From assembly GCA_963662465.1 (NCBI GenBank), contig OY759599.1:1440001-1504000 (forward strand): a DNA stretch of 64,000 bases, read 5' to 3'. Below, piece after piece: positions 1-64,000 of this stretch (position 1 is the first letter of the stretch; each line of letters begins with the position of its first letter). The notes under the pieces were generated by a model. The model was not told the DNA's origin and made no database searches. It worked only from the letters and a program-made list of their open reading frames with translations. This DNA comes from Desulfatiglandales bacterium. Lineage in GTDB: Bacteria > Desulfobacterota > DSM-4660 > Desulfatiglandales > Desulfatiglandaceae. The position numbers and the translations under genes were made by a program.

Positions 1-134
1 TTGCGACTGAGTACGGGGTTGTGGATCTCAAAGGAAAATCCACACGAGAACGGGCCCTCGCGATTATCGATCTGGTCCATCCCGGCTTTCGCGAACAATT
101 GCTTCGAGCAGCTGAGGACATGTACATCATATAA
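1..134 (+). CDS. 3' end of acetyl-CoA hydrolase/transferase family gene (starts outside window)
   Basis: Frame from position 3 reads ATEYGVVDLKGKSTRERALAIIDLVHPGFREQLLRAAEDMYII*, the typical C-terminus of this family; near-identical to 8127-8260. Confidence 0.8.
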   Translation, partial: ATEYGVVDLKGKSTRERALAIIDLVHPGFREQLLRAAEDMYII

Positions 135-426
135 TGGGATAATTGGAAAGAATAAGAGAAATAATACCTATTTGATTCCAATACCCTTTATCATCGCGTA
201 TTTTTTTCAGTTGGCGCAAATAGGAAGTATGTCGCTTATGCAAACCGCCGACAAAATAATCGCTATCATCGATCACCATCCGATCCACGCGCGGCTCCAA
301 ATTGAGAAAATGAGAATCGGTAGCGCGGCATACCTGGTCCACACACGCCACGGATTGCCGCCTCCGCCTTCTACTGGATCGTCAGAAACACATCAAGACA
401 TTCCCCTCTCTCTTCAAACCATGGCC

Positions 427-460
427 GATTCGTCACAAATATGGGCGGATTCGTCACAAA
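427..460 (+). promoter_or_regulatory. GATTCGTCACAAA direct repeat with 21-nt period (candidate LytTR box), copy 1
   Basis: Two exact 13-mers at 427 and 448, upstream of a TTGACG -35-like hexamer. Confidence 0.55.
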
Positions 461-548
461 GTCCCTCCGGCCCCGTTGACGTTCATGCATGACCATGTTT
501 AATGGTAGATAGATAAATCAGCGAAGCAGTAAAGGGGGGATAAAAATT

Positions 549-686
549 ATGAAAAGAATGGTGGTAATTCTTCTGGTGGGTCTTTTGGGTTTCTTGGGAT
601 GTAGCGGCAGTGATGAGGGTACGGCCATCTCCACCGGCCAAGCTATCCCGGTGGCGCCGTTTGGTAACGAGGTAGTGCTGGGATAG
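549..686 (+). pseudogene. Truncated copy (first ~40 codons) of the DUF1566 lipoprotein at 8676
   Basis: MKRMVVILLVGLLGFLGCSGSDEGTAISTGQAIPVAPFGN, then unrelated EVVLG*. Confidence 0.85.
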
Positions 687-863
687 CCTAACTTACTGTT
701 ATTATTATTCTTGAAATTATTTGAATGACATACTATATCTGTCCTATCGTCACTGACTTCCTATATCACTATACCAGAGGAGTGGGTTGGGCTCAAATGT
801 CTTGACGAGTCTTACGTGCGATATTACGATAGGAGGAAAGTCCGAAAGTAAGGAGGTAAGGAT

Positions 864-1091
864 ATGCTTGCAAAGCTCACAACCAAAAATCAGATCACCA
901 TTCCAAAAGATATTATTTCCAGACTTCCGAATGTGCGGTATTTCGATGTGGCCTATGACGACGGCGTGGTTTTTCTGAAACCTGTAAAGGTGTATGATGC
1001 CGATCTTGAACAAATAAGGACGAAGATGAACAAATTGGGCCTTTCCGAAGATTGTGTCAGCGAAGCCGTGCGTTGGGCGCGTTCCAGATGA
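864..1091 (+). CDS. AbrB/MazE/SpoVT-family antitoxin
   Basis: MLAKLTTKNQITIPK motif; AAGGAGG RBS; ATGA overlap with the PIN toxin. Confidence 0.85.
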   Translation: MLAKLTTKNQITIPKDIISRLPNVRYFDVAYDDGVVFLKPVKVYDADLEQIRTKMNKLGLSEDCVSEAVRWARSR

Positions 1092-1507
1092 AAAAGATTG
1101 TTGTCGATACCAATGTACTCGTGAGCGGCCTCCTGTTTGGAGGGAAACCCGGCGACCTGCGCTTCCTCTGGAGGAAGGGCTTGGTTGTTCCGATTTGTTC
1201 TGAGGAAATTATCAAAGAATATCTACGTGTTCTGGCCTATCCGAAATTTCAACTCTCAGAATCGGAGATCCAGTTCATTCTGAGTCATGAGATATTGCCA
1301 CATTTCAAGGTCGTAACGGTGAAATCCAGCAAGCCATTCGTGGCATTGGATCCATCCGATGACAAATTTATCTGGTGTGCCCTTGATGGCAATGCAGCAG
1401 CCATTGTATCCGGAGACGAGCACCTTCTGAAATTCTCATCAAGCCCTGTACCCATCGTCACAGTTGCAATGTTTATGAGGGCGCGTCCCAGGGAAAGCAC
1501 CGATTGA
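1088..1507 (+). CDS. PIN-domain toxin (VapC-like)
   Basis: IVVDTNVLVS...DPSDDKFI...IVSGDEHLL PIN motifs. Confidence 0.9.
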   Translation: MKKIVVDTNVLVSGLLFGGKPGDLRFLWRKGLVVPICSEEIIKEYLRVLAYPKFQLSESEIQFILSHEILPHFKVVTVKSSKPFVALDPSDDKFIWCALDGNAAAIVSGDEHLLKFSSSPVPIVTVAMFMRARPRESTD

Positions 1508-1598
1508 AGGTCCGGGCTGCATGATGTCCCACCCCGTTGTCCGAGAGGAGGGGGTTTCCCATACCCACGATAACGAGGCCTTCCCAGATCTCAGTCAC
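1505..1598 (-). pseudogene. N-terminal fragment of hydrogenase maturation protease
   Basis: VTEIWEGLVIVGMGNPLLSDNGVGHHAAR matches the GxGNxLxxDDGxG motif; cut off at the PIN gene end. Confidence 0.7.
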
Positions 1599-1701
1599 GG
1601 GTAAGGGTCCGGAGGATCTCCCCGGAGGGATCTCTCAGATTTACCACAAAGAGGATGCCCCCCGGAAGGGAATGGGTGGCGCAGGCCAGGCAGGGGTAGG
1701 G
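1591..1701 (-). pseudogene. C-terminal fragment of [NiFe]-hydrogenase large subunit (MvhA/HoxH-like)
   Basis: PCLACATHSLPG...LRTLTRD* resembles the L2 DPCxxCxxH motif plus cleavable tail; overlaps the protease start. Confidence 0.7.
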
Positions 1702-1790
1702 CGTCTAAAAACGCCATTTTTGAGCCAAATTCTTTGCCCGGTTTTTGGACCCAGAGAATATCACTCTCGCAACATAATGAACCCAACCCT

Positions 1791-2577
1791 CGGATCATAG
1801 GCGATAATCAGCTGTGCCTTTCCATCCTGCGTGATGAGGGCGCGCTGAACCTGGGAACCGGACGATAAACTGGGCGCCTCGCAGAGGTCAAGCGGATGGT
1901 TGGCTGAAATGATCATCTGGGCAATCTGCTCCGGATTCGGGAGGAATTCCGCATCTCCGTCAAAATAGGCGGCCATTTGATCGGAAAGCTCCCCCATCAA
2001 TTCCCGATAGGGAAATTGGTTTGAATTCGGAAGGTTTATGTCAAATGTTCCATTGATGCAGCTTTGCAGAAAGAGGGCGTAATCTTGAAGGTTTACGGTT
2101 TGACCCAGGGAACAAAGCCGGATGGCTGCTTCGGTGTCCGGAGAGATAACGGCATCTTGTTCCGCGTAGTCATCCCCGTGGGCGAATCCCGTGATCAGGG
2201 CTCGCAGAGAGCGGTCGTTACGCGTGACCTGAGCGATGAGATACTCTGTTTCGGGCAGGGGTGTGTGCAATGAAAGGCGATAACTGCCGTCCGCCGAAAG
2301 TGGTATGGTGTCTTTTGTCAGTTCTTTTCCTGTACTGTCCAGGAGTCAAACCATTGCTCCGGACGGATCTACACCCACGACCGTTCCTGACACGGAGCCG
2401 TTGCCTCAGTTGTCGGCTGTGTTGCTTGAGGTGCTGTTATTGCAACCGGCGTCCACTGATAAACAGAAAAAAAGCGCCAGGAAGAAAAACGTAACACGAT
2501 ACTTTTTTTCAAACCCTTTGTTCATTTTGGATCTCCGTGTTTCCATTATAATTGAGGTGATTTTTGGCGATTTTGAA
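1791..2577 (-). pseudogene. 5' portion of the alpha/beta-hydrolase lipoprotein gene (copy of 28441-29227) with two nonsense codons
   Basis: Aligns at offset 26650; TCA>TGA at 2406-2408 and 2346-2348; truncated at 1791. Confidence 0.92.
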
Positions 2578-2601
2578 CGAGGGAACGCCGCCGCCCCGGC
2601 C

Positions 2602-2988
2602 CTAAAGGGTCAGCACCGATTCCGAATATTGGGAAAGGGATGCATCTACCGTGACAAGCAACATCCCTTCCGAACGCGCCTGGGCCAGCAGCAACCGATC
2701 AAAAGGGTCTTTGTGAAGCAGGGGAAGCGTCTCGACGGTAAAGACATGTTCCGCGGCCACAGACAATTCCCTGTATCCATGGATGATCAACATTTTTCGC
2801 AAGCGCCGCGGGTCTACCTTGAAATTCTCCCACCCCAGCCCCCGCTTGATCACAATTTCCCATATACTGGCAACACTGAAATACAAAGTGTTTTCGGGTG
2901 TCGTCAAGAGAGTGCGGGCCGAGTCGGAAAGTTTTTCGGGCTGCCCCGCGGCCCATAGAAGGACGTGCGTATCCAGTAGCAGTTTCAC
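2602..2988 (-). CDS. vapC: VapC-family PIN toxin
   Basis: MKLLLDTHVLLW...SVASIWEI...HKDPFDRLLLAQA. Confidence 0.92.
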   Translation of the reverse strand: MKLLLDTHVLLWAAGQPEKLSDSARTLLTTPENTLYFSVASIWEIVIKRGLGWENFKVDPRRLRKMLIIHGYRELSVAAEHVFTVETLPLLHKDPFDRLLLAQARSEGMLLVTVDASLSQYSESVLTL

Positions 2989-3233
2989 GTGGATTTTCCT
3001 TCAAAAAGTCTGATAATTTCTTTTGCCCCAAAGGAATCGAAATCGTCCGGAACCTCAATTTCTCCCGACATGAAACCCAGTTTTTCGGTCCCTTCCAGAT
3101 CTCCGTCCGAAAGGGGCAAAACCTTGACCATGGGCTTTCCCGCCTTGGCAATGATGAACACATTTCCCTGCGCGGCCTCATCGACCAGACGGGAAAGGTG
3201 CGTCTTGGCTTCATGAATATTGATGGTTTGCAT
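2985..3233 (-). CDS. Phd/YefM-family antitoxin
   Basis: MQTINIHEAKTHLSRLV; 4-nt overlap with vapC. Confidence 0.92.
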   Translation of the reverse strand: MQTINIHEAKTHLSRLVDEAAQGNVFIIAKAGKPMVKVLPLSDGDLEGTEKLGFMSGEIEVPDDFDSFGAKEIIRLFEGKST

Positions 3234-3323
3234 GGCGCACCTCAATGGGAGTTGGTTCAGTAAGGTTAGTTTACTGTCTGCAGCCAGGGATCGTCAAGAT
3301 AATTTTTCGGCGGATCCTTATTT

Positions 3324-3479
3324 GACATGGCTTTGAGGTTGTCGAGAGCTTTCGATACGACCCCTGAGCTTTGGCTCAACCTTCAGAGAAATTATGATTT
3401 GTGGCATGCTGCCCACGATTCAAAAGTATGGGAAACCATCAAGCCCCTTTTTCGAGCAAGCATGCCGAATCATGCATAG
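3324..3479 (+). pseudogene. C-terminal fragment of HigA/VapI antitoxin
   Basis: DMALRLSRAFDTTPELWLNLQRNYDLW; the N-terminal HTH part is missing. Confidence 0.8.
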
Positions 3480-3483
3480 ATAA

Positions 3484-3593
3484 ATGAAGAATTTCAAAAA
3501 CAAGGACTGGGAATACGCCTACCGAACCTCCACCACGGGCCCCAAGGAAAAAGCCGCCGATATCCTGCACGATTTTTACATCCCCGCCCTCAG
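3484..3593 (+). pseudogene. N-terminal fragment, probably of a PLD-like/SF2 helicase gene
   Basis: MKNFKNKDWEYAYRTS...DILHDFYIPALS; cut where the PemK gene ends. Confidence 0.5.
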
Positions 3594-3949
3594 CTTAACA
3601 CGTAGGCAGGATTTAGAGTTTTAGCGATCGTACTGTGTACTATTTTCAGTATATCATCATTTATAGAACCCAACCGCTTAACAAAGCGCTGGTTTGCAAG
3701 ATTCTTAACCTGAAAACAGTCTATCGCGGAAACTTTAGACAATCCATTTCCTACGCTATCCTCAACCCTTACCATCCAAGGATAGTGTGCATAGTTGGGT
3801 TTCCAATCAGTAACGGGAACAATAATCTTGAGTGGAAGTCTTCCTATCTCATCGTGACTTACTACAATTGCAGGTCTCTCTTTTGATATTTCAGAAGCAA
3901 CTTTTGGGAAAAACTTCACAACCCAGATTTCACTTTGCTTAATATTCAT
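3590..3949 (-). CDS. PemK/MazF-family toxin
   Basis: EIWVVKF...EISKERPAIVVS...IIVPVT...GLSKVSAIDCFQVK. Confidence 0.88.
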   Translation of the reverse strand: MNIKQSEIWVVKFFPKVASEISKERPAIVVSHDEIGRLPLKIIVPVTDWKPNYAHYPWMVRVEDSVGNGLSKVSAIDCFQVKNLANQRFVKRLGSINDDILKIVHSTIAKTLNPAYVLS

Positions 3950-4196
3950 ACAAATCTCCACTCTCACTACCCATCTCTTTTGCCGGCGCCAGATACTCTT
4001 TATCCTCTAATGCCATGGAGATCCCCCGGCGCCACTTCTCTATCTCTTTTTGTTTCAAATAGTTGGCTATGGCTTCATTATAGATTGCAGAAAGGGAGAT
4101 CTGTAAATCCTCTTTGAGCGCTATGACCTGCTCTTTTAACTCAGTGGGCATATTGAAGGTTACTTTTTCCATTGAACTATTTTGCGACAATACCAT
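3939..4196 (-). CDS. Putative RHH antitoxin
   Basis: KVTFNMPTELKEQ...SLSAIYNEAIANYL; overlaps the toxin start. Confidence 0.75.
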   Translation of the reverse strand: MVLSQNSSMEKVTFNMPTELKEQVIALKEDLQISLSAIYNEAIANYLKQKEIEKWRRGISMALEDKEYLAPAKEMGSESGDLYEY

Positions 4197-4449
4197 ATCT
4201 TTCTCCTTATATATTTACCTTATTTTACTATGGTCAAAGGGTATTGTCAATAGCCCATTCTTGCTTGAATCCGACACAAAATAAGTGGAGGTCCGTAGGG
4301 GTTTTTGATTGACTTGTCTTTATCAGCTGACAGAACCCAAATCATGGAAGAGGCCAATCAAAGACTTGACGCCTCCACCCGGGGGCATTATAGGATGTCC
4401 CCCATATTTTAAGATTGCCAACATAAGTCATAAGTCATAATATAACGAC

Positions 4450-4691
4450 ATGCGAATAACACTATCCATCCCGATGTTGTGGCACGCCGATTCCAGGCGG
4501 CTATCCCTGCTCGCCAACGGTCGCGTCTCGTCACCCGTTTACTTGAACACGAATTGTCTAAACGCGATGACACCCTTGCTGCCGCCTGCCGTGCCGCCAA
4601 TCGCGACAAGGCGCTGCAACGTGAGATTGACGAATGGCATTCGACGACGGTGAACGGAACAGGCCAACCAGAATTCTTCGACGAGGAATGA
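4450..4691 (+). pseudogene. Frameshifted antitoxin
   Basis: MRITLSIP in one frame continues as DVVARRFQAAIPARQRSRLVTRLLE in another; ends in an ATGA overlap with a MazF-like gene. Confidence 0.6.
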
Positions 4692-4915
4692 CAGAGCCTC
4701 ATATCAAACGCGGTGATATCTGGTGGGTCAGTCTTGATCTGACGCAAGGTTCTGAAATCAAGAAAACGCAACCATGTGTGGTGTTTACGCACGACACATT
4801 CAACCGGCTCCGACGTACAGTAGTTGTAGTGCCCTTGTCGACAGCTGCCCAACCTCATCCCCCCATCAGCGTTCCCATAACGTGCCAAGGCAATTATTCA
4901 GTAGTCATCATCGAT
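4688..4915 (+). pseudogene. Truncated PemK/MazF toxin fused to unrelated DNA
   Basis: KRGDIWWVSLD..QGSEIKKTQPCVV...VVVVPLST...VIID, then non-homologous sequence. Confidence 0.7.
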
Positions 4916-5155
4916 CTTCTGCTTGGGATCGTATCCGGCATGGTCTCCTACGCCCTTTGTTTCCGGGTTCTACCTGGGAATACAGTTCCGGGAAGATCCT
5001 GCTTCCCGTGGCTTAACGGGTAGGCGGGGATACCATCCGGATAGTCATGAACCGTTGGCGAGATAAAGGGCGACTGGAGATGTTTGGAAAAGGCAGAGAT
5101 GCTAAATGGGTGTGAAAATATTGAAAGTAGGAACATCACATTAATATGGGAATAA

Positions 5156-5482
5156 ATGTGGGGGGTAACTTTGGGGGAAGATGAAGGTGGCAGTCGGTCG
5201 GATTTTCTGATTCGAGAAGGCGCCCCGGTGCGGTTGTTGGACGGCGCCTTGGTGGAACTGATCTCGTGGCTTGAATTTGAAGGGTTTGAGGACAGGCTCA
5301 TGGTTTCGGGATATGTGGTGACCACGGCTTTAGACCGAAAAGGAACAGGAGATGTAATGATTTTCAGGAAAACGCCGGTGGTGGAAGCACCGTTTGTTTT
5401 TGATGAACGGCCCGATGTTGCGGTTGCGCCGGAAGCGGAAGAATTGAACGCGCCCGTTTCCGATGATGATATGCCCTTTTAG
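5156..5482 (+). pseudogene. Probable C-terminal fragment of an unknown gene with an acidic DDDMPF tail
   Basis: Coding-like composition, no good RBS/start. Confidence 0.35.
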
Positions 5483-5596
5483 AGGATCGAGATCCATGAC
5501 TGCGCTTCTGATCTTTTTGTTGCCACCCTGTTTCACCAAAAGACTGTGGTGGGAAGAAATGAATTTTTCATTGATTCTCATGAATCGGAGTAATAT

Positions 5597-5884
5597 ATGC
5601 ATGTAATCAGTCGGAAAGCCTTGCAAGAATTTTGGGGAAAACATCCTGACAGCAAGACTTCCCTTTCCCGCTGGTTCAAAGCTATGAAAAACAGCGAGTT
5701 TTCAAATTTTAATGATCTGCGGTCGGCATTTCCGAGTGCCGACAAAGTTGACGATCTGATTGTGTTCGACATCGGCGGGAACAAATACCGCCTGATCGCA
5801 TCAGTGCATTTTAACAGGGGCAAGGCATATGTTCGCCATGTCCTCACCCATTCGGAATATGACAGGGAAAAATGGAAAAAATGA
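5597..5884 (+). CDS. higB: HigB-family toxin
   Basis: MHVISRKALQEFW...FPSADKV...VFDIGGNKYRLI...LTHSEYD. Confidence 0.92.
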   Translation: MHVISRKALQEFWGKHPDSKTSLSRWFKAMKNSEFSNFNDLRSAFPSADKVDDLIVFDIGGNKYRLIASVHFNRGKAYVRHVLTHSEYDREKWKK

Positions 5885-6279
5885 ACATTGCTACGGAAAG
5901 CATCCGGGAACACTGGATTCCGATCAGTCATCTTTTTTCCGTCACCAGTGAGGAGGAATATGACAGGGCGGTCGGACTTCTGAACAGTCTTATTGACGAA
6001 ATCGGCACCGATGAGCGGAACCCTCTGTATAAGTTTCTTGACACACTGGGAACGGTGATTAATGCATATGAGGAAAAAAATTATCCGGTGCCTAACTGCG
6101 ACGGTATCGGAATGCTCTGTTTTTTTATGGACGAACACGGGCTTACACCATCCGATCTGCCGGAAATAGGTTCTGAAAAAACGGTTTCGGAAATAATCAG
6201 CGGTAAAAGAGAACTTTCTGTCAGGCATATCCGTGTCCTCGCTGAACGTTTTCATATATCACCTGCTGTATTCGTATAA
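5881..6279 (+). CDS. higA: HigA-family HTH antitoxin
   Basis: EEEYDRA...LGTVINAYE...EIGSEKTVSEIISGKRELSVRHIRVLAERF. Confidence 0.9.
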   Translation: MNIATESIREHWIPISHLFSVTSEEEYDRAVGLLNSLIDEIGTDERNPLYKFLDTLGTVINAYEEKNYPVPNCDGIGMLCFFMDEHGLTPSDLPEIGSEKTVSEIISGKRELSVRHIRVLAERFHISPAVFV

Positions 6280-6316
6280 GTTCAGTCTGCCGTATCAGTT
6301 GATAAAGATATAACAT

Positions 6317-6716
6317 ATGATGAAATTGAGTGATATGGGTTTCGACCAATGGTTTCCAATTGCATGTCAGTGACTTGTGTCAAGAGGACCGGGATATTGC
6401 GCGTATATCGGCAGTTGACCGCGGCGCATACCGCATCAGAAATCAAACCAGGGAAGTTCCGGCTGAACTCGCCGGGAAGTTCTATTTCCAGGTAGACGCT
6501 TCGATTGACCTGCCGTGTGTCGGCGATTGGGTGACAGTGCAATATCACAACAACGACGCCGCGGCAATTATTCATGAGGTGTTTCCGAGAAAGACGTTTT
6601 TACACCGCAAATCCGCCGGTGAAAAGGTGGATTTGCAAATGATTGCGGCCAACATTGACGTCGCTTTCATTGTCCAGTCGTGCCACTTTGACTTCAACGT
6701 GCGGAGAATGGATCGG
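6317..6716 (+). pseudogene. rsgA: Frameshifted, truncated RsgA-family GTPase fragment
   Basis: MMKLSDMGFDQW, frameshift, then PCVGDWV...QMIAANIDVAFIVQSCHFDFNVRRMDR. Confidence 0.8.
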
Positions 6717-6734
6717 AGTCCTTCCCCTCAGCGC

Positions 6735-6874
6735 GGAAACGGCGCGGGAAAAAGCAACTTTATTGATTTTTTTCGTATGTTGCGAGCCATGATGGAGTTG
6801 CCCTTGCCGGGTCTTTCCAGTGCATGTTTGAAGACTTATATCGCAGATGGTGGTGGCAGTGATGATTTTCTTTT
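6735..6874 (+). pseudogene. Fragment of an AAA_21/AbiEii-like ATPase
   Basis: Walker A GNGAGKSNFIDFF fused in frame to the RsgA remnant; ends at a palindromic element. Confidence 0.65.
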
Positions 6875-7111
6875 GGCTCATTGCGGATTAACGTGAAAAT
6901 CGCTACTGACTTCGCTTTCGCACTCGTTCCCATGCTCTGAGTGGGAACGGTTTTTGGACGCTCTGCGTCCTGGTTTGGAGCCCCAAGAAATGGGCATGTA
7001 GCGGTTCAAAAGACGAATTGTCGGACGCGGGAGCGTCCAAGGTAGGTTCCCACGCAGAGCATGGGAACCAGCCCGAAAATTCTCTTCTTCACGTTAATCC
7101 GAGAAGACCCG
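6875..7111. repeat. Nested palindromic element: outer arms (type A) enclosing two GTTCCCA-n9-TGGGAAC hairpins and two GGACGC..GCGTCC hairpins
   Basis: CGGATTAACGTGAA (6884-6897) pairs perfectly with TTCACGTTAATCCG (7088-7101); inner hairpins at 6923-6949 and 7046-7071. Confidence 0.85.
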
Positions 7112-7203
7112 GTTTTACAAAGAAATCAGCGGAACAGTTTTTCACCCGCCTGTTAAATGCGGGTGTGAAACGGCTTATCGATGTCAGGCTCAACAATGTT
7201 TCT
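7111..7203 (+). pseudogene. DUF488-family fragment
   Basis: GFTKKSAEQFFTRLLNAGVKRLIDVRLNNVS. Confidence 0.7.
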
Positions 7204-7799
7204 CCTTCTCATCCACATGAAACACCCCATACCCCTGATTTCCGAAGCAGTAAATCACATGCAAACTGACGTCGGCTTCCGGGTATTCTTGTTTCAGACC
7301 TTCAGCCATCCGGGTCCACAAAACGGTACCGGTGATGAACACATTGTGAATGGCCCCGGTCTTGCGGCCTTCCTTGAGCAGCTTGAAAAAGGTTTTCAGG
7401 AAGCCCTCATCGGCCATGAGCTGTTTGTACAGATGATCTTTTCGCCCGGTGATGAGCTGGTTGGCGAAGTTGTCGTATTCGTCGATGATGATGTAGATCG
7501 ACGGGAGATTTTTTTCTTGAATGAACTTCAGGATATTGCCGAGGTTGGATGCGCCGCTTTCTTTGGGTTCCGGGGCAACCTGGCCATTGAACCATTTTTT
7601 GTGTCGGCCCAGCAAGGTTCTGAGTGTTCGATTGACGGTATTGTCGAAACTTTTCTCCATGACCGCCATTTCCCCGGTTTCCACAACGGAAAAATCGAGA
7701 TGCAGCACGAAAAATGAATTGTGCGGCGGCGTGGGGTTTTGGCCGATCCAGGTGTGACCGAAGAGTTCTTTAAATTCATCCTTGAACAGAACGCTGTAA
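7190..7799 (-). pseudogene. Internally deleted AAA-ATPase-like (PD-(D/E)XK-fused family) fragment
   Basis: FKELFGHTWIGQNPT...VLHLDFS...IYIIIDEYDNFAN...VFITG joined to a short tail; no Walker A or start. Confidence 0.75.
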
Positions 7800-7939
7800 T
7801 GGGCTTGGTCCTAACTTCGTCCACACTATGAATCTTTCATCACCTTGCCGGCTTCCGTTGTCTGCCGGTATTACGGCCTTCTGATCCTCTCCACCGTGGA
7901 TACCAACCCCGATCTCACGCGGCAGGGATTTCCGAGTTC

Positions 7940-8260
7940 ATGGCAGGGCGCCAGTTCAGCGGAACCGGTGGTCAGCTGGATTTCGTGAGAGGTGCGTTTG
8001 ACGCTAAAGGCGGCAAATCTATCCTCGCCTTTCATGCCACAGCAAAAGGCGGAAAGATTTTCCGAATCGTGCCGCGCTTGAAGGAGGGCGTCATGGTCAC
8101 GACCCCTAGAAACGATACCCATTTTCTTGCGACTGAGTACGGGGTTGTGGATCTCAAAGGAAAATCCACACGAGAACGGGCCCTCGCGATTATCGATCTG
8201 GCCCATCCCGGCTTTCGCGAACAATTGCTTCGAGCAGCTGAGGACATGTACATCATATAA
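7940..8260 (+). pseudogene. C-terminal fragment of acetyl-CoA hydrolase/transferase
   Basis: SGTGGQLDFVRGA...GGKSI...VTTPRNDTHFLATEYG; N-terminal domains absent. Confidence 0.8.
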
Positions 8261-8795
8261 TGGAATAATTGGAAAGAATAATAGAAATAATGCCTATTTG
8301 ATTCCAATGCCCTTTATCATCGCGTTTTTTTTTCAGTTAGCGCAAATAGGAAGCATGTCGCTTACGCAAACCGCCGACAAAATAATCGCTATCATCGATC
8401 ACCATCCGATCCACGCACGGCTCCAAATTGAGAAAATGAGAATCGGTAGCGCGGCATACCTGGTCCACACACGCCACGGATTGCCGCCTCCGCCTTCTAC
8501 TGGATCGTCAGAAACACATCAAGACATTCCCCTCTCTCTTCAAACCATGGCCGATTCGTCACAAATATGGGCGGATTCGTCACAAAGTGCCTCCGGCCCC
8601 GTTGACGTTCATGCAAGGCCATGTTTAATGGTAGATAGATAAATCAGCGAGGCAGTAAGGGGGGGGGTAAAAATTATGACAAGAATGGCGGTAATTCTTC
8701 TGGTAGGTCTTTTGGGTTTCTTAGGATGTAGCGGCAGTGATGAGGGTACGGCCATCTCCACCGGCCAAACTACCCCCGTTGTACCGTTTGGCAAC
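8127..8795. repeat. Long direct repeat, copy 2
   Basis: Aligns to 1-668. Confidence 0.95.
8553..8629 (+). promoter_or_regulatory. Candidate LytTR direct repeat plus sigma70-like promoter
   Basis: GATTCGTCACAAA at 8553 and 8574 (period 21); TTGACG 8602-8607, 16 nt, TTTAAT 8624-8629. Confidence 0.55.
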
Positions 8796-9494
8796 ACAGA
8801 CTCCGTAACACCCACGTATGAATGGACACCTGTTCAGTATGCCACCCGGTATCGTCTTCTGGTGCAAGATGCGATCCAGGATTCCACCACACAAGATTCA
8901 GCTGAAACCTACCTGATTGATGAGTGGTACACTGCGGGGGAGGCGGGATGCGATTCAGAAGATGGTTTGTGTATGGCAACACCCGATACGGAAGTTCGTG
9001 GCAAGTACATTTGGATGGTGATCGCCTGTGTGGATGACAACTGCGGAATATCGAGTGATGCACTGCCATTCAGCGCTGGAAAAAGTATGTTGACACTCAC
9101 CAGGTTCAGCGACTTCGGTGATGGCACGGTGTTGGACAATAACACGAAGCTTATGTGGACCCAGAATTCAACTCCAGTGTCGCCGCTTAAGTACGCGTGG
9201 GCGTATCACTGGTGCAAAGATCTTACGTACGCCGGCTATGATGATTGGCACCTCCCATCCCTTGCCGAACTGAACAGTTTGATTGATAGAAGTCAATTCA
9301 ACCCGGCTTTGCCGCCGGATCATCCCTTTATTAATGTGCAGCTCGACTACTACTGGTCGGGTACTTATTATGACCCCAACCCCAACAAGATATGGATCGT
9401 GAGTATGATAAACGGGGTGATGACCTATACGTACGACGGGGCAGAGCGTGGCGTGTGGCCGGTGAGGTGGGGGGGCAAAATTGACATCAAATGA
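8676..9494 (+). CDS. Lipoprotein with C-terminal DUF1566 (Lcl C-terminal) domain
   Basis: Lipobox FLGC; DGTVLDNNTKLMW...GYDDWHLPSLAELNSL...YYWSGT...VWPVR. Confidence 0.88.
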   Translation: MTRMAVILLVGLLGFLGCSGSDEGTAISTGQTTPVVPFGNTDSVTPTYEWTPVQYATRYRLLVQDAIQDSTTQDSAETYLIDEWYTAGEAGCDSEDGLCMATPDTEVRGKYIWMVIACVDDNCGISSDALPFSAGKSMLTLTRFSDFGDGTVLDNNTKLMWTQNSTPVSPLKYAWAYHWCKDLTYAGYDDWHLPSLAELNSLIDRSQFNPALPPDHPFINVQLDYYWSGTYYDPNPNKIWIVSMINGVMTYTYDGAERGVWPVRWGGKIDIK

Positions 9495-9846
9495 CAAGCG
9501 GAGTGGGGATGGGAGGAGAAGGCTCCCCCGACGCCGAATGTCTGGTTGATTACCCGGATAGCCTTCTTCAGATTCCATTTGATACGTAAGGATCGCTTTC
9601 AAATCTACATGACCGAATTGACACCACGCCATTAAGTCTGTTATATTTTTTTAGTTCCAAGGAACGCCCGTCTTGTTATCTTAAGTGGGTCGGAATATTG
9701 GTGGAACAATACCGTGTGTAATCCTTGGATACTGCTTTATGACGAACACGCTCACCTCTTGATTCATCCATTTAGCCAAGAAGGAATGGTCAACTTCATG
9801 AAACTTCCGTATTCAGCTAAGAAAACAACGCTTTGAGGCAAGTAAC

Positions 9847-10656
9847 ATGTCGGCCAGTCATATCCTGACCCCCGGATCGAATCAGCCCATGAAACCATTA
9901 CGTGTTGTCGTCGTGGATGACGAACCTTTTGCCCGGGAGAATATGCGCGATCTTCTGGCAGTCCACAAAGAAGTGATGGTTGTGGGCGAGGCAGGCACCG
10001 TGGATGAAGCCCGCCGGGTACTTTCCCATATACGGCCGGACGCGGTATTTCTGGACATCCGGATGCCCGGCGGCACCGGCTTTGATGTGCTTTCGGGTCT
10101 TGAATGGCCGCTTCAGGTGGTTTTTGTCACGGCTTATGATGCGTTTGCCATCCGCGCCTTTCAGGTGAATGCCGTGGACTATCTCTTGAAACCCATAGAC
10201 CGGGATCTCCTGGCCCAGTCCGTAAGGAGGCTCGCATTCCGAGATTCCGTCGATGCCGTCCCAAAGGGACCTCAGGACGGAGAATCCCTCCCTTTCCGCC
10301 TGGATGATTCGGCCCTAGTGCGTGAAAATACCGAATATGTTTGGGTCCCGTTGCGGAATCTATGCGCCATCAAGGCATACGGGAATTACACTGAAATCAT
10401 TGACGCGGAGAACAGGACCTATCTCTTTCGCAGAAGCCTGAAAGACTGGCACACCCGACTTCCAGCCCCGCCGTTTCAGAAACTGGACCGTTCGCTGATC
10501 ATCAACACCGATCAGGTTTCGGGCTGGCGATTCCATGAGCGCCGAATGGAAATGGTTTTCAAAAACGGGGATATCGAGATCTTTTTGGGGCGTACGGCCT
10601 CCCGACGGTTTAAATCATCCATTTTAAATGGGATTCCCGTCGCAATCGAAAATTGA
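9847..10656 (+). CDS. LytTR-family response regulator (start may be 9889)
   Basis: VVVDDEP...FLDIRMPG...VFVTAYD...DYLLKP; C-terminal NYT...RRSLKDW...F..LDRSLIIN. Confidence 0.92.
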   Translation: MSASHILTPGSNQPMKPLRVVVVDDEPFARENMRDLLAVHKEVMVVGEAGTVDEARRVLSHIRPDAVFLDIRMPGGTGFDVLSGLEWPLQVVFVTAYDAFAIRAFQVNAVDYLLKPIDRDLLAQSVRRLAFRDSVDAVPKGPQDGESLPFRLDDSALVRENTEYVWVPLRNLCAIKAYGNYTEIIDAENRTYLFRRSLKDWHTRLPAPPFQKLDRSLIINTDQVSGWRFHERRMEMVFKNGDIEIFLGRTASRRFKSSILNGIPVAIEN

Positions 10657-10670
10657 ACGCCTGACGCACC

Positions 10671-12782
10671 ATGAATCTGCGATTGAAATTTACCATTCTG
10701 ATCGGCCTGGCCATCACCGCCGCGGTCGTCCTTGCCACATCCACGGTCTACTGGATTGCCAGGGAGGAACTGGAAAAGGAAGCGGCCCACCGGCTGCAAC
10801 AGACGACCTCGCTGATCAGCACCCAGGTTGAAGCCCGTTTCGAAGCCCTCTTACGAAGCGTGGACGTCTGGGCCCGGACGGACCTGGTTCAAAAGGCCCT
10901 TCTGAACCCCCATGACCCTGCCTTGATTGACCGGGTCAACCGGACTTTTGCCGACATTGTCCAAAACGAACCCGTTCTTCAGACCTTCAACCTGTTTGAC
11001 ACCCGGGCGGCCGTTGTCGCCTCCTCCATCTCCGAACGGGTCGGTCTGCAGGTTGCCCAGGACGTGGTAAAGGAACGTGAGGATTTTCGGACCGCTCTTA
11101 CGGGAAAATATGCCGTCAAAGGACCGTTCATGGGACTTTCAAGCGGGCAACCGGTCATTTCCCTGGCTGTGCCGGTAAAGGCGGAAGGGAATGTCATCGG
11201 CGTCTTGCGCCCCGTTATGGGGATTGCGGATTTCAATGAAAAACTTCTCAAGCCTCTCATGAAGGGCCTGGAAGGGAAGCTTCTCATCTTTGCGCCGGAT
11301 CTTGATACGGAGCGGAAGATAAAGCCCGTTGATCCGACCCTTGTGATCGAGACGCCCTATGTGGCGCCGGGCATCCCCTCCATACCGGAGATACAACGGA
11401 ACAACAAAGGGATTGTTGAGTACACGAGCGGCGGCGTAGAGCGCTACGCGGCATTCCAGTGGATGCAACAACCCCGTGCGCTGGTGGTGGTGGAAATGCC
11501 CCTTCGAGATGTCTTGGCCCCGATCCGGCATATTCAATACGCGACGGTTGTTATTGTAGTGATTATGGTGCCGTTCATCTGGGTCCTGGCGGGAATTGCC
11601 GTCCGCCCCCTGCTCTCAAATCTGCGCGCCTGCCTGCAATTTGCTCGGAGCATTCGGGATGGGCATCTTGAAGAACGGATCCGGGTCAAGAGCCGTGACG
11701 ATGTGGGTGAACTGGCCGCTGGTCTAAATGAAATGGCTGAACGTCTGGAACGTCAGCAGATCGCCCTCAAGGAGAGTGAACTGAAATACCGCTCCATTTT
11801 CGAGACCACCGTGGAAGGAATTTTTCAAGCTTCCGGGGATGGGCGGTTTCTCACCGCTAACCCGGCATTAGCACGAATTCTGGGGGTTGACAGCACCGAG
11901 ACGCTTTTCCGCCACAGGGTGCATGAATTCCATGCCCATCCCCGGGACCGTGAAATCCTCATGGACGAATTCCAAAAGGAAGGTGAGGTCACAAGCTATG
12001 AGTTCGATATCCGGCGTCCGGATGGCGAGATCCGCCGATGTCTTTTTAACGGCCTGGCCCACATGGATGAAGGGGGGCGTTTCACCATGATCCAGGGCAT
12101 TCTCCATGACGTAACCCGGGAACGCCGGGCCGAGGCCGCGAAAAGGCATGCCGAGACCGCCGAAAGGCTGGCCCTCCGGGCCCGCTTGCAGGCCCTCCGC
12201 TACCAGATCAATCCGCATTTCATCTTCAACGTCCTCAACACCATCGACGTCCTTTCAAGAAAGCGGCCCGAACGGATCCCCGACCTGCTTCAGAAACTGG
12301 CCTTCTACCTTCGCTACACCCTCCATCCCAAGGCCCAGGGGGCGGTGTTGCTCCATGAGGAGGTACAGTCGGTCAAAGCCTATCTGGCCATTGAAAAGGT
12401 GCGTTTCGAAGACCATCTGGAGGTGGCCTTTGACATGGGTCCGGGTGCGACCGGGGCGGTTCTTCCCGATATGGTCCTTCAGCCACTGGTTGAAAACGCC
12501 ATCAAACATGGCATGCGAACCAGTGAAATGCCGTTGAAGATCCTGATCAGAGCGGAAATCAAAGACGGATATCTGTACATCTCCGTAAGAAACACCGGAC
12601 GCTGGGTTGAAGCCTCCACCGGTGCGGCCCGCCCCCCCGTAGGCCTGACAAATCTTCGCGAACGCCTGGAGGTGTTTTACGGCGATGACTTCTCTTTCGA
12701 GACGTCCGTGAAAGACGGCTGGGTCCGGATCGCAATCCGCCTTCCCCGAACACCCGTATTCTCCTTTCAATCCCCTGAGTGA
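10671..12782 (+). CDS. LytS-type sensor histidine kinase (Cache-HAMP-PAS)
   Basis: Two TM segments; LQALRYQINPHFIFNVLN and LQPLVENAIKHG motifs. Confidence 0.92.
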   Translation: MNLRLKFTILIGLAITAAVVLATSTVYWIAREELEKEAAHRLQQTTSLISTQVEARFEALLRSVDVWARTDLVQKALLNPHDPALIDRVNRTFADIVQNEPVLQTFNLFDTRAAVVASSISERVGLQVAQDVVKEREDFRTALTGKYAVKGPFMGLSSGQPVISLAVPVKAEGNVIGVLRPVMGIADFNEKLLKPLMKGLEGKLLIFAPDLDTERKIKPVDPTLVIETPYVAPGIPSIPEIQRNNKGIVEYTSGGVERYAAFQWMQQPRALVVVEMPLRDVLAPIRHIQYATVVIVVIMVPFIWVLAGIAVRPLLSNLRACLQFARSIRDGHLEERIRVKSRDDVGELAAGLNEMAERLERQQIALKESELKYRSIFETTVEGIFQASGDGRFLTANPALARILGVDSTETLFRHRVHEFHAHPRDREILMDEFQKEGEVTSYEFDIRRPDGEIRRCLFNGLAHMDEGGRFTMIQGILHDVTRERRAEAAKRHAETAERLALRARLQALRYQINPHFIFNVLNTIDVLSRKRPERIPDLLQKLAFYLRYTLHPKAQGAVLLHEEVQSVKAYLAIEKVRFEDHLEVAFDMGPGATGAVLPDMVLQPLVENAIKHGMRTSEMPLKILIRAEIKDGYLYISVRNTGRWVEASTGAARPPVGLTNLRERLEVFYGDDFSFETSVKDGWVRIAIRLPRTPVFSFQSPE

Positions 12783-12809
12783 AAGCCCGGCTGATCCGGC
12801 CCTCTCCGT

Positions 12810-12855
12810 GTTCGGCCCGTTGGTCCCCGGATTCGGCCGATTCGGCCCAAAGTCC
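12810..12855 (+). promoter_or_regulatory. Second candidate LytTR-type repeat cluster
   Basis: TTCGGCC at 12811, 12832 (period 21) and 12841; GATTCGGCCCAAAGTCC resembles GATTCGTCACAAAGTCC at 448. Confidence 0.45.
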
Positions 12856-12962
12856 TTGCATGGGTCCTTTTTGACCGTATACATTAAGGGTCTGATACAC
12901 GGAGCAGGCGGACGGCCTGTAAATTTATGGAACCGCCTGCGGGTAATGGGACTTTTCATTAA

Positions 12963-14990
12963 ATGGCCAACACAAAAAAGGAGAATCTCATGGGAAACAA
13001 TAGAGAACAAATGTCAACACGGAGGCGCGGCTTGACAAGGGTGTTGAATGTCTTCATTTGCGTGATCCTGACCCTTCTGCTCGCTTCTTGTTCCGATTCG
13101 GATAACAACACCACGAATACAACACCGGAACCACCACAATTAGGGACTCCCCCACCGGAAACTGAAAGTCCAACGTTTATGGAGACGCACTACAGAACGG
13201 GGCACAACTCGTATTCGGGCAACCTGCATAATGGTTATCGGGGCAGCATCATCCAGCAACTGGATGCCGGCCTGCGGTTTGTGGAGCTCGATATCCATTT
13301 GAGATTTAATGATGAAGGTAATGTTGTATTTAAAGTGGGGCATGACGACCCGGGGAATCAGGTCGACCACACCAATGGCAATCCAGGCTCCTCCGACTGT
13401 CAAGACTGGATCTCTGTGGTGAAATACTGGGTCGACAACAATCAGCCGACGGAGCCGGTCATCCTCGCCTTTGACTGGAAAAGTGGTTTTGATAAAGATA
13501 ATGAAGAAGACCAGTCAGCGATCCAGACCCTCCACGGCTATTTCACGAATAACACCCATAGCACCTATTTGTATCCCAAGGACTTTGATGTCGGGAACGA
13601 AATGAGCCAATATCACACGCGCATTATGGTGCTTCTGTCGGGTAACGAAAGTGCCCGCGAGTACTATCTCAATAACTACTGTTTCAGCGATTCGAAGTGT
13701 TCCGATACCAATGCTCCCCCAGTCGCGCAAATGTTCGTGGAATACCAGCCCGACAATGACAAAACACTTACGGGGGATGAGGGGGAACTCTTCTACGCCA
13801 GAGCCTTCAAGGATGGCGGCTGTGACTGGGCGAAAGAGATGGAAGGTAACCATTTCACCAGGTTGTGGCTGCTTGACAGCCCCTGTGATCCCAAGGTTCC
13901 CAATTTGCCCGCCACCAATTTCCCATACTTTGGATGGTATGCCCGGTACATAGAGGACCTTTCCCCTATTCCCGCGTTTGATTCTCAAGACGTAGCCTGG
14001 TGCTGGTTGGACCCCCGGACTCCTGGAAAGGGGAGCAACCCGGATGTGGCGGTCAACAATCTGGGGTTTGTCGTTGAGGTTCATAAGTCTCAGAACGGAG
14101 ATACCCTTTGGTGCAAAGCCGGGAAGATAAACGGCAACTCCATTGACTGGCGTTCTGAAGATAAGCAATACGACGGAAACGGTCAAAACCCCTCCGTGGT
14201 TCTGACCGACACAAACCTTGTGGTCGAAATCCATTCTAATGGTAGTGGCGACCTGTATTACAAGTGCGGCAGACTGAACGCGGGCGACGGAAGCGACGGG
14301 TCGTATACAATCTCCTGGGCCAAAGGTGAACATGAAGCCCGATGGTATGACGATGGGAAACATCCCTGGCTTGCCATCAACGAAAATAACACGGTTGTGG
14401 AGGTCCACGAGGGCTTCGATGAAGGGTATGGTCACTTGTGGTATAATGTGGGCACCGTCCATGATAGCGACGATGTGAAGTCTATAGACATTACCTGGCA
14501 TGGAATCGGGGATGACTATCGAAAATACTATGACGGCTTAGGAGCACGTCCCACGGTTGCCGTCCATGGCAATCTGGTTTTCGAGGCCCATAATGACCTC
14601 TGGACTTATCCTGAGGTTACTCTGTGGTGTCAGATCGGAGAGCTGGATTCAAGCGGCCAGAGGATCAACTGGAAAATACCCGGATTACCCCAGGACAGCG
14701 CCTATGCCTATAAAACTACCTACCCCTATCCCATTGACCAGCCAGGCAGCCGGTATCCAACCGTAGCGCTCAATTCAACCGGGGCACTGGAGGCGCACAT
14801 GGCAGGTAGCGACATATGGTGGCGGGCCGGAAAGCAAAGCAACTCGGTCATGGCGGTAGGTCCGAACGAGAAAATTGGAGCCAATGCCAGTGGAACCGAG
14901 ATTTCCATAGATGCCAGCGACACCCATGCGGTGCTCGCCTATATCAGCGGGGAGAGCGATATTTACTACATGGTCGGCGACCTGGAGTGA
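12963..14990 (+). CDS. Lipoprotein with PI-PLC-like domain and ~5 C-terminal repeats (true start probably further downstream)
   Basis: Lipobox LASC; HNSY...QQLDAGLRFVELDIH; repeats G..P.VA.....VVEVH......LW...G. Confidence 0.75.
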   Translation: MANTKKENLMGNNREQMSTRRRGLTRVLNVFICVILTLLLASCSDSDNNTTNTTPEPPQLGTPPPETESPTFMETHYRTGHNSYSGNLHNGYRGSIIQQLDAGLRFVELDIHLRFNDEGNVVFKVGHDDPGNQVDHTNGNPGSSDCQDWISVVKYWVDNNQPTEPVILAFDWKSGFDKDNEEDQSAIQTLHGYFTNNTHSTYLYPKDFDVGNEMSQYHTRIMVLLSGNESAREYYLNNYCFSDSKCSDTNAPPVAQMFVEYQPDNDKTLTGDEGELFYARAFKDGGCDWAKEMEGNHFTRLWLLDSPCDPKVPNLPATNFPYFGWYARYIEDLSPIPAFDSQDVAWCWLDPRTPGKGSNPDVAVNNLGFVVEVHKSQNGDTLWCKAGKINGNSIDWRSEDKQYDGNGQNPSVVLTDTNLVVEIHSNGSGDLYYKCGRLNAGDGSDGSYTISWAKGEHEARWYDDGKHPWLAINENNTVVEVHEGFDEGYGHLWYNVGTVHDSDDVKSIDITWHGIGDDYRKYYDGLGARPTVAVHGNLVFEAHNDLWTYPEVTLWCQIGELDSSGQRINWKIPGLPQDSAYAYKTTYPYPIDQPGSRYPTVALNSTGALEAHMAGSDIWWRAGKQSNSVMAVGPNEKIGANASGTEISIDASDTHAVLAYISGESDIYYMVGDLE

Positions 14991-15137
14991 AACATGCCGG
15001 GCCGGCCTTAGTCGCTCATGACAGGAACATCGCCACCCCTTCCGAACGGGCCTGGGTTGGGAGTAAGCGATCAAAGGGGGCTTTATGCGTCTTTTTAGAG
15101 ACACACTCAGACTTGCAACATAATGAACCCAACCCTG

Positions 15138-15548
15138 CTATTCTGCAATGTCCCGCAGATCTTTTTCCAGAATCAGAAAAAGCGGGTCCGCTTTGAGACG
15201 GTTGGTCATTTTACCAAGGGCCTCGTCTGACGGGCTTTTTCCGGTGTTATAGGTCACGGCGCCGGGCAGATATCCGGTCCGACTGTCACCGGTCCAGAAG
15301 TCGTCCACGACAGTGATATCCGTATCAAGGGGTGCATCGATGAGTCGGTTCAGGTCATCTGTGCTCACACTGCTTAAAGCACCTGCACGAATCTGAATGT
15401 GGTCGAAGTCCCAGACCACGCGAAAGGCCATGTCCAGCGGGTGGTTTTCTGCATTGCCGATGACAATGACGGTCTGAGTAAAGGCCAGGGACGGGCAGTT
15501 GTAAATGAAGTTCCCCGCATCCGTTATGATTCGTGTCCAGCCACTGTA
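15138..15548 (-). pseudogene. 3' remnant of the alpha/beta-hydrolase lipoprotein gene
   Basis: Matches 26291-26622 and 26806-26883; 183-bp deletion at CAATGAC microhomology. Confidence 0.92.
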
Positions 15549-15744
15549 TTTTTCGCAAGCGCCGCAGGTCTACCTTGAAATCCTCCCGCCCCAGCCCCCG
15601 CTTGATCACAATTTCCCATATACTGGCAACACTGAAATACAAAGTGTTTTCGGGTGTCGTCAAAAGAGTGCGGGCCGAGTCGGAAAGTTTTTCGGGCTGC
15701 CCTGCGGCCCATAGAAGGATGTGCGTATCCAGTAGCAGTTTCAC
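15548..15744 (-). pseudogene. Truncated duplicate of vapC (2602-2988)
   Basis: Aligns at offset 12756; 3' half replaced by the lipoprotein remnant. Confidence 0.9.
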
Positions 15745-15989
15745 GTGGATTTTCCTTCAAAAAGTCTGATAATTTCTTTTGCCCCAAAGGAATCGAAATC
15801 GTCCGGAACCTCAATTTCTCCCGACATGAAACCCAGTTTTTCGGTCCCTTCCAGATCTCCGTCCGAAAGGGGCAAAACCTTGACCATGGGCTTTCCCGCC
15901 TTGGCAATGATGAACACATTTCCCTGCGCGGCCTCATCGACCAGACGGGAAAGGTGCGTCTTGGCTTCATGAATATTGATGGTTTGCAT
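15741..15989 (-). CDS. Phd/YefM antitoxin, identical protein to 2985-3233
   Basis: Identical translation; duplication extends to 16073 (3317). Confidence 0.9.
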   Translation of the reverse strand: MQTINIHEAKTHLSRLVDEAAQGNVFIIAKAGKPMVKVLPLSDGDLEGTEKLGFMSGEIEVPDDFDSFGAKEIIRLFEGKST

Positions 15990-16310
15990 GGCGCACCTCA
16001 ATGGGAGTTGGTTCAGTAAGGTTAGTTTACTGTCTGTAGCCAGGGATCGTCAGGATAATTTTTCGGCGGATCCCTGGGGTCGACCACGTTAACACTAAGA
16101 TTTATCACAAGAGGACCCCATAATTTTCAGTTATCCTCTGTTTTTCAACCGTAAACCGTGAACGGTTACAATATGGGAAACCATGATCTTGCTGGAAAAG
16201 GAAGAATCGTACTTGATTTGTCCCCGAAGGATTGGATAAAAGAAGCACTTGAACAAAGTCCGGTGAAAGAAGCAAAATTGTCATATGAGATTGCTGTTAG
16301 AAGCCGACTG

Positions 16311-16465
16311 GGTTCATCGCGGATTAACGTGAAATCGCGCTTTGAGATTGTTTCGGTTCGGGCTGTAGGTGCGACTTCAGTCGCACAGGGTCGGCTTAAT
16401 GTGCGACTGAAGTCGCACCTACAATCGGCTCAGAAGCCAAATCTCACGCGAATCCACGATGAGCC
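16311..16465. repeat. Nested palindromic element: type A outer arms enclosing a GTAG-type REP doublet
   Basis: Arm GGTTCATCGCGGATTAACGTGAAAT as at 6875; perfect 23-bp inverted pair TGTAGGTGCGACTTCAGTCGCAC at 16364-16386 and 16401-16423. Confidence 0.88.
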
Positions 16466-16495
16466 GCCGACTGATTGAACTTTCACATAAAGATT

Positions 16496-16647
16496 TTGGG
16501 CTTGGTCCTAACTTCGCCAACCCGGCAATGAATTGCCGGGCTATTGTCTGTCGGCCTTATAGGGCTCTCACAGTCCCGTAGGGACGGCAGGAAATAGCCC
16601 GGGGTTTCAACCCCGGGGCTAATGGGCGAGATAATGACCAAGCCCAA
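16496..16647. repeat. Nested palindromic element: type B outer arms enclosing three hairpins
   Basis: TTGGGCTTGGTC...GACCAAGCCCAA; inner CCCGGCAATGAATTGCCGGG, GTCCCGTAGGGAC, CCCGGGGTTTCAACCCCGGG; left arm recurs at 7800-7819. Confidence 0.85.
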
Positions 16648-16719
16648 GATTTTGCCGGCCGCTTTATGGCAGCAACTGCATGGGAGTCCAATTTGAGACT
16701 GATGATCGTGGAGGTTGAA

Positions 16720-17985
16720 ATGTTTAAATTTATTCACACAGCCGATATTCACCTGGATAGTCCGTTGCGCGGGCTGTCTCGTTATGAATCCGCTCCCGCG
16801 GAATCCATTCGCAACGCATGCCGGAGAGCTTTTGAAAATCTTGTAGACCTTGCTATCGAAGAGGCAGTTGCTTTCGTTCTTTTAGCAGGTGATCTCTACG
16901 ATGGCGACTGGAAGGACTACAGCACCGGCATATTTCTCAGCCGGCAAATGGGTCGATTGGGGAAGCACAACATTTTGGTTTTCGCTGTCGCCGGAAATCA
17001 TGACGCAGCCAACCGAATGACCAAAGCTTTGGATAGCCCTTCCAACATGAAGATTCTATCCACGAGAAAAGTGGAAACGGTCAGGCTGGACGACGTCGGT
17101 GTTGCGATTCATGGCCGCGGCTTCGGCGCTCAGCATGTTGACGAAAATCTGGCCGCGGGTTTTGGCGCCGCCGAAAGGGGCATGTTTAACATTGGGCTGC
17201 TTCATACCAGTCTCGATGGCCGGGAAGGACATGCCGTTTACGCGCCGTGTACCATAGATGATCTCCGTTCCAGGAACTACCAATACTGGGCCCTGGGACA
17301 TATCCACAAACAAGAGTTTGTTTCCGAAGATCCATGGATCGTATTTCCGGGTTGCATTCAGGGACGCCACATTCGCGAAACCGGTTCGAAGGGGTGCGTA
17401 CTTGTTACTGTCGAAGACGGTACTGTCTCCGAGGTGGAAAAAATACCGTTAGACGTGCTGCGATGGACGCAGTGCGACATTGACCTGACGGATGTTGAGG
17501 AAATCCGGGAGGTCCTGGAACGTACCCGAAAGGTCATTGAAAAGGAACGGGCGTCGGCCGGCGATAGACCCCTCGCTATGCGGATACGATTTCAAGGCGC
17601 CACCACGATATCCGATGAGCTGGCTGCCTATCCGGAACGGCTTGAACAGCAGATCAAGGCACTTGGCGCGGAAACCGCCGGCGACGAACTGTGGATTGAG
17701 CGCGTGGAAAATGCGAGTACGGGCAAGCTTGATCTGGCATCGACTTTGGCTGATGACACCGCGTTTGGAAAATTACTAAAGGAGATTTTGGCTACGCCGA
17801 ATAGCGCCAATGAGATTAGCGGTTTGAAGGACAAGGTTGCCGAACTCAGACAGAAAGTGCCATCGGCGGCATTTGGTCCCGATTCTGTTTTGAACCTGGA
17901 TGAAGACCAGACGGTTAATCGTCTGGTCGAAGAGGCAAAGCATATGCTGATCGGCAGGTTGCTGGCGGTGGGAGGTGCGAAATGA
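16720..17985 (+). CDS. SbcD/Mre11-like metallophosphoesterase (YhaO-like)
   Basis: HTADIHLD, AGDLYD, GNHD, YWALGHIH motifs; GGAGG RBS. Confidence 0.93.
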   Translation: MFKFIHTADIHLDSPLRGLSRYESAPAESIRNACRRAFENLVDLAIEEAVAFVLLAGDLYDGDWKDYSTGIFLSRQMGRLGKHNILVFAVAGNHDAANRMTKALDSPSNMKILSTRKVETVRLDDVGVAIHGRGFGAQHVDENLAAGFGAAERGMFNIGLLHTSLDGREGHAVYAPCTIDDLRSRNYQYWALGHIHKQEFVSEDPWIVFPGCIQGRHIRETGSKGCVLVTVEDGTVSEVEKIPLDVLRWTQCDIDLTDVEEIREVLERTRKVIEKERASAGDRPLAMRIRFQGATTISDELAAYPERLEQQIKALGAETAGDELWIERVENASTGKLDLASTLADDTAFGKLLKEILATPNSANEISGLKDKVAELRQKVPSAAFGPDSVLNLDEDQTVNRLVEEAKHMLIGRLLAVGGAK

Positions 17986-20900
17986 GAATCGACCGTCTCG
18001 ACCTCATGGCCTATGGCCCCTTCACGGATAAGTCCTTAGACCTTTCTGATGGGGCATCAGGTTTACATCTCATCTATGGCGACAATGAAGCCGGTAAAAG
18101 CACATCGTTGAGAGCGCTTGTTGCCTGGTTGTTCGGAATTCCCGTTCAGACAAACGATAGCTTTCTTCATGCCAATCCGCAGCTTCGGATCGGTGGAAAA
18201 TTGAGGTTGTCCGATGGAAACGAAATCGAGTTTGTAAGGCGAAAGGGCGCCAAGGGCACTTTGCTCAAATATGGTACGGATGATCCTCTTGAGGACACTG
18301 TTCTTGCGCCGTTTTTACCTGGCGGCATCGACGAAAATCTATTTATAAAACTCTGGGGAATAGACCATGGCAGGTTGATTGCCGGCGGCCAGGAGCTGCT
18401 GGACCAATCCGGGGATCTTGGGCAGGCGCTATTCAGCGCGGCGGTTGGTACGGCAAATCTTCGAGATGTATTGACGGCTCTGCAAAATAGCGCGGATGCT
18501 ATTTTCAAACCACGACGTCGCAAAACAGCGCTGAACCAGTCGATTTCAAATTTCAAGGACGCCCAAAAGAGAATGAAGGATGCCGGTTTGCCGGTTTCCG
18601 AATGGAAGAAACTGCAAAAAGGCTTATCGGATACGGTTGCGGCTATTGCGCACGTCGAAAAAGACCTCGAGTTAAAAGGCAAAGCCAAGAGTTGCCTGGA
18701 ACGCGTTAATCGCGTCAAGGGAGCACTGGCCCAGCGGCGAACTGTTCTGGAGAAAATTGACGAATTGGGACAAGTGTTGCTGCTGCCGGAAGATTTCGAA
18801 GAAAGAAGAAAGACCGCCGGCGACAATCTTCAAATTGCTGGTGAGAGAAAGGAAAGACTTGAGACGAAGCTTGCAAGCCTGACCGAAGAATCGGAAACAT
18901 TAAACGTTCGTAATGAGTTGCTTGAAAACGAAGAAGCGATCCTGGCGCTATACAGAGAACTGGGTGCGGTTGAAAAGACACTTAAAGATCGACCACAGCA
19001 AGATGGCAAGCGCCGGTTGTTGCGCAACGAAGCCGAGACGCTGCTCAAAAGTGTGCGTCCTGATGTGGGATTGGACCAATCCGATGTTTTACGGCCGCTT
19101 CTCAACAATAAAAAGTGGATCTCCGGTCTGGCGCAAAAACACGGCCTGTTGACGCACAGGAAAGCGCGGGCTGAAGAGACCCTGAGAGATATTGAGGACC
19201 AGCGGAAATCGCTTTGTAACGAATTCGACCATAAGCCGCAATCGGAACTCGATCTAAAAGAATTGAAAGCCGCAATTGCCGCAGCCCGCAAAGCGGGTGA
19301 TGTAGAGCGACGTTTGGCTGAAGTACGGAAACGGGCCGCTGAGGAAGATGCGGCGTGCAAAAGCGAGCTTGCGAGACTTGGCAGGTTCACGGGGGCGGTT
19401 GGGTCGCTGTTGAAGGTGGCCATGCCCGTGTCTGAGACACTCGACGCTTTTGAAAAAGAGAACGACGCGCTGTCCGAAAGCGTGAAGGACACGATACGCA
19501 AACGGCATGAGGCCGAAGGGGAGAAAACGCAGACAGCGCAGGAATTGAAGGCGCTGTTGCTGACAAGCGATGTGCCGACAATGGCTGAACTGGCGGCATC
19601 ACGAGAGGTTCGCAATACGGGGTGGCGTTTAATAAAACAAAAATATATTGAACAAAGCGTTATCGGAAAGGAACTTTCGGAATACGCACCCGATTCCGAT
19701 CTGCCAACGGTCTACGAGCAGAAAGTCGATCATGCTGATCACGTATCGGATCGCCTTCGATTGGCTGCCGACCAAGTGGTGAAAAGGGCGGATTATGAGG
19801 CAAAAATAGAAAACCTGGAATCGCGGATCGATGGTCTGGCAGAAGCCGTCGAAAAGGTAACCGATGCCCAAAAGGCCTACCAGGAGAGATGGTCTGCGAT
19901 CTGGGCGCCTCTGGGAATCGATGCTGGAACGCCAAGAGAGATGAAGCAATGGCTTCTCAGAGTGGAAAACCTTGTCGAAAAGGTCCAGGCGGCAAATGCG
20001 GTCTCCGTGGATGAACAAAATCTTACCGGAGAATGCGAGCGGTTGAAGGAAGCGGTATCGACTCAGATCGTTAAATTCGATGCATCGCTCGACCATGGGG
20101 GCATGAGCCTTGAGGCCTTGATATCGTTGTGTGAACAGCGGGTAGCGGAGGAGGAAGGGGTTCGCGAGCGACGACGACAGCTTGAACAATTACTGAACGA
20201 AGCCGAAATTCGGTTAAAAAGAACGCAGGTTGAACTTAAATCAATCGATACGGAGCTATCGAATTGGTCACAAGAATGGGGTCAAGCCATCGAAGGGTTG
20301 GGCCTGAAATCAAACGTTCACCCGGAATATGCCGCCGAAACATTCGACCAGCTCGTGTCTTTCTTTGACAAATTCGACAAGTCTGAAGCGCTGCGTAAGC
20401 GAATATACGGAATGGATCAGGTCGAGGAGAAATTTGAAAAAAAGGTATTCGAATTTGCTGGCGGCATTGGTTTTAACCGGAATGGACAAGCGGCGGCCGC
20501 CACAATTACCGCGCAGTTGCATCGAGATTTGAATACCGCGCGTGAAGCTCGCGCAAGCCTGACCAAAATACAGACGCAAATCAAAGAAATAAAAGAGGAC
20601 ATCGAGGATGCCGACATCACGATTCGAACGTCAGGAGACCAGCTTGCCGCATTGAGGGAGCAGGCCGGTGTGGATACGGACGAAGCGCTGATAGCGGCGG
20701 GCGAAAAATCGCGCAATAAACGTGAAATTCAAAAGAATCTCGATATGCTCGAGCAGGAACTCAATCGCAATGGAGACGGCCTTAGCATCAAAGCGCTGGA
20801 AAAGGAGTCCGAAGAATCTGAGATCGATTCAACCGAAGGGGAACTCGAAAAAATCTCTATTGAGCTGAAGGAGCTTCAGGCAAATCGCGATAGTTTGCGC

Positions 20901-21497
20901 GATCAGCGGCAGACGCTGCAAAACGAAATGAAAGCAAAAGACGGCAGCGCCGCGGCAGCCAACGCCTCTGAAGAAGCGGAAGAACATTTCGCCGGCATGG
21001 TTTCAAATGCCGAACAGTATCTCCGTCTCCAAATTGCCGCACTCATCCTTGAGCAACGAATTGAGAACTACCGAAAGGCAAACCAGGCGCCTGTTCTGGC
21101 CAGGGCGGGTGAACTTTTTTCAACGCTTACCCTGGGCTCTTATGCGGGTCTCCGCGACGAGCTGAACGACGCAGGCAAGCCGATTTTGCTCGGTTTGCGG
21201 CCGGACGATAAAGAGGTGGCGGTCAATGGCATGAGCGATGGGTCAAGAGATCAGCTCTATCTATCGCTGCGTCTTGCCACTCTCGAACAGCATTTGAGCA
21301 AGGGCGAACCAACGCCCTTCGTTGTGGACGACATTCTCATTGGCTTTGACGATAGCCGTACCAGGGTCTGTCTCGAGGTTTTGGCGGAACTGGCAGCCAG
21401 CACCCAGGTGCTGCTTTTTACCCATCACAGGCGCGTTCTTGAACTGGCGGAGGCGATTGACGCAAAAGCAGGCATATACACCCATGATCTCGCTTGA
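17982..21497 (+). CDS. YhaN-like (AAA_27) SMC-type ATPase
   Basis: GDNEAGKST Walker A, long coiled coil, MSDGSRDQLYLSLRLA, VVDDILIGFDD, FTHH. Confidence 0.93.
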   Translation: MRIDRLDLMAYGPFTDKSLDLSDGASGLHLIYGDNEAGKSTSLRALVAWLFGIPVQTNDSFLHANPQLRIGGKLRLSDGNEIEFVRRKGAKGTLLKYGTDDPLEDTVLAPFLPGGIDENLFIKLWGIDHGRLIAGGQELLDQSGDLGQALFSAAVGTANLRDVLTALQNSADAIFKPRRRKTALNQSISNFKDAQKRMKDAGLPVSEWKKLQKGLSDTVAAIAHVEKDLELKGKAKSCLERVNRVKGALAQRRTVLEKIDELGQVLLLPEDFEERRKTAGDNLQIAGERKERLETKLASLTEESETLNVRNELLENEEAILALYRELGAVEKTLKDRPQQDGKRRLLRNEAETLLKSVRPDVGLDQSDVLRPLLNNKKWISGLAQKHGLLTHRKARAEETLRDIEDQRKSLCNEFDHKPQSELDLKELKAAIAAARKAGDVERRLAEVRKRAAEEDAACKSELARLGRFTGAVGSLLKVAMPVSETLDAFEKENDALSESVKDTIRKRHEAEGEKTQTAQELKALLLTSDVPTMAELAASREVRNTGWRLIKQKYIEQSVIGKELSEYAPDSDLPTVYEQKVDHADHVSDRLRLAADQVVKRADYEAKIENLESRIDGLAEAVEKVTDAQKAYQERWSAIWAPLGIDAGTPREMKQWLLRVENLVEKVQAANAVSVDEQNLTGECERLKEAVSTQIVKFDASLDHGGMSLEALISLCEQRVAEEEGVRERRRQLEQLLNEAEIRLKRTQVELKSIDTELSNWSQEWGQAIEGLGLKSNVHPEYAAETFDQLVSFFDKFDKSEALRKRIYGMDQVEEKFEKKVFEFAGGIGFNRNGQAAAATITAQLHRDLNTAREARASLTKIQTQIKEIKEDIEDADITIRTSGDQLAALREQAGVDTDEALIAAGEKSRNKREIQKNLDMLEQELNRNGDGLSIKALEKESEESEIDSTEGELEKISIELKELQANRDSLRDQRQTLQNEMKAKDGSAAAANASEEAEEHFAGMVSNAEQYLRLQIAALILEQRIENYRKANQAPVLARAGELFSTLTLGSYAGLRDELNDAGKPILLGLRPDDKEVAVNGMSDGSRDQLYLSLRLATLEQHLSKGEPTPFVVDDILIGFDDSRTRVCLEVLAELAASTQVLLFTHHRRVLELAEAIDAKAGIYTHDLA

Positions 21498-21712
21498 ATA
21501 TAAAGGCGAATGGGGGCGCACCAGGTTAACCATTTGATCTGGTAAAAAGGAAAACCGAAGCTTTGTGGCTATATACCGTAAGGCAACGGGACGACTTCGA
21601 GTACTGGAGGGCATCGTCGCTTATGACCGCGCGGAATCTCAGGGCAACGCTTATTTCGGACAGATCAACATGATCGCGGCGTCTTCATTTTGAAGAATAC
21701 GGCGAGGAGGTG

Positions 21713-21737
21713 CGTTCCCACGCGGAGCATGGGAACG
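21713..21737. repeat. REP-like hairpin forming the 5' exon of the intron
   Basis: CGTTCCCA-CGCGGAGCA-TGGGAACG, same family as 6923-6949 and 7046-7071. Confidence 0.85.
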
Positions 21738-23640
21738 GTGCGCCTGTGAAGGCGCTTTATCAGTGCGGTGAAAGTCCGTACCGGAGTATGCCATAGCTCC
21801 GTAGCCGAAGGTAACTGCGTCGCCGCGAGGCGGGGTGGAGAGCAACCGGAGGCGAAAAGTCAGTCCGTAGGATGACGAACCCGATTCGGTGTCATGTGGT
21901 GGCGAGCCTACCGTTCCATGGTGAAGCCTGAAACTCACAGACCACGCTGTAATGGCGGTTAAAGCGATGGTTTGACGGCATGGTATGTTTGGGGTCGGAA
22001 TGACTGGAAGGTAAAGCGAGATAAGCAGGGAGACCTGTCTCTTGGGGTGACAGGAGGCAGGAGTCAGAGTCCTCATAGTACCGTAGCGACAGAACGGTCC
22101 TGCTAAGAAGGCTTACGGCGTGAGACCAGTACCCGCCGCCTGCGTCGGATACCGGGTTGTGAAAAGCGCGGATAGCAAAACCGTGCCGAGGGAAGGAGGA
22201 TAGGAAGATAGATACGGAAAGGTCATATAGATGCAGCTAAATCAAGCAGTCTCGGCAGTGTTGGAAACAACTAAACGCGAGGCAGAAACCCGATGGGATT
22301 GGGTGGAAGCATCGGTGTGGACGGAACGTATGTTGGCAGCCCTGGGTAACGGGGTGAAAGGTGGTAAATGGTACAGTTTGATGGATAAGGTGTTCGCCTT
22401 GTCGACGCTGGAAGCGGCTTGGGGACGTGTCAAAGCCAATAAAGGAGCGGCAGGGATAGACCGTATCAGCATAAAGCGCTTTAAGGAGCAGGCGGAGAAA
22501 TACCTTGCCGAACTGCATGAAACCTTGAAAGCGGGAACGTACCGACCGGAAGCGGTAAAACGGGTATATATTCCGAAAAGCGACGGCAAACAACGCCCGC
22601 TGGGGATACCCACGGTCAAAGACCGGGTAGTGCAGGCAGCGGTTAAAATGGTTATGGAGCCCATATTCGAGCATGAATTTCTGCCGATGAGTTACGGCTT
22701 CAGGCCGCAAAGAGGTTGCAAGGACGCGTTGCGAGAAGTAGACGCGCTTATTAAGGAAGGCTACACCTTCATACTGGACGCCGACCTGAAAAGTTACTTT
22801 GATACGATTCCGCACGATAAGCTGATGCAACAAGTCGAAATGCGCATCAGCGACGGCAAATTGCTCAATCTGATTCAAATGTTCCTGAAACAGGACGTGA
22901 TGGACGGCTTGGAAAGATGGACACCGACGGGTGGTTCGCCACAAGGGGCGGTAGTCAGCCCCTTGCTTGCGAATATTTACCTGCATCCTCTTGACAGCCT
23001 GATCGCGGAATCAGGTATGCGGATGGTGCGTTACGCGGACGACTTTGTTATCCTCAGCCGCAGTCAAACGGAAGCGGAGAATGCTTTGCAAAAGGTACGG
23101 GAGTGGGTACAGGCTAATGACCTGAGCTTACACCCGGACAAGACGCATCTTGGCGACTGTCGACAAAAGGGTCAGGGATTTGAATTCCTGGGATACCGGT
23201 TTGAGGCAGGAAAGCGCTGGATACGCAGTAAAAGCCGTAAAGCCCTTCGTGATAAAATCCGGGAAGAGACCCGGCGCAAACGTAGCGGAAGTATGGAAAG
23301 CATCATTGATGATCTGAACCCCATGCTTGAAGGCTGGTTTGGTTACTTCAAACACGCCTACCGCACTGAGTTTGCGGCGGTGGATAAGTTTGTCCGCCGA
23401 CGCTTACGCGCCGTATTATTGCGTCGTAACAAACGCAAGGGCTGGGGCAAAAGCCTTGAAGCCCACCGCCGCTGGCCGAATGCCTACTTCGCGAAAATCG
23501 GGCTTTTCACTATGCATGAGGCCCGGTTAGCAGCGTGCCGATCCCGATGAGGAAACTATCGACCGGAGAGCCGTGTGCGGGAGAACCGCATGCACGGTTC
23601 GGAGGGAGGGGAGAGCCAAGAGGCTCTTTCCTACCCCTAT
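21738..23640 (+). mobile_element. Group II intron, full length (1903 nt)
   Basis: 5' GTGCG; domain V GAGCCGTGTGCGGGAGAACCGCATGCACGGTTC; domain VI ending CTACCCCTAT; encloses RT ORF. Confidence 0.93.
22231..23550 (+). CDS. ltrA: Group II intron reverse transcriptase/maturase without endonuclease domain
   Basis: NKGAAGID, RPLGIPTVKDRVVQ, SYGFRP, GSPQGAVVSPLLANIYL, YADD, GWFGYF. Confidence 0.95.
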   Translation: MQLNQAVSAVLETTKREAETRWDWVEASVWTERMLAALGNGVKGGKWYSLMDKVFALSTLEAAWGRVKANKGAAGIDRISIKRFKEQAEKYLAELHETLKAGTYRPEAVKRVYIPKSDGKQRPLGIPTVKDRVVQAAVKMVMEPIFEHEFLPMSYGFRPQRGCKDALREVDALIKEGYTFILDADLKSYFDTIPHDKLMQQVEMRISDGKLLNLIQMFLKQDVMDGLERWTPTGGSPQGAVVSPLLANIYLHPLDSLIAESGMRMVRYADDFVILSRSQTEAENALQKVREWVQANDLSLHPDKTHLGDCRQKGQGFEFLGYRFEAGKRWIRSKSRKALRDKIREETRRKRSGSMESIIDDLNPMLEGWFGYFKHAYRTEFAAVDKFVRRRLRAVLLRRNKRKGWGKSLEAHRRWPNAYFAKIGLFTMHEARLAACRSR

Positions 23641-23816
23641 AGGAGAGGAAGCCACCCTATTATCTCGCCTCGAAATCATTTAGTCCGGCACTTTTTCATG
23701 CGATACCCTGGCCGCGTCAAGCATTCTGCTTGATAATCCATTGCATAACATATAAATTAGAAGTTCAATTGCATTTCACTGAAACAAACGTCAAACATTT
23801 CAGCGGAAACCCTCTT

Positions 23817-24707
23817 ATGCATTCCATTGAATCCATACTCAACCGATATCATTTTACCGGCCATGACGAGGAACTCCTTCGGGAAATGTCTGAACTCTTC
23901 AAGCCGGTGAAGGAGAGCTTTGCTGATGAGTTTTACCGGTTTCTCGTAGAAGACAGCGACATGGCCTCTTATTTTGGGACCGATTCCGCCATCGCCAAGC
24001 GAAAAGAGACCATACTCTGGTGGCTCAACGAAGTTCTGACCGCGAGATACGACAGCCGCTTTCTATTAAGAATGGTGCGCATCGGAAAAACCCATGTAAA
24101 AATCGGACTGGACGGTCATTACGTTAATGCGGCCATGGGATTTGTCCGTCGTTACCTGCAGGATTATCTCAACCGCGCCATTACAGAACCCGTGAAGCGG
24201 GAAAACATGATCGAAACCCTGGACAAGGCCCTGGATATCAGCTTGGACATCATGACCAGTTCCTACCGGGAAGCGGAACTGGAAAAGGTTTTTATTTCTC
24301 AACGGGTGGAGTTGTGGCTTGTCAGATGGGCGGAAAAACTGATGCACGGCCTGAACCTGGTCCTCATGATGGGTCTGGTGGCCATGGCTTTGGGCGTAAC
24401 CCTTCTGTTATCCACGGACATTTTTTACGCCCTGACCGAAAGCCTGGAGCGCGGGGTGATCAAAGCCCTTGGAAGCCTGCTGATTCTCTGGATGATGATT
24501 GAACTGCTGCACACACAGGTACAGCAGCTTAAGGGGGGTAAGTTCCATGTTCGAATTTTTGTGGACCTGGCCATGGTTGCCTTTATCCGAAAAGTTTTTG
24601 TGGCCACCATTAATGATAAGGATGCCCTTTCATTCGCTCTGCTGCTGGGAGGTTTGCTGGTGCTCGGCGTGATCTATTTCCTCATTGGCCGCTCTGAAAA
24701 GGATTGA
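23817..24707 (+). CDS. Protoglobin (sensor globin) domain fused to a PsiE-like membrane domain
   Basis: FADEFY...RIGKTHVKIGL...YVNAAM; C-terminal TMs with LILWMMIELL...AFIRKV. Confidence 0.8.
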   Translation: MHSIESILNRYHFTGHDEELLREMSELFKPVKESFADEFYRFLVEDSDMASYFGTDSAIAKRKETILWWLNEVLTARYDSRFLLRMVRIGKTHVKIGLDGHYVNAAMGFVRRYLQDYLNRAITEPVKRENMIETLDKALDISLDIMTSSYREAELEKVFISQRVELWLVRWAEKLMHGLNLVLMMGLVAMALGVTLLLSTDIFYALTESLERGVIKALGSLLILWMMIELLHTQVQQLKGGKFHVRIFVDLAMVAFIRKVFVATINDKDALSFALLLGGLLVLGVIYFLIGRSEKD

Positions 24708-24841
24708 AGTATCCCATTCCAAAAAAGGCCAATAACGACAACAAGGAAGGCCTGACCCCGGATACTCAATACCATAATTGACATTGTATCCCATTGCAAT
24801 TATATATGGGATATGAATATTTTCGAAATGGAGGTGAATTT

Positions 24842-25078
24842 ATGAAAACGCAAACAACCATAAGGGTCGATGAAGAAAACTATATACGGGCCAAAAAAAT
24901 ATTGAAATACCTGGGTTTATCGTATTCACAAGCGATTAATGTATTTAATAGCATGATTGTCTCGAATCAAGGGATTCCATTTGAAATAAAAATTCCTAAT
25001 GACCTAACCTTAAAAGCGATGAAAGAGGCGAAGGGATTGGATGGCGAGTTCGTTACTCTCGATCAATTGCAGATATGA
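24842..25078 (+). CDS. dinJ: RelB/DinJ-family antitoxin
   Basis: TIRVDE...LGLSYSQAINVF...GIPFEIKIPN..T.KAMKE. Confidence 0.9.
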   Translation: MKTQTTIRVDEENYIRAKKILKYLGLSYSQAINVFNSMIVSNQGIPFEIKIPNDLTLKAMKEAKGLDGEFVTLDQLQI

Positions 25079-25350
25079 TCCTCATGAGGTTATTCAGAAC
25101 AAAAACCTTCAGAAAAGATTATCAGAAACTTAAAGCAACTGATAAACAATATGAGAGATATATCAAGTATCTATCCTTAATGCTGGATGAAAAGACACTG
25201 CCCGCGGAAGCTCGAGATCACACTTTGATTGGTAACTACTTGGGCTTTAGGGAATTCCACATTGGAGGAGATTTACTGGTTATATATTGTATCAAAGATG
25301 AGATTATCAGGTTGACAAGGATTGGAACTCATTCTCAGTTATACAGATGA
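25075..25350 (+). CDS. yafQ: YafQ-family toxin
   Basis: FRKDY...RDHTLIGNYLGFREFHIGGDLLVIY...RIGTHSQLY. Confidence 0.92.
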   Translation: MILMRLFRTKTFRKDYQKLKATDKQYERYIKYLSLMLDEKTLPAEARDHTLIGNYLGFREFHIGGDLLVIYCIKDEIIRLTRIGTHSQLYR

Positions 25351-25617
25351 ACAGCTCAATGCCTTCCCTTGTGTAGTGGTCCATTTTGGTCGATCCTTAA
25401 GCCGATTTTTTCTATCCTCATCTCCTGCCGGATCCACTGCCCTGTTGAAACGACTGTATGATTTTCTTGAGGTTCGTATTCTGTTTTCCAGCTCCGTTGC
25501 GCTTGCCATGCAGGCTTCCGCTCACGACCTGTCCCGCCGGGTGAGGCTGTACCCTGATCCGGCGGTTTTCCATAGGGCATTCTTCATGCCCTTCATGGTA
25601 AATGCGGTTCTACCGTG

Positions 25618-25905
25618 TCAGGGAAACAGTTCGCGGTCTGCGTCACAGACCCGTTCATAAGGATGGGCGTCATTCATGGGTGTTGAACCGCGGCCTGCCG
25701 CATTACGCATGTCCACGACAATTTGCCGGACAGCGGTTTTGAAGCGCCCTTTAAGCTTCGGGGTAAGGTCCTCGCCGTAAGGGATTTCGGTTCCGATTTC
25801 GATGCCGTAGAGCAGGGTGGTTCGCGGGATATTCAAACTGAGGGCGTGTTCCAGGGCCCTGACCGCATGATGTCCCACCCCGTCGTTCGAGAGCATCGTT
25901 TAGGG
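25618..25905 (-). pseudogene. Internally deleted hydrogenase maturation protease remnant
   Basis: LSNDGVGHHAVRAL joined to LYGIEI...GEDLTP; nucleotide similarity to 1519-1547. Confidence 0.7.
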
Positions 25906-25938
25906 GTTCAGTAAAAATTAACAACGTCTCTTCCTCCT

Positions 25939-26271
25939 CTAATAATTCTCCCACTCACATTCAAGTCCCGCCATTACCAATGCAAGGCAGTCCTCCTCTG
26001 TTGGAGCATCGGAATCCGTACCACCCACAACTCCCTCCAATTGATCATTGGTCAGCTCATAGTTGGAATCAAGGTTGGAGGGTGGTAAATGCAACAGTTT
26101 GCTATTGGCGATTCTCTCGATCACATCCGGAACCACACCCTCCGGTACAATAATTCCTCTTTCCCTGAAGACCCTCTCCGGGTCATCGCACAGTTCGGTC
26201 ATTAAATTGGGATCTCGCCAAGCATGAAAAACCAACTTGAGACAAGCCTCTTTAAATTCATCTTGATCCAT
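25939..26271 (-). CDS. NHLP-leader RiPP precursor peptide
   Basis: AWRDP...L.DDP......G..VP...LHLPP...ELTNDQLEGVVGG leader; 26-aa core; strong AAGGAG RBS. Confidence 0.85.
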   Translation of the reverse strand: MDQDEFKEACLKLVFHAWRDPNLMTELCDDPERVFRERGIIVPEGVVPDVIERIANSKLLHLPPSNLDSNYELTNDQLEGVVGGTDSDAPTEEDCLALVMAGLECEWENY

Positions 26272-26289
26272 ATTGATCTCTCCTTTCCT

Positions 26290-29196
26290 TTATTCTGCAA
26301 TGTCTCGCAGATCTTTTTCAAGAACCAGAAAAAGCGGGTCCGCCTTGAGACGGTTGGTCATTTTACCAAGGGCCTCATCTGACGGGCTTTTTCCGGTGTT
26401 ATAGGTCACGGCGCCGCGCAGATATCCGGTCCGACTGTCATCGGTCCAGAAGTCGTCCACGACAGTAATATCCGTATCAAGGGGTGCATCAATGAGCCGG
26501 CTCAGGTCATCTGTGCTCACACTGCTTAAAGCACCTGCACGAATCTGAATGTGGTCGAAGTCCCAGACCACGCGAAAGGCCACGTCCAGCGGGTGGTCTT
26601 TTGGATTGCCGATGACAATGACATTCCAGTCTTCCCCCTTATGATCAAACCCGTATAGCGTAGAATCGGGATACCAGTCCTGCATAATAGCGATTTGAGG
26701 ATCCGGTGCGGGAAGATAAAACCCTTTCTGATCGGTGCTGGTAGCCATGAGGTTTGAGCAGACAGGCAGGACCGAATCATTATGATATCCGGACATGGCA
26801 ATGACGGTCTGAGTAAAGGCCAGTGACGGGCTGTTGTAAATGAAGTTCCCCGCATCTGTTATGATTCGCGTCCAGCCACTGTAGAGAATATATTTTGGCG
26901 ACAGTGCCTGATTGAGACTGGAAAAATTTCGGGTGAACCAAAGCAGCCAGGGGTTATAGGTGGCGGCCTTCAGGTTCCCCAGAACGTTCAGGTAGTGGAG
27001 ATCAAAATCGCGTACATTTTCAATATCGCCAATCCAGCGGCTTTGGGAGCGATCTGATTTGTAGCTGAAATGATGCCCCACCAGACCCGCCCCAAGGGAA
27101 AAATACAATTTGCTTTTGCTGTCAAATGAATCCCATTCCAGGTCGGCGGTGGCCTGGGTGCTCACATCCAGGTGGGTGAGATTTGACCAGTTGTTGGGCC
27201 AGGTGTTTACCGATTGGGGCGTGCCGTGGTTGGGGCTTGCGAGCAAAATGGCCTTTCGTAACAGACCATAATTGTCGCTTCCGCCGGCCAGGGCCGAATG
27301 GGTTTCAATGGCGTTGCGGGTGATCAGGCCACCGGTGGAATGGGTCATGACAACCACCCCGGTATCGGGGTCATTCATCCCAATGCCCAGATCGGTCAGT
27401 GAATGATTTACCTTTACATCGTGAAGCAGTTCGCTGAACAGATTGCCGCTGAAATCGATATGTTTGTAACCGGGCCAGTGCATGAGGTACAGGTGATATT
27501 TTTGATTCAGTTCCGGAGTCCCCATGTAAAAGCTGATGAACCCATAGAGGTTCAGGACCGGGGAATGCGCCCAGTCACTGAGCCTGGCGGCACTGCGATA
27601 GCCCACATCCCCTTGCCACCCATGCACGAAAATCAGCGGAATTCGTCCATGGCCGTCTCCTAACGGATTGCTGCCGTATTCAGAGTCTTTCCATCCCGAA
27701 ATGGCCCCGGACTCCAGCAATCGATCCAGGTCCAGAATGTAGTGGGAATAGACATTTCCCGCGTCCACGGGCTGAAAATTGACGTCATGGCTGTTTAAAA
27801 GACTGTTGTACATATCATCGCTGTTGGCCCGGGTGACGCTCAGCGCACGGCTTGACAGCATGGGGGTCTGGGACTGATATCGGGTCAGGTCAACAAAGTC
27901 TTCCAGGGCGTAAAGAATCGTTGATCCAGCGGTAATGGATGCGATGACCAGTCTGTCCTGATGGGCTGCGTCAGTGAGGGAAAGGACTTTGCTCGTGAAA
28001 ATCTTACCGCTGCCCACGGAAATGGTTTCCAGAGGCGTGGTTTTCCCACCGATGGGCTGAAGGCCCAGTTGAATCACTACGTCTGTTGCGTGAACATCCT
28101 GGTTGAAGGTGGTTACAAAGGGGGCGTTGATGTTGTCCGCCTGAACAGCAAGCCCGGAGTTGTCCGGATCAATCAGTGTGCTGACGTTGCTGGTGGCTAT
28201 CTCAACGGTTCCGCTGATTTCAGGGATGACCGCATCTGCCGCAACAATCTTGGGCGTCGCTGAAGTGGACAGGTTTACAACCGGAGCGGCGCCCATGGGC
28301 TGTTTTTCAATGATTCTGATGGTGGCTGATTTCAAGATATTGTTTCCCAGGTTCAGCCGGTATGCATTCCACCGAAAACTGCCGTCCTCATGGCTTGAAC
28401 CGGATACCTCGATGGGGACGGCGCTGAGGTTGGAATCCTCCGGATCATAGGCGATAATCAGCTGTGCCTTTCCATCCGGCGTGATGATGGCGCGCTGAAC
28501 CTGGGAACCGGACGATAAATTGGGCGCCTCGCAAAGGCCAAGCGGATGGTTGGCTGAAACGATCATCTGGGCAATCTGCTCTGGATTCGGGAGGAATTCC
28601 GCATCCCCGTCAAAATAGGCGGCCATTTGGTCGGAAAGCTCCCCCATTACTTCCCGATAGGGAAATTGGTTTGAATTCGGAAGGTCTATGTCAAATGTTC
28701 CATTGATGCAGCTTTGCAGAAAGAGAGCGTAATCTTGAAGGCTTACGGTTTGACCCAGGGAACAAAGCCGGATGGCTGCTTCGGTGTCCGGAGAGATAAC
28801 GGCATCTTGTTCCGCGTAGTCATCCCCATGGGCGAATCCCGTGATCAGGGCTCGCAGAGAGCGGCCGTTACGCGTGACCTGAGCGATGAGATAGTTTGTT
28901 TCGGGCAGGGGTGTGTGCAATGAAAGGCGATAACTGCCGTCCGCCGAAAGTGGCATGGTGTTTTTTGTCAGTTCTTTTCCTGTACTGTCCAGCAGTGAAA
29001 CCATTGCTCCGGACGGATCTACGCCCACCACCGTTCCTGACACGGAGCCGTTGCCTGAGTTGTCGGCAGTGCTGCTTGAGGTGCTGTTATTGCAACCGGC
29101 GCCCACTGATAAACAGAAAAAAAGTGCCAGGAATAAAAACGTAACACGATATTTTTTTTCAAAACCTTTGTTCATTTTGGATCTCCCTGTTTCCAT
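26290..29196 (-). CDS. Large lipoprotein with C-terminal alpha/beta-hydrolase (lipase/esterase-like) domain
   Basis: Lipobox GAGC; PLIFVHGWQG, THSTGGL nucleophile elbow, LASPNHGTP. Confidence 0.8.
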   Translation of the reverse strand: METGRSKMNKGFEKKYRVTFLFLALFFCLSVGAGCNNSTSSSTADNSGNGSVSGTVVGVDPSGAMVSLLDSTGKELTKNTMPLSADGSYRLSLHTPLPETNYLIAQVTRNGRSLRALITGFAHGDDYAEQDAVISPDTEAAIRLCSLGQTVSLQDYALFLQSCINGTFDIDLPNSNQFPYREVMGELSDQMAAYFDGDAEFLPNPEQIAQMIVSANHPLGLCEAPNLSSGSQVQRAIITPDGKAQLIIAYDPEDSNLSAVPIEVSGSSHEDGSFRWNAYRLNLGNNILKSATIRIIEKQPMGAAPVVNLSTSATPKIVAADAVIPEISGTVEIATSNVSTLIDPDNSGLAVQADNINAPFVTTFNQDVHATDVVIQLGLQPIGGKTTPLETISVGSGKIFTSKVLSLTDAAHQDRLVIASITAGSTILYALEDFVDLTRYQSQTPMLSSRALSVTRANSDDMYNSLLNSHDVNFQPVDAGNVYSHYILDLDRLLESGAISGWKDSEYGSNPLGDGHGRIPLIFVHGWQGDVGYRSAARLSDWAHSPVLNLYGFISFYMGTPELNQKYHLYLMHWPGYKHIDFSGNLFSELLHDVKVNHSLTDLGIGMNDPDTGVVVMTHSTGGLITRNAIETHSALAGGSDNYGLLRKAILLASPNHGTPQSVNTWPNNWSNLTHLDVSTQATADLEWDSFDSKSKLYFSLGAGLVGHHFSYKSDRSQSRWIGDIENVRDFDLHYLNVLGNLKAATYNPWLLWFTRNFSSLNQALSPKYILYSGWTRIITDAGNFIYNSPSLAFTQTVIAMSGYHNDSVLPVCSNLMATSTDQKGFYLPAPDPQIAIMQDWYPDSTLYGFDHKGEDWNVIVIGNPKDHPLDVAFRVVWDFDHIQIRAGALSSVSTDDLSRLIDAPLDTDITVVDDFWTDDSRTGYLRGAVTYNTGKSPSDEALGKMTNRLKADPLFLVLEKDLRDIAE

Positions 29197-29414
29197 TATA
29201 ATTGAGGTGATTTTTGGCGATTTTGAAAAGCTGATGAATGGGAAAGATCATAGGTGAGAAATTCCCGGATTGTCAATATCTATGTGGCTCATTGTCCTTG
29301 AACAGCAAAGAAACTTGCCTATACTCTGGGGTCAAAAGAACGGAATTGTCCCATATGTACGGGCTGCCCACAATCTTAAAAGGTATATTCACATGGAATT
29401 GATTGAAGCCTATC

Positions 29415-30064
29415 CAGCGCGGATGACGGCTTGAAATGCGCCATTGCCATGCTCACAAACCTTGATGTTTACAACAAAGGAAGGGTGGACGCCGGCTTGG
29501 AACCCATAAAGATCGGCATTGGTCTGAATACGGGGTTGTGTATGCTCGGTACGGTGGGCGGGAAAACAGGATGGAAACCACCGTCATTGGCGATGCCGTT
29601 AACCTGGCTTCACGAATTGAAGGAATGACAAAAAACTATCATGCCGACGTCTTAATTAGTGAGAACACTTTTCACTACTTGGATCAGACAAAAGATATGG
29701 GCATGCGCTTCCTGGACCGGGTGAGGGTCAAAGGGAAAATCCAGCCCAGTCTGTATATGAGGTCTTTGAGGGTGATTCACCCGGGTGCCGTAAAGGGAAA
29801 TTTCAAATCGAGGACGAAGAGGCGCTCATGAATAAATACGAGTATCCTTTCAGCCGCTATCAAAAGATGCAGCACGATAATTTCAGGGATGTCTTTTCCG
29901 GGCTCAAGGAGGAAATCAGCCTGCTCAACGACAGCAACAAGCTCTACACCCTGTTCCGTATCCAGCTCCTGGTGGTGGATTGGCTGGTCACCCATACCGC
30001 AAAACAGGACCGACATCTGGGCCGGTTTATTAAAAGAAAACAGTGCGGATTGTCAACCCGTTGA
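29415..30064 (+). pseudogene. Degraded adenylate/guanylate cyclase and hemerythrin-like remnant
   Basis: IGIGLNTG...TVIGDAVNLASRIEG...VKGK with frameshifts; then EEALMNKYEYP...H...DWLVTHT...D. Confidence 0.75.
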
Positions 30065-30096
30065 CATCATGGACGTCCCATTGCACATTCCATGGG

Positions 30097-30444
30097 TTAG
30101 GAAATATCCATGACAAGTTTCATGCCTTCATAGACTTCAGCAAGTCTGTCTTTTTTGAGGCTGCCGATCATTTCTCTGAGGCTGGCTTTATCAACCGTTT
30201 TGATCTGCGTCATATTCACAACCGATCTTTTGGGGAGGTTTGCTTCACCCTGCCGCAGAATTACATTTCCCGGCAGTTCGCCGAATTTAAGGTTTGATGT
30301 GATGGCCGCTACAATAACCGTGTTCAATTTGCTGTCATTCAGGATGTCGTTTTGAACAACGAGTCCGGGGCGTCTACCCATCGGTTCGGAGCCTTTTGGG
30401 GGCGAAAAATCGACCCAGTAAACAGAACCTTTTCGAATTACCAT
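30097..30444 (-). CDS. mazF: PemK/MazF toxin
   Basis: GSVYWVDFSPPKGSEPMGRRPGLVVQND...TVIVAAITS. Confidence 0.92.
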   Translation of the reverse strand: MVIRKGSVYWVDFSPPKGSEPMGRRPGLVVQNDILNDSKLNTVIVAAITSNLKFGELPGNVILRQGEANLPKRSVVNMTQIKTVDKASLREMIGSLKKDRLAEVYEGMKLVMDIS

Positions 30445-30692
30445 TCCTGCCCCTCTTCAATCTCCGCTCCTTCGAACCATAAGGCGCTGCTGAGCTGTTC
30501 GTTTCTTACGGACTCATCTGAAAATATGCGATCGTAAGCCTCCTTGATATTGCGATTTCGATCCGACAGGAGCTTTTCCCTGAGTGTATCAGAAATAAAT
30601 TTGCTCCTGGAAAGGCCTTTTTGACGGCTCAAGGCATCGATCATTACGATCAGGTCTTTCGGAATTGTAATGGCAACCTTTTGAGTATGCAT
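30438..30692 (-). CDS. RHH/CopG-type antitoxin
   Basis: KVAITIPKDL..ID...GLSRSKFI. Confidence 0.85.
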   Translation of the reverse strand: MHTQKVAITIPKDLIVMIDALSRQKGLSRSKFISDTLREKLLSDRNRNIKEAYDRIFSDESVRNEQLSSALWFEGAEIEEGQEW

Positions 30693-30950
30693 GTTTTATT
30701 AACCTCTATTGGTGTGATATTAACTGCATACCAAAAGTCGGCATGTTTATCAAGCATTTGTCGGCAGTAAAAATGGCGTCTGGTTTTGACGCATGTCCCT
30801 GATTTTTAAAAACACCCAACAGCATCGCGCTGAAAATTGATTTCCCTGTTCCCCGGAAATCCACGAGAAGAATACCCTTTGGCAAAAAAGGGGCTTGAGA
30901 TCGCCTTCAACAACCTGTATCCTTCATTTTTCTAAAAGGAGGAAAACAGC

Positions 30951-32438
30951 ATGAACGAACCTGTTATCGTTCGATTTGCGCCCAGCCCGACCGGATATCT
31001 TCATATCGGCGGCGCCCGTACCGCTATTTTCAACTATTTGTACGCCCGGAAGACTGGTGGAAAATTCATTCTTCGAATCGAAGATACGGATCTTGAACGA
31101 TCCACGGAAAAGGCCATTGACGGCATACTGGACGGCCTGAAGTGGCTGGGTCTGGATTGGGACGAAGGACCCAATTTCCAGTCCCGTTCCATCGATGCGC
31201 ACCGGGAAACCGCGGAGCGGCTCCTGGCATCGGGTCATGCCTACAAATGCTTCTGTACGAAGGAAGAACTGGATGCCAAAAGGGAACAGGTCCGAGAGCA
31301 GAAAAAAACCTACCAGTACGATCGGACCTGCCGTCATCTCTCCCCGGAAGTCATTGCGGAAAAAGAGGCCGCCGGAATCCCTTTTACCATTCGGTTTCGG
31401 GCGCCGGAAGGGGCGGGCGCCGTCCGCTTCAACGATGTGGTGTACGGCACTATCGAGAAACAGTATGCGGATCTGGATGATTTCGTCATTGTCCGCTCCA
31501 ACGGTCAGCCCCTGTATGTGCTTTCCAATGCCGTGGATGATATGCGAGACGGCATTACCCATGTCATCAGGGGCCAGGACGGACTGGCCAATACCCCCAA
31601 ACAGGTGTTGATCTATCAGGCGCTGAAGGCGCCCGTTCCCCGCTTTGCCCACATGTCCCTGACACTGGACCCCCAAAAAGCCAAAATTTCCAAACGGCGG
31701 CACGGAGAAGCTGTGGCGATCCATTATTATCGGGAACGGGGATTCCTCCCATGGGCACTGGTGAATTTTCTGGTGCTTTTGGGGTGGTCGCCCGGTGATG
31801 CCAGGGAGTATTTTACGAAACCGGAGCTCATTGAGGCCTTTTCACTGGAAGGCATCAGCAAAACCAATTCCGTGTTCAATATCCGAAAAGATGATCCCAG
31901 ATTCTTCACCGATCCCAAGGCCATCAACACCAACGCCCATTATTTGAGAACCCTTCCCGTTCAAAGGATTCTGCCGGCGGTTCGAGAGCAGTTGGAGAAA
32001 GCCGGGATATGGGATCCGGCCTGGGAAAAGGAAAATGCCGGATGGTTTTCCGATACGGTTGACCTGGTTCGCGCCCGGTTCCATACGACGGTGGATTTTG
32101 TGGAACAGGGACGGGCCTATTTTTCAGATCAATTTCCAATGGATTCAAAAGCGCTTGAGAAGAATATTCTCAAACATGATGTGCTTCAAAAATGGCTGCC
32201 TGAAATGGCAGATCGGATTTCGGAAATCCCCGATTTTACCAAGCCTGCCATCGAGTCCGTTTTGGAAAAAGTTCTGAAAGAAATGGGCGTCAAGCCGGGG
32301 GTGTTGATGAATGCCGTTAGAACAGCGGTCACCGGTCAGTCCAAAGGTCCGGGATTTTTCGATTTTTTCCTGGCCATCGGGCAGCGGGAGGTGGTTCGGC
32401 GGCTGCGCCGGGCAGTTCACTGGTTCAAGAAGGTCTGA
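30951..32438 (+). CDS. gltX: Glutamate--tRNA ligase
   Basis: RFAPSPTGYLHIGG, LRIEDTD, KISKR. Confidence 0.97.
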   Translation: MNEPVIVRFAPSPTGYLHIGGARTAIFNYLYARKTGGKFILRIEDTDLERSTEKAIDGILDGLKWLGLDWDEGPNFQSRSIDAHRETAERLLASGHAYKCFCTKEELDAKREQVREQKKTYQYDRTCRHLSPEVIAEKEAAGIPFTIRFRAPEGAGAVRFNDVVYGTIEKQYADLDDFVIVRSNGQPLYVLSNAVDDMRDGITHVIRGQDGLANTPKQVLIYQALKAPVPRFAHMSLTLDPQKAKISKRRHGEAVAIHYYRERGFLPWALVNFLVLLGWSPGDAREYFTKPELIEAFSLEGISKTNSVFNIRKDDPRFFTDPKAINTNAHYLRTLPVQRILPAVREQLEKAGIWDPAWEKENAGWFSDTVDLVRARFHTTVDFVEQGRAYFSDQFPMDSKALEKNILKHDVLQKWLPEMADRISEIPDFTKPAIESVLEKVLKEMGVKPGVLMNAVRTAVTGQSKGPGFFDFFLAIGQREVVRRLRRAVHWFKKV

Positions 32439-32481
32439 ACCTTTTACGGGTATCCCGTCGGGTGTTGGCCTCCTCCCTGTT

Positions 32482-32635
32482 TTTGAACACGATTCACAGG
32501 ATTAAATACGATTCACAGGATTAGAAGATGGCGGCCCGGCAAATTTCTCCTCGTCATGGGGAGACCTTTTTGTTTGCGGTTTATCGCCCAAGGGTAATCC
32601 TGTCCATCATTATAATCTTCTAAATCGTGTTCAAA
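32482..32635. repeat. Solo diverged copy of the GxxExxY-associated inverted-repeat element
   Basis: TTTGAACACGATT...AATCGTGTTCAAA with the same internal sequence as the array units. Confidence 0.92.
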
Positions 32636-32647
32636 CAGTGTCCCCAT

Positions 32648-34327
32648 TCATAAAACCAGATTGTGCGCCAGAACGGGGCGGGAAAAACCTTTCACGGTAA
32701 TCTCGCCCCCGGTTTCAAATTGGAAAGCATCTTTTACCAGTGCCCAGGTGGCATGGCTGACCAGAATCCCCCCGGGGGCGCAGGCGCCTTCCAGGCGGGA
32801 GGCGAGATTGACGTGCATCCCGAAGGCCGTAAAATCTTTTCGGTTTTTGGATCCGAACCCTCCGACGTTCACCATGCCCGTATTGATGCCGCAACGAATC
32901 TGTAACGGTTGGGCAATCCCTTCATTGAACCATTTTTCATTCAGTTCCGACATTTTTCGCTGCATAGTAACGGCCATTTGGGCGCAGTGTAATGCATTGT
33001 TCTTATCGTTTCCTTTTTCGGGAGCCCCGAAAAAAATAAAGAGTTCATCCCCTTTGACATTGGCCACAACCCCGCCGTATTCATTGGCGATCTCGTACAT
33101 CTCCGACAGATACTCATTGAGAAGGTTCGCCATGTCTTCGGGTTCCATGGATTCCGTGATGTTTGTAAAATCCTTGATATCCGAAAAAAACAGGGTGAGT
33201 CTTTTACGTGAATAATCCCATACATCATCGATTTCATTGGCCAAAATCCTTTCCGTCAATTGAACCGGAACATATTTGGCCAGCACCTTATGGGCCCGCG
33301 CCACGGTCTCTTTCTCACGTTGAAGGTCACAGGTTCTCTCTTCAACCAGTTTTTCCAGGTTTTCGCGATGGTATAAATTGTCGAAAGCGATGGCCACGTT
33401 TGAAAGAAAAATATTGATCAGATCCCTGTCGGTTTTACCCACGGGCTTTTGGCTTTCAAGATAGAGAATGTTTTCAATACAACGGTTGGTTTTGAAATAG
33501 CAGATGATTTTTTTATCCTTAAAATTGTTCTTTTTCTCCCTGAGTGCCTCGTTGATGTCATCCTTGACATTTTGATCGCTCAAGTCCGTCACACATCGAT
33601 CCAGATACTTTTCATAATGGCCTGTTCCGGCGACAATCTTGTAGTTGTCTTGTTCCTGGGTCGCCGCAAACCCACAGGTTCCATCGGATGTTCGGAGCAA
33701 CAGTGAATTTTCTTCAAAACCCAATATGGATGTCAACTGGGCCAACACGCCCGCTGTAAACTGTTTGAAGGATGAAAGTTTCAACAGACTTGAAGAGGCA
33801 TTGATAATCATCTCAAGTCCTTTGCGGTTCTTTTCAATCACGTTCAGATCGCGACAGGACCGCAGTGCCGAGGTTACCGCCGTAAAAAGCCTGCTGCTGG
33901 TCAACTCTTCCTTGGTTTTATAATCATTGATGTCATACTCAATAATGACCTTTTTTTCAGGCGCCTGTCCGGGTTGACCCGTGCGCAGGATGATCCGCAC
34001 AATGGTGTTTTGTAGCTCCTCCCGGATATACCGAACAACATCCAATCCGGCATGATCCGTTTCCATGACCACATCCAGAAGGATCACCGCCGTATCTGGA
34101 TGTTCCGCAATCAACCGCCTGGCTTCCGCTCCGGAATAGGCGCTTAAAAACACCATATTCCGCCCATCAAAAACGTAGTCCTCAAAAATCATGCGGGTCA
34201 CATTGTGAACATCTTCCACATCATCAACGATCATCATTTTCCATGCATTTTGATGAACCGCTGCGTCTTTCTCAAGATCATCGTCTTCAAAGAAAAGTTC
34301 CTCTTCTTCAGATACGTTTAATGTCAT
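32648..34327 (-). CDS. Response regulator (REC-DUF3369) adenylate/guanylate cyclase
   Basis: LLDVVME..AGL...IILRTGQPGQAPE; FFSDIKDFT, RCGINTG, VNLASRLE. Confidence 0.9.
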   Translation of the reverse strand: MTLNVSEEEELFFEDDDLEKDAAVHQNAWKMMIVDDVEDVHNVTRMIFEDYVFDGRNMVFLSAYSGAEARRLIAEHPDTAVILLDVVMETDHAGLDVVRYIREELQNTIVRIILRTGQPGQAPEKKVIIEYDINDYKTKEELTSSRLFTAVTSALRSCRDLNVIEKNRKGLEMIINASSSLLKLSSFKQFTAGVLAQLTSILGFEENSLLLRTSDGTCGFAATQEQDNYKIVAGTGHYEKYLDRCVTDLSDQNVKDDINEALREKKNNFKDKKIICYFKTNRCIENILYLESQKPVGKTDRDLINIFLSNVAIAFDNLYHRENLEKLVEERTCDLQREKETVARAHKVLAKYVPVQLTERILANEIDDVWDYSRKRLTLFFSDIKDFTNITESMEPEDMANLLNEYLSEMYEIANEYGGVVANVKGDELFIFFGAPEKGNDKNNALHCAQMAVTMQRKMSELNEKWFNEGIAQPLQIRCGINTGMVNVGGFGSKNRKDFTAFGMHVNLASRLEGACAPGGILVSHATWALVKDAFQFETGGEITVKGFSRPVLAHNLVL

Positions 34328-34565
34328 TTAATTTCTCCATACATGGAATTTGTATCAAAGTCATTCGTTCGGTTGGGCGATCACGATTCGAATTCAGAAT
34401 CTCCGCGGATGAGGCTGTTTCGAAAAATAATTCAAGTGCTTCCTTAAGATTTTTCCGGGCAGCCTCGATTGTATCCCCCTGGCTGGCAATATCGAACTCC
34501 GGGCAAAACGAAACATAACCGTCACCTTCACGTTCGATAATTGCAGTGAGTTGTTTTTGCATCAT
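34308..34565 (-). pseudogene. HicB-like antitoxin, solitary, 3' end probably replaced
   Basis: LTAIIEREGDGYVSFCPEFDIASQGDTIEAARKNLKEALELFFE; no hicA. Confidence 0.7.
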
Positions 34566-34611
34566 ACTTTCTCCAAATGTTTTAATTCGTTTTTAATCGG
34601 CAAACGTTCCG

Positions 34612-37600
34612 TTATTCCAGGATCTTCATCCCTTCTGGAATTTTCATTCTGATCATCATACCATTTCCCTGCGTACTCTCACATGAAATCTTCCCCCTGA
34701 GGCTCTGGGTCACCAGGTTATGCACAATGTGCATCCCCAGCCCGCTTCCCCCCTGGGAGCGTTTGGTGGTGAAGAACGGATCAAAGATCTTGTTCAAATC
34801 TTTTTCGTTCATCCCCTTGCCGTTGTCCCGGTAGGTCAATATGATGGAACCGTTATCTTCTGTAGCGTCAAAACTGATTTCGCCCGCTTCCATTTCGTCA
34901 AAGCCATGAATCAGGGAATTCATCACCAGGTTTGAGATAATCTGGGAAAAGGCGCCGGGGTAACTATTCAATGTCAGCGCTTCCGGGCAGTTGACGGTAA
35001 CCAGGTGCTTTGTTTTCTTCAGTTTCGGTTTCAGGCTCAAGAGCACATCTTCGATATAGGCCTTGAGAGTAAACTCGCGGCGTTCGCCGCTGGTCTGGTC
35101 TACCGCCACCTGTTTGAAGCCCTGCACGATTTTCACCGCGCCGCTCAGGTTCTTGAGGATCAGGTTGGAGGAATCGCCGGCGGTTTTGGCATAGCTGTTC
35201 AGGTCGGAACGTTTCAGCTTTTGGGCTGCCACTTTTGCCACGAATTCCTGTGTTTTGTCTTCCAGGTGGGATGCGGCGGTCACGGCGATGCCGATGGGCG
35301 TATTGACTTCATGGGCAACCCCCGCCACCAAGCCCCCCAAAGCTGCCATTTTCTCGGATTGCACCAGTTGCGCCTGGGTCTTCTGGATGGTGTCGAGGGA
35401 TTGCTTCAGTTCCGTTGTTCTTTCCTCCACTTTTTCTTCCAGGGTTTTGGAATAGTCCTGCTGCTGTTTGTACAGGTCCGCGTTTTCAAGGGAGATGGCC
35501 GCCTGAGAGCAGAGCAGTGGAAGGACTTCAAGGCGCTCCGGGGTGAATGCGCCCGTTGCCAGGTTGTTTTCAAGATAGATGATGCCGCTCAAATTGTTTC
35601 GATGGATCAACGGGGCGCATAATAGGGATTTGGGTTGATGGTTCATGATGTAGGGGTCAGTGGTGAACTTCCCTTGGTGGGCGGCATCCTCAAGGACAAG
35701 GTTTTCGTTGACCCGGGCAACGTATTGAATGATGGTGACTGGCACGTTTGGAGAATCTTCCAGAGGAACGGACTGAAGCACCTGAACCTTTTCCTGATGG
35801 ATATGACCTTCGGCCTCGATCCGGAAATCCCCGTCTGATTTCAGGATCAGGCAGCCTTTTTCAGCACCCGCATTTTCAATGATGATCTGCATCATGCGGG
35901 AAAGGAGTTTCTCGATCTGGATTTCCCCTGATATCACCTGGGAGGCTTTCATGACGGAGGTCAGATCAAGCTGTTCGCCTTTAAGCTGGTTGCTGGTGGT
36001 GGTGATGGTTGTTGCATGGCCGGGTTTCCGGTCTTTATCATTGGTGGATGCTTGTGACGTTTTGGTCGAAACAACAGCCAGCAGTTCAGGGTAATTTATG
36101 TCCAGATGATCCACTTTTGCCCTGGCGCCCCAATGGTCATAGCAATACCTGGCTTCTGTCATATACTTTCGGGCGGTCTCGGTTTCTCCCTTTTCCAGGT
36201 AAAATTTTGCGGCCAACTCATTGGTCAGGGCTTCTTCCTGGATGTACTGGTTTTCCTTGGCTCCGGCGATGGCCTGGTTGTAGAAAGCAATGGCTTTCTC
36301 ATCTTTTCCGAGAACTCTCGCTCGTTCGGCCTCCACCAGTTGCCATTTGTGGAGATAATTCATTGGGGCGTGATAAGCCCATTTTTTCATCTTTTTTTGG
36401 TTTTTGGCAACTTTTCGAAGGATGAGTTTTTGGTTGGTTATTGGAGTTCCAGAGAACAGTGCCAATTGGGTCAGGGAATCGTAGAAATGGAAAACGACAA
36501 ATGGCACCATGCCTGTTACAGCAACTAAATGCTTTTCTGTATTTCCGGCATTATTAGCTGCCTGATCGTATTGCTGGAATAGATAACAAAGGATAAGTTT
36601 ATTCAAATACAAACCGCAAGTTCCAGTTTTATCATTTTCTTCTTGATAAAGCTTTAGTATTCTTTTTTCATCAAAAGCATCTCCAGTTAATATTGTAGGA
36701 TCTTCATTGTAACCCATCAAATTCAATACTACCTGCAAAGCCCTTTGGTTAAGAAATAGAAATGGTTTTTGCCCTAATTTTCTAATAGCATTGTTGTATT
36801 TGGATATATTTTGCTCAATCGTTAATAATTCTATTCCAGCAAAATAAGAATAAAGTGAGTAATTAAACGCGTTACTGGCAGCATCTTCCAAAGCCCCAAT
36901 TTCAAGGCTTTTTTGGAATCCCGTTTTGAATGGTTCTAACGATTCCCTGACATGTCTTTTCCAATGTTTAATATGACAATTAAATCCAAATTGGGCTTTT
37001 ACGTCTGCTGATTTGGCATTGAGTTTTTCTGATAACCGTACTCCCAACTTTCCGAATTCGAAACCGGATTTTATATCTCCTATGCCCCCGCATAGAATAG
37101 CGCCATATGCGGTATATGAACCACTTGATTCTGGAGCATTACCGTATTTGACGGATAGATTTATACCTGAAAAGACTAGAAATGGATAAAGCTCGGGCGC
37201 AGAAAAATAAACAGAGTTGCTCATACTTGTTCCAATACGCATCGCGGCAAACTTATAAGGATCAGTCATTTCCGGAAGGTTGATTAAAAACTCAGGTTGT
37301 TTTCCAAGCAAAGCGAATCTTGTTCTCAGATAGGCGGCCAAAAGATTCAATTTGGTCGGTTTTTGGGGGACAGTCATGCCTAAGAGCTTTGAAACATGAA
37401 GCCCGATCTTTACAGCATCCAGCAGCTTATGTTGCGCCGTATAGGCTTGAATCTTTACATCGTAAGTTTTTATCTTATCCAGCACGGTTTTTGCGTGCTG
37501 CAAGACTATCTCTGCCAAATCCCCCATCTCCTCATAGTCGCCGCAAAGAAAAGCTGCTTCTGCTGCTTCCTCGTGGAGCGTCAGAGTTAAGCCATATTGC

Positions 37601-40014
37601 ACCTGCCAGCTATCTTCTCGAAGCATTCCTATGCCGGATTTCAGGTAATCAAATGCCGGCACATAAGCCGCAGAAAGTTTCGCTTTTTTACCGGCAAGAA
37701 GATTTAATTGCGCAAGTTTTTCCCGTTCCTCTTCATCTGTCATCAATTCAGAACTTAAATTGAGTTGATCAACTACCGCCAAGATCTGCTCTTCAAGCTC
37801 CTCTTCAGAAATCCTCTTCAGCATCTCCCTGCCGATTTGCAGATGCACTTCCGGTCTCTCTTTTTCTTCAATCAGGGAATAGGCTGCCTGTTGTACCCGG
37901 TCGTGCAGAAATTTGTACACGGGAGATAGATGGTCACGGTCGGAAATCTTATCAGAAGTTGGAGATTTAAGCGGAGAAGAAATATACTTGTACGATTCAT
38001 CCACCGGCAGGACCAATTCCTCCTGCAATGCCGGCAATAAATCATCCGCCGTCTCCTGAACCGGTTTTTCATACACAATGGAGAGGGTGTTTAAATCAAA
38101 TCGATTTCCGATACAGGCTGCAAGGCTGAGAAGATGCCCGGTATTCCCTGATAATTTTTGAATCTTGCTGACCATCAAATCAACGACATTATCGGTAATA
38201 TCGGTTTGCCTGATTCTCTCCTCATCCCACTGCCAGATTCCTTCATCGCTATTAAAAAAAATCAGCCCGTCCTGATACAGGGAATGGATGAACTGGTTCA
38301 GAAAGAAAGGATTCCCCCGGGTTTTGGCAAAGCATAACCCGGCAAGGGGGTTTGATCGCTCCGGATCGCACGAAAAAGTTTCCGACAGGAGCTGGTTGAC
38401 GTGGGTTTCCATCAGCAATTGCAGTGGGATGGTTTCAACTTCCGCCCCGCTTTTTTCGATTTCCTCAATGGTCCGCATCAAAGGGTGGGCAGGGTCCACT
38501 TCATTGTCCCGATAAGCGCCGATGAGATAGAGATATTCCGCTTTTACGGTGATGAACATCTCGATCAGTTTCAGGGACGCCGCATCCGCCCATTGGAGGT
38601 CATCCAGGAAAATCACCAGGGGGTGATCTTCGGCGGCAAAGGTGTTGATAAAGTTTTCAAAGACATAGTTGAACCGGTTCACATTCTCCGTGGGACCCAG
38701 CGTCGGGACTTCCGGCTGGCTGCCGATAATCAGCTCCAGCTCCGGGATGACCTCGATCATCACCCGGCCGTTGGGGCCTAACGCTTTTAACAATTTCTCT
38801 TTCCAGGTGGATATCTGCGCGTCGCTTTCAGACAGAATCTGCCGGATCAATTGCTGAAAGGCCTGGATCAGGGGAACGTATGGGGTGCTCTTTTTTAACT
38901 GGTCGAATTTGCCTGAAATGAAATATCTCTTCTTACTTTTTGCGGTCAGGGGATTTTGCGTCTGTTGTGTCAGGGGCCGTTGAACTTCATGCACCAGGGC
39001 GGATTTGCCGATACCCGCCGGACCCGTCACCAACACCATTTTGCAGGCGCCCCGGCTTACCTCGTCAAAACCTGACAACAGGGTGTTGATTTCAGCTTCC
39101 CGGCCATAGAGTTTTTGCGGAATCCGAAGCCTGTCCGAGATATCCTTTTGCCCGATTTCAAAGGGCTCTATTTTCCCTGAACCTTCGAGCCTGTCCAGGC
39201 ATTGCCGCAAATCGTGCTGAATCCCAAAGGCCCCCTGATAGCGGTCTTCCGCATCCTTTGCCATGAGCTTCAGGATGATATCCGATAGGACCGGTGGGAT
39301 TGCGGCGTTGATTTTATGCGGCGGTTCAGGCATCAATGCCAGATGGGCATGCACCAGTTCAATGGGTTCCGTGGACAGGAAAGGCAGTCGGCCGGTGAAC
39401 AATTCGTAGAGCGTTACACCAAAGGAATAGAAGTCCGTTCGCCAGTCCACCAGGCGGTTCATGCGGCCGGTTTGTTCCGGGGACATGTAGGGCAGGGTGG
39501 CCGTCATCAGCATGGAACGTTCGACGGTGGGGGTTTCCCGGGAGATGATACTGGCCGAGCTGAAATCCATCAGTTTCAGGACGCCGGTTTCAGGGTTATA
39601 GAGGATGTTGGAAGGTTTGATATCTTTGTGGATGATGTGCGCCTGATAGATTTCGCCTAACGCTGATGCGGTTTTGACGGCGATCTCTAAAAACTGATCA
39701 ACTTTCAAGGCCTCTGATTTTTGCGGGGTTTTAAGATCAGCGCCGCCGGAGTCCTCCAATACCAGGTAGGGCCGGTGGTCATGCATGATGAGATCCATCA
39801 CTTTAACTACACCTTCTAACCCATTGGCTTTAAAGGTCTTCAGAACATTATATTCATGGCTGTAGCGTGCCGTTTCATGGGGAGAGGGGTGGGCGCTTGC
39901 GGTGGTTTTCAGGATAACCGGTTGGTTGTCATCGGTGTTTACGGCACGATAGACGTGGGTGTTGGCACCTTGGTATAGGGTGTCAGTAATGTCAAAATCC
40001 TTGAACTCGGTCAT
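34612..40014 (-). CDS. Ser/Thr kinase-AAA ATPase-TPR-GAF-histidine kinase hybrid
   Basis: HKDIKPSN, YMSPEQTGRMNR, GPAGIGKS, FLDDLQWAD, FLHDRVQQAAY, AHEVNTP, PFFTTK..GSGLG. Confidence 0.95.
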   Translation of the reverse strand: MTEFKDFDITDTLYQGANTHVYRAVNTDDNQPVILKTTASAHPSPHETARYSHEYNVLKTFKANGLEGVVKVMDLIMHDHRPYLVLEDSGGADLKTPQKSEALKVDQFLEIAVKTASALGEIYQAHIIHKDIKPSNILYNPETGVLKLMDFSSASIISRETPTVERSMLMTATLPYMSPEQTGRMNRLVDWRTDFYSFGVTLYELFTGRLPFLSTEPIELVHAHLALMPEPPHKINAAIPPVLSDIILKLMAKDAEDRYQGAFGIQHDLRQCLDRLEGSGKIEPFEIGQKDISDRLRIPQKLYGREAEINTLLSGFDEVSRGACKMVLVTGPAGIGKSALVHEVQRPLTQQTQNPLTAKSKKRYFISGKFDQLKKSTPYVPLIQAFQQLIRQILSESDAQISTWKEKLLKALGPNGRVMIEVIPELELIIGSQPEVPTLGPTENVNRFNYVFENFINTFAAEDHPLVIFLDDLQWADAASLKLIEMFITVKAEYLYLIGAYRDNEVDPAHPLMRTIEEIEKSGAEVETIPLQLLMETHVNQLLSETFSCDPERSNPLAGLCFAKTRGNPFFLNQFIHSLYQDGLIFFNSDEGIWQWDEERIRQTDITDNVVDLMVSKIQKLSGNTGHLLSLAACIGNRFDLNTLSIVYEKPVQETADDLLPALQEELVLPVDESYKYISSPLKSPTSDKISDRDHLSPVYKFLHDRVQQAAYSLIEEKERPEVHLQIGREMLKRISEEELEEQILAVVDQLNLSSELMTDEEEREKLAQLNLLAGKKAKLSAAYVPAFDYLKSGIGMLREDSWQVQYGLTLTLHEEAAEAAFLCGDYEEMGDLAEIVLQHAKTVLDKIKTYDVKIQAYTAQHKLLDAVKIGLHVSKLLGMTVPQKPTKLNLLAAYLRTRFALLGKQPEFLINLPEMTDPYKFAAMRIGTSMSNSVYFSAPELYPFLVFSGINLSVKYGNAPESSGSYTAYGAILCGGIGDIKSGFEFGKLGVRLSEKLNAKSADVKAQFGFNCHIKHWKRHVRESLEPFKTGFQKSLEIGALEDAASNAFNYSLYSYFAGIELLTIEQNISKYNNAIRKLGQKPFLFLNQRALQVVLNLMGYNEDPTILTGDAFDEKRILKLYQEENDKTGTCGLYLNKLILCYLFQQYDQAANNAGNTEKHLVAVTGMVPFVVFHFYDSLTQLALFSGTPITNQKLILRKVAKNQKKMKKWAYHAPMNYLHKWQLVEAERARVLGKDEKAIAFYNQAIAGAKENQYIQEEALTNELAAKFYLEKGETETARKYMTEARYCYDHWGARAKVDHLDINYPELLAVVSTKTSQASTNDKDRKPGHATTITTTSNQLKGEQLDLTSVMKASQVISGEIQIEKLLSRMMQIIIENAGAEKGCLILKSDGDFRIEAEGHIHQEKVQVLQSVPLEDSPNVPVTIIQYVARVNENLVLEDAAHQGKFTTDPYIMNHQPKSLLCAPLIHRNNLSGIIYLENNLATGAFTPERLEVLPLLCSQAAISLENADLYKQQQDYSKTLEEKVEERTTELKQSLDTIQKTQAQLVQSEKMAALGGLVAGVAHEVNTPIGIAVTAASHLEDKTQEFVAKVAAQKLKRSDLNSYAKTAGDSSNLILKNLSGAVKIVQGFKQVAVDQTSGERREFTLKAYIEDVLLSLKPKLKKTKHLVTVNCPEALTLNSYPGAFSQIISNLVMNSLIHGFDEMEAGEISFDATEDNGSIILTYRDNGKGMNEKDLNKIFDPFFTTKRSQGGSGLGMHIVHNLVTQSLRGKISCESTQGNGMMIRMKIPEGMKILE

Positions 40015-40062
40015 GTTCAGCTCCGTGTTTGAGGTCGTCCGTTTTTTTTAAGATGCAAGCGT

Positions 40063-42531
40063 TTTGAACACGATTCACAGGATTTAACAAGATGAACAGG
40101 ATTAGAAGATGACGTCCCGGCAATTTTCTTATTGTCATGGGGAAACCTTCTTGTTTGCGGTCTATCGGCGAAGAGTATAATCCTGTCCATCATCATAATC
40201 TTTTAAATCGTGTTCAAACAGCGCCCCGTTCATGATGCAATCCAGCTTCGTTGTTCCTCCCCGTTCTGAACACGATTCACAGGATTTAACACGATGAACA
40301 GGATTAGAAGATGAGGTCCCGACAATTTTCTTATTGTCATGGGGAAACCTTCTTGTTTGCGGTCTATCGGCGAAGAGTATAATCCTGTCCATCATCATAA
40401 TCTTTTAAATCGTGTTCAAACAGCGCCCCGTTCATGATGCAATCCAGCTTCGTTGTTCCTCCCCATTCTGAACACGATTCACAGGATTAAATACGATGAA
40501 CAGGATTAGAAGATGAGGTCCCGACAATTTTCTTATTGTCATGGGGAAACCTTCTTGTTTGCGGTCTATCGGCGAAGAGTATAATCCTGTCTATCATCAT
40601 AATCTTTTAAATCGTGTTCAAACAGCCTCCCCGTTCATGATGCCATCCAGCTTCGTTGTTCCTCCCCATTCTGAACACGATTCACAGGATTTAACACGAT
40701 GAACAGGATTAGAAGATGAGGTCCCGACAATTTTCTTATTGTCATGGAGAAACCTTCTTGTTTGCGGTCTATCGGCGAAGAGTATAATCCTGTCCATCAT
40801 CATAATCTTTTAAATCGTGTTCAAACAGCCTCCCCGTTCATGATGCCATCCAGCTTCGTTGTTCCTCCCCATTCTGAACACGATTCACAGGATTTAACAC
40901 GATGAACAGGATTAGAAGATGAGGTCCCGACAATTTTCTTATTGTCATGGGGAAACCTTCTTGTTTGCGGTCTATCGGCGAAGAGTATAATCCTGTCTAT
41001 CATCATAATCTTTTAAATCGTGTTCAAACAGCCTCCCCGTTCATGATGCCATCCAGCTTCGTTGTTCCTCCCCATTCTGAACACGATTCACAGGATTTAA
41101 CACGATGAACAGGATTAGAAGATGAGGTCCCGACAATTTTCTTATTGTCATGGGGAAACCTTCTTGTTTGCGGTCTATCGGCGAAGAGTATAATCCTGTC
41201 TATCATCATAATCTTTTAAATCGTGTTCAAACAGCCTCCCCGTACGATGAACAGGATTAGAAGATGAGGTCCCGACAATTTTCTTAGATGCCATCCAGCT
41301 TCGTTGTTCCTCCCCATCTTGAACACGATTCACAGGATTAAATACGATGAACAGGATTAGAAGATGAGGTCCCGACAATTTTCTTATTGTCATGGGGAAA
41401 CCTTCTTGTTTGCGGTCTATCGGCGAAGAGTATAATCCTGTCTATCATCATAATCTTTTAAATCGTGTTCAAACAGCCTCCCCGTTCATGATGCCATCCA
41501 GCTTCGTTGTTCCTCCCCATTCTGAACACGATTCACAGGATTTAACACGATGAACAGGATTAGAAGATGAGGTCCCGACAATTTTCTTATTGTCATGGGG
41601 AAACCTTCTTGTTTGCGGTCTATCGGCGAAGAGTATAATCCTGTCTATCATCATAATCTTTTAAATCGTGTTCAAACAGCGCCCCGTTCATGATGCTATC
41701 CAGCTTCGTTGTTCCTCCCCATTCTGAACACGATTCACAGGATTTAACACGATGAACAGGATTAGAAGATGAGGTCCCGACAATTTTCTTATTGTCATGG
41801 GGAAACCTTCTTGTTTGCGGTCTATCGGCGAAGAGTATAATCCTGTCCATCATCATAATCTTTTAAATCGTGTTCAAACAGCGCCCCGTTCATGATGCTA
41901 TCCAGTTCGTTGTTTCTCCCCATTCTGAACACGATTCACAGGATTAAATACGATGAACAGGATTAGAAGATGAGGTCCCGACAATTTTCTTATTGTCATG
42001 GGGAAACCTTCTTGTTTGCGGTCTATCGGCGAAGAGTATAATCCTGTCCATCATCATAATCTTTTAAATCGTGTTCAAACAGCCTCCCCGTTCATGATGC
42101 CATCCAGCTTCGTTGTTCCTCCCCATCTTGAACACGATTCACAGGATTAAATACGATGAACAGGATTAGAAGATGAGGTCCCGACAATTTTCTTATTGTC
42201 ATGGGGAAACCTTCTTGTTTGCGGTCTATCGGCGAAGAGTATAATCCTGTCCATCATCATAATCTTTTAAATCGTGTTCAAACAGCGCCCCGTTCATGAT
42301 GCCATCCAGCTTCGTTGTTCCTCCCCATCTTGAACACGATTCACAGGATTTAACACGATGAACAGGATTAGAAGATGAGGTCCCGACAATTTTCTTATTG
42401 TCATGGGGAAACCTTCTTGTTTGCGGTCTATCGGCGAAGAGTATAATCCTGTCTATCATCATAATCTTTTAAATCGTGTTCAAACAGCCTCCCCGTTCAT
42501 GATGCCATCCAGCTTCGTTGTTCCTCCCCGT
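40063..42531. repeat. Tandem array of 12 near-identical units (156-bp inverted-repeat element plus ~46-bp constant linker)
   Basis: TGAACACGATT starts at 40065, 40267, 40469, 40672, 40875, 41078, 41320, 41523, 41725, 41926, 42129, 42331. Confidence 0.97.
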
Positions 42532-43046
42532 TTTGAACACGATTCACAGGATTAAATACGATGAACAGGATTAGAAGACGGCGTCCCAACAAGTTTCTTG
42601 TTGTAAAGCCGTTTAAATTCAAGGCTCCGTCCTCCGAAATTCATCAACAATCCATCGGAAATTCCATAGGCTTCCAGATAATTGATAGCCTGTGCCTTGT
42701 GAGCATCTTGCAGTTTTTCCACAGCTTTCAATTCAACCATCACACGATGGTCAACAAAAAAATCGACCCTTCTCGTTCCGATTTGTTTATTGCGATAAAA
42801 TATCGGCATTTCCTTTTCACGCGCAAAGGATAACCCCTGAAAAGTCATTTCAATCGCCAGGGCGCGTTGATAAATCACCTCTTGGAATCCATTGCCGAGC
42901 GAACTGTGAACCTTCATCGCGCAACCGATGACCACATGCGTCAATTCGTTAATCCCGTCACTCGTCATGGTGAGACCTTTTTGTTTGCGGTTTATTGGTC
43001 AATGGTAATCCTGTCTGTCATTATAATCTTTAAAATCGTATTCAAA
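42532..43046 (-). mobile_element. Expanded 13th unit: same inverted arms enclosing a GxxExxY gene (putative autonomous element)
   Basis: Left arm at 42532, right arm ending AATCGTATTCAAA at 43046; mobility is inferred. Confidence 0.5.
42552..42968 (-). CDS. GxxExxY protein (PD-(D/E)XK-like fold)
   Basis: VHSSLGNGFQEVIYQRAL, RVDFFV, VELKAV, QAINYL, GLLMNFG. Confidence 0.95.
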   Translation of the reverse strand: MTSDGINELTHVVIGCAMKVHSSLGNGFQEVIYQRALAIEMTFQGLSFAREKEMPIFYRNKQIGTRRVDFFVDHRVMVELKAVEKLQDAHKAQAINYLEAYGISDGLLMNFGGRSLEFKRLYNKKLVGTPSSNPVHRI

Positions 43047-43248
43047 CAGCATAATTTATACCTTTTCAAATTGAAAAGAAATTGCAAAATTCAAAACGAT
43101 CGTCAGGTGTAAAATGAAAAGGACCATGGAAAAGGTGATGACCTGCTTTTTACCGTATCTGTGTAGCAAGAAACCAAAGACGATCCAACAGATGTCCATT
43201 GACTTCAACCTCGCCTTGCATTACGGTATGTAATACGGAGGGGATAAA

Positions 43249-43491
43249 ATGATCACACTAAGATTAGAAGAAAAATTAGAGCAAGATATAAATAATACAG
43301 CGAAAAACTTGGGACTGACAAAATCCGAACTGATTCGCCAAAGCATCCATGACTATCTTCAGAAGCTTCAAAAACCAAATGCGTGGGAGTTAGGCGAAGA
43401 TTTGTTTGGTAAATACTCAAGCGGCCTTGGAAATTTGTCGGAAAACCGGAAAGAGCTGATGAAAGAAAAAATAAAGGCTAAAGGAAAATGA
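43249..43491 (+). CDS. RHH/CopG antitoxin
   Basis: ITLRLEEKLE...GLTKSELIRQSI; ATGA overlap. Confidence 0.85.
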   Translation: MITLRLEEKLEQDINNTAKNLGLTKSELIRQSIHDYLQKLQKPNAWELGEDLFGKYSSGLGNLSENRKELMKEKIKAKGK

Positions 43492-43898
43492 AAAAAATCC
43501 TCATAGATTCCGGTCCGTTAATTGCCTTGTTTGATGCATCGGATAAATATTATCATAAAACAGTTAATTTTATACAATCAAATAAATATCCGCTTGTTAC
43601 AACGCTTGCATCAATCACGGAAACGCTCCACTTGTTGGACTTTAATCGAAATGCACAGATAGATTTCCTCGTGTGGATTGATAAAGGGGCCATTGAAATT
43701 CAACATATTGACAGCAGTGATTTTGGAAGACTCAAAGAATTAACTGAAAAGTATCGGGATTTGCCAATGGATTTTGCGGATGCTTGTCTGCTATATCTTG
43801 CGGAAAAACAGAGCCTGAACACCATTGCAACGATTGATCGGGATTTTACAATTTATCGAATAGGTGGTAAAAAGAAATTCAAGGTTGTTCTTTCTTAA
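43488..43898 (+). CDS. PIN-domain toxin
   Basis: ILIDSGPLIALF...ITETLHLL...DLPMDFADA...TIDRDF. Confidence 0.9.
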   Translation: MKKILIDSGPLIALFDASDKYYHKTVNFIQSNKYPLVTTLASITETLHLLDFNRNAQIDFLVWIDKGAIEIQHIDSSDFGRLKELTEKYRDLPMDFADACLLYLAEKQSLNTIATIDRDFTIYRIGGKKKFKVVLS

Positions 43899-43972
43899 AC
43901 AGAACGGAAGATGATTGAAACCAGGGTGAAACCAGAGGCTGCTGGGTGAATCACACAATAAGGGAGGAAGCA

Positions 43973-44371
43973 ATGGAACTGAAAGACTATTTTGAGGGTA
44001 CGAAAGGGAAGGGCATGCTGGCAACGGCGGATAAGGAGGGGACGGTGGATGTGGCGGTTTATGCCAAGCCTCACTTCGTGGAAGACGGCAACGTCGCATT
44101 TATCATGGCGGACCGTCTGACCCACCACAATCTGCAAAGCAACGACAGCGCCGCCTACCTGTTCCTGGAAGAGGACATGGGTTACAAGGGAAAGCGGCTT
44201 TATCTCACGAAGGTGCGGGAAGAGCAGGACACCGAACTGCTGTATACCCTGCGGAATCGGAAATTTTCTTCGGAAAAGGAAGAGGGCAAGCCCCGATTTC
44301 TGGTTTTTTTTAAGATCGACAAGGTGTTGCCGTTGATTGGCCCGGGGAGGGATGAAACTGCTTTGGCATAA
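43973..44371 (+). CDS. Pyridoxamine 5'-phosphate oxidase-like FMN-binding protein
   Basis: LATADKEG.VDVAVYAKPH...THHNLQSN..AAYLF. Confidence 0.8.
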   Translation: MELKDYFEGTKGKGMLATADKEGTVDVAVYAKPHFVEDGNVAFIMADRLTHHNLQSNDSAAYLFLEEDMGYKGKRLYLTKVREEQDTELLYTLRNRKFSSEKEEGKPRFLVFFKIDKVLPLIGPGRDETALA

Positions 44372-44444
44372 CCGGCCATGAAGGGATGCGGTTGGTGTTT
44401 TTTGCTATAAAAATAAACATCTTAAGGTTTTAGGAGAGTTGACC

Positions 44445-45356
44445 ATGCGCATTTTTATGACTGGCGGCACGGGTTTTGTGGGATCGGCGCTTACGAAAAA
44501 TTTGACGGAGCAGGGGCATTCCGTAACCCTGTTAACGCGAAAGATTCGAAAGAGCACTGCTACCCTGCCTTCCGGCGTTTCCATGGTGGAGGGAAACCCC
44601 ACGGAACCGGGACCCTGGCAGGAAACCCTGGCGGATCACGAGGTCGTCGTCAACCTGGCCGGGGCCTCCATTTTCAGGCGTTGGACCCGGGATGAAAAGC
44701 GCCGCATCCGCGACACTCGTATTCAGACCACCACCAACCTGGTAAACGCTCTTGAGCGTCGAAAAGGCATGAAAACCACCCTTCTGAGTACTTCGGCGGT
44801 GGGTTACTACGGTTTTCACGGCGATGAAGCGCTGGATGAGAGCCGTCCGCCCGGAAACGATTTTCTGGCGTCAGTGGCCAGGGAGTGGGAGGAAACCGCT
44901 TTAAAAGCGGAAAAGCTGGGGGTAAGGGTCGCCCTGTGCCGTTTCGGCATTGTCCTGGGAGCCGATGGGGGGGCTTTAGGCGAAATGATTCCCATTTTTA
45001 AAAAAGGTCTGGGAAGTCCCTTGGGTAGTGGAAAGCAATGGTTTTCCTGGATTCATCAGCAGGATCTGGTGCGTATCTTTTTGTTCCTTATTGAACGGGA
45101 GGATCTTTCGGGGGCATTTAACTGCGCCGCGCCGGAACCGGTTCGAAATCAGGAGTTGACCCGAATCCTGGGAAAGGTTCTGGGAAAACCCACCTTCATG
45201 CCGTCGGTGCCGGGTTTTGTCATCCGGATGGTCAAAGGGGAATTCGGCTCCGTGTTGCTCAAGGGGCAGAAGGTACTGCCCGAGAAACTGCAAAAAGCGG
45301 GGTTTCAGTTCAAATACCCGAATCTTTCCGGCGCATTGCGGGATCTTCTGGCATAA
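44445..45356 (+). CDS. TIGR01777-family oxidoreductase (epimerase-like)
   Basis: TGGTGFVG, VNLAGASI, SAVGYYG, RFGIVLG, GSGKQWFSWIH. Confidence 0.92.
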   Translation: MRIFMTGGTGFVGSALTKNLTEQGHSVTLLTRKIRKSTATLPSGVSMVEGNPTEPGPWQETLADHEVVVNLAGASIFRRWTRDEKRRIRDTRIQTTTNLVNALERRKGMKTTLLSTSAVGYYGFHGDEALDESRPPGNDFLASVAREWEETALKAEKLGVRVALCRFGIVLGADGGALGEMIPIFKKGLGSPLGSGKQWFSWIHQQDLVRIFLFLIEREDLSGAFNCAAPEPVRNQELTRILGKVLGKPTFMPSVPGFVIRMVKGEFGSVLLKGQKVLPEKLQKAGFQFKYPNLSGALRDLLA

Positions 45357-47106
45357 GGGCCGTTATTCGCGGGGCCTGTGAAAAGGGATATTCTGAAATA
45401 GCGCTTGGATTCCCAACCCCATAGAGCGTCGCCTGGTCCTGAACGCCTTTCAACATGATCCTGAATTTCCGCTTTACCCTCACAATATCCGGAACATGTT
45501 TGTAGACCGAAGCGGAAATAACCACCTCTCCTTTATCAGCCGTTGACTGAATTCGCTGGGTGAGGTTTACGGGGGACCCCACAATGCCATATTTGGCCCG
45601 GGTATCCGATCCGATGTTTCCCACTACCACCACGCCTGCATTGACGCCGATCCCCATTTCCAGTGACGGCAGGTTCTCAGATAGCATCTCCCGGTTGAAG
45701 GCTGCCATGCTTTCCTGCATTCTGAAGGCGCACCGGACGGCTTTTTCGACCATGGGCTGTATGGGCGCATCGAGGGGGTCGAAAAAAACCAGGACGGCGT
45801 CTCCGAAAAAATCCACGATAATTCCCTGATGGTCTTGAATCACCTGGATCAAGTGAGAGAAATATCGATTCAAGAAGCGGATAATCTCTTCAGGCGCCAA
45901 TGTTTCCGATAAAGACGTGAACCCCCTGATGTCGCTCATGAGGATGGCCACTTCCCGTTTCCGCCCCCCCAGCCTCGCGGCTTCCGGGCGTTTCAACAGC
46001 TCCTTGGCAATGCCCTGGTCCACGTACCTGCCGAAGGTATTGGCAATCAGGTCCCTTTCTTTCAAGCCCTCTACCATAGTATTGAAACTCTGGGTCAATT
46101 GGGCGATTTCGTCTCGGCCGTGTACGGGAATCGGCTCACTGTAATTACCTGTCGCCACGGTTTCCGCGGCCTTTGAAATGGCGGTAAAGGAATGGACCAT
46201 CCTCCCCACCACCGATCGGATCAGCAGGAGAATGATGAGTATGGCAAGGATTCCGCCCGCAAAGTAATAGTTGCGGAAACCGACGATGGGCCCCAGGACC
46301 TTATTTCCCTCGGCAAAGAGTACAATCGTCCAGGGCGCATTTCGCAGTTTATAAAAGCCGCCCACCGCGTGGGGCGGGGCGCCGGGTCCCAGAACCGTGC
46401 CGAAAGGCTTTTCCTTGATGGCTTTCAACAGGGATCGTTCAAAGGGGTCGTCGGTTTCTCCGAACACCATTCCCTTTTTCATGATGACTTTGGTATGGCA
46501 GAGGTATTTTCCGGCCTCATCGATCAGACATGCCTGATCCGTCTGCCACCAGCCAAAGTCCTTGACGCCTTCCAGAAGGTAATCAAAACGGACGGTCGCC
46601 TCAAGGGTTCCCACCACCTTGTCGGTTTCATCCTTAAGCCGGCTGATGATATTTACCGTTTCCCCGCCGGTCTGTGCATCATAGCGTGGGGAGGTGACTT
46701 CCAGCGCTTTTGCCTTCTGGAATCGCATCATTCGCCTCCCTTCGGAAGAACGCCCGCCCATACGCATCATCATCGGTTCCGGTTCATAGCCGTCTTCCCA
46801 TTTCAATTCGGCGCTTTCAATCCCTTTCATGTTCCGCAACTGCTGGAGGATCCATTCCTGTATCAGCACTCCCCCCCTGCCTTCGGATGTATGATGAAAC
46901 ATCCGGAGCCAATCGGTGATGTGTCCCAGTTTCATATCGATCTGGTGGGCGGCTCTCTGCAGTTTCATGATGGAGGCGTCCTGCCATTGGGCAAAGAGAA
47001 TGCCTCTCACATAAACAAAACCGAAAATCCCAATGAACAACAGCATCAGCGCAACCGGAAGCAGCACCAGAAGCGTGAGGCGTTTTTGAAGGCTCTTGAT
47101 GGCCAT
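45310..47106 (-). CDS. Membrane HAMP-adenylate/guanylate cyclase
   Basis: Two TMs, HAMP DEIAQL..SFN.M, LMSDIRGFT, GIGVNAG. Confidence 0.9.
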   Translation of the reverse strand: MAIKSLQKRLTLLVLLPVALMLLFIGIFGFVYVRGILFAQWQDASIMKLQRAAHQIDMKLGHITDWLRMFHHTSEGRGGVLIQEWILQQLRNMKGIESAELKWEDGYEPEPMMMRMGGRSSEGRRMMRFQKAKALEVTSPRYDAQTGGETVNIISRLKDETDKVVGTLEATVRFDYLLEGVKDFGWWQTDQACLIDEAGKYLCHTKVIMKKGMVFGETDDPFERSLLKAIKEKPFGTVLGPGAPPHAVGGFYKLRNAPWTIVLFAEGNKVLGPIVGFRNYYFAGGILAILIILLLIRSVVGRMVHSFTAISKAAETVATGNYSEPIPVHGRDEIAQLTQSFNTMVEGLKERDLIANTFGRYVDQGIAKELLKRPEAARLGGRKREVAILMSDIRGFTSLSETLAPEEIIRFLNRYFSHLIQVIQDHQGIIVDFFGDAVLVFFDPLDAPIQPMVEKAVRCAFRMQESMAAFNREMLSENLPSLEMGIGVNAGVVVVGNIGSDTRAKYGIVGSPVNLTQRIQSTADKGEVVISASVYKHVPDIVRVKRKFRIMLKGVQDQATLYGVGNPSAISEYPFSQAPRITALMPEDPAMRRKDSGI

Positions 47107-47467
47107 TGTCTTTCGCTATTTCACCTCGTTGTTAAGGTGATCAAAGCCCTTTTTGTCTCCAAAAACCGCCTTTATTTTAGCAGTCCCCGCTGGAGTTCTT
47201 TGAGCTTTTTTCTTTAACTTATACCTTTTCAACCGGAAACCTACAACGTCAAAAGGAAACCGTACTGTAAAGGAACTCAGCTATATTATGGCGTTGACCT
47301 TCAGGGAGGCCGCAGATGGGGACGATTGCTGGACCCATGATGCCCTGGGGGACTACAAGACTCTCATTGCCGAGGGGATCAAAAGCGCCGAGTGCTGCAA
47401 GCGGTAATATCTTTTTTGGACGGGAAGATCTTTCAGGGTCGTTTAACTGTGTTGCGCCGGCGCCGGT

Positions 47468-48553
47468 TCAAGATTCTTCAATATATTTCTTTTGAATTTC
47501 AATTATTTCCTTTTTAAGTTTAAAGAAAACATCGAGGATTTCGGGATCAAAATGGGTCCCCCGACTTTCAGCCATTATGGTAAAGGCCTTTTCGTTTGAA
47601 AAGGCCTCCTTGTAGGGTCGTCGGCTGGTCAGGGCATCAAATACATCGGCAACGGCGCAAATTCTGCCGTAAAGGGGAATGTCTTTGCCGGCGAGGCCCT
47701 GTGGATAGCCCGTACCATCCCATTTTTCATGGTGGGACATGGCAATCAGTTCCCCCACCTGTAGCAGTTCGGATGATGAGCCGCTTAGAATGCGCGCCCC
47801 GATGATGGAATGCTGTTGCATGGTGTCCCACTCGTCGGCGTTCAACCGGTCGGGTTTCAGGATGATGGCATCGGGAATGCCGATTTTGCCGACGTCGTGC
47901 ATGGGGCTGGCGTTGTGAATCAGTTCCACTTCCCGGGGGGGAAGGCCCAGGTGCAGGGCGATAATAGCGCAGTAGTTGCTCATTCGTCGGATGTGTTCGG
48001 CGGTTCCCTCATCCTTGAATTCCGACGCAATGGAAAGCCGGTGAAGGGTGTCCAGGTAGGCCCCGAAAATCTGGGCTTGGGCCTGGTTCAACTCATCAAG
48101 GGCCTTCTGAAGGGATGCTGTCCGCTTCTGGACCGTTTCTTCCAGGGTGGCCTTGTGTCGTTTAATGTCGTCCTGGGCTTCCTTCATTTTTAAAAGGCTT
48201 TCAATGCGGACTTTCAGTTCAATACGGTCTACCGGTTTTGAAATGAAATCATTGGCGCCTACTTTCACAGCTCGAAGACGGTCCTTTGAACTGCTCAATC
48301 CGGTCACCATCACAATGGGGACATCGCGAAAATCAGATTCCTCCCGAATGCGCCGGGTGACTTCGAACCCATCCATCTCCGGCATCATGACGTCCATAAG
48401 AATCAGGTCGGTTTTTTCGTTGACTTTGTCCAGGGCCTCGAATCCGTCATGGGCTGACTCAGGTTCATGCCCGAAGGATGCTACCAGTGCCTCCATCAAT
48501 TCAACGTTGAAGGGTTCGTCATCCACGATCAGAATGCGTTTTGGATAATTCAT
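47468..48553 (-). CDS. Response regulator with HD-GYP phosphodiesterase
   Basis: REC; HDVGKIG, HHEKWDGTGYP, VADVFDAL. Confidence 0.95.
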   Translation of the reverse strand: MNYPKRILIVDDEPFNVELMEALVASFGHEPESAHDGFEALDKVNEKTDLILMDVMMPEMDGFEVTRRIREESDFRDVPIVMVTGLSSSKDRLRAVKVGANDFISKPVDRIELKVRIESLLKMKEAQDDIKRHKATLEETVQKRTASLQKALDELNQAQAQIFGAYLDTLHRLSIASEFKDEGTAEHIRRMSNYCAIIALHLGLPPREVELIHNASPMHDVGKIGIPDAIILKPDRLNADEWDTMQQHSIIGARILSGSSSELLQVGELIAMSHHEKWDGTGYPQGLAGKDIPLYGRICAVADVFDALTSRRPYKEAFSNEKAFTIMAESRGTHFDPEILDVFFKLKKEIIEIQKKYIEES

Positions 48554-48568
48554 TACGAATACCTCATG

Positions 48569-49906
48569 TTAATCTTCAGCCGGTATTTTGAAGGTGAAGG
48601 TCGTGCCTTTTCCTTCCCCATCGCTTTTCACCTCAATGCGGCCATTGTGCATTTCCACCAGTTTTCTAGTCAGCGCCAGACCCAGTCCTGTCCCTGTGAA
48701 TTTACGGTCGTAATCGGCGTCCAGTTGCAGGAATTCCTGAAAAATAAGGTCCCTGTCTTCGGGTCTGATGCCGATTCCCGTATCGGCAACGGAAATTTCA
48801 ATTTCCGACAACTCCAGGTGTTTGACAAGTTTCGCGGAAACGGTAACGAGGCCCCCATCCGGTGTAAATTTAGCCGCATTGGAAAGTAGATGGTGCATGA
48901 TTTTTTTTAGTTTTCCCGCATCCCCCCGAACATTGGAATGCATCGGCAGGTGCGTCAGGTCAAGGTGCAGGGTGATATTTTGGTCGGTAACATTTTCCTG
49001 AAAACTGTGAAAGCTGTAGTCCAGCAACGCGTGGATATCCAGCCTGGTTTCACGCAGGGGCATATCACCGGTCGCCAGCCTTGAGATATCCAGCACATCG
49101 TTGATCAATGCAAGGAGATGACGGCTGCTTACCATGATATGGGAGACATATCGGTCCTGTTTTGGATTCAAGGAACCCACGGTCTGTTCCTTGAGGATTT
49201 CCGAAAAACCGATAATTGAATTGAGCGGCGTTCGAAGTTCGTGGCTCATCCCGGCCAGAAACTGGTCCTTGGATCGGTTCGCGGCTTCCGCCGCAATCTT
49301 GGCTTTCTTCAGGTTGTAAATGGTATCTTCCAGTTCCTGGTTGGCCTTTTCCAGGGAATCCTGCGCTTCAAGGAGATCACTGTTTTTTTGAATGGCATTT
49401 TCATAGGTGGAAAGGAGTAGATTCAGCATCCGCTGGGGATTTGCTTGAATCCGGTATTCTTTGCCGTCAATTACCACTGCCGAAGAATCATGTGGCGCCG
49501 GTGCATCCAGGGGGACTTGAGACTGTAAAATGGAAGCAATTTTTGAAAGCAGATGGCCTTCATTGTACGGCTTGGTCAGGTAATAATCCGCCTTGGATTT
49601 CAGGCCGTGAATGATATCCTCCGAATCGGACAGGGACGTGAGCAGCACCACGGGAATGTCTTTCAGCCTTTCTTCAAGTTTGATGGTATGACACAGTTCA
49701 AAACCATCCATTTCGGGCATCGTAACGTCCGTCAAAATGAGGTCGGGCAGGTTTTCCCGGGCGGCTTTAAGTCCTTCCAGGCCGTTTGTGGCTACCTGAA
49801 CGTCATACCCCCGGCTCTCCAGGACATGGCGCAGAAGGAGCAATTGTGTCGGACTGTCTTCAACAATGAGAATGCTTTTTGGCATTCGGGTTACGCCTCT
49901 CATCAA
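48569..49906 (-). CDS. REC-histidine kinase hybrid
   Basis: N-terminal REC; MSHELRTPL, NAAKFT, DTGIGI, GTGLGL. Confidence 0.93.
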   Translation of the reverse strand: MMRGVTRMPKSILIVEDSPTQLLLLRHVLESRGYDVQVATNGLEGLKAARENLPDLILTDVTMPEMDGFELCHTIKLEERLKDIPVVLLTSLSDSEDIIHGLKSKADYYLTKPYNEGHLLSKIASILQSQVPLDAPAPHDSSAVVIDGKEYRIQANPQRMLNLLLSTYENAIQKNSDLLEAQDSLEKANQELEDTIYNLKKAKIAAEAANRSKDQFLAGMSHELRTPLNSIIGFSEILKEQTVGSLNPKQDRYVSHIMVSSRHLLALINDVLDISRLATGDMPLRETRLDIHALLDYSFHSFQENVTDQNITLHLDLTHLPMHSNVRGDAGKLKKIMHHLLSNAAKFTPDGGLVTVSAKLVKHLELSEIEISVADTGIGIRPEDRDLIFQEFLQLDADYDRKFTGTGLGLALTRKLVEMHNGRIEVKSDGEGKGTTFTFKIPAED

Positions 49907-50255
49907 AAATCAAAATTCGCCCACATGAAAACCCGTTGGAGGCGTCAATTCGCCGCAACGCCGCTTTTTCAGAACTGAAGTAGGACCATTCTACTCGAAG
50001 GGACAAGTTGTCACAAAAGTGAATTTTTTGCAACATTCAGATGCCATAAATTAAACAGAATTAACCGGATAAAACAGGTTATCTCATCACTATCTTGAAA
50101 ATCTCGTCAAAATAACCTGACCTTCAAACAGGAAGGTGTTTTTTTATGTGACTTCAGAGCGCTCATGTCATATTCTGTTGCCGATGTATAAGGTTAATGA
50201 CCATCGTGTTTTTGCGTAAGTTTTCAGTAATAAAGCGATCGTGAAAGGGTAGTCT

Positions 50256-53200
50256 ATGCGGGATAAAAAAAGAGTTTTCATGCTGATAGGCCTGATGATC
50301 CTTGCCACCGGGATTGTGGGGACAACCGCAGTTGTTTTTCTGTATCGCGCCGCCATGTTTGGGGAACGGGAACGGTTGACGGAGATGGTCAAAAGCCAGG
50401 GGAGACTCATTGAGGTCATCGCACGCCATGACATGACATATAAACCAAACGCCTCCGGTGGGACGATTCAGGCAACAATGGGCCTGATCGCTGATACTCA
50501 CTCAAACCATAAACGCTTCGGGAAAACTGGGGCCTTTGCCTTGGCCGGGAGGGTGGACGATCGCATCATATTTTTGCTTCAGCATGAACCCGAAGATCCG
50601 GACAAAGCCTTGTCTGTGCCATGGCATTCTCCTCTGGCCCAACCCATGCGTCTGGCCCTGTCCGGCGGTTCCGGCGTCATGGTGGGGCTGGATTATCGCG
50701 GAAAAGAGGTTTTGGCTGCTTATGAATCGGTCGCCATTCTGGATCTGGGCATCGTGGCCAAAATAGATCTTGAGGAAGTTCGGGCGCCCTTTGTTCGGGC
50801 GGGGCTCCTGGCCGTAATGGTCATCTTGGTGGTTTCCATTGGGGGCGCTGTTCTTTTTGTTCGCATCACGCGGCCCATGATGCCAAGGGTTGAACGTCAT
50901 GCCCGGGATCTTGAGAAAACGGTGGCGGAGCTGGAGGAGAGCGAAGGCCGTTTCCGTAAAATGATCGAGCGAAATCCCGATGCGATTTTGATATTGAACC
51001 GGGGGGGAGATATCCTGTTCGCCAACCCTACCGCTCATGTCCTCTTTGGCCGTCCGGTCGAAGCGCTCATGGGGGTCAATCTCGGTTTGCCCATTGTGAA
51101 AGGGGAATTCAGCGAAATCAGTATTGCCGGAATAAAAGGAAATGAGCGGACCGCTGAAATGCGATCTGAAACCATTCAATGGGCCAATGAGGAAGCGTTC
51201 ATTGTCACAATACGGGATGTGTCAGAGCAAAGAGATGCAGCACGTCGTATTCGCCGTCTCAATGAGGCTTTGCGCGCCATTCGGGATGTGAACCAGTTGA
51301 TCACGAGGGAAGGGGATTCGAGTGTTTTGCTCCAGGAGGCATGCAAGATCCTGACCTCCGGTAATCGCTTCAAAGATGTTTGGATCGCCCTTCTGGATGA
51401 AAGCAGAAACATTGTAAAGGTTGTGCAGGCTGGCGTGGGCCCTGCCTTTCAGGTATGGTCCGATCTTTTGGAGACGGGGCCTTTTCCTTCCTGTTTTAAA
51501 ACGATCATTTCCGGGTCCCATGCGGTTGTGATGCAAAAGAGTTCGGACATCTGTCGGAATTGTCCATTAAACCAATCCTGCGCGGGTGAGGGCGCGCTGG
51601 TGGTTCCCCTGTTCCAGGACAACAGACTCTACGGGATTATGGTGATGTCGTCGCCTTTTAATATGATGATTGATGAGGAAGATCAGCACCTGTTCAAAGA
51701 GGCTGCCGATGATATTGCGTTTGCCCTCAAAAGCATTGAAACCGAAGAGAAACAGCGGCAAGTTCAGGAGTCGCTGCGTCAAAGCGAAAACCGATTTCGA
51801 CTTCTGGTGGAAAATGCACCCCTCGGGATATTTGTCATTGACAAGACGGGCGTTATTCTGGATGCCAATGAAAAAGCGTTGGAGATTCTACGGCTCGTTT
51901 CCGCTGAGGGAATGGTTCTTCGCAATATCCTGGAACTTCCAATGCTCATGGATGCCGGGATCAGCGATGATGTGCGTCGTTGCCTGGAAACAGCTGTCTC
52001 CCAAACCCATGAGCGCCCCTGCGCGACCGAAGGCGGCGGCGCCCTTCATCTTCGGTATCATCTGGCGCCGGTGATTGAACCTCATGATGCCGTTGTGGGC
52101 TTGCAGGGCATTATCGAGGACATTTCCGGCACAAGGAATCTGGAGTGCCAGCTGCGTCAGGCCCAGAAAATGGAAGCCATCGGCACACTGGCTGGGGGCA
52201 TCGCCCACGATTTCAATAATATCCTGGCAGCCATACTGGGCTACTCTCAACTTCTGATGGAGGAAACGCCGGAGGATTCCCCCGTTTATTCTTATATGGG
52301 TGAGATTTTAAAGGCCGGACAACGGGCACGGGACCTGATCAAACAGATTTTGACCTTCAGCCGTCAGACGGAAGCGGAACCCATGCCCCTTAAGCCACAT
52401 CTAATTGTTAAGGAGGCCATTAAGCTTCTGAGAAGCACCATCCCCACAACCATTGAAATCCGACAGCATGTATTTCCGAATACGGGAGCGATTATGGCTG
52501 ATCCCACCCAGATTCATCAGGTGATTATGAACCTGTGTACCAACGCCTACCAGGCCATGATGGAAACGGGCGGACTTCTGGAAATCACCCTCCAAAATGT
52601 TCATATCAAGCCTGAAAATGTGATTTTGAAACGGTGTCCGGCGTTAAAAGCCGGCGCTTATGTGCGGTTGACTGTCCATGATACGGGAAGCGGCATTGGT
52701 CCCCATACGATGGAGCATATCTTTGATCCCTACTTTACCACCAAGGAAAAAGGACGGGGTACGGGTCTGGGGCTCTCCGTGGTCCACGGCATTGTGGCGG
52801 ACTGCCGGGGCGCCATTGATGTTGAAAGTGAATTGGGGAAAGGAACCACGTTCCAGGTTTTTTTCCCCAGCGCGGAAAAGAAAGAGGTTGTTTCCCTTGA
52901 AAAATCCGTCTCCCCGATTCAGGGAGGAAACGAGTGCATACTCCTGGTGGATGATGAACCGCCCATTGTCAATATGGTCCGGCAGATGCTGGAGAAATAT
53001 GGTTACCGGGTAGAGACGAGTACCGACAGCCTTAAGGTGTTGCAACGTTTTTCCGAGGCGCCCGGAGAATTTGATCTGGTTATTACGGATATGACCATGC
53101 CGAATATGAGCGGTGACCGGCTTGCCTCAGAGATAATGAAGATTCGGCCTGATTTTCCGGTGATCATTTGTACGGGGCACAGCGACCTCATGGATGAGGA

Positions 53201-53294
53201 AAAGGCCGCATCTCTGGGGCTTCGTGCCTTTCTCATGAAACCTCTGGATCGACTGGAACTGGCTCAGACGGTGAGAGCGGTTCTGGATGCCTGA
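50256..53294 (+). CDS. Membrane PAS/GAF hybrid histidine kinase-REC
   Basis: GTLAGGIAHDFNN, PYFTTK, C-terminal REC. Confidence 0.93.
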   Translation: MRDKKRVFMLIGLMILATGIVGTTAVVFLYRAAMFGERERLTEMVKSQGRLIEVIARHDMTYKPNASGGTIQATMGLIADTHSNHKRFGKTGAFALAGRVDDRIIFLLQHEPEDPDKALSVPWHSPLAQPMRLALSGGSGVMVGLDYRGKEVLAAYESVAILDLGIVAKIDLEEVRAPFVRAGLLAVMVILVVSIGGAVLFVRITRPMMPRVERHARDLEKTVAELEESEGRFRKMIERNPDAILILNRGGDILFANPTAHVLFGRPVEALMGVNLGLPIVKGEFSEISIAGIKGNERTAEMRSETIQWANEEAFIVTIRDVSEQRDAARRIRRLNEALRAIRDVNQLITREGDSSVLLQEACKILTSGNRFKDVWIALLDESRNIVKVVQAGVGPAFQVWSDLLETGPFPSCFKTIISGSHAVVMQKSSDICRNCPLNQSCAGEGALVVPLFQDNRLYGIMVMSSPFNMMIDEEDQHLFKEAADDIAFALKSIETEEKQRQVQESLRQSENRFRLLVENAPLGIFVIDKTGVILDANEKALEILRLVSAEGMVLRNILELPMLMDAGISDDVRRCLETAVSQTHERPCATEGGGALHLRYHLAPVIEPHDAVVGLQGIIEDISGTRNLECQLRQAQKMEAIGTLAGGIAHDFNNILAAILGYSQLLMEETPEDSPVYSYMGEILKAGQRARDLIKQILTFSRQTEAEPMPLKPHLIVKEAIKLLRSTIPTTIEIRQHVFPNTGAIMADPTQIHQVIMNLCTNAYQAMMETGGLLEITLQNVHIKPENVILKRCPALKAGAYVRLTVHDTGSGIGPHTMEHIFDPYFTTKEKGRGTGLGLSVVHGIVADCRGAIDVESELGKGTTFQVFFPSAEKKEVVSLEKSVSPIQGGNECILLVDDEPPIVNMVRQMLEKYGYRVETSTDSLKVLQRFSEAPGEFDLVITDMTMPNMSGDRLASEIMKIRPDFPVIICTGHSDLMDEEKAASLGLRAFLMKPLDRLELAQTVRAVLDA

Positions 53295-53302
53295 ATTCAA
53301 TA

Positions 53303-55204
53303 TCAGGAAACTATTTTATTGCGGGGGTCCATTGAGGTTGGAACCGCCAGGCTGAGATACCGGTCCCCTTCATGAAACATGACCCCCTTATCCACCATCA
53401 TGCGGAGAAAGGGGCTGATGCGCTCTTCGCTGAACCGGGGGAACCGCGCCGCGATTTCATCCATGGGCCGCTGGGTTTCACAAAACAGATAGATGGCCCG
53501 GGAACTCCCCGTCAGGCGATGGGTCATGGGGTCTTTATTCAGCCGGCGTTTATGGATGATCAGGAAGTCTCTGCCGTCCCGGTAGGATAAAATCGGCAGG
53601 AACCCGGGGTCCCGATGCAATCCATCATAAGCGTTTTGCCATTCCTTCAGCCTTTTTTGAACGGGTTTCCACAGGCGTTGCTGTTCCCTGACGCCCCCAT
53701 GGTATCCCTGCAACATCAACGTGAATTTTTCGAGTTTTTCCTTGGGAAAGAGGTGATGATAGTGTGGATGATTTCCCGTCAACCGGATGCCATGGCGGGC
53801 GGGATTTCGCCACAGGGGGCTGCCGTATCCCAGCCAGAGGGAGACGCCGTTCAGCGGCCTGAAGGGGAAGGCAAAGGTGAGATTGTTCAGGGTCTCGGCT
53901 ACGTCCTGAGCGTCGCTTCCGGGAAAACCGAAAATGAGATTTCCAGTGAGGTTCGGAAGTTGGGCATGTTCGCAGTTTTTCATGATTTCAAGGTTGTCCA
54001 TGGCCGTGGTTCCCTTATTGAGCTTTTCAAGAAGCCTGGTGCTTAAGGCTTCGACACCCACCTGCACTTCCCGCATGCCGGCGTTTCCCATGGCCTCAAG
54101 AACGGAAACGGGTGTGTTCGCCCGGATTTCAGAATATAGTTGTAAATCCATTCCCAGGTGTTGGATATCAAAAAACAGATCCTCCAGGCCTTTGGCCGGA
54201 AGGAGGTTGTCCATGAAGAAGATGGAGAGGATCTGGTGACGCTTCACCAGTGTGTCTATTTCCCGGACAGTCCTTTCACGGCTTTTTCCCCGATAGCCGG
54301 TCCATTGAAGATTGAGGTTGCAAAAAGTGCAGCCTGCTTGGTCCTTTGAAGCATCCTTTTTCCGCCACCAGCATCCCCGGGATATTTCCATTGAAAGCCT
54401 GGGCATGAAGGCATGCCCGGCGCCCGGAGATTTCAGGTCCCGAAAGTAATCCGTGTAGTCGGGAATGGGGAGTGCATCCAGATTGGAGATTTGCTGATGT
54501 GTGTCTTCGAACGAAGCGTCACCCCTGTGAATAAGACCGGGTATGTCCGCGGCATGAGACGGATTTTGGCCCTCCAGTATTCTTTGGGTCAGCTGCAGCA
54601 AGGGCAGTTCTCCCTCCCCCCGAATGACGTAATCAATGGCGGGTTCACCCCGGAGAAGGCTTTCTCCCAAAGCGCCTGAACATGCGGCCCCCCCCACCAC
54701 AATGGGGATACCGGGAGCACGCCGCTTGATTTCCCGAATAAAATAGAGCGCACTGGTCAGTTGCGCCAGGCATATGGAAAACCCGATCAGACAATAGCGG
54801 TCCCAGGGTTGTGTATCTATGAAGGAAAGGGATGCCGTTTCAATTCGGCGGCAAAGGTCTCTGAAATCCTGTGATAAAAGTACGGGGGCGCCCTGCGCTT
54901 TACGGCGCCGGAATCGCTCCACCGTTTCCATGCGCTCCGGGTAAAGAAGGGCGGCATAGGGGCATTCGGCAACCCACGACCGTTCACCCATTTGCTGATA
55001 GAGAGAATAGCCCAGGGCTTGCGCAATTTTCAGGTAAACATGATGGGCATCGATGGTGATATGGGGCAGATGTTGATGGAGGAAAGCCTTGAGTGCTCCC
55101 AATTGAATGGACGGACGGTCAAAAAACGGCCACGGCGTTGAAATCAGTGCTATTCGGCCTTCCGTACCGGATGCTGTATTGTCTTTGTTTGCGTTTTGGC
55201 GCAT
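53303..55204 (-). CDS. B12-binding radical SAM protein, RiPP maturation type (TIGR03975-like)
   Basis: PW....PSIQLG.LK N-terminus, IVVGGA, GEGE, SRGCWW..CTFC (CX13CX2C), QVGVEALS. Confidence 0.82.
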   Translation of the reverse strand: MRQNANKDNTASGTEGRIALISTPWPFFDRPSIQLGALKAFLHQHLPHITIDAHHVYLKIAQALGYSLYQQMGERSWVAECPYAALLYPERMETVERFRRRKAQGAPVLLSQDFRDLCRRIETASLSFIDTQPWDRYCLIGFSICLAQLTSALYFIREIKRRAPGIPIVVGGAACSGALGESLLRGEPAIDYVIRGEGELPLLQLTQRILEGQNPSHAADIPGLIHRGDASFEDTHQQISNLDALPIPDYTDYFRDLKSPGAGHAFMPRLSMEISRGCWWRKKDASKDQAGCTFCNLNLQWTGYRGKSRERTVREIDTLVKRHQILSIFFMDNLLPAKGLEDLFFDIQHLGMDLQLYSEIRANTPVSVLEAMGNAGMREVQVGVEALSTRLLEKLNKGTTAMDNLEIMKNCEHAQLPNLTGNLIFGFPGSDAQDVAETLNNLTFAFPFRPLNGVSLWLGYGSPLWRNPARHGIRLTGNHPHYHHLFPKEKLEKFTLMLQGYHGGVREQQRLWKPVQKRLKEWQNAYDGLHRDPGFLPILSYRDGRDFLIIHKRRLNKDPMTHRLTGSSRAIYLFCETQRPMDEIAARFPRFSEERISPFLRMMVDKGVMFHEGDRYLSLAVPTSMDPRNKIVS

Positions 55205-55487
55205 AAAAAAATCACCTGACCTGTATGGAATGAAGGCTTGCCCCTTATGGGCTGGGGATCCGTTTCAGAATAGCAATGTCATGCGCTTCTGTCAATCCGT
55301 CCGAGGCCCGGCATCATGGATGTCAGATGGCAACGCCTTGGAGGGGTGCGTGTCGGAATATTTCAAGATTTACCATTCCCTGTTGCAAAATCATGCGATT
55401 CGGGTAAAATGAACAATCGTCAAACTTTGGGGAACTTTCGAGGCTCTCCAAGGTTTGTAAACGGTCAAAACATGAAAGGAGGAAAAG

Positions 55488-55871
55488 ATGAAAGGAAAAT
55501 GGATGATACTGGTACTCGTTGCGCTCCTGTGTGCCCCCAGCTGGGCTGGGGCGGTGTCTGAGGAGGATTTTAAGCTCGACACCACGAGGGATCTCATTGA
55601 AGTCTGTACCGTACCCGACGGTGATCCGTATCAAAAGGAGGCCATTGGTTTCTGCATCGGCTTTCTGGTAGGATCCTATCACTACCACGTTGCGGAACAT
55701 GGTGGCCCGCTGGGCAATCCCTTGGTTTGTCCCCCGGATCCCCCGCCGCCACGGGCCAAGGTGGCGCAAATGTTTCTGGATTGGGCCAAAAAACATCCTG
55801 AGTACATGAATGAGGAACCGGTTGAGACATGGTTTCGGTTTCTCATTGAAAAATATCCCTGTAAACGTTGA
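55488..55871 (+). CDS. Exported Rap1a/Tai-like immunity-family protein
   Basis: Signal peptide; L...C...C.GF..G...CPP...W...HP...YPC cysteine pattern. Confidence 0.75.
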   Translation: MKGKWMILVLVALLCAPSWAGAVSEEDFKLDTTRDLIEVCTVPDGDPYQKEAIGFCIGFLVGSYHYHVAEHGGPLGNPLVCPPDPPPPRAKVAQMFLDWAKKHPEYMNEEPVETWFRFLIEKYPCKR

Positions 55872-55897
55872 ATTGATCCAGGAGAAAGGAGCTTGAA

Positions 55898-56170
55898 ATG
55901 AATAGAACGATGATTGCATTGATCATTGCCGCCTGTCTCACACTGGGTGGATGTGCCGGCATGAGCGATACGGGTGAGAGAACCTTGAGCGGCGGCGCCA
56001 TTGGCGCAGCCGGTGGCGCTATTATCGGCGCCATCGCCGGAAATGCGGGTTTAGGCGCCGCCATCGGTGGGGCAGCCGGCGCCGGCAGCGGCTACCTATA
56101 CGGTAAGCATAAAGAGTCAGAACAAAGTGCTTATGATCAGGGGTATAATGCGGGACGTCAGGGCCGGTAG
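55898..56170 (+). CDS. Glycine-zipper lipoprotein
   Basis: Lipobox LGGC; GAIGAAGGAIIGAIAG. Confidence 0.85.
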   Translation: MNRTMIALIIAACLTLGGCAGMSDTGERTLSGGAIGAAGGAIIGAIAGNAGLGAAIGGAAGAGSGYLYGKHKESEQSAYDQGYNAGRQGR

Positions 56171-56254
56171 CTTTTCTCTTGACAATCTAAGCGAAAGAGC
56201 CAACACTCAAACCGGAAGTTGCGTTAAAACCATTTGAAAAAGGAGATACAAAGA

Positions 56255-56965
56255 ATGAAAGGCAATAAAAGTTCAAAGGCGACGTTCCATGTGGCAGTGA
56301 GTTTAATGGTGGCTGCCGTCTTTTTTCTAACCGCTCTGCCGGCAATGGCAAAAGACGATCTGAAACCTCAGATTCTGGTGGATCAGGCCCTGGCAACGCT
56401 GAATGATTTCGTTGCGGAAAAAGATATGGAATGGTTCAAAAATCATCTGAAAGAATCCAAGGGGATTCTAATCATTCCGCAACTCCTGAAGGCGGGTTTC
56501 ATCTTCGGGGGATCCGGTGGTCGGGGCGTCGTGCTTATTCGCGATGAGAAAACGGGTCAGTGGAGCCAGCCTGGATTTTACAGCCTGGGCTCCGTGAGCT
56601 TTGGCCTTCAGATCGGCGCAGAATCGGCCTCGGTAATCATGCAGGTGAGAACCCAGCGGGGCCTGGAATCCCTTTACGGCACCTCCTTTAACCTGGGCGC
56701 CAATTGTTCCGTAGCCGCGGGGCCGGTTGGGGTCGGCGCGTCCGGACAAGGGGTAACCGCGGATCTGGTTGCTTTTTCTCGCAGCCAGGGCGCCTATGCG
56801 GGGATCTCCTTTGACGGCAGCATGGTCAAGGTGAATGAAGACTTCGATAAGGACTACTACGGCAAAGCGGTGAGGCCCGTGGATATTTTCGTGAAAAAGG
56901 ATGTGAGCAATCCGGGCTCCGCCAACCTGCGCAAGGCCCTCAAAAAGGCTGAGAAAAGTAAATAG
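56255..56965 (+). CDS. Ysc84/SYLF lipid-binding domain protein
   Basis: KAGFIFGGSGGRGV...SFGLQIG...GAYAGISFDG. Confidence 0.88.
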   Translation: MKGNKSSKATFHVAVSLMVAAVFFLTALPAMAKDDLKPQILVDQALATLNDFVAEKDMEWFKNHLKESKGILIIPQLLKAGFIFGGSGGRGVVLIRDEKTGQWSQPGFYSLGSVSFGLQIGAESASVIMQVRTQRGLESLYGTSFNLGANCSVAAGPVGVGASGQGVTADLVAFSRSQGAYAGISFDGSMVKVNEDFDKDYYGKAVRPVDIFVKKDVSNPGSANLRKALKKAEKSK

Positions 56966-57025
56966 CAAGTATCTGGACGAAAACCCGATCCGTTGTGGTT
57001 GTCGTTTAACCCCAAACCGTGCAAA

Positions 57026-57060
57026 CAGAAAGGCAGAGTCGAATGGCTCTGCCTTTTCTG
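57026..57060. terminator. Probable rho-independent terminator
   Basis: AAAGGCAGAGTC-GAAT-GGCTCTGCCTTTT hairpin after the SYLF gene. Confidence 0.6.
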
Positions 57061-57129
57061 ATATTTGTCCTCAAAAAAAGTTGACGTTTTTTCCTGATCG
57101 CTATATTTTGGTTCCAGGAGGTTCATCAT

Positions 57130-57420
57130 ATGGGCGCCGCCATCACGTTTGACACACTCAAATTTGCCAAAAAGCTTAAAAGCGTCGGGTTCGATGAGGC
57201 GCAGGCTGAAACGCTCTCCGATGCGTTCAGAGAGTCCGAAGCGGCAAGCATTGAAAATCTTGCCACCAAACAAGACTTGAGAGAACTTGAAACCAGGTTG
57301 ACCGGCGAAATAAAGGCGCTTGACGCTAAGATGTCCGGGGAACAAAAACTCATCCGATGGATGATGGGTTTTGTCCTTGCCGGTATTGCCGCGCTCATTT
57401 TGAAATCCTTTTTTGCGTGA
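57130..57420 (+). CDS. DUF1640/CCDC90-like protein
   Basis: FDTLKFAKKL..VGF...QAE...LATKQDL; C-terminal TM. Confidence 0.85.
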   Translation: MGAAITFDTLKFAKKLKSVGFDEAQAETLSDAFRESEAASIENLATKQDLRELETRLTGEIKALDAKMSGEQKLIRWMMGFVLAGIAALILKSFFA

Positions 57421-57478
57421 TACACCCTGGCATTCGAGACGTGATCGGGTTCCATAAAAGACATGGCGACGACCTTTT

Positions 57479-57910
57479 TCACAACGGCGATTCAAATCGT
57501 CCCCCTTTTTCAATACCGGCCAGATATTTTTCAGCAGCCGCGCAGAAAAATTTTGACCGGTCCAACCCATCGGTTATTTTGACAAAGTCGCCGACCTTCT
57601 CCAACAAATCCACCGGCACCATAACGTTAATCCGTTTTTTTGGTCGATACTCTTTCATAATCTTTTCGTCCGGCACAACTGGGAAGACCAATTCATTTTC
57701 TTTGGCTTCAACCTTGACGTCGTCAAATGAGCGCGGCGCTTGATATTCCCGGCCTTTACGACCCATAACCATCAGGCCGCTTAAAGCGTCCATGGCCATA
57801 AACAGGGATTCATCCAGATCCTTTCCCCCAGTATGGACACCCGGCGCGTCCGGGAAACGTACCCCCCAGCCTGTTTCCAACCGATAAAAAATTCCGTAAT
57901 AAGGCTTCAT
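57479..57910 (-). CDS. hicB: HicB-family antitoxin
   Basis: VRFPDAPGVHTGG...A.DAL; C-terminal RINVMVP..LL...RSKF. Confidence 0.88.
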   Translation of the reverse strand: MKPYYGIFYRLETGWGVRFPDAPGVHTGGKDLDESLFMAMDALSGLMVMGRKGREYQAPRSFDDVKVEAKENELVFPVVPDEKIMKEYRPKKRINVMVPVDLLEKVGDFVKITDGLDRSKFFCAAAEKYLAGIEKGGRFESPL

Positions 57911-57974
57911 CTGTTTTTACCTCCATAATATCTTGAAAGCCGATAAAAGGAAGGGGTGCTTCATGCCCTTCTTT

Positions 57975-58148
57975 CTACTTGTCGGCTTGCTTAAGGATTT
58001 CCGTTGCCAATTGTTCGTCAATTTCCGCGTGCCTGGGGACGGGGAATCTGTAACCATTCCGGCTTTCCCAGAACTCGTGATTTCCGCCTTGACGAATCTG
58101 CAGTGCTCCTTTGGCTTTCAGTTTCTTTATCAGTTTTTTCTTTTTCAT
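57975..58148 (-). CDS. hicA: HicA-family toxin (57 aa, missing from ORF track)
   Basis: MKKKKLIKKLKAKGALQIRQGGNHEFW...PVPRHAEIDEQLATEILKQA. Confidence 0.88.
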   Translation of the reverse strand: MKKKKLIKKLKAKGALQIRQGGNHEFWESRNGYRFPVPRHAEIDEQLATEILKQADK

Positions 58149-58366
58149 GTTTGCCTCATTGAAGGACTGTATTATTACATACGTGTGTATTTAATGACAA
58201 TCAATTTTTACACACATGTATAAAAATTGCTGATTCCAAACAGTGAGGTCCTGATTTTACCTCCCGAAAAATATATTTCTTTTGAAATATGAAAAAAAAA
58301 GATAAAAAAAATGGTTGGAGGAGATTGACCCATTGGCAAACTTCAATTTTCAAGGGAGGGAAAAAC

Positions 58367-59002
58367 ATGGAATATGAAGCACCCAAATCAAAATGCGAAT
58401 TGTGTGGTTCGGAATTTGCGCGCCAGGGCATGACAAGGCATATCAAATCATGCTTGAAAAAACATCTTGAAAAGAAAGAATCCAAACATAAACCGCAAGA
58501 CCTTCTCTTGCTTCATGTAGCCGATGCTTTTAATCCCGATTACTTCCTGTATCTGTTGCTGGGTGAAAAAACGACCCTGAATGATCTGGATGGTTTTTTA
58601 CGGGAAATATGGCTGGAATGTTGCGGTCACATGAGTGCATTTTCCTTTGAACGATACGGCGATGAAATTGATATGCGGCAAAAGGCCGCGGATGTTTTCG
58701 AGCCTGGAAGCAAGATGGTGTACCAATACGATTTCGGCAGCACCACCGAATTGAATATCAAAGCCATGGGGCATTATCGCGGACCCATAGACCAAAAAAT
58801 TCAGATCATCTCAAGAAATGCCCAGCCTATCATTCCCTGTGATGTATGCAGCGCCAAACCAGCGGTTCAGATCTGTACCGAATGCGCATGGGATGGCGGT
58901 TGGCTCTGTGAAGATTGTGCAAAAACCCATGAATGCGATGAGGAAATGTTTCTGCCGGTGGTGAACTCGCCGAGAACCGGCGTTTGCGCCTATGCCGGCT
59001 GA
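58367..59002 (+). CDS. pRiA4b ORF3-like protein with Cys-rich termini
   Basis: TLNDLDGFLREIWLECCGHMSAF...YQYDFGSTT. Confidence 0.75.
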   Translation: MEYEAPKSKCELCGSEFARQGMTRHIKSCLKKHLEKKESKHKPQDLLLLHVADAFNPDYFLYLLLGEKTTLNDLDGFLREIWLECCGHMSAFSFERYGDEIDMRQKAADVFEPGSKMVYQYDFGSTTELNIKAMGHYRGPIDQKIQIISRNAQPIIPCDVCSAKPAVQICTECAWDGGWLCEDCAKTHECDEEMFLPVVNSPRTGVCAYAG

Positions 59003-59033
59003 TGACGGGGGAGGGGGGACGTAAAGGGAACCA

Positions 59034-59666
59034 TTGGAAATACACCTGCCATTATATAGCGGATTGCTCCTGGGGTTTGCCGCCGGCGTGGCGCCGGGTC
59101 CCTTATTGACCCTGGTGGTCTCTCAAACCCTGACCCACGGCGTAAGGGAAGGCTGCAAGGTTGCCGCGGCGCCGCTGATGACCGATTTGCCCATTATCCT
59201 GTTGGCCCTTTGGATCGGCAGCGCGCTGGCTGCCAGGCCTCTCCCTCTGGGCATTCTTTCTATGGCAGGCGCCTGCTATATCGGCTTTTTGGCCTGGGAG
59301 AGTCTCAACATCAAAATGGCGGATCAAACCGATGCCCGGGCGGCGAAATCCATGACCAGGGGCATTATGACCAACCTGCTCAATCCACACCCTTATCTCT
59401 TTTGGATCACCGTGGGCACGCCCTTGCTTTTAAAGACCTGGGATTCCGGCCCCCTTGGCGCCGGGCTCTGGCTATTGGGTTTTTATTTGATGCTCGTGGG
59501 CGCCAAAATTGGAATCTCCATCCTGGTGGGCTATTCACGAAAGTTTCTTTATGGGCGCGCATATTTGTGGTTGAATCGCATTCTGGGATTGGTTCTGTTT
59601 TTCTTTGCCCTGAACCTGGCTAAAGATGGGTTGACGCTTATCATGACCGCCTTTCCAGGGAAATAG
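59034..59666 (+). CDS. LysE-family translocator
   Basis: PGPLLTLVV...G; TNLLNPHPYLFW. Confidence 0.88.
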   Translation: MEIHLPLYSGLLLGFAAGVAPGPLLTLVVSQTLTHGVREGCKVAAAPLMTDLPIILLALWIGSALAARPLPLGILSMAGACYIGFLAWESLNIKMADQTDARAAKSMTRGIMTNLLNPHPYLFWITVGTPLLLKTWDSGPLGAGLWLLGFYLMLVGAKIGISILVGYSRKFLYGRAYLWLNRILGLVLFFFALNLAKDGLTLIMTAFPGK

Positions 59667-59723
59667 ATCGAGGATTATCCGGTCGAGGTCTTTCACCGGA
59701 TCAGCATGAATTGGGAATTATAA

Positions 59724-60668
59724 ATGGAATTTGCCTCTTGCAACAGATTGATGCAAAACATATCGAAAGTGATGATCGGCAAAAAGGAAACCATCGAATC
59801 ACTGCTGGTTGCCTTGATCGGCGGCGGGCATGTGTTGATTGAGGATGTCCCGGGGGTCGGCAAAACACTGATTGCCAAAACCCTTGCCAAAAGCATCGGT
59901 GGGGTATTTAAACGGATTCAGTTTACGCCCGATCTGCTTCCGGCGGATATTACCGGTTTCAATGTCTACAACCAGCAAACCGCCGCATTCACGTTTCAGC
60001 CGGGTCCCGTGATGGCCAATGTGTTGCTGGCGGACGAAATCAACCGCACGGTCCCCAGAACCCAGGCCAGTCTCCTGGAAAGCATGGAAGAGCACCAGGT
60101 GACGGTGGACGGCGCCACCCGGAAACTTCCCGAACCCTTTTTTGTAATGGCCACCCAGAATCCCATTGAACTGGAAGGGACCTTCCCGTTGCCTGAAGCG
60201 CAGCTGGACCGTTTTCTGCTCAAAATAAATCTCGGGTATCCCAATCCCGACGAAGAGATCGACATCATGGAACGGTTCCAGGAAGATGATCCCCTTCTTT
60301 CCCTGACGCCGGTGCTGCATCCATCCGATATTGTGAGCATGCAGGAAAAACGAAAAAAGATCACGGCAGCTCGGCCCATAAAACGCTATATTGCGGAAAT
60401 TGTGGGTGCGACGCGAAACAGCGCGCATTTCCGATTCGGCGCAAGTCCCCGGGGGTCCCTGGGGTTGATGCGGGCTGCCCAGGCGTTGGCTGCCGTTCGC
60501 GGCAGGGATTATGTGCTTCCCGATGACGTTAAACACCTGGCCATACCGGTGCTGGCGCATCGTCTGATATTGAAGGATCAGGAAAAATTAAAGGGCGAGT
60601 CCGCAACGGAATTCCTCCAGAAAATAGTGGAAAGCACTCCGGTGCCGGTCCATGAAAGTCAGGTCTGA
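59724..60668 (+). CDS. MoxR-family AAA ATPase
   Basis: DVPGVGKT, RIQFTPDLLPAD, DEINR, ATQNPIE, LPEAQLDRF. Confidence 0.95.
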   Translation: MEFASCNRLMQNISKVMIGKKETIESLLVALIGGGHVLIEDVPGVGKTLIAKTLAKSIGGVFKRIQFTPDLLPADITGFNVYNQQTAAFTFQPGPVMANVLLADEINRTVPRTQASLLESMEEHQVTVDGATRKLPEPFFVMATQNPIELEGTFPLPEAQLDRFLLKINLGYPNPDEEIDIMERFQEDDPLLSLTPVLHPSDIVSMQEKRKKITAARPIKRYIAEIVGATRNSAHFRFGASPRGSLGLMRAAQALAAVRGRDYVLPDDVKHLAIPVLAHRLILKDQEKLKGESATEFLQKIVESTPVPVHESQV

Positions 60669-60669
60669 G
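60646..60669 (+). repeat. 24-bp direct repeat, copy 1 (copy 2 at 62819-62842)
   Basis: CGGTCCATGAAAGTCAGGTCTGAG vs CGGTCCATGAAAATCAGTCCTGAG, 21/24 identical. Confidence 0.8.
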
Positions 60670-62841
60670 ATGTTTTCAATCATACCCAAAGACGATGCCC
60701 GACAGGCATTGCGAGTCCGGCGGAACCTCCTGGCTATCGGCATGGCCGGCGTGCATCTGATGATGTGCTGTGCCATGTATTATCGAGGGCTTTTCCGGAT
60801 TTCATTCACTGAATTTATCGTTTTCAATATCTTCCTGTGGATCGGGCACTTTTCCATCTTCGCTATCATCAGAACCGGGTTCAGCCAGCGGTTCTTCGAC
60901 CCGAGCCTGACCTTCGCGCAAATATTATGGACGGCAAGCTGCGTTATGTTGACGGCCTACTTTCTCAACGACTTGCGTCCGGTGGTCCTGATGCTGTTCC
61001 TTGTGGGAATGCTCTTTGGTTTTATGCGTCTGAATTTCAGGGAATTCATTTTTCTGAGTCTTTATGCCGTCATCCTGTACGGAGCGGTAATCGGTCTTCT
61101 GTACCGGTTTCATCCACGGGCTATTGACGTGGGAAAGGAGATTGTTGTGTGGTGTTCCTTTTCCCTCGTCACATTCTGTTTTGCATTGATGGGACGTGAA
61201 GTCAGCCGGATGAGGGAAGCACTGCGCGCCCAAAATATTCAGTTGAGCGGGGAAATCAGCGAGAGAAAACGGGCTCAAGAGGAGTTGCAGTTTAAGAAGG
61301 CATATTTTGAGGGGCTGGTGGACAATATGCCGGACGGCATTGCCATATTCGATGATGAAGGGATCATTACGGAGATCAACCCCCAGTTCATGGAGATGTT
61401 TGGATACCTGGAGGAAGAGGCCCTGGGGAAGCACATCAGCGAGCTTGTGGGGCCGCCGGATCGATCTAAAGAAGTCAACGCTTACCGGCGGGAAATCGCT
61501 TCGGGCCAATCGCTGAATGTGGAAACGGTTCGCATGAAAAAGGATGGCGCGCGGATCGACGTATCCTTACGGTCCGCCCCCATTGTCGTTGACAATGCGC
61601 GAGTGGGACGTTTTGTCATTTACCGGGACATCTCCCCCAGAAAACAGGCTGAAAGCGAAAGAGCCAGGCTGGAATCCCAACTTCAGCAGTCCCGGAAAAT
61701 GGAGGCCATCGCCACCCTGGCCGGGGGGATTGCTCATAAATTCAATAACGCCCTGACGCCCATCATGGGGCATATCGGCCTTCTTGAAATGAAATATGAT
61801 GAGGACGAGGAAACAGCCGCAAGCCTGGCGGATATGAAGGCCGCGAGTCGTCATGTGGCGCATCTGACCAGCCAACTGCTGGCCTATGCCAAGGGCGGAA
61901 AATACCAGTCTCGGACCGTGTCCCTGAGCGATTTTGTGCAGGGGGCCTTGCCTTTAATCCGACCGTCCCTGGATTCACGGGTGCGGTTGGATACGGATCT
62001 GCCGGCAACCACAATGGACGTTAAAATAGATCCCACCCAGATGCAGATGGTACTGTCGGCCGTCGTGGCCAATGCCAATGATGCTATTGAGGGAAAAGGG
62101 CGTATCCGGATTTTGGTGGGAGATGCGCAACTTGACGAGGCCTTTGTAAAGGTTCATCCGGGGTTTGAGCCCGGCGCCTACGTGGCCCTTACGGTAGAGG
62201 ATGATGGCAAAGGCATGGATAAAGAAACCCAAACCAGGATTTTTGAGCCTTTTTTTACCACCCACTTCATTGGTCGGGGCCTTGGCATGGCGGCGGTTTA
62301 CGGCATTGTCACCAACCATGGCGGCAGCATCACCGTGGATTCGGAATTGGAAAAAGGGACCACTGTCAGGATCTATCTGCCGGCGGTAAGCGTGGGAAGC
62401 CGGAACCTCGGGATGAAACCCGCCGGAGAACCCATTGCGAAACCGGTCATGGGCCGGGGAAACATCCTGGTCATAGAAGATGAAGCGTCGGTAATGCAAT
62501 TGACCCGTGCCGTACTGGAAAGGCTGGGGTACGGTGTTTTCGAAGCCGAAACCGGGAAAAAGGCCGTTGAGACGGCCCGTGACCTTAATGTGAAGATTGA
62601 CCTGGTTCTCCTGGATATCAAACTGCCAGATATGACGGGGAACCAGCTGTATCCACTCATCATGGAAGCCAGACCGGATATGAAGGTGCTTGTCTGCAGC
62701 GGCTACTCTCTGGACGGTCCCGCTCAGGAGATCCTGAATGCCGGGGCCGAGGGGTTTGTTCAGAAGCCGTTTTCCATAGCGACACTGTCCGCGAAGTTGA
62801 AGCAGTTGTTGGGTAACACGGTCCATGAAAATCAGTCCTGA
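60652..62841 (+). CDS. Membrane PAS hybrid histidine kinase-REC
   Basis: About six TMs, PAS, LAGGIAHKFNN, PFFTT, REC. Confidence 0.92.
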   Translation: MKVRSEMFSIIPKDDARQALRVRRNLLAIGMAGVHLMMCCAMYYRGLFRISFTEFIVFNIFLWIGHFSIFAIIRTGFSQRFFDPSLTFAQILWTASCVMLTAYFLNDLRPVVLMLFLVGMLFGFMRLNFREFIFLSLYAVILYGAVIGLLYRFHPRAIDVGKEIVVWCSFSLVTFCFALMGREVSRMREALRAQNIQLSGEISERKRAQEELQFKKAYFEGLVDNMPDGIAIFDDEGIITEINPQFMEMFGYLEEEALGKHISELVGPPDRSKEVNAYRREIASGQSLNVETVRMKKDGARIDVSLRSAPIVVDNARVGRFVIYRDISPRKQAESERARLESQLQQSRKMEAIATLAGGIAHKFNNALTPIMGHIGLLEMKYDEDEETAASLADMKAASRHVAHLTSQLLAYAKGGKYQSRTVSLSDFVQGALPLIRPSLDSRVRLDTDLPATTMDVKIDPTQMQMVLSAVVANANDAIEGKGRIRILVGDAQLDEAFVKVHPGFEPGAYVALTVEDDGKGMDKETQTRIFEPFFTTHFIGRGLGMAAVYGIVTNHGGSITVDSELEKGTTVRIYLPAVSVGSRNLGMKPAGEPIAKPVMGRGNILVIEDEASVMQLTRAVLERLGYGVFEAETGKKAVETARDLNVKIDLVLLDIKLPDMTGNQLYPLIMEARPDMKVLVCSGYSLDGPAQEILNAGAEGFVQKPFSIATLSAKLKQLLGNTVHENQS

Positions 62842-64000
62842 GTGGGAACGAAATCCGGATACCTTTTCCAACGGTATCTTTTTTACCGCCTTCTGTTTGG
62901 CTTTTATGGCATTGGCCCTGTTTTTCGCATTGTTGCGACATCAAACTGATCTGACCCTGTTTGCGTTGGTGGTGATCATGATGGGCGTCGGATTGAGGCT
63001 CTGGAGTTCATTCAGCACCCACGGGTTGACGTACCGGGTTCAGATTGACAAACGGAAGGTGTTTCCCGGGGAGAAGATCGATTTCGCGCTCACCATCGAG
63101 AACCATAAACGCCTGCCGGTTCTGGCTAAAATCAGGCTGAATCTTCCTCGATCCCTGGTCTCCGGGAACGGGGATTTGCGCATCAGTGAAAACCGCGGCA
63201 TTCTTTGGCATCAGAAGATATCCTTTCATCGGGAATTGTCGCCGATCAAAAGAGGGTTCTACAAGACCGGGTCGGCACAATTGATAACGGGGGATTTTTT
63301 CGGCTTCTTCCCCAGGCCCACCCGGGAGCAGCAGGAAATGGATATCCTGGTATTTCCCCGGCTGATACCCCTTAAACCCTTTCCCATCCTGAAGCGAATC
63401 CTGTTTGGAAAGCAGGCGAACGTGAGCCCCATACACGACCCCATCCATATCCTGGGGACCCGGGACTACCAGAGTTTCAGTCCGGCCGGCAATATCCATT
63501 GGAAAGCCACAGCACGCCATCACAAACTGCAGGAAAAGATATTTGAAGTTACGGAGCAGGAAAAAGTCTTCATCATCCTTGAAGCCGAGGGATTTTTGCA
63601 TCAAGCGGATGAGGCGGCCTTTGAGCGCGTCATTGAAGTGATTGCGGCATTGTCCTTTGAAATGGATGCGCGTCACTATGCCGTCGGGTTTCTGACAAAT
63701 GGTTTCATGAATGACGGGGGACCGCAACTGTTGCCGGCGGCGCGAAATTCGGGCCACATTTCAGATCTTTTTGAAATGCTGGCAAAAATCGATTTTAAAG
63801 TGACCTGCAAAATGAATGATTTGCTACAAAGGACATTATATGCTTTTGCCGGAACGGTTTGTTTGTATTTTTCATATAAGCCGCCGGCTGAATCCTTTCC
63901 CTTAGCGCCCCTGATGAACATCATTGCACAACGTCGTTGCGCAGATCCGGCCACGGATAAGGACGGCAATCCCACGTTTTCTCACGGGTATCTTGAGGAT
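62825..64000 (+). CDS. DUF58-domain protein (runs off window; absent from ORF track)
   Basis: RVFPGE-like KVFPGEK, RG.Y....L.TGDFFGFF, LVFPRL, GTRDYQ...IHWKATAR. Confidence 0.88.
   Translation, partial: MKISPEWERNPDTFSNGIFFTAFCLAFMALALFFALLRHQTDLTLFALVVIMMGVGLRLWSSFSTHGLTYRVQIDKRKVFPGEKIDFALTIENHKRLPVLAKIRLNLPRSLVSGNGDLRISENRGILWHQKISFHRELSPIKRGFYKTGSAQLITGDFFGFFPRPTREQQEMDILVFPRLIPLKPFPILKRILFGKQANVSPIHDPIHILGTRDYQSFSPAGNIHWKATARHHKLQEKIFEVTEQEKVFIILEAEGFLHQADEAAFERVIEVIAALSFEMDARHYAVGFLTNGFMNDGGPQLLPAARNSGHISDLFEMLAKIDFKVTCKMNDLLQRTLYAFAGTVCLYFSYKPPAESFPLAPLMNIIAQRRCADPATDKDGNPTFSHGYLED

Follow-up and report, generated by a model that had tools for sequence, protein, structure and literature searches.

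A GxxExxY gene between periodic inverted arms and a tandem array of its gene-less relatives in a Desulfatiglandales bacterium

Background

RAYTs are tyrosine transposases of the HUH/Y1 type. The REPINs that go with them are gene-less hairpin units dispersed in intergenic DNA, with several flavours per genome, and they also form tandem clusters of near-identical units that include the flanking sequence, a cluster of the cognate flavour lying beside each enzyme gene (PMC3116915). BIMEs (PMC3184786) are grouped with them here. In IS/MITE pairs, terminal inverted repeats surround one gene, and non-autonomous derivatives that keep both ends without the middle have arisen more than once. SegB, which belongs among the free-standing homing endonucleases, is a GIY-YIG enzyme. 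In phage T6 it offers a precedent for nuclease-driven segmental tandem amplification (PMC13096335), and in type III toxin-antitoxin systems tandem repeats lie upstream of the toxin gene (PMC3401426). The PDDEXK_3 family is given as being of unknown function in PMC3424549. Our search of the main text of openly available papers for GxxExxY, PDDEXK_3 (PF13366, TIGR04256) and the element topics returned no description of an element, with GxxExxY mentioned only in passing.

Here we analyse a locus in the genome of a Desulfatiglandales bacterium, within a window of 64,000 nucleotides to which all coordinates below refer, where an element type of the autonomous/non-autonomous kind is paired with an enzyme family not known for such a role. 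Judged by analogy, the locus appears to work most like REPINs with their RAYTs, since dispersed hairpin units and flavour-specific clusters beside the enzyme gene are found here too. It nevertheless falls outside that system, the enzyme being a 138-aa predicted PD-(D/E)XK protein and not an HUH/Y1 transposase; in addition, the arms here are periodic 9-10-bp repeats that tightly enclose the gene and overlap its stop codon, and the empty (gene-less) copies appear to have arisen from the gene-bearing copy by loss of its interior. With IS/MITE pairs the locus shares a single gene set between terminal inverted repeats, and derivatives formed more than once; no DDE, HUH or serine transposase family was matched, however, no target duplication of fixed length was apparent at the 52 loci compared (only occasional ones of 21-46 bp), and there is tandem amplification beside the gene. 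Like SegB-type enzymes, the protein may be a small nuclease whose cuts host or phage recombination could turn into tandem amplification; the present case differs from SegB in its putative substrate, the pair of arms flanking its own gene, in the dispersal of gene-less copies and in its host, a bacterial chromosome. Tandem repeats adjoining a small nuclease gene also recall type III toxin-antitoxin loci, a classification that we rejected: the array here is downstream and built of 156-bp inverted-repeat elements, and at 78 of 80 homologue loci an array of four or more units is missing.

Results

The array and the filled element

Twelve gene-less units of 156 bp each lie head-to-tail at 40063-42484 on the minus strand, in the orientation of the gene and downstream of it (unit starts 40063, 40265, 40467, 40670, 40873, 41076, 41318, 41521, 41723, 41924, 42127 and 42329; unit 12 ends at 42484). 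Next to them, at 42532-43046 on the same strand, is a filled element of 515 bp (unit 13) in which two inverted arms surround a GxxExxY/PDDEXK_3 gene of 138 codons (42552-42968, minus strand). This arrangement of 12 units and a larger copy, whose same two arms enclose a complete gene, had been described in a first-pass annotation made from the sequence, and it is borne out by the coordinates and by Tandem Repeats Finder (period 203, 12.3 copies, score 3594). So is the position of the gene's stop codon within an arm. That downstream arm (42532-42575, minus strand) closely resembles the matching arm of the array units, and the upstream arm (43006-43046, minus strand) is an imperfect inverted copy of it. 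Throughout, an arm is made up of a terminus and, after it, four repeats of 9-10 bp built on a GAT core, and its partner is an imperfect inverted copy; arm motifs had no matches in 2 Mb of shuffled genome. As single-stranded DNA, the whole unit is predicted to fold into one long hairpin (z −3.17).

The linker between units had been described as near-constant at ~46 bp, which holds at 45-47 bp for all except the one after unit 6. This aberrant linker of 86 bp (41232-41317, minus strand) contains a 43-bp copy of the unit's inside and resembles, in the assembly sequence, a scar of template switching. The linker itself is built from the outer flanks of the element, and the true repeat period is 201-203 bp (242 bp in one case). 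The 47-bp linker that joins the filled element to unit 12 (42485-42531, minus strand) is the same as those in the array and comprises ~13 bp of right and ~33 bp of left outer flank, both of which are also found beside solitary copies of the element.

Pairs of array units differ at 1-13 positions per ~203 bp in a mosaic pattern, and the units are identical to the adjacent filled arms at 132 of 154 positions (86%). The array ends 48 bp ahead of the start of an 1800-aa kinase/AAA/GAF/histidine-kinase gene. The repeat has 19 variable columns in ~203 bp and lacks a variable segment; a CRISPR-like guide array was accordingly rejected, there being no variable spacers and no Rfam match. The first-pass annotation had also read the ATG retained in each empty unit as fused to the last codons of the gene, which proved mistaken: the NKKIVG tail is read in another frame than this ATG, which opens an unrelated frame of 25-72 aa (36 aa in 9 of the 12 units). 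As the length of this frame varies in other copies of the same type as well, a small peptide from the retained ATG was rejected.

We used read depth to check the copy number of the array. A 177-nt contig on 41950-42126 had a depth of 317.1 in run X1, compared with 37.3 for unique flank (8.5x), and the same region had a depth of 327 compared with 42.1 in run X2 (7.8x), the two runs representing one sample that is perhaps the source of the assembly itself. The mean 31-mer multiplicity predicted from the assembly over this piece is 8.76, and the agreement argues against the possibility, raised at first pass, that the array is an assembly artefact. No read-assembled contig spans the array, and the order of the units is that of the assembly.

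The GxxExxY protein

The 138-aa ORF matched Pfam PDDEXK_3 (PF13366; E 6e-39, 133.5 bits with a cut-off of 22) and TIGR04256 GxxExxY (E 5e-40, 136.5 bits with a cut-off of 35), far above both curated cut-offs, and we assign it to this family. No other family in Pfam or NCBIfam was matched, including transposase families. Among 100 close homologues, E30, D69, E79, K81 and Q93 are invariant; the first four we take to be the PD-(D/E)XK catalytic motifs.

The predicted structure (pLDDT 75.8) had Cas4 SSO0001 as its best Foldseek match (E 3.6e-4), followed by lambda-type exonucleases. A wide structural search found SwaI (Z 8.6, rmsd 3.3, 120 aligned positions) and many PD-(D/E)XK folds at Z values of 4-7; a sequence search of the PDB gave nothing significant. 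On the basis of the model, the protein has a predicted PD-(D/E)XK (restriction-endonuclease-like) fold, and these matches fix the fold while leaving the function unfixed. The likeness to Cas4 and the RecB-family nucleases extends to weak Cas4b profile matches (E 9e-4) and a QxxxY-type motif, but our protein is much smaller, is about 15% identical and lies outside any CRISPR locus. No recombinase gene was found beside the array.

Empty copies elsewhere in the genome

Searching the genome for the unit had been suggested at first pass, and a profile built from 15 element copies yielded 39 further matches outside the array locus, 17 of which are complete solitary empties. One of these solitary copies, 154 bp long and of the array's type (class A below), lies in the window itself (32482-32635, minus strand) at the 3' end of an adenylate/guanylate cyclase gene, with 7.4 kb separating it from the array. 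None of the 17 is amplified. The genome also holds a second filled copy, with 87% amino-acid identity, a changed start codon (an upstream ATG is available) and no array, as well as a half copy. Breakpoints of half-elements are scattered across the central region. Distant GxxExxY paralogues in the genome have periodic arms of their own, which are different.

Ten empties aligned to the filled copy fell into three deletion classes, all of which keep both arms. Class A is the type found in the array. Class B has a different join, and the 13 bp that it has in common with the 3' end of the gene are a weak match on their own (70 of 2000 shuffles reached it). Class C retains a piece of the middle of the gene, with alignment scores of 37 and 35 compared with a maximum of 25 in 2000 shuffles. 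These comparisons support the view that the empties are internal-deletion derivatives of the gene-bearing element.

Among the 28 genome matches with a left arm are 16 placed immediately within one end of another kind of inverted-repeat element, so some of the dispersal may be passive, by hitch-hiking in this other element; one of its copies shows a target duplication of 8 bp. A search for the transposase that owns it found inward ORFs longer than 150 aa at 4 of 44 ends, none of them transposase-like by eye. The same genome carries two non-coding 105-bp arrays of an unrelated repeat (25.7 and 10.9 copies), which lie 5.4 and 28.6 kb from any GxxExxY gene, and unrelated non-coding arrays with a period of ~200 bp occur in genomes G761 and G985. 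Arrays can therefore also form without a GxxExxY protein.

Comparison with congeners

The congeners G004 and G010 have no match to the gene body, and three fully assembled homologous sites in them contain one or two complete units each. Contig C7 of G004 ends in elements at both sides and could hide an array without a gene. In G010, a two-unit cluster at the homologous kinase gene has the same short junction as the array; this linker junction is ~40 bp shorter than the longer one in G004. Because the array units are near-alike in a mosaic, match the filled arms at only the 132 of 154 positions given above and have their short junction in common with G010, we infer that the array is an expansion of one old gene-less unit and not the result of serial fresh deletions or insertions. 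As far as the sequences tell, it descends from an older gene-less dimer shared with the congener, the filled neighbour not being its source. In neither G004 nor G010 does the stretch beyond the gene adjoin the kinase gene, which suggests that the filled copy was joined to the kinase-side cluster by a rearrangement in an arm.

Filled, empty and absent alleles at orthologous loci, which the first-pass annotation had hoped for, were not recovered as such: the ten sites compared with G004 and G010 were shared or differed, and none was a clean empty target site. Of five sites of our genome checked in both congeners, one is shared, one is a breakpoint and three have no syntenic flanks there. Of five G010 sites checked in our genome, one is shared, one has no syntenic flanks and three differ but lack a clean junction. 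Presence of the element thus differs between our genome and G010 at several sites, but inside rearranged intergenic DNA. Half-elements bracket toxin-antitoxin-like modules at G004 L003 and G010 L162.

Arms at homologous genes

All 8000 scored candidates of the homologue search passed E 1e-10, and we examined the best 80 of the 591 loci found, whose record titles are mostly Bacteroidota. Upstream and downstream flanks were complementary beyond the 99th percentile of same-locus controls at 52 of the 79 scoreable loci, compared with 17% of non-cognate pairs. Arm-like motifs numbered 115 in the 44 kb beside the 80 homologous genes and 27 in 377 kb further away (~36x denser), and the arm terminus motif was present at 57 of 83 close homologues compared with 1 of 20 distant paralogues. 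Co-variation of arms with the protein, which the first-pass annotation had proposed as a test, was found: flank similarity tracks protein similarity (Mantel r 0.53 with n=105 and 0.36 with n=83; 0 of 500 permutations each), although kinship and base composition inflate these statistics.

Both ends could be defined at 52 loci. In 5 of them a stretch of 21-46 bp from the left flank recurs in register 2-4 bp past the right end; the other 47 lack so long a duplication. Short flank duplications showed no enrichment, with 4-5 bp at 6 of 52 loci compared with at least 4 bp in 196 of 2651 cross pairs. Three homologues (L050, L060 and L076) have a complete empty element on both sides.

Arrays beside other GxxExxY genes

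Arrays of at least four units occur at 2 of the 80 homologue loci. L035 has 13 units of 106-114 bp directly downstream of an intact homologue, and L097 has 7 units of ~82 bp directly upstream of one; a second gene in the genome of L097 is followed by 4 units. Arm matches are confined to gene loci in both genomes (16 of 16 for L035 and 31 of 31 for L097). In these arrays the right arm reaches its outer end only in the last unit and is truncated in most, a geometry unlike that of the complete units described here. Between loci, units differ in length and sequence, and the array may be downstream or upstream of the gene.

We also searched for the arm pattern without reference to the gene, in two sets of 401 genomes each, one from the order and the other from the phylum to which L035's genome belongs. 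Ten loci were found, four of them unrelated or masked repeats and six true arm clusters. Three of the six lie directly beside an intact gene: one has at least 7 units, another 5, and the third repeats of the terminus plus 2 units. Two others comprise 3-4 diverged units, and the 0.9-1.5 kb of flank retrieved contain no gene; the last runs off its contig. Among the near-identical arrays of at least five units found here, all those with a determinable context abutted an intact gene. A three-unit pattern of the arm type in our window was not found in 400 other genomes of its phylum. In metagenome contigs, the tandem-junction pattern had no matches and the arm pattern matched one locus, a class B empty without a gene. 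Viral contigs contained 11 arm-pattern loci, none with the gene (nine apparently by chance and two identical arm-like palindromes), and the homologue search found one viral contig with a homologue. The plasmid search returned eight records.

RNA and expression

The first-pass annotation had proposed, as an alternative, that the array is transcribed into structured RNAs. This found no support: an Rfam scan of 39900-43400 gave no matches at E 1, the RNA fold of the unit on the gene strand has a z score of −1.85, and the array contains no promoter or terminator consensus (one promoter-like site lies outside it, compared with 7.5 expected, and there are no terminators). One metatranscriptome contig, of depth 2.3, corresponds exactly to 40796-40980; contigs cannot show transcription. 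The metatranscriptome run X8 and the small-share runs have no bearing on expression or habitat.

Discussion

The first-pass annotation saw in this locus an autonomous/non-autonomous pair whose protein acts on its own flanking element. The pairing is upheld by the three deletion classes, the co-variation of arms with the protein and the recurrence of arrays beside intact genes. The anatomy of the locus and the intact catalytic motifs are plain from the sequence; the action of the protein on the element we infer. The reading to which we lean, giving it a little better than an even chance, is that of a selfish element whose Cas4/RecB-like nuclease would cut its own arms, mainly in cis, the host's repair then copying them. 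The GxxExxY protein would bind its own arms at their short GAT-core repeats, nicking or cutting at or near these, mainly on the DNA that adjoins its own gene. Host repair synthesis would re-copy DNA from the break by strand displacement or template switching, and such break-and-copy events could produce the long in-register flank duplications, the internal deletions that keep both arms and the first tandem duplication, which unequal recombination would then expand and shuffle. In this window, an old two-unit empty cluster ahead of the kinase gene would first have acquired a filled element as its neighbour, with recombination in the downstream arm as the probable route, before it grew to 12 units.

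A broader proposal, which we advance tentatively and rate somewhat below an even chance, is that GxxExxY genes with their arms form a mobile element class of their own, in which a minimal Cas4/RecB-like nuclease recognises periodic arms, cuts in cis and is followed by break-primed copying. Its footprints would be the flank duplications of variable length (21-46 bp), the repeated internal deletions and self-amplifying empty arrays beside an active gene.

Several findings count against a nuclease-driven origin of the array. An array of at least four units is lacking at 78 of 80 loci and beside the second filled copy in this genome, the array belongs to an older empty lineage with its 86% identity to the filled arms, 16 of 28 left-arm matches are nested in another repeat, and no clean empty site was seen among the ten compared. 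Two of the six gene-blind arm clusters had no gene in the flanks retrieved and a third ran off its contig, unrelated arrays form without the protein, and 47 of 52 loci have no long duplication. An alternative that we consider unlikely but take seriously is that the array is a by-product: an old empty dimer would have grown by host slippage and unequal recombination alone, aided by hairpins, while the gene is incidental or marks a site where copies pile up and another mobile repeat does the dispersing. The array lineage predates its link to the filled copy, the mosaic variants fit unequal exchange, the unrelated non-coding arrays in this genome, G761 and G985 had no need of the gene, and the nesting repeat has left an 8-bp target duplication at one copy. 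Tandem REPIN clusters that include flanks are moreover known from Pseudomonas (PMC3116915). Host processes acting on empties in general are, however, hard to reconcile with the failure of all 17 complete solitary empties elsewhere in the genome to amplify, and with the near-identical arrays of at least five units seen here, which in every determinable context abut an intact gene, including those from gene-blind searches.

The nearness of arrays to intact genes could also reflect selection for a control device, in which decoy arms titrate a harmful or autoregulating nuclease or repeat RNAs transcribed along with the gene inhibit it as a type III antitoxin would. The long single-stranded DNA hairpin of each unit (z −3.17) would suit such a role, as would the metatranscriptome contig that coincides with part of the array, with the limit on contigs given above. 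We nevertheless think a control device improbable: most homologues do without an array, arrays occur on either side of the gene, depending on the locus, whereas in type III systems the repeats precede the toxin gene (PMC3401426), neither unit length nor unit sequence is conserved between loci, and there is no Rfam match and only a modest RNA fold.

Less probable still is that the arms are recombination sites of a cassette system, through which the gene and small cargo such as toxin-antitoxin modules enter and leave empties, with the array as a record of entries. Homologues lying between complete empties (L050, L060 and L076) and the half-elements that bracket toxin-antitoxin-like modules in G004 and G010 are the kind of arrangement that cassettes would leave. 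All 12 units, on the other hand, are without cargo and have one deleted junction in common, which argues for the copying of one unit; there is no recombinase gene beside the array, and the half-element breakpoints are scattered over the central region. That the assembly inflated or invented the array has next to no chance of being true, for although no contig spans it and one linker is aberrant, the depth ratios of 8.5 and 7.8 lie close to the predicted 8.76, the variants among units are patterned, and tandem copies are present in the congeners too.

Conclusions

The locus offers the GxxExxY/PDDEXK_3 family a concrete candidate substrate, the arm, and a test of specificity, since arms and protein co-vary. 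It also supplies an easily scored in vivo assay, in which a cluster of two units would grow into an array next to the active gene. If the selfish-nuclease reading is true, a very small element driven by a PD-(D/E)XK protein would be added to the kinds of mobile DNA already recognised in bacteria, and there would be an explanation for one class of periodic inverted repeats and tandem non-coding arrays.

Ends and flanks of the element at homologous loci

At five homologue loci (L056, L060, L076, L077 and L088), 21–46 bp of the left flank of the element (two inverted arms around a GxxExxY/PDDEXK_3 gene) are duplicated and recur 2–4 bp past its right end. Among homologue loci L031–L110, the right end is often directly adjoined by the following gene's start codon (AATG in 15 cases). 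At another locus, L239 (genome G1138, contig C11, about 20356–20900), the arms alternate with pieces resembling tRNA D-arm fragments.

Insertions and other repeats

One element copy in the window's own genome, G000, carries a group II intron (RF00029) between both arms (L111 1640–3800, corresponding to about 6950140–6952300 of contig C1); the intron encodes a 439-aa RT/maturase and is immediately preceded by a REP-like hairpin. At L064, a homologue locus, an element appears to have inserted inside an earlier GxxExxY gene.

A second inverted-repeat element of 260–550 bp, with 34 ends found, is also present on G000 C1 (e.g. 1405594–1405896 and 7097927–7098367), where several types of GxxExxY-type arm have accumulated in it alongside REP-like hairpins. 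One copy shows a target duplication of 8 bp. No mobiliser for this second element was identified among the inward-facing ORFs over 150 aa at its ends.

Two non-coding tandem arrays on the same contig share a single 105-bp unit composed of heptamer repeats, present in 25.7 copies at 86291–88975 and 10.9 copies at 8147984–8149128. Each array is preceded by a 132-aa ORF of the same kind, and transposase-like ORFs follow the first. The tandem-repeat scan also returned a CRISPR-like array with a period of about 73 (C1 1267235–1270813).

Gene neighborhood of the element

The window locus is surrounded by toxin-antitoxin modules, namely an RHH and PIN module (43249–43898), a PemK-like toxin with its partner (30097–30692) and an 85-aa ORF without a family match (34308–34565) that resembles a HicB fragment. 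Similar modules are flanked on both sides by half-elements, i.e. partial copies, in two congeners (L003 in G004 and L162 in G010). The kinase and cyclase genes at 32648–40014 of the window form a tandemly duplicated block in congeners (G010 C2 727274 and 735550), and the junctions of this block carry copies of the element there.
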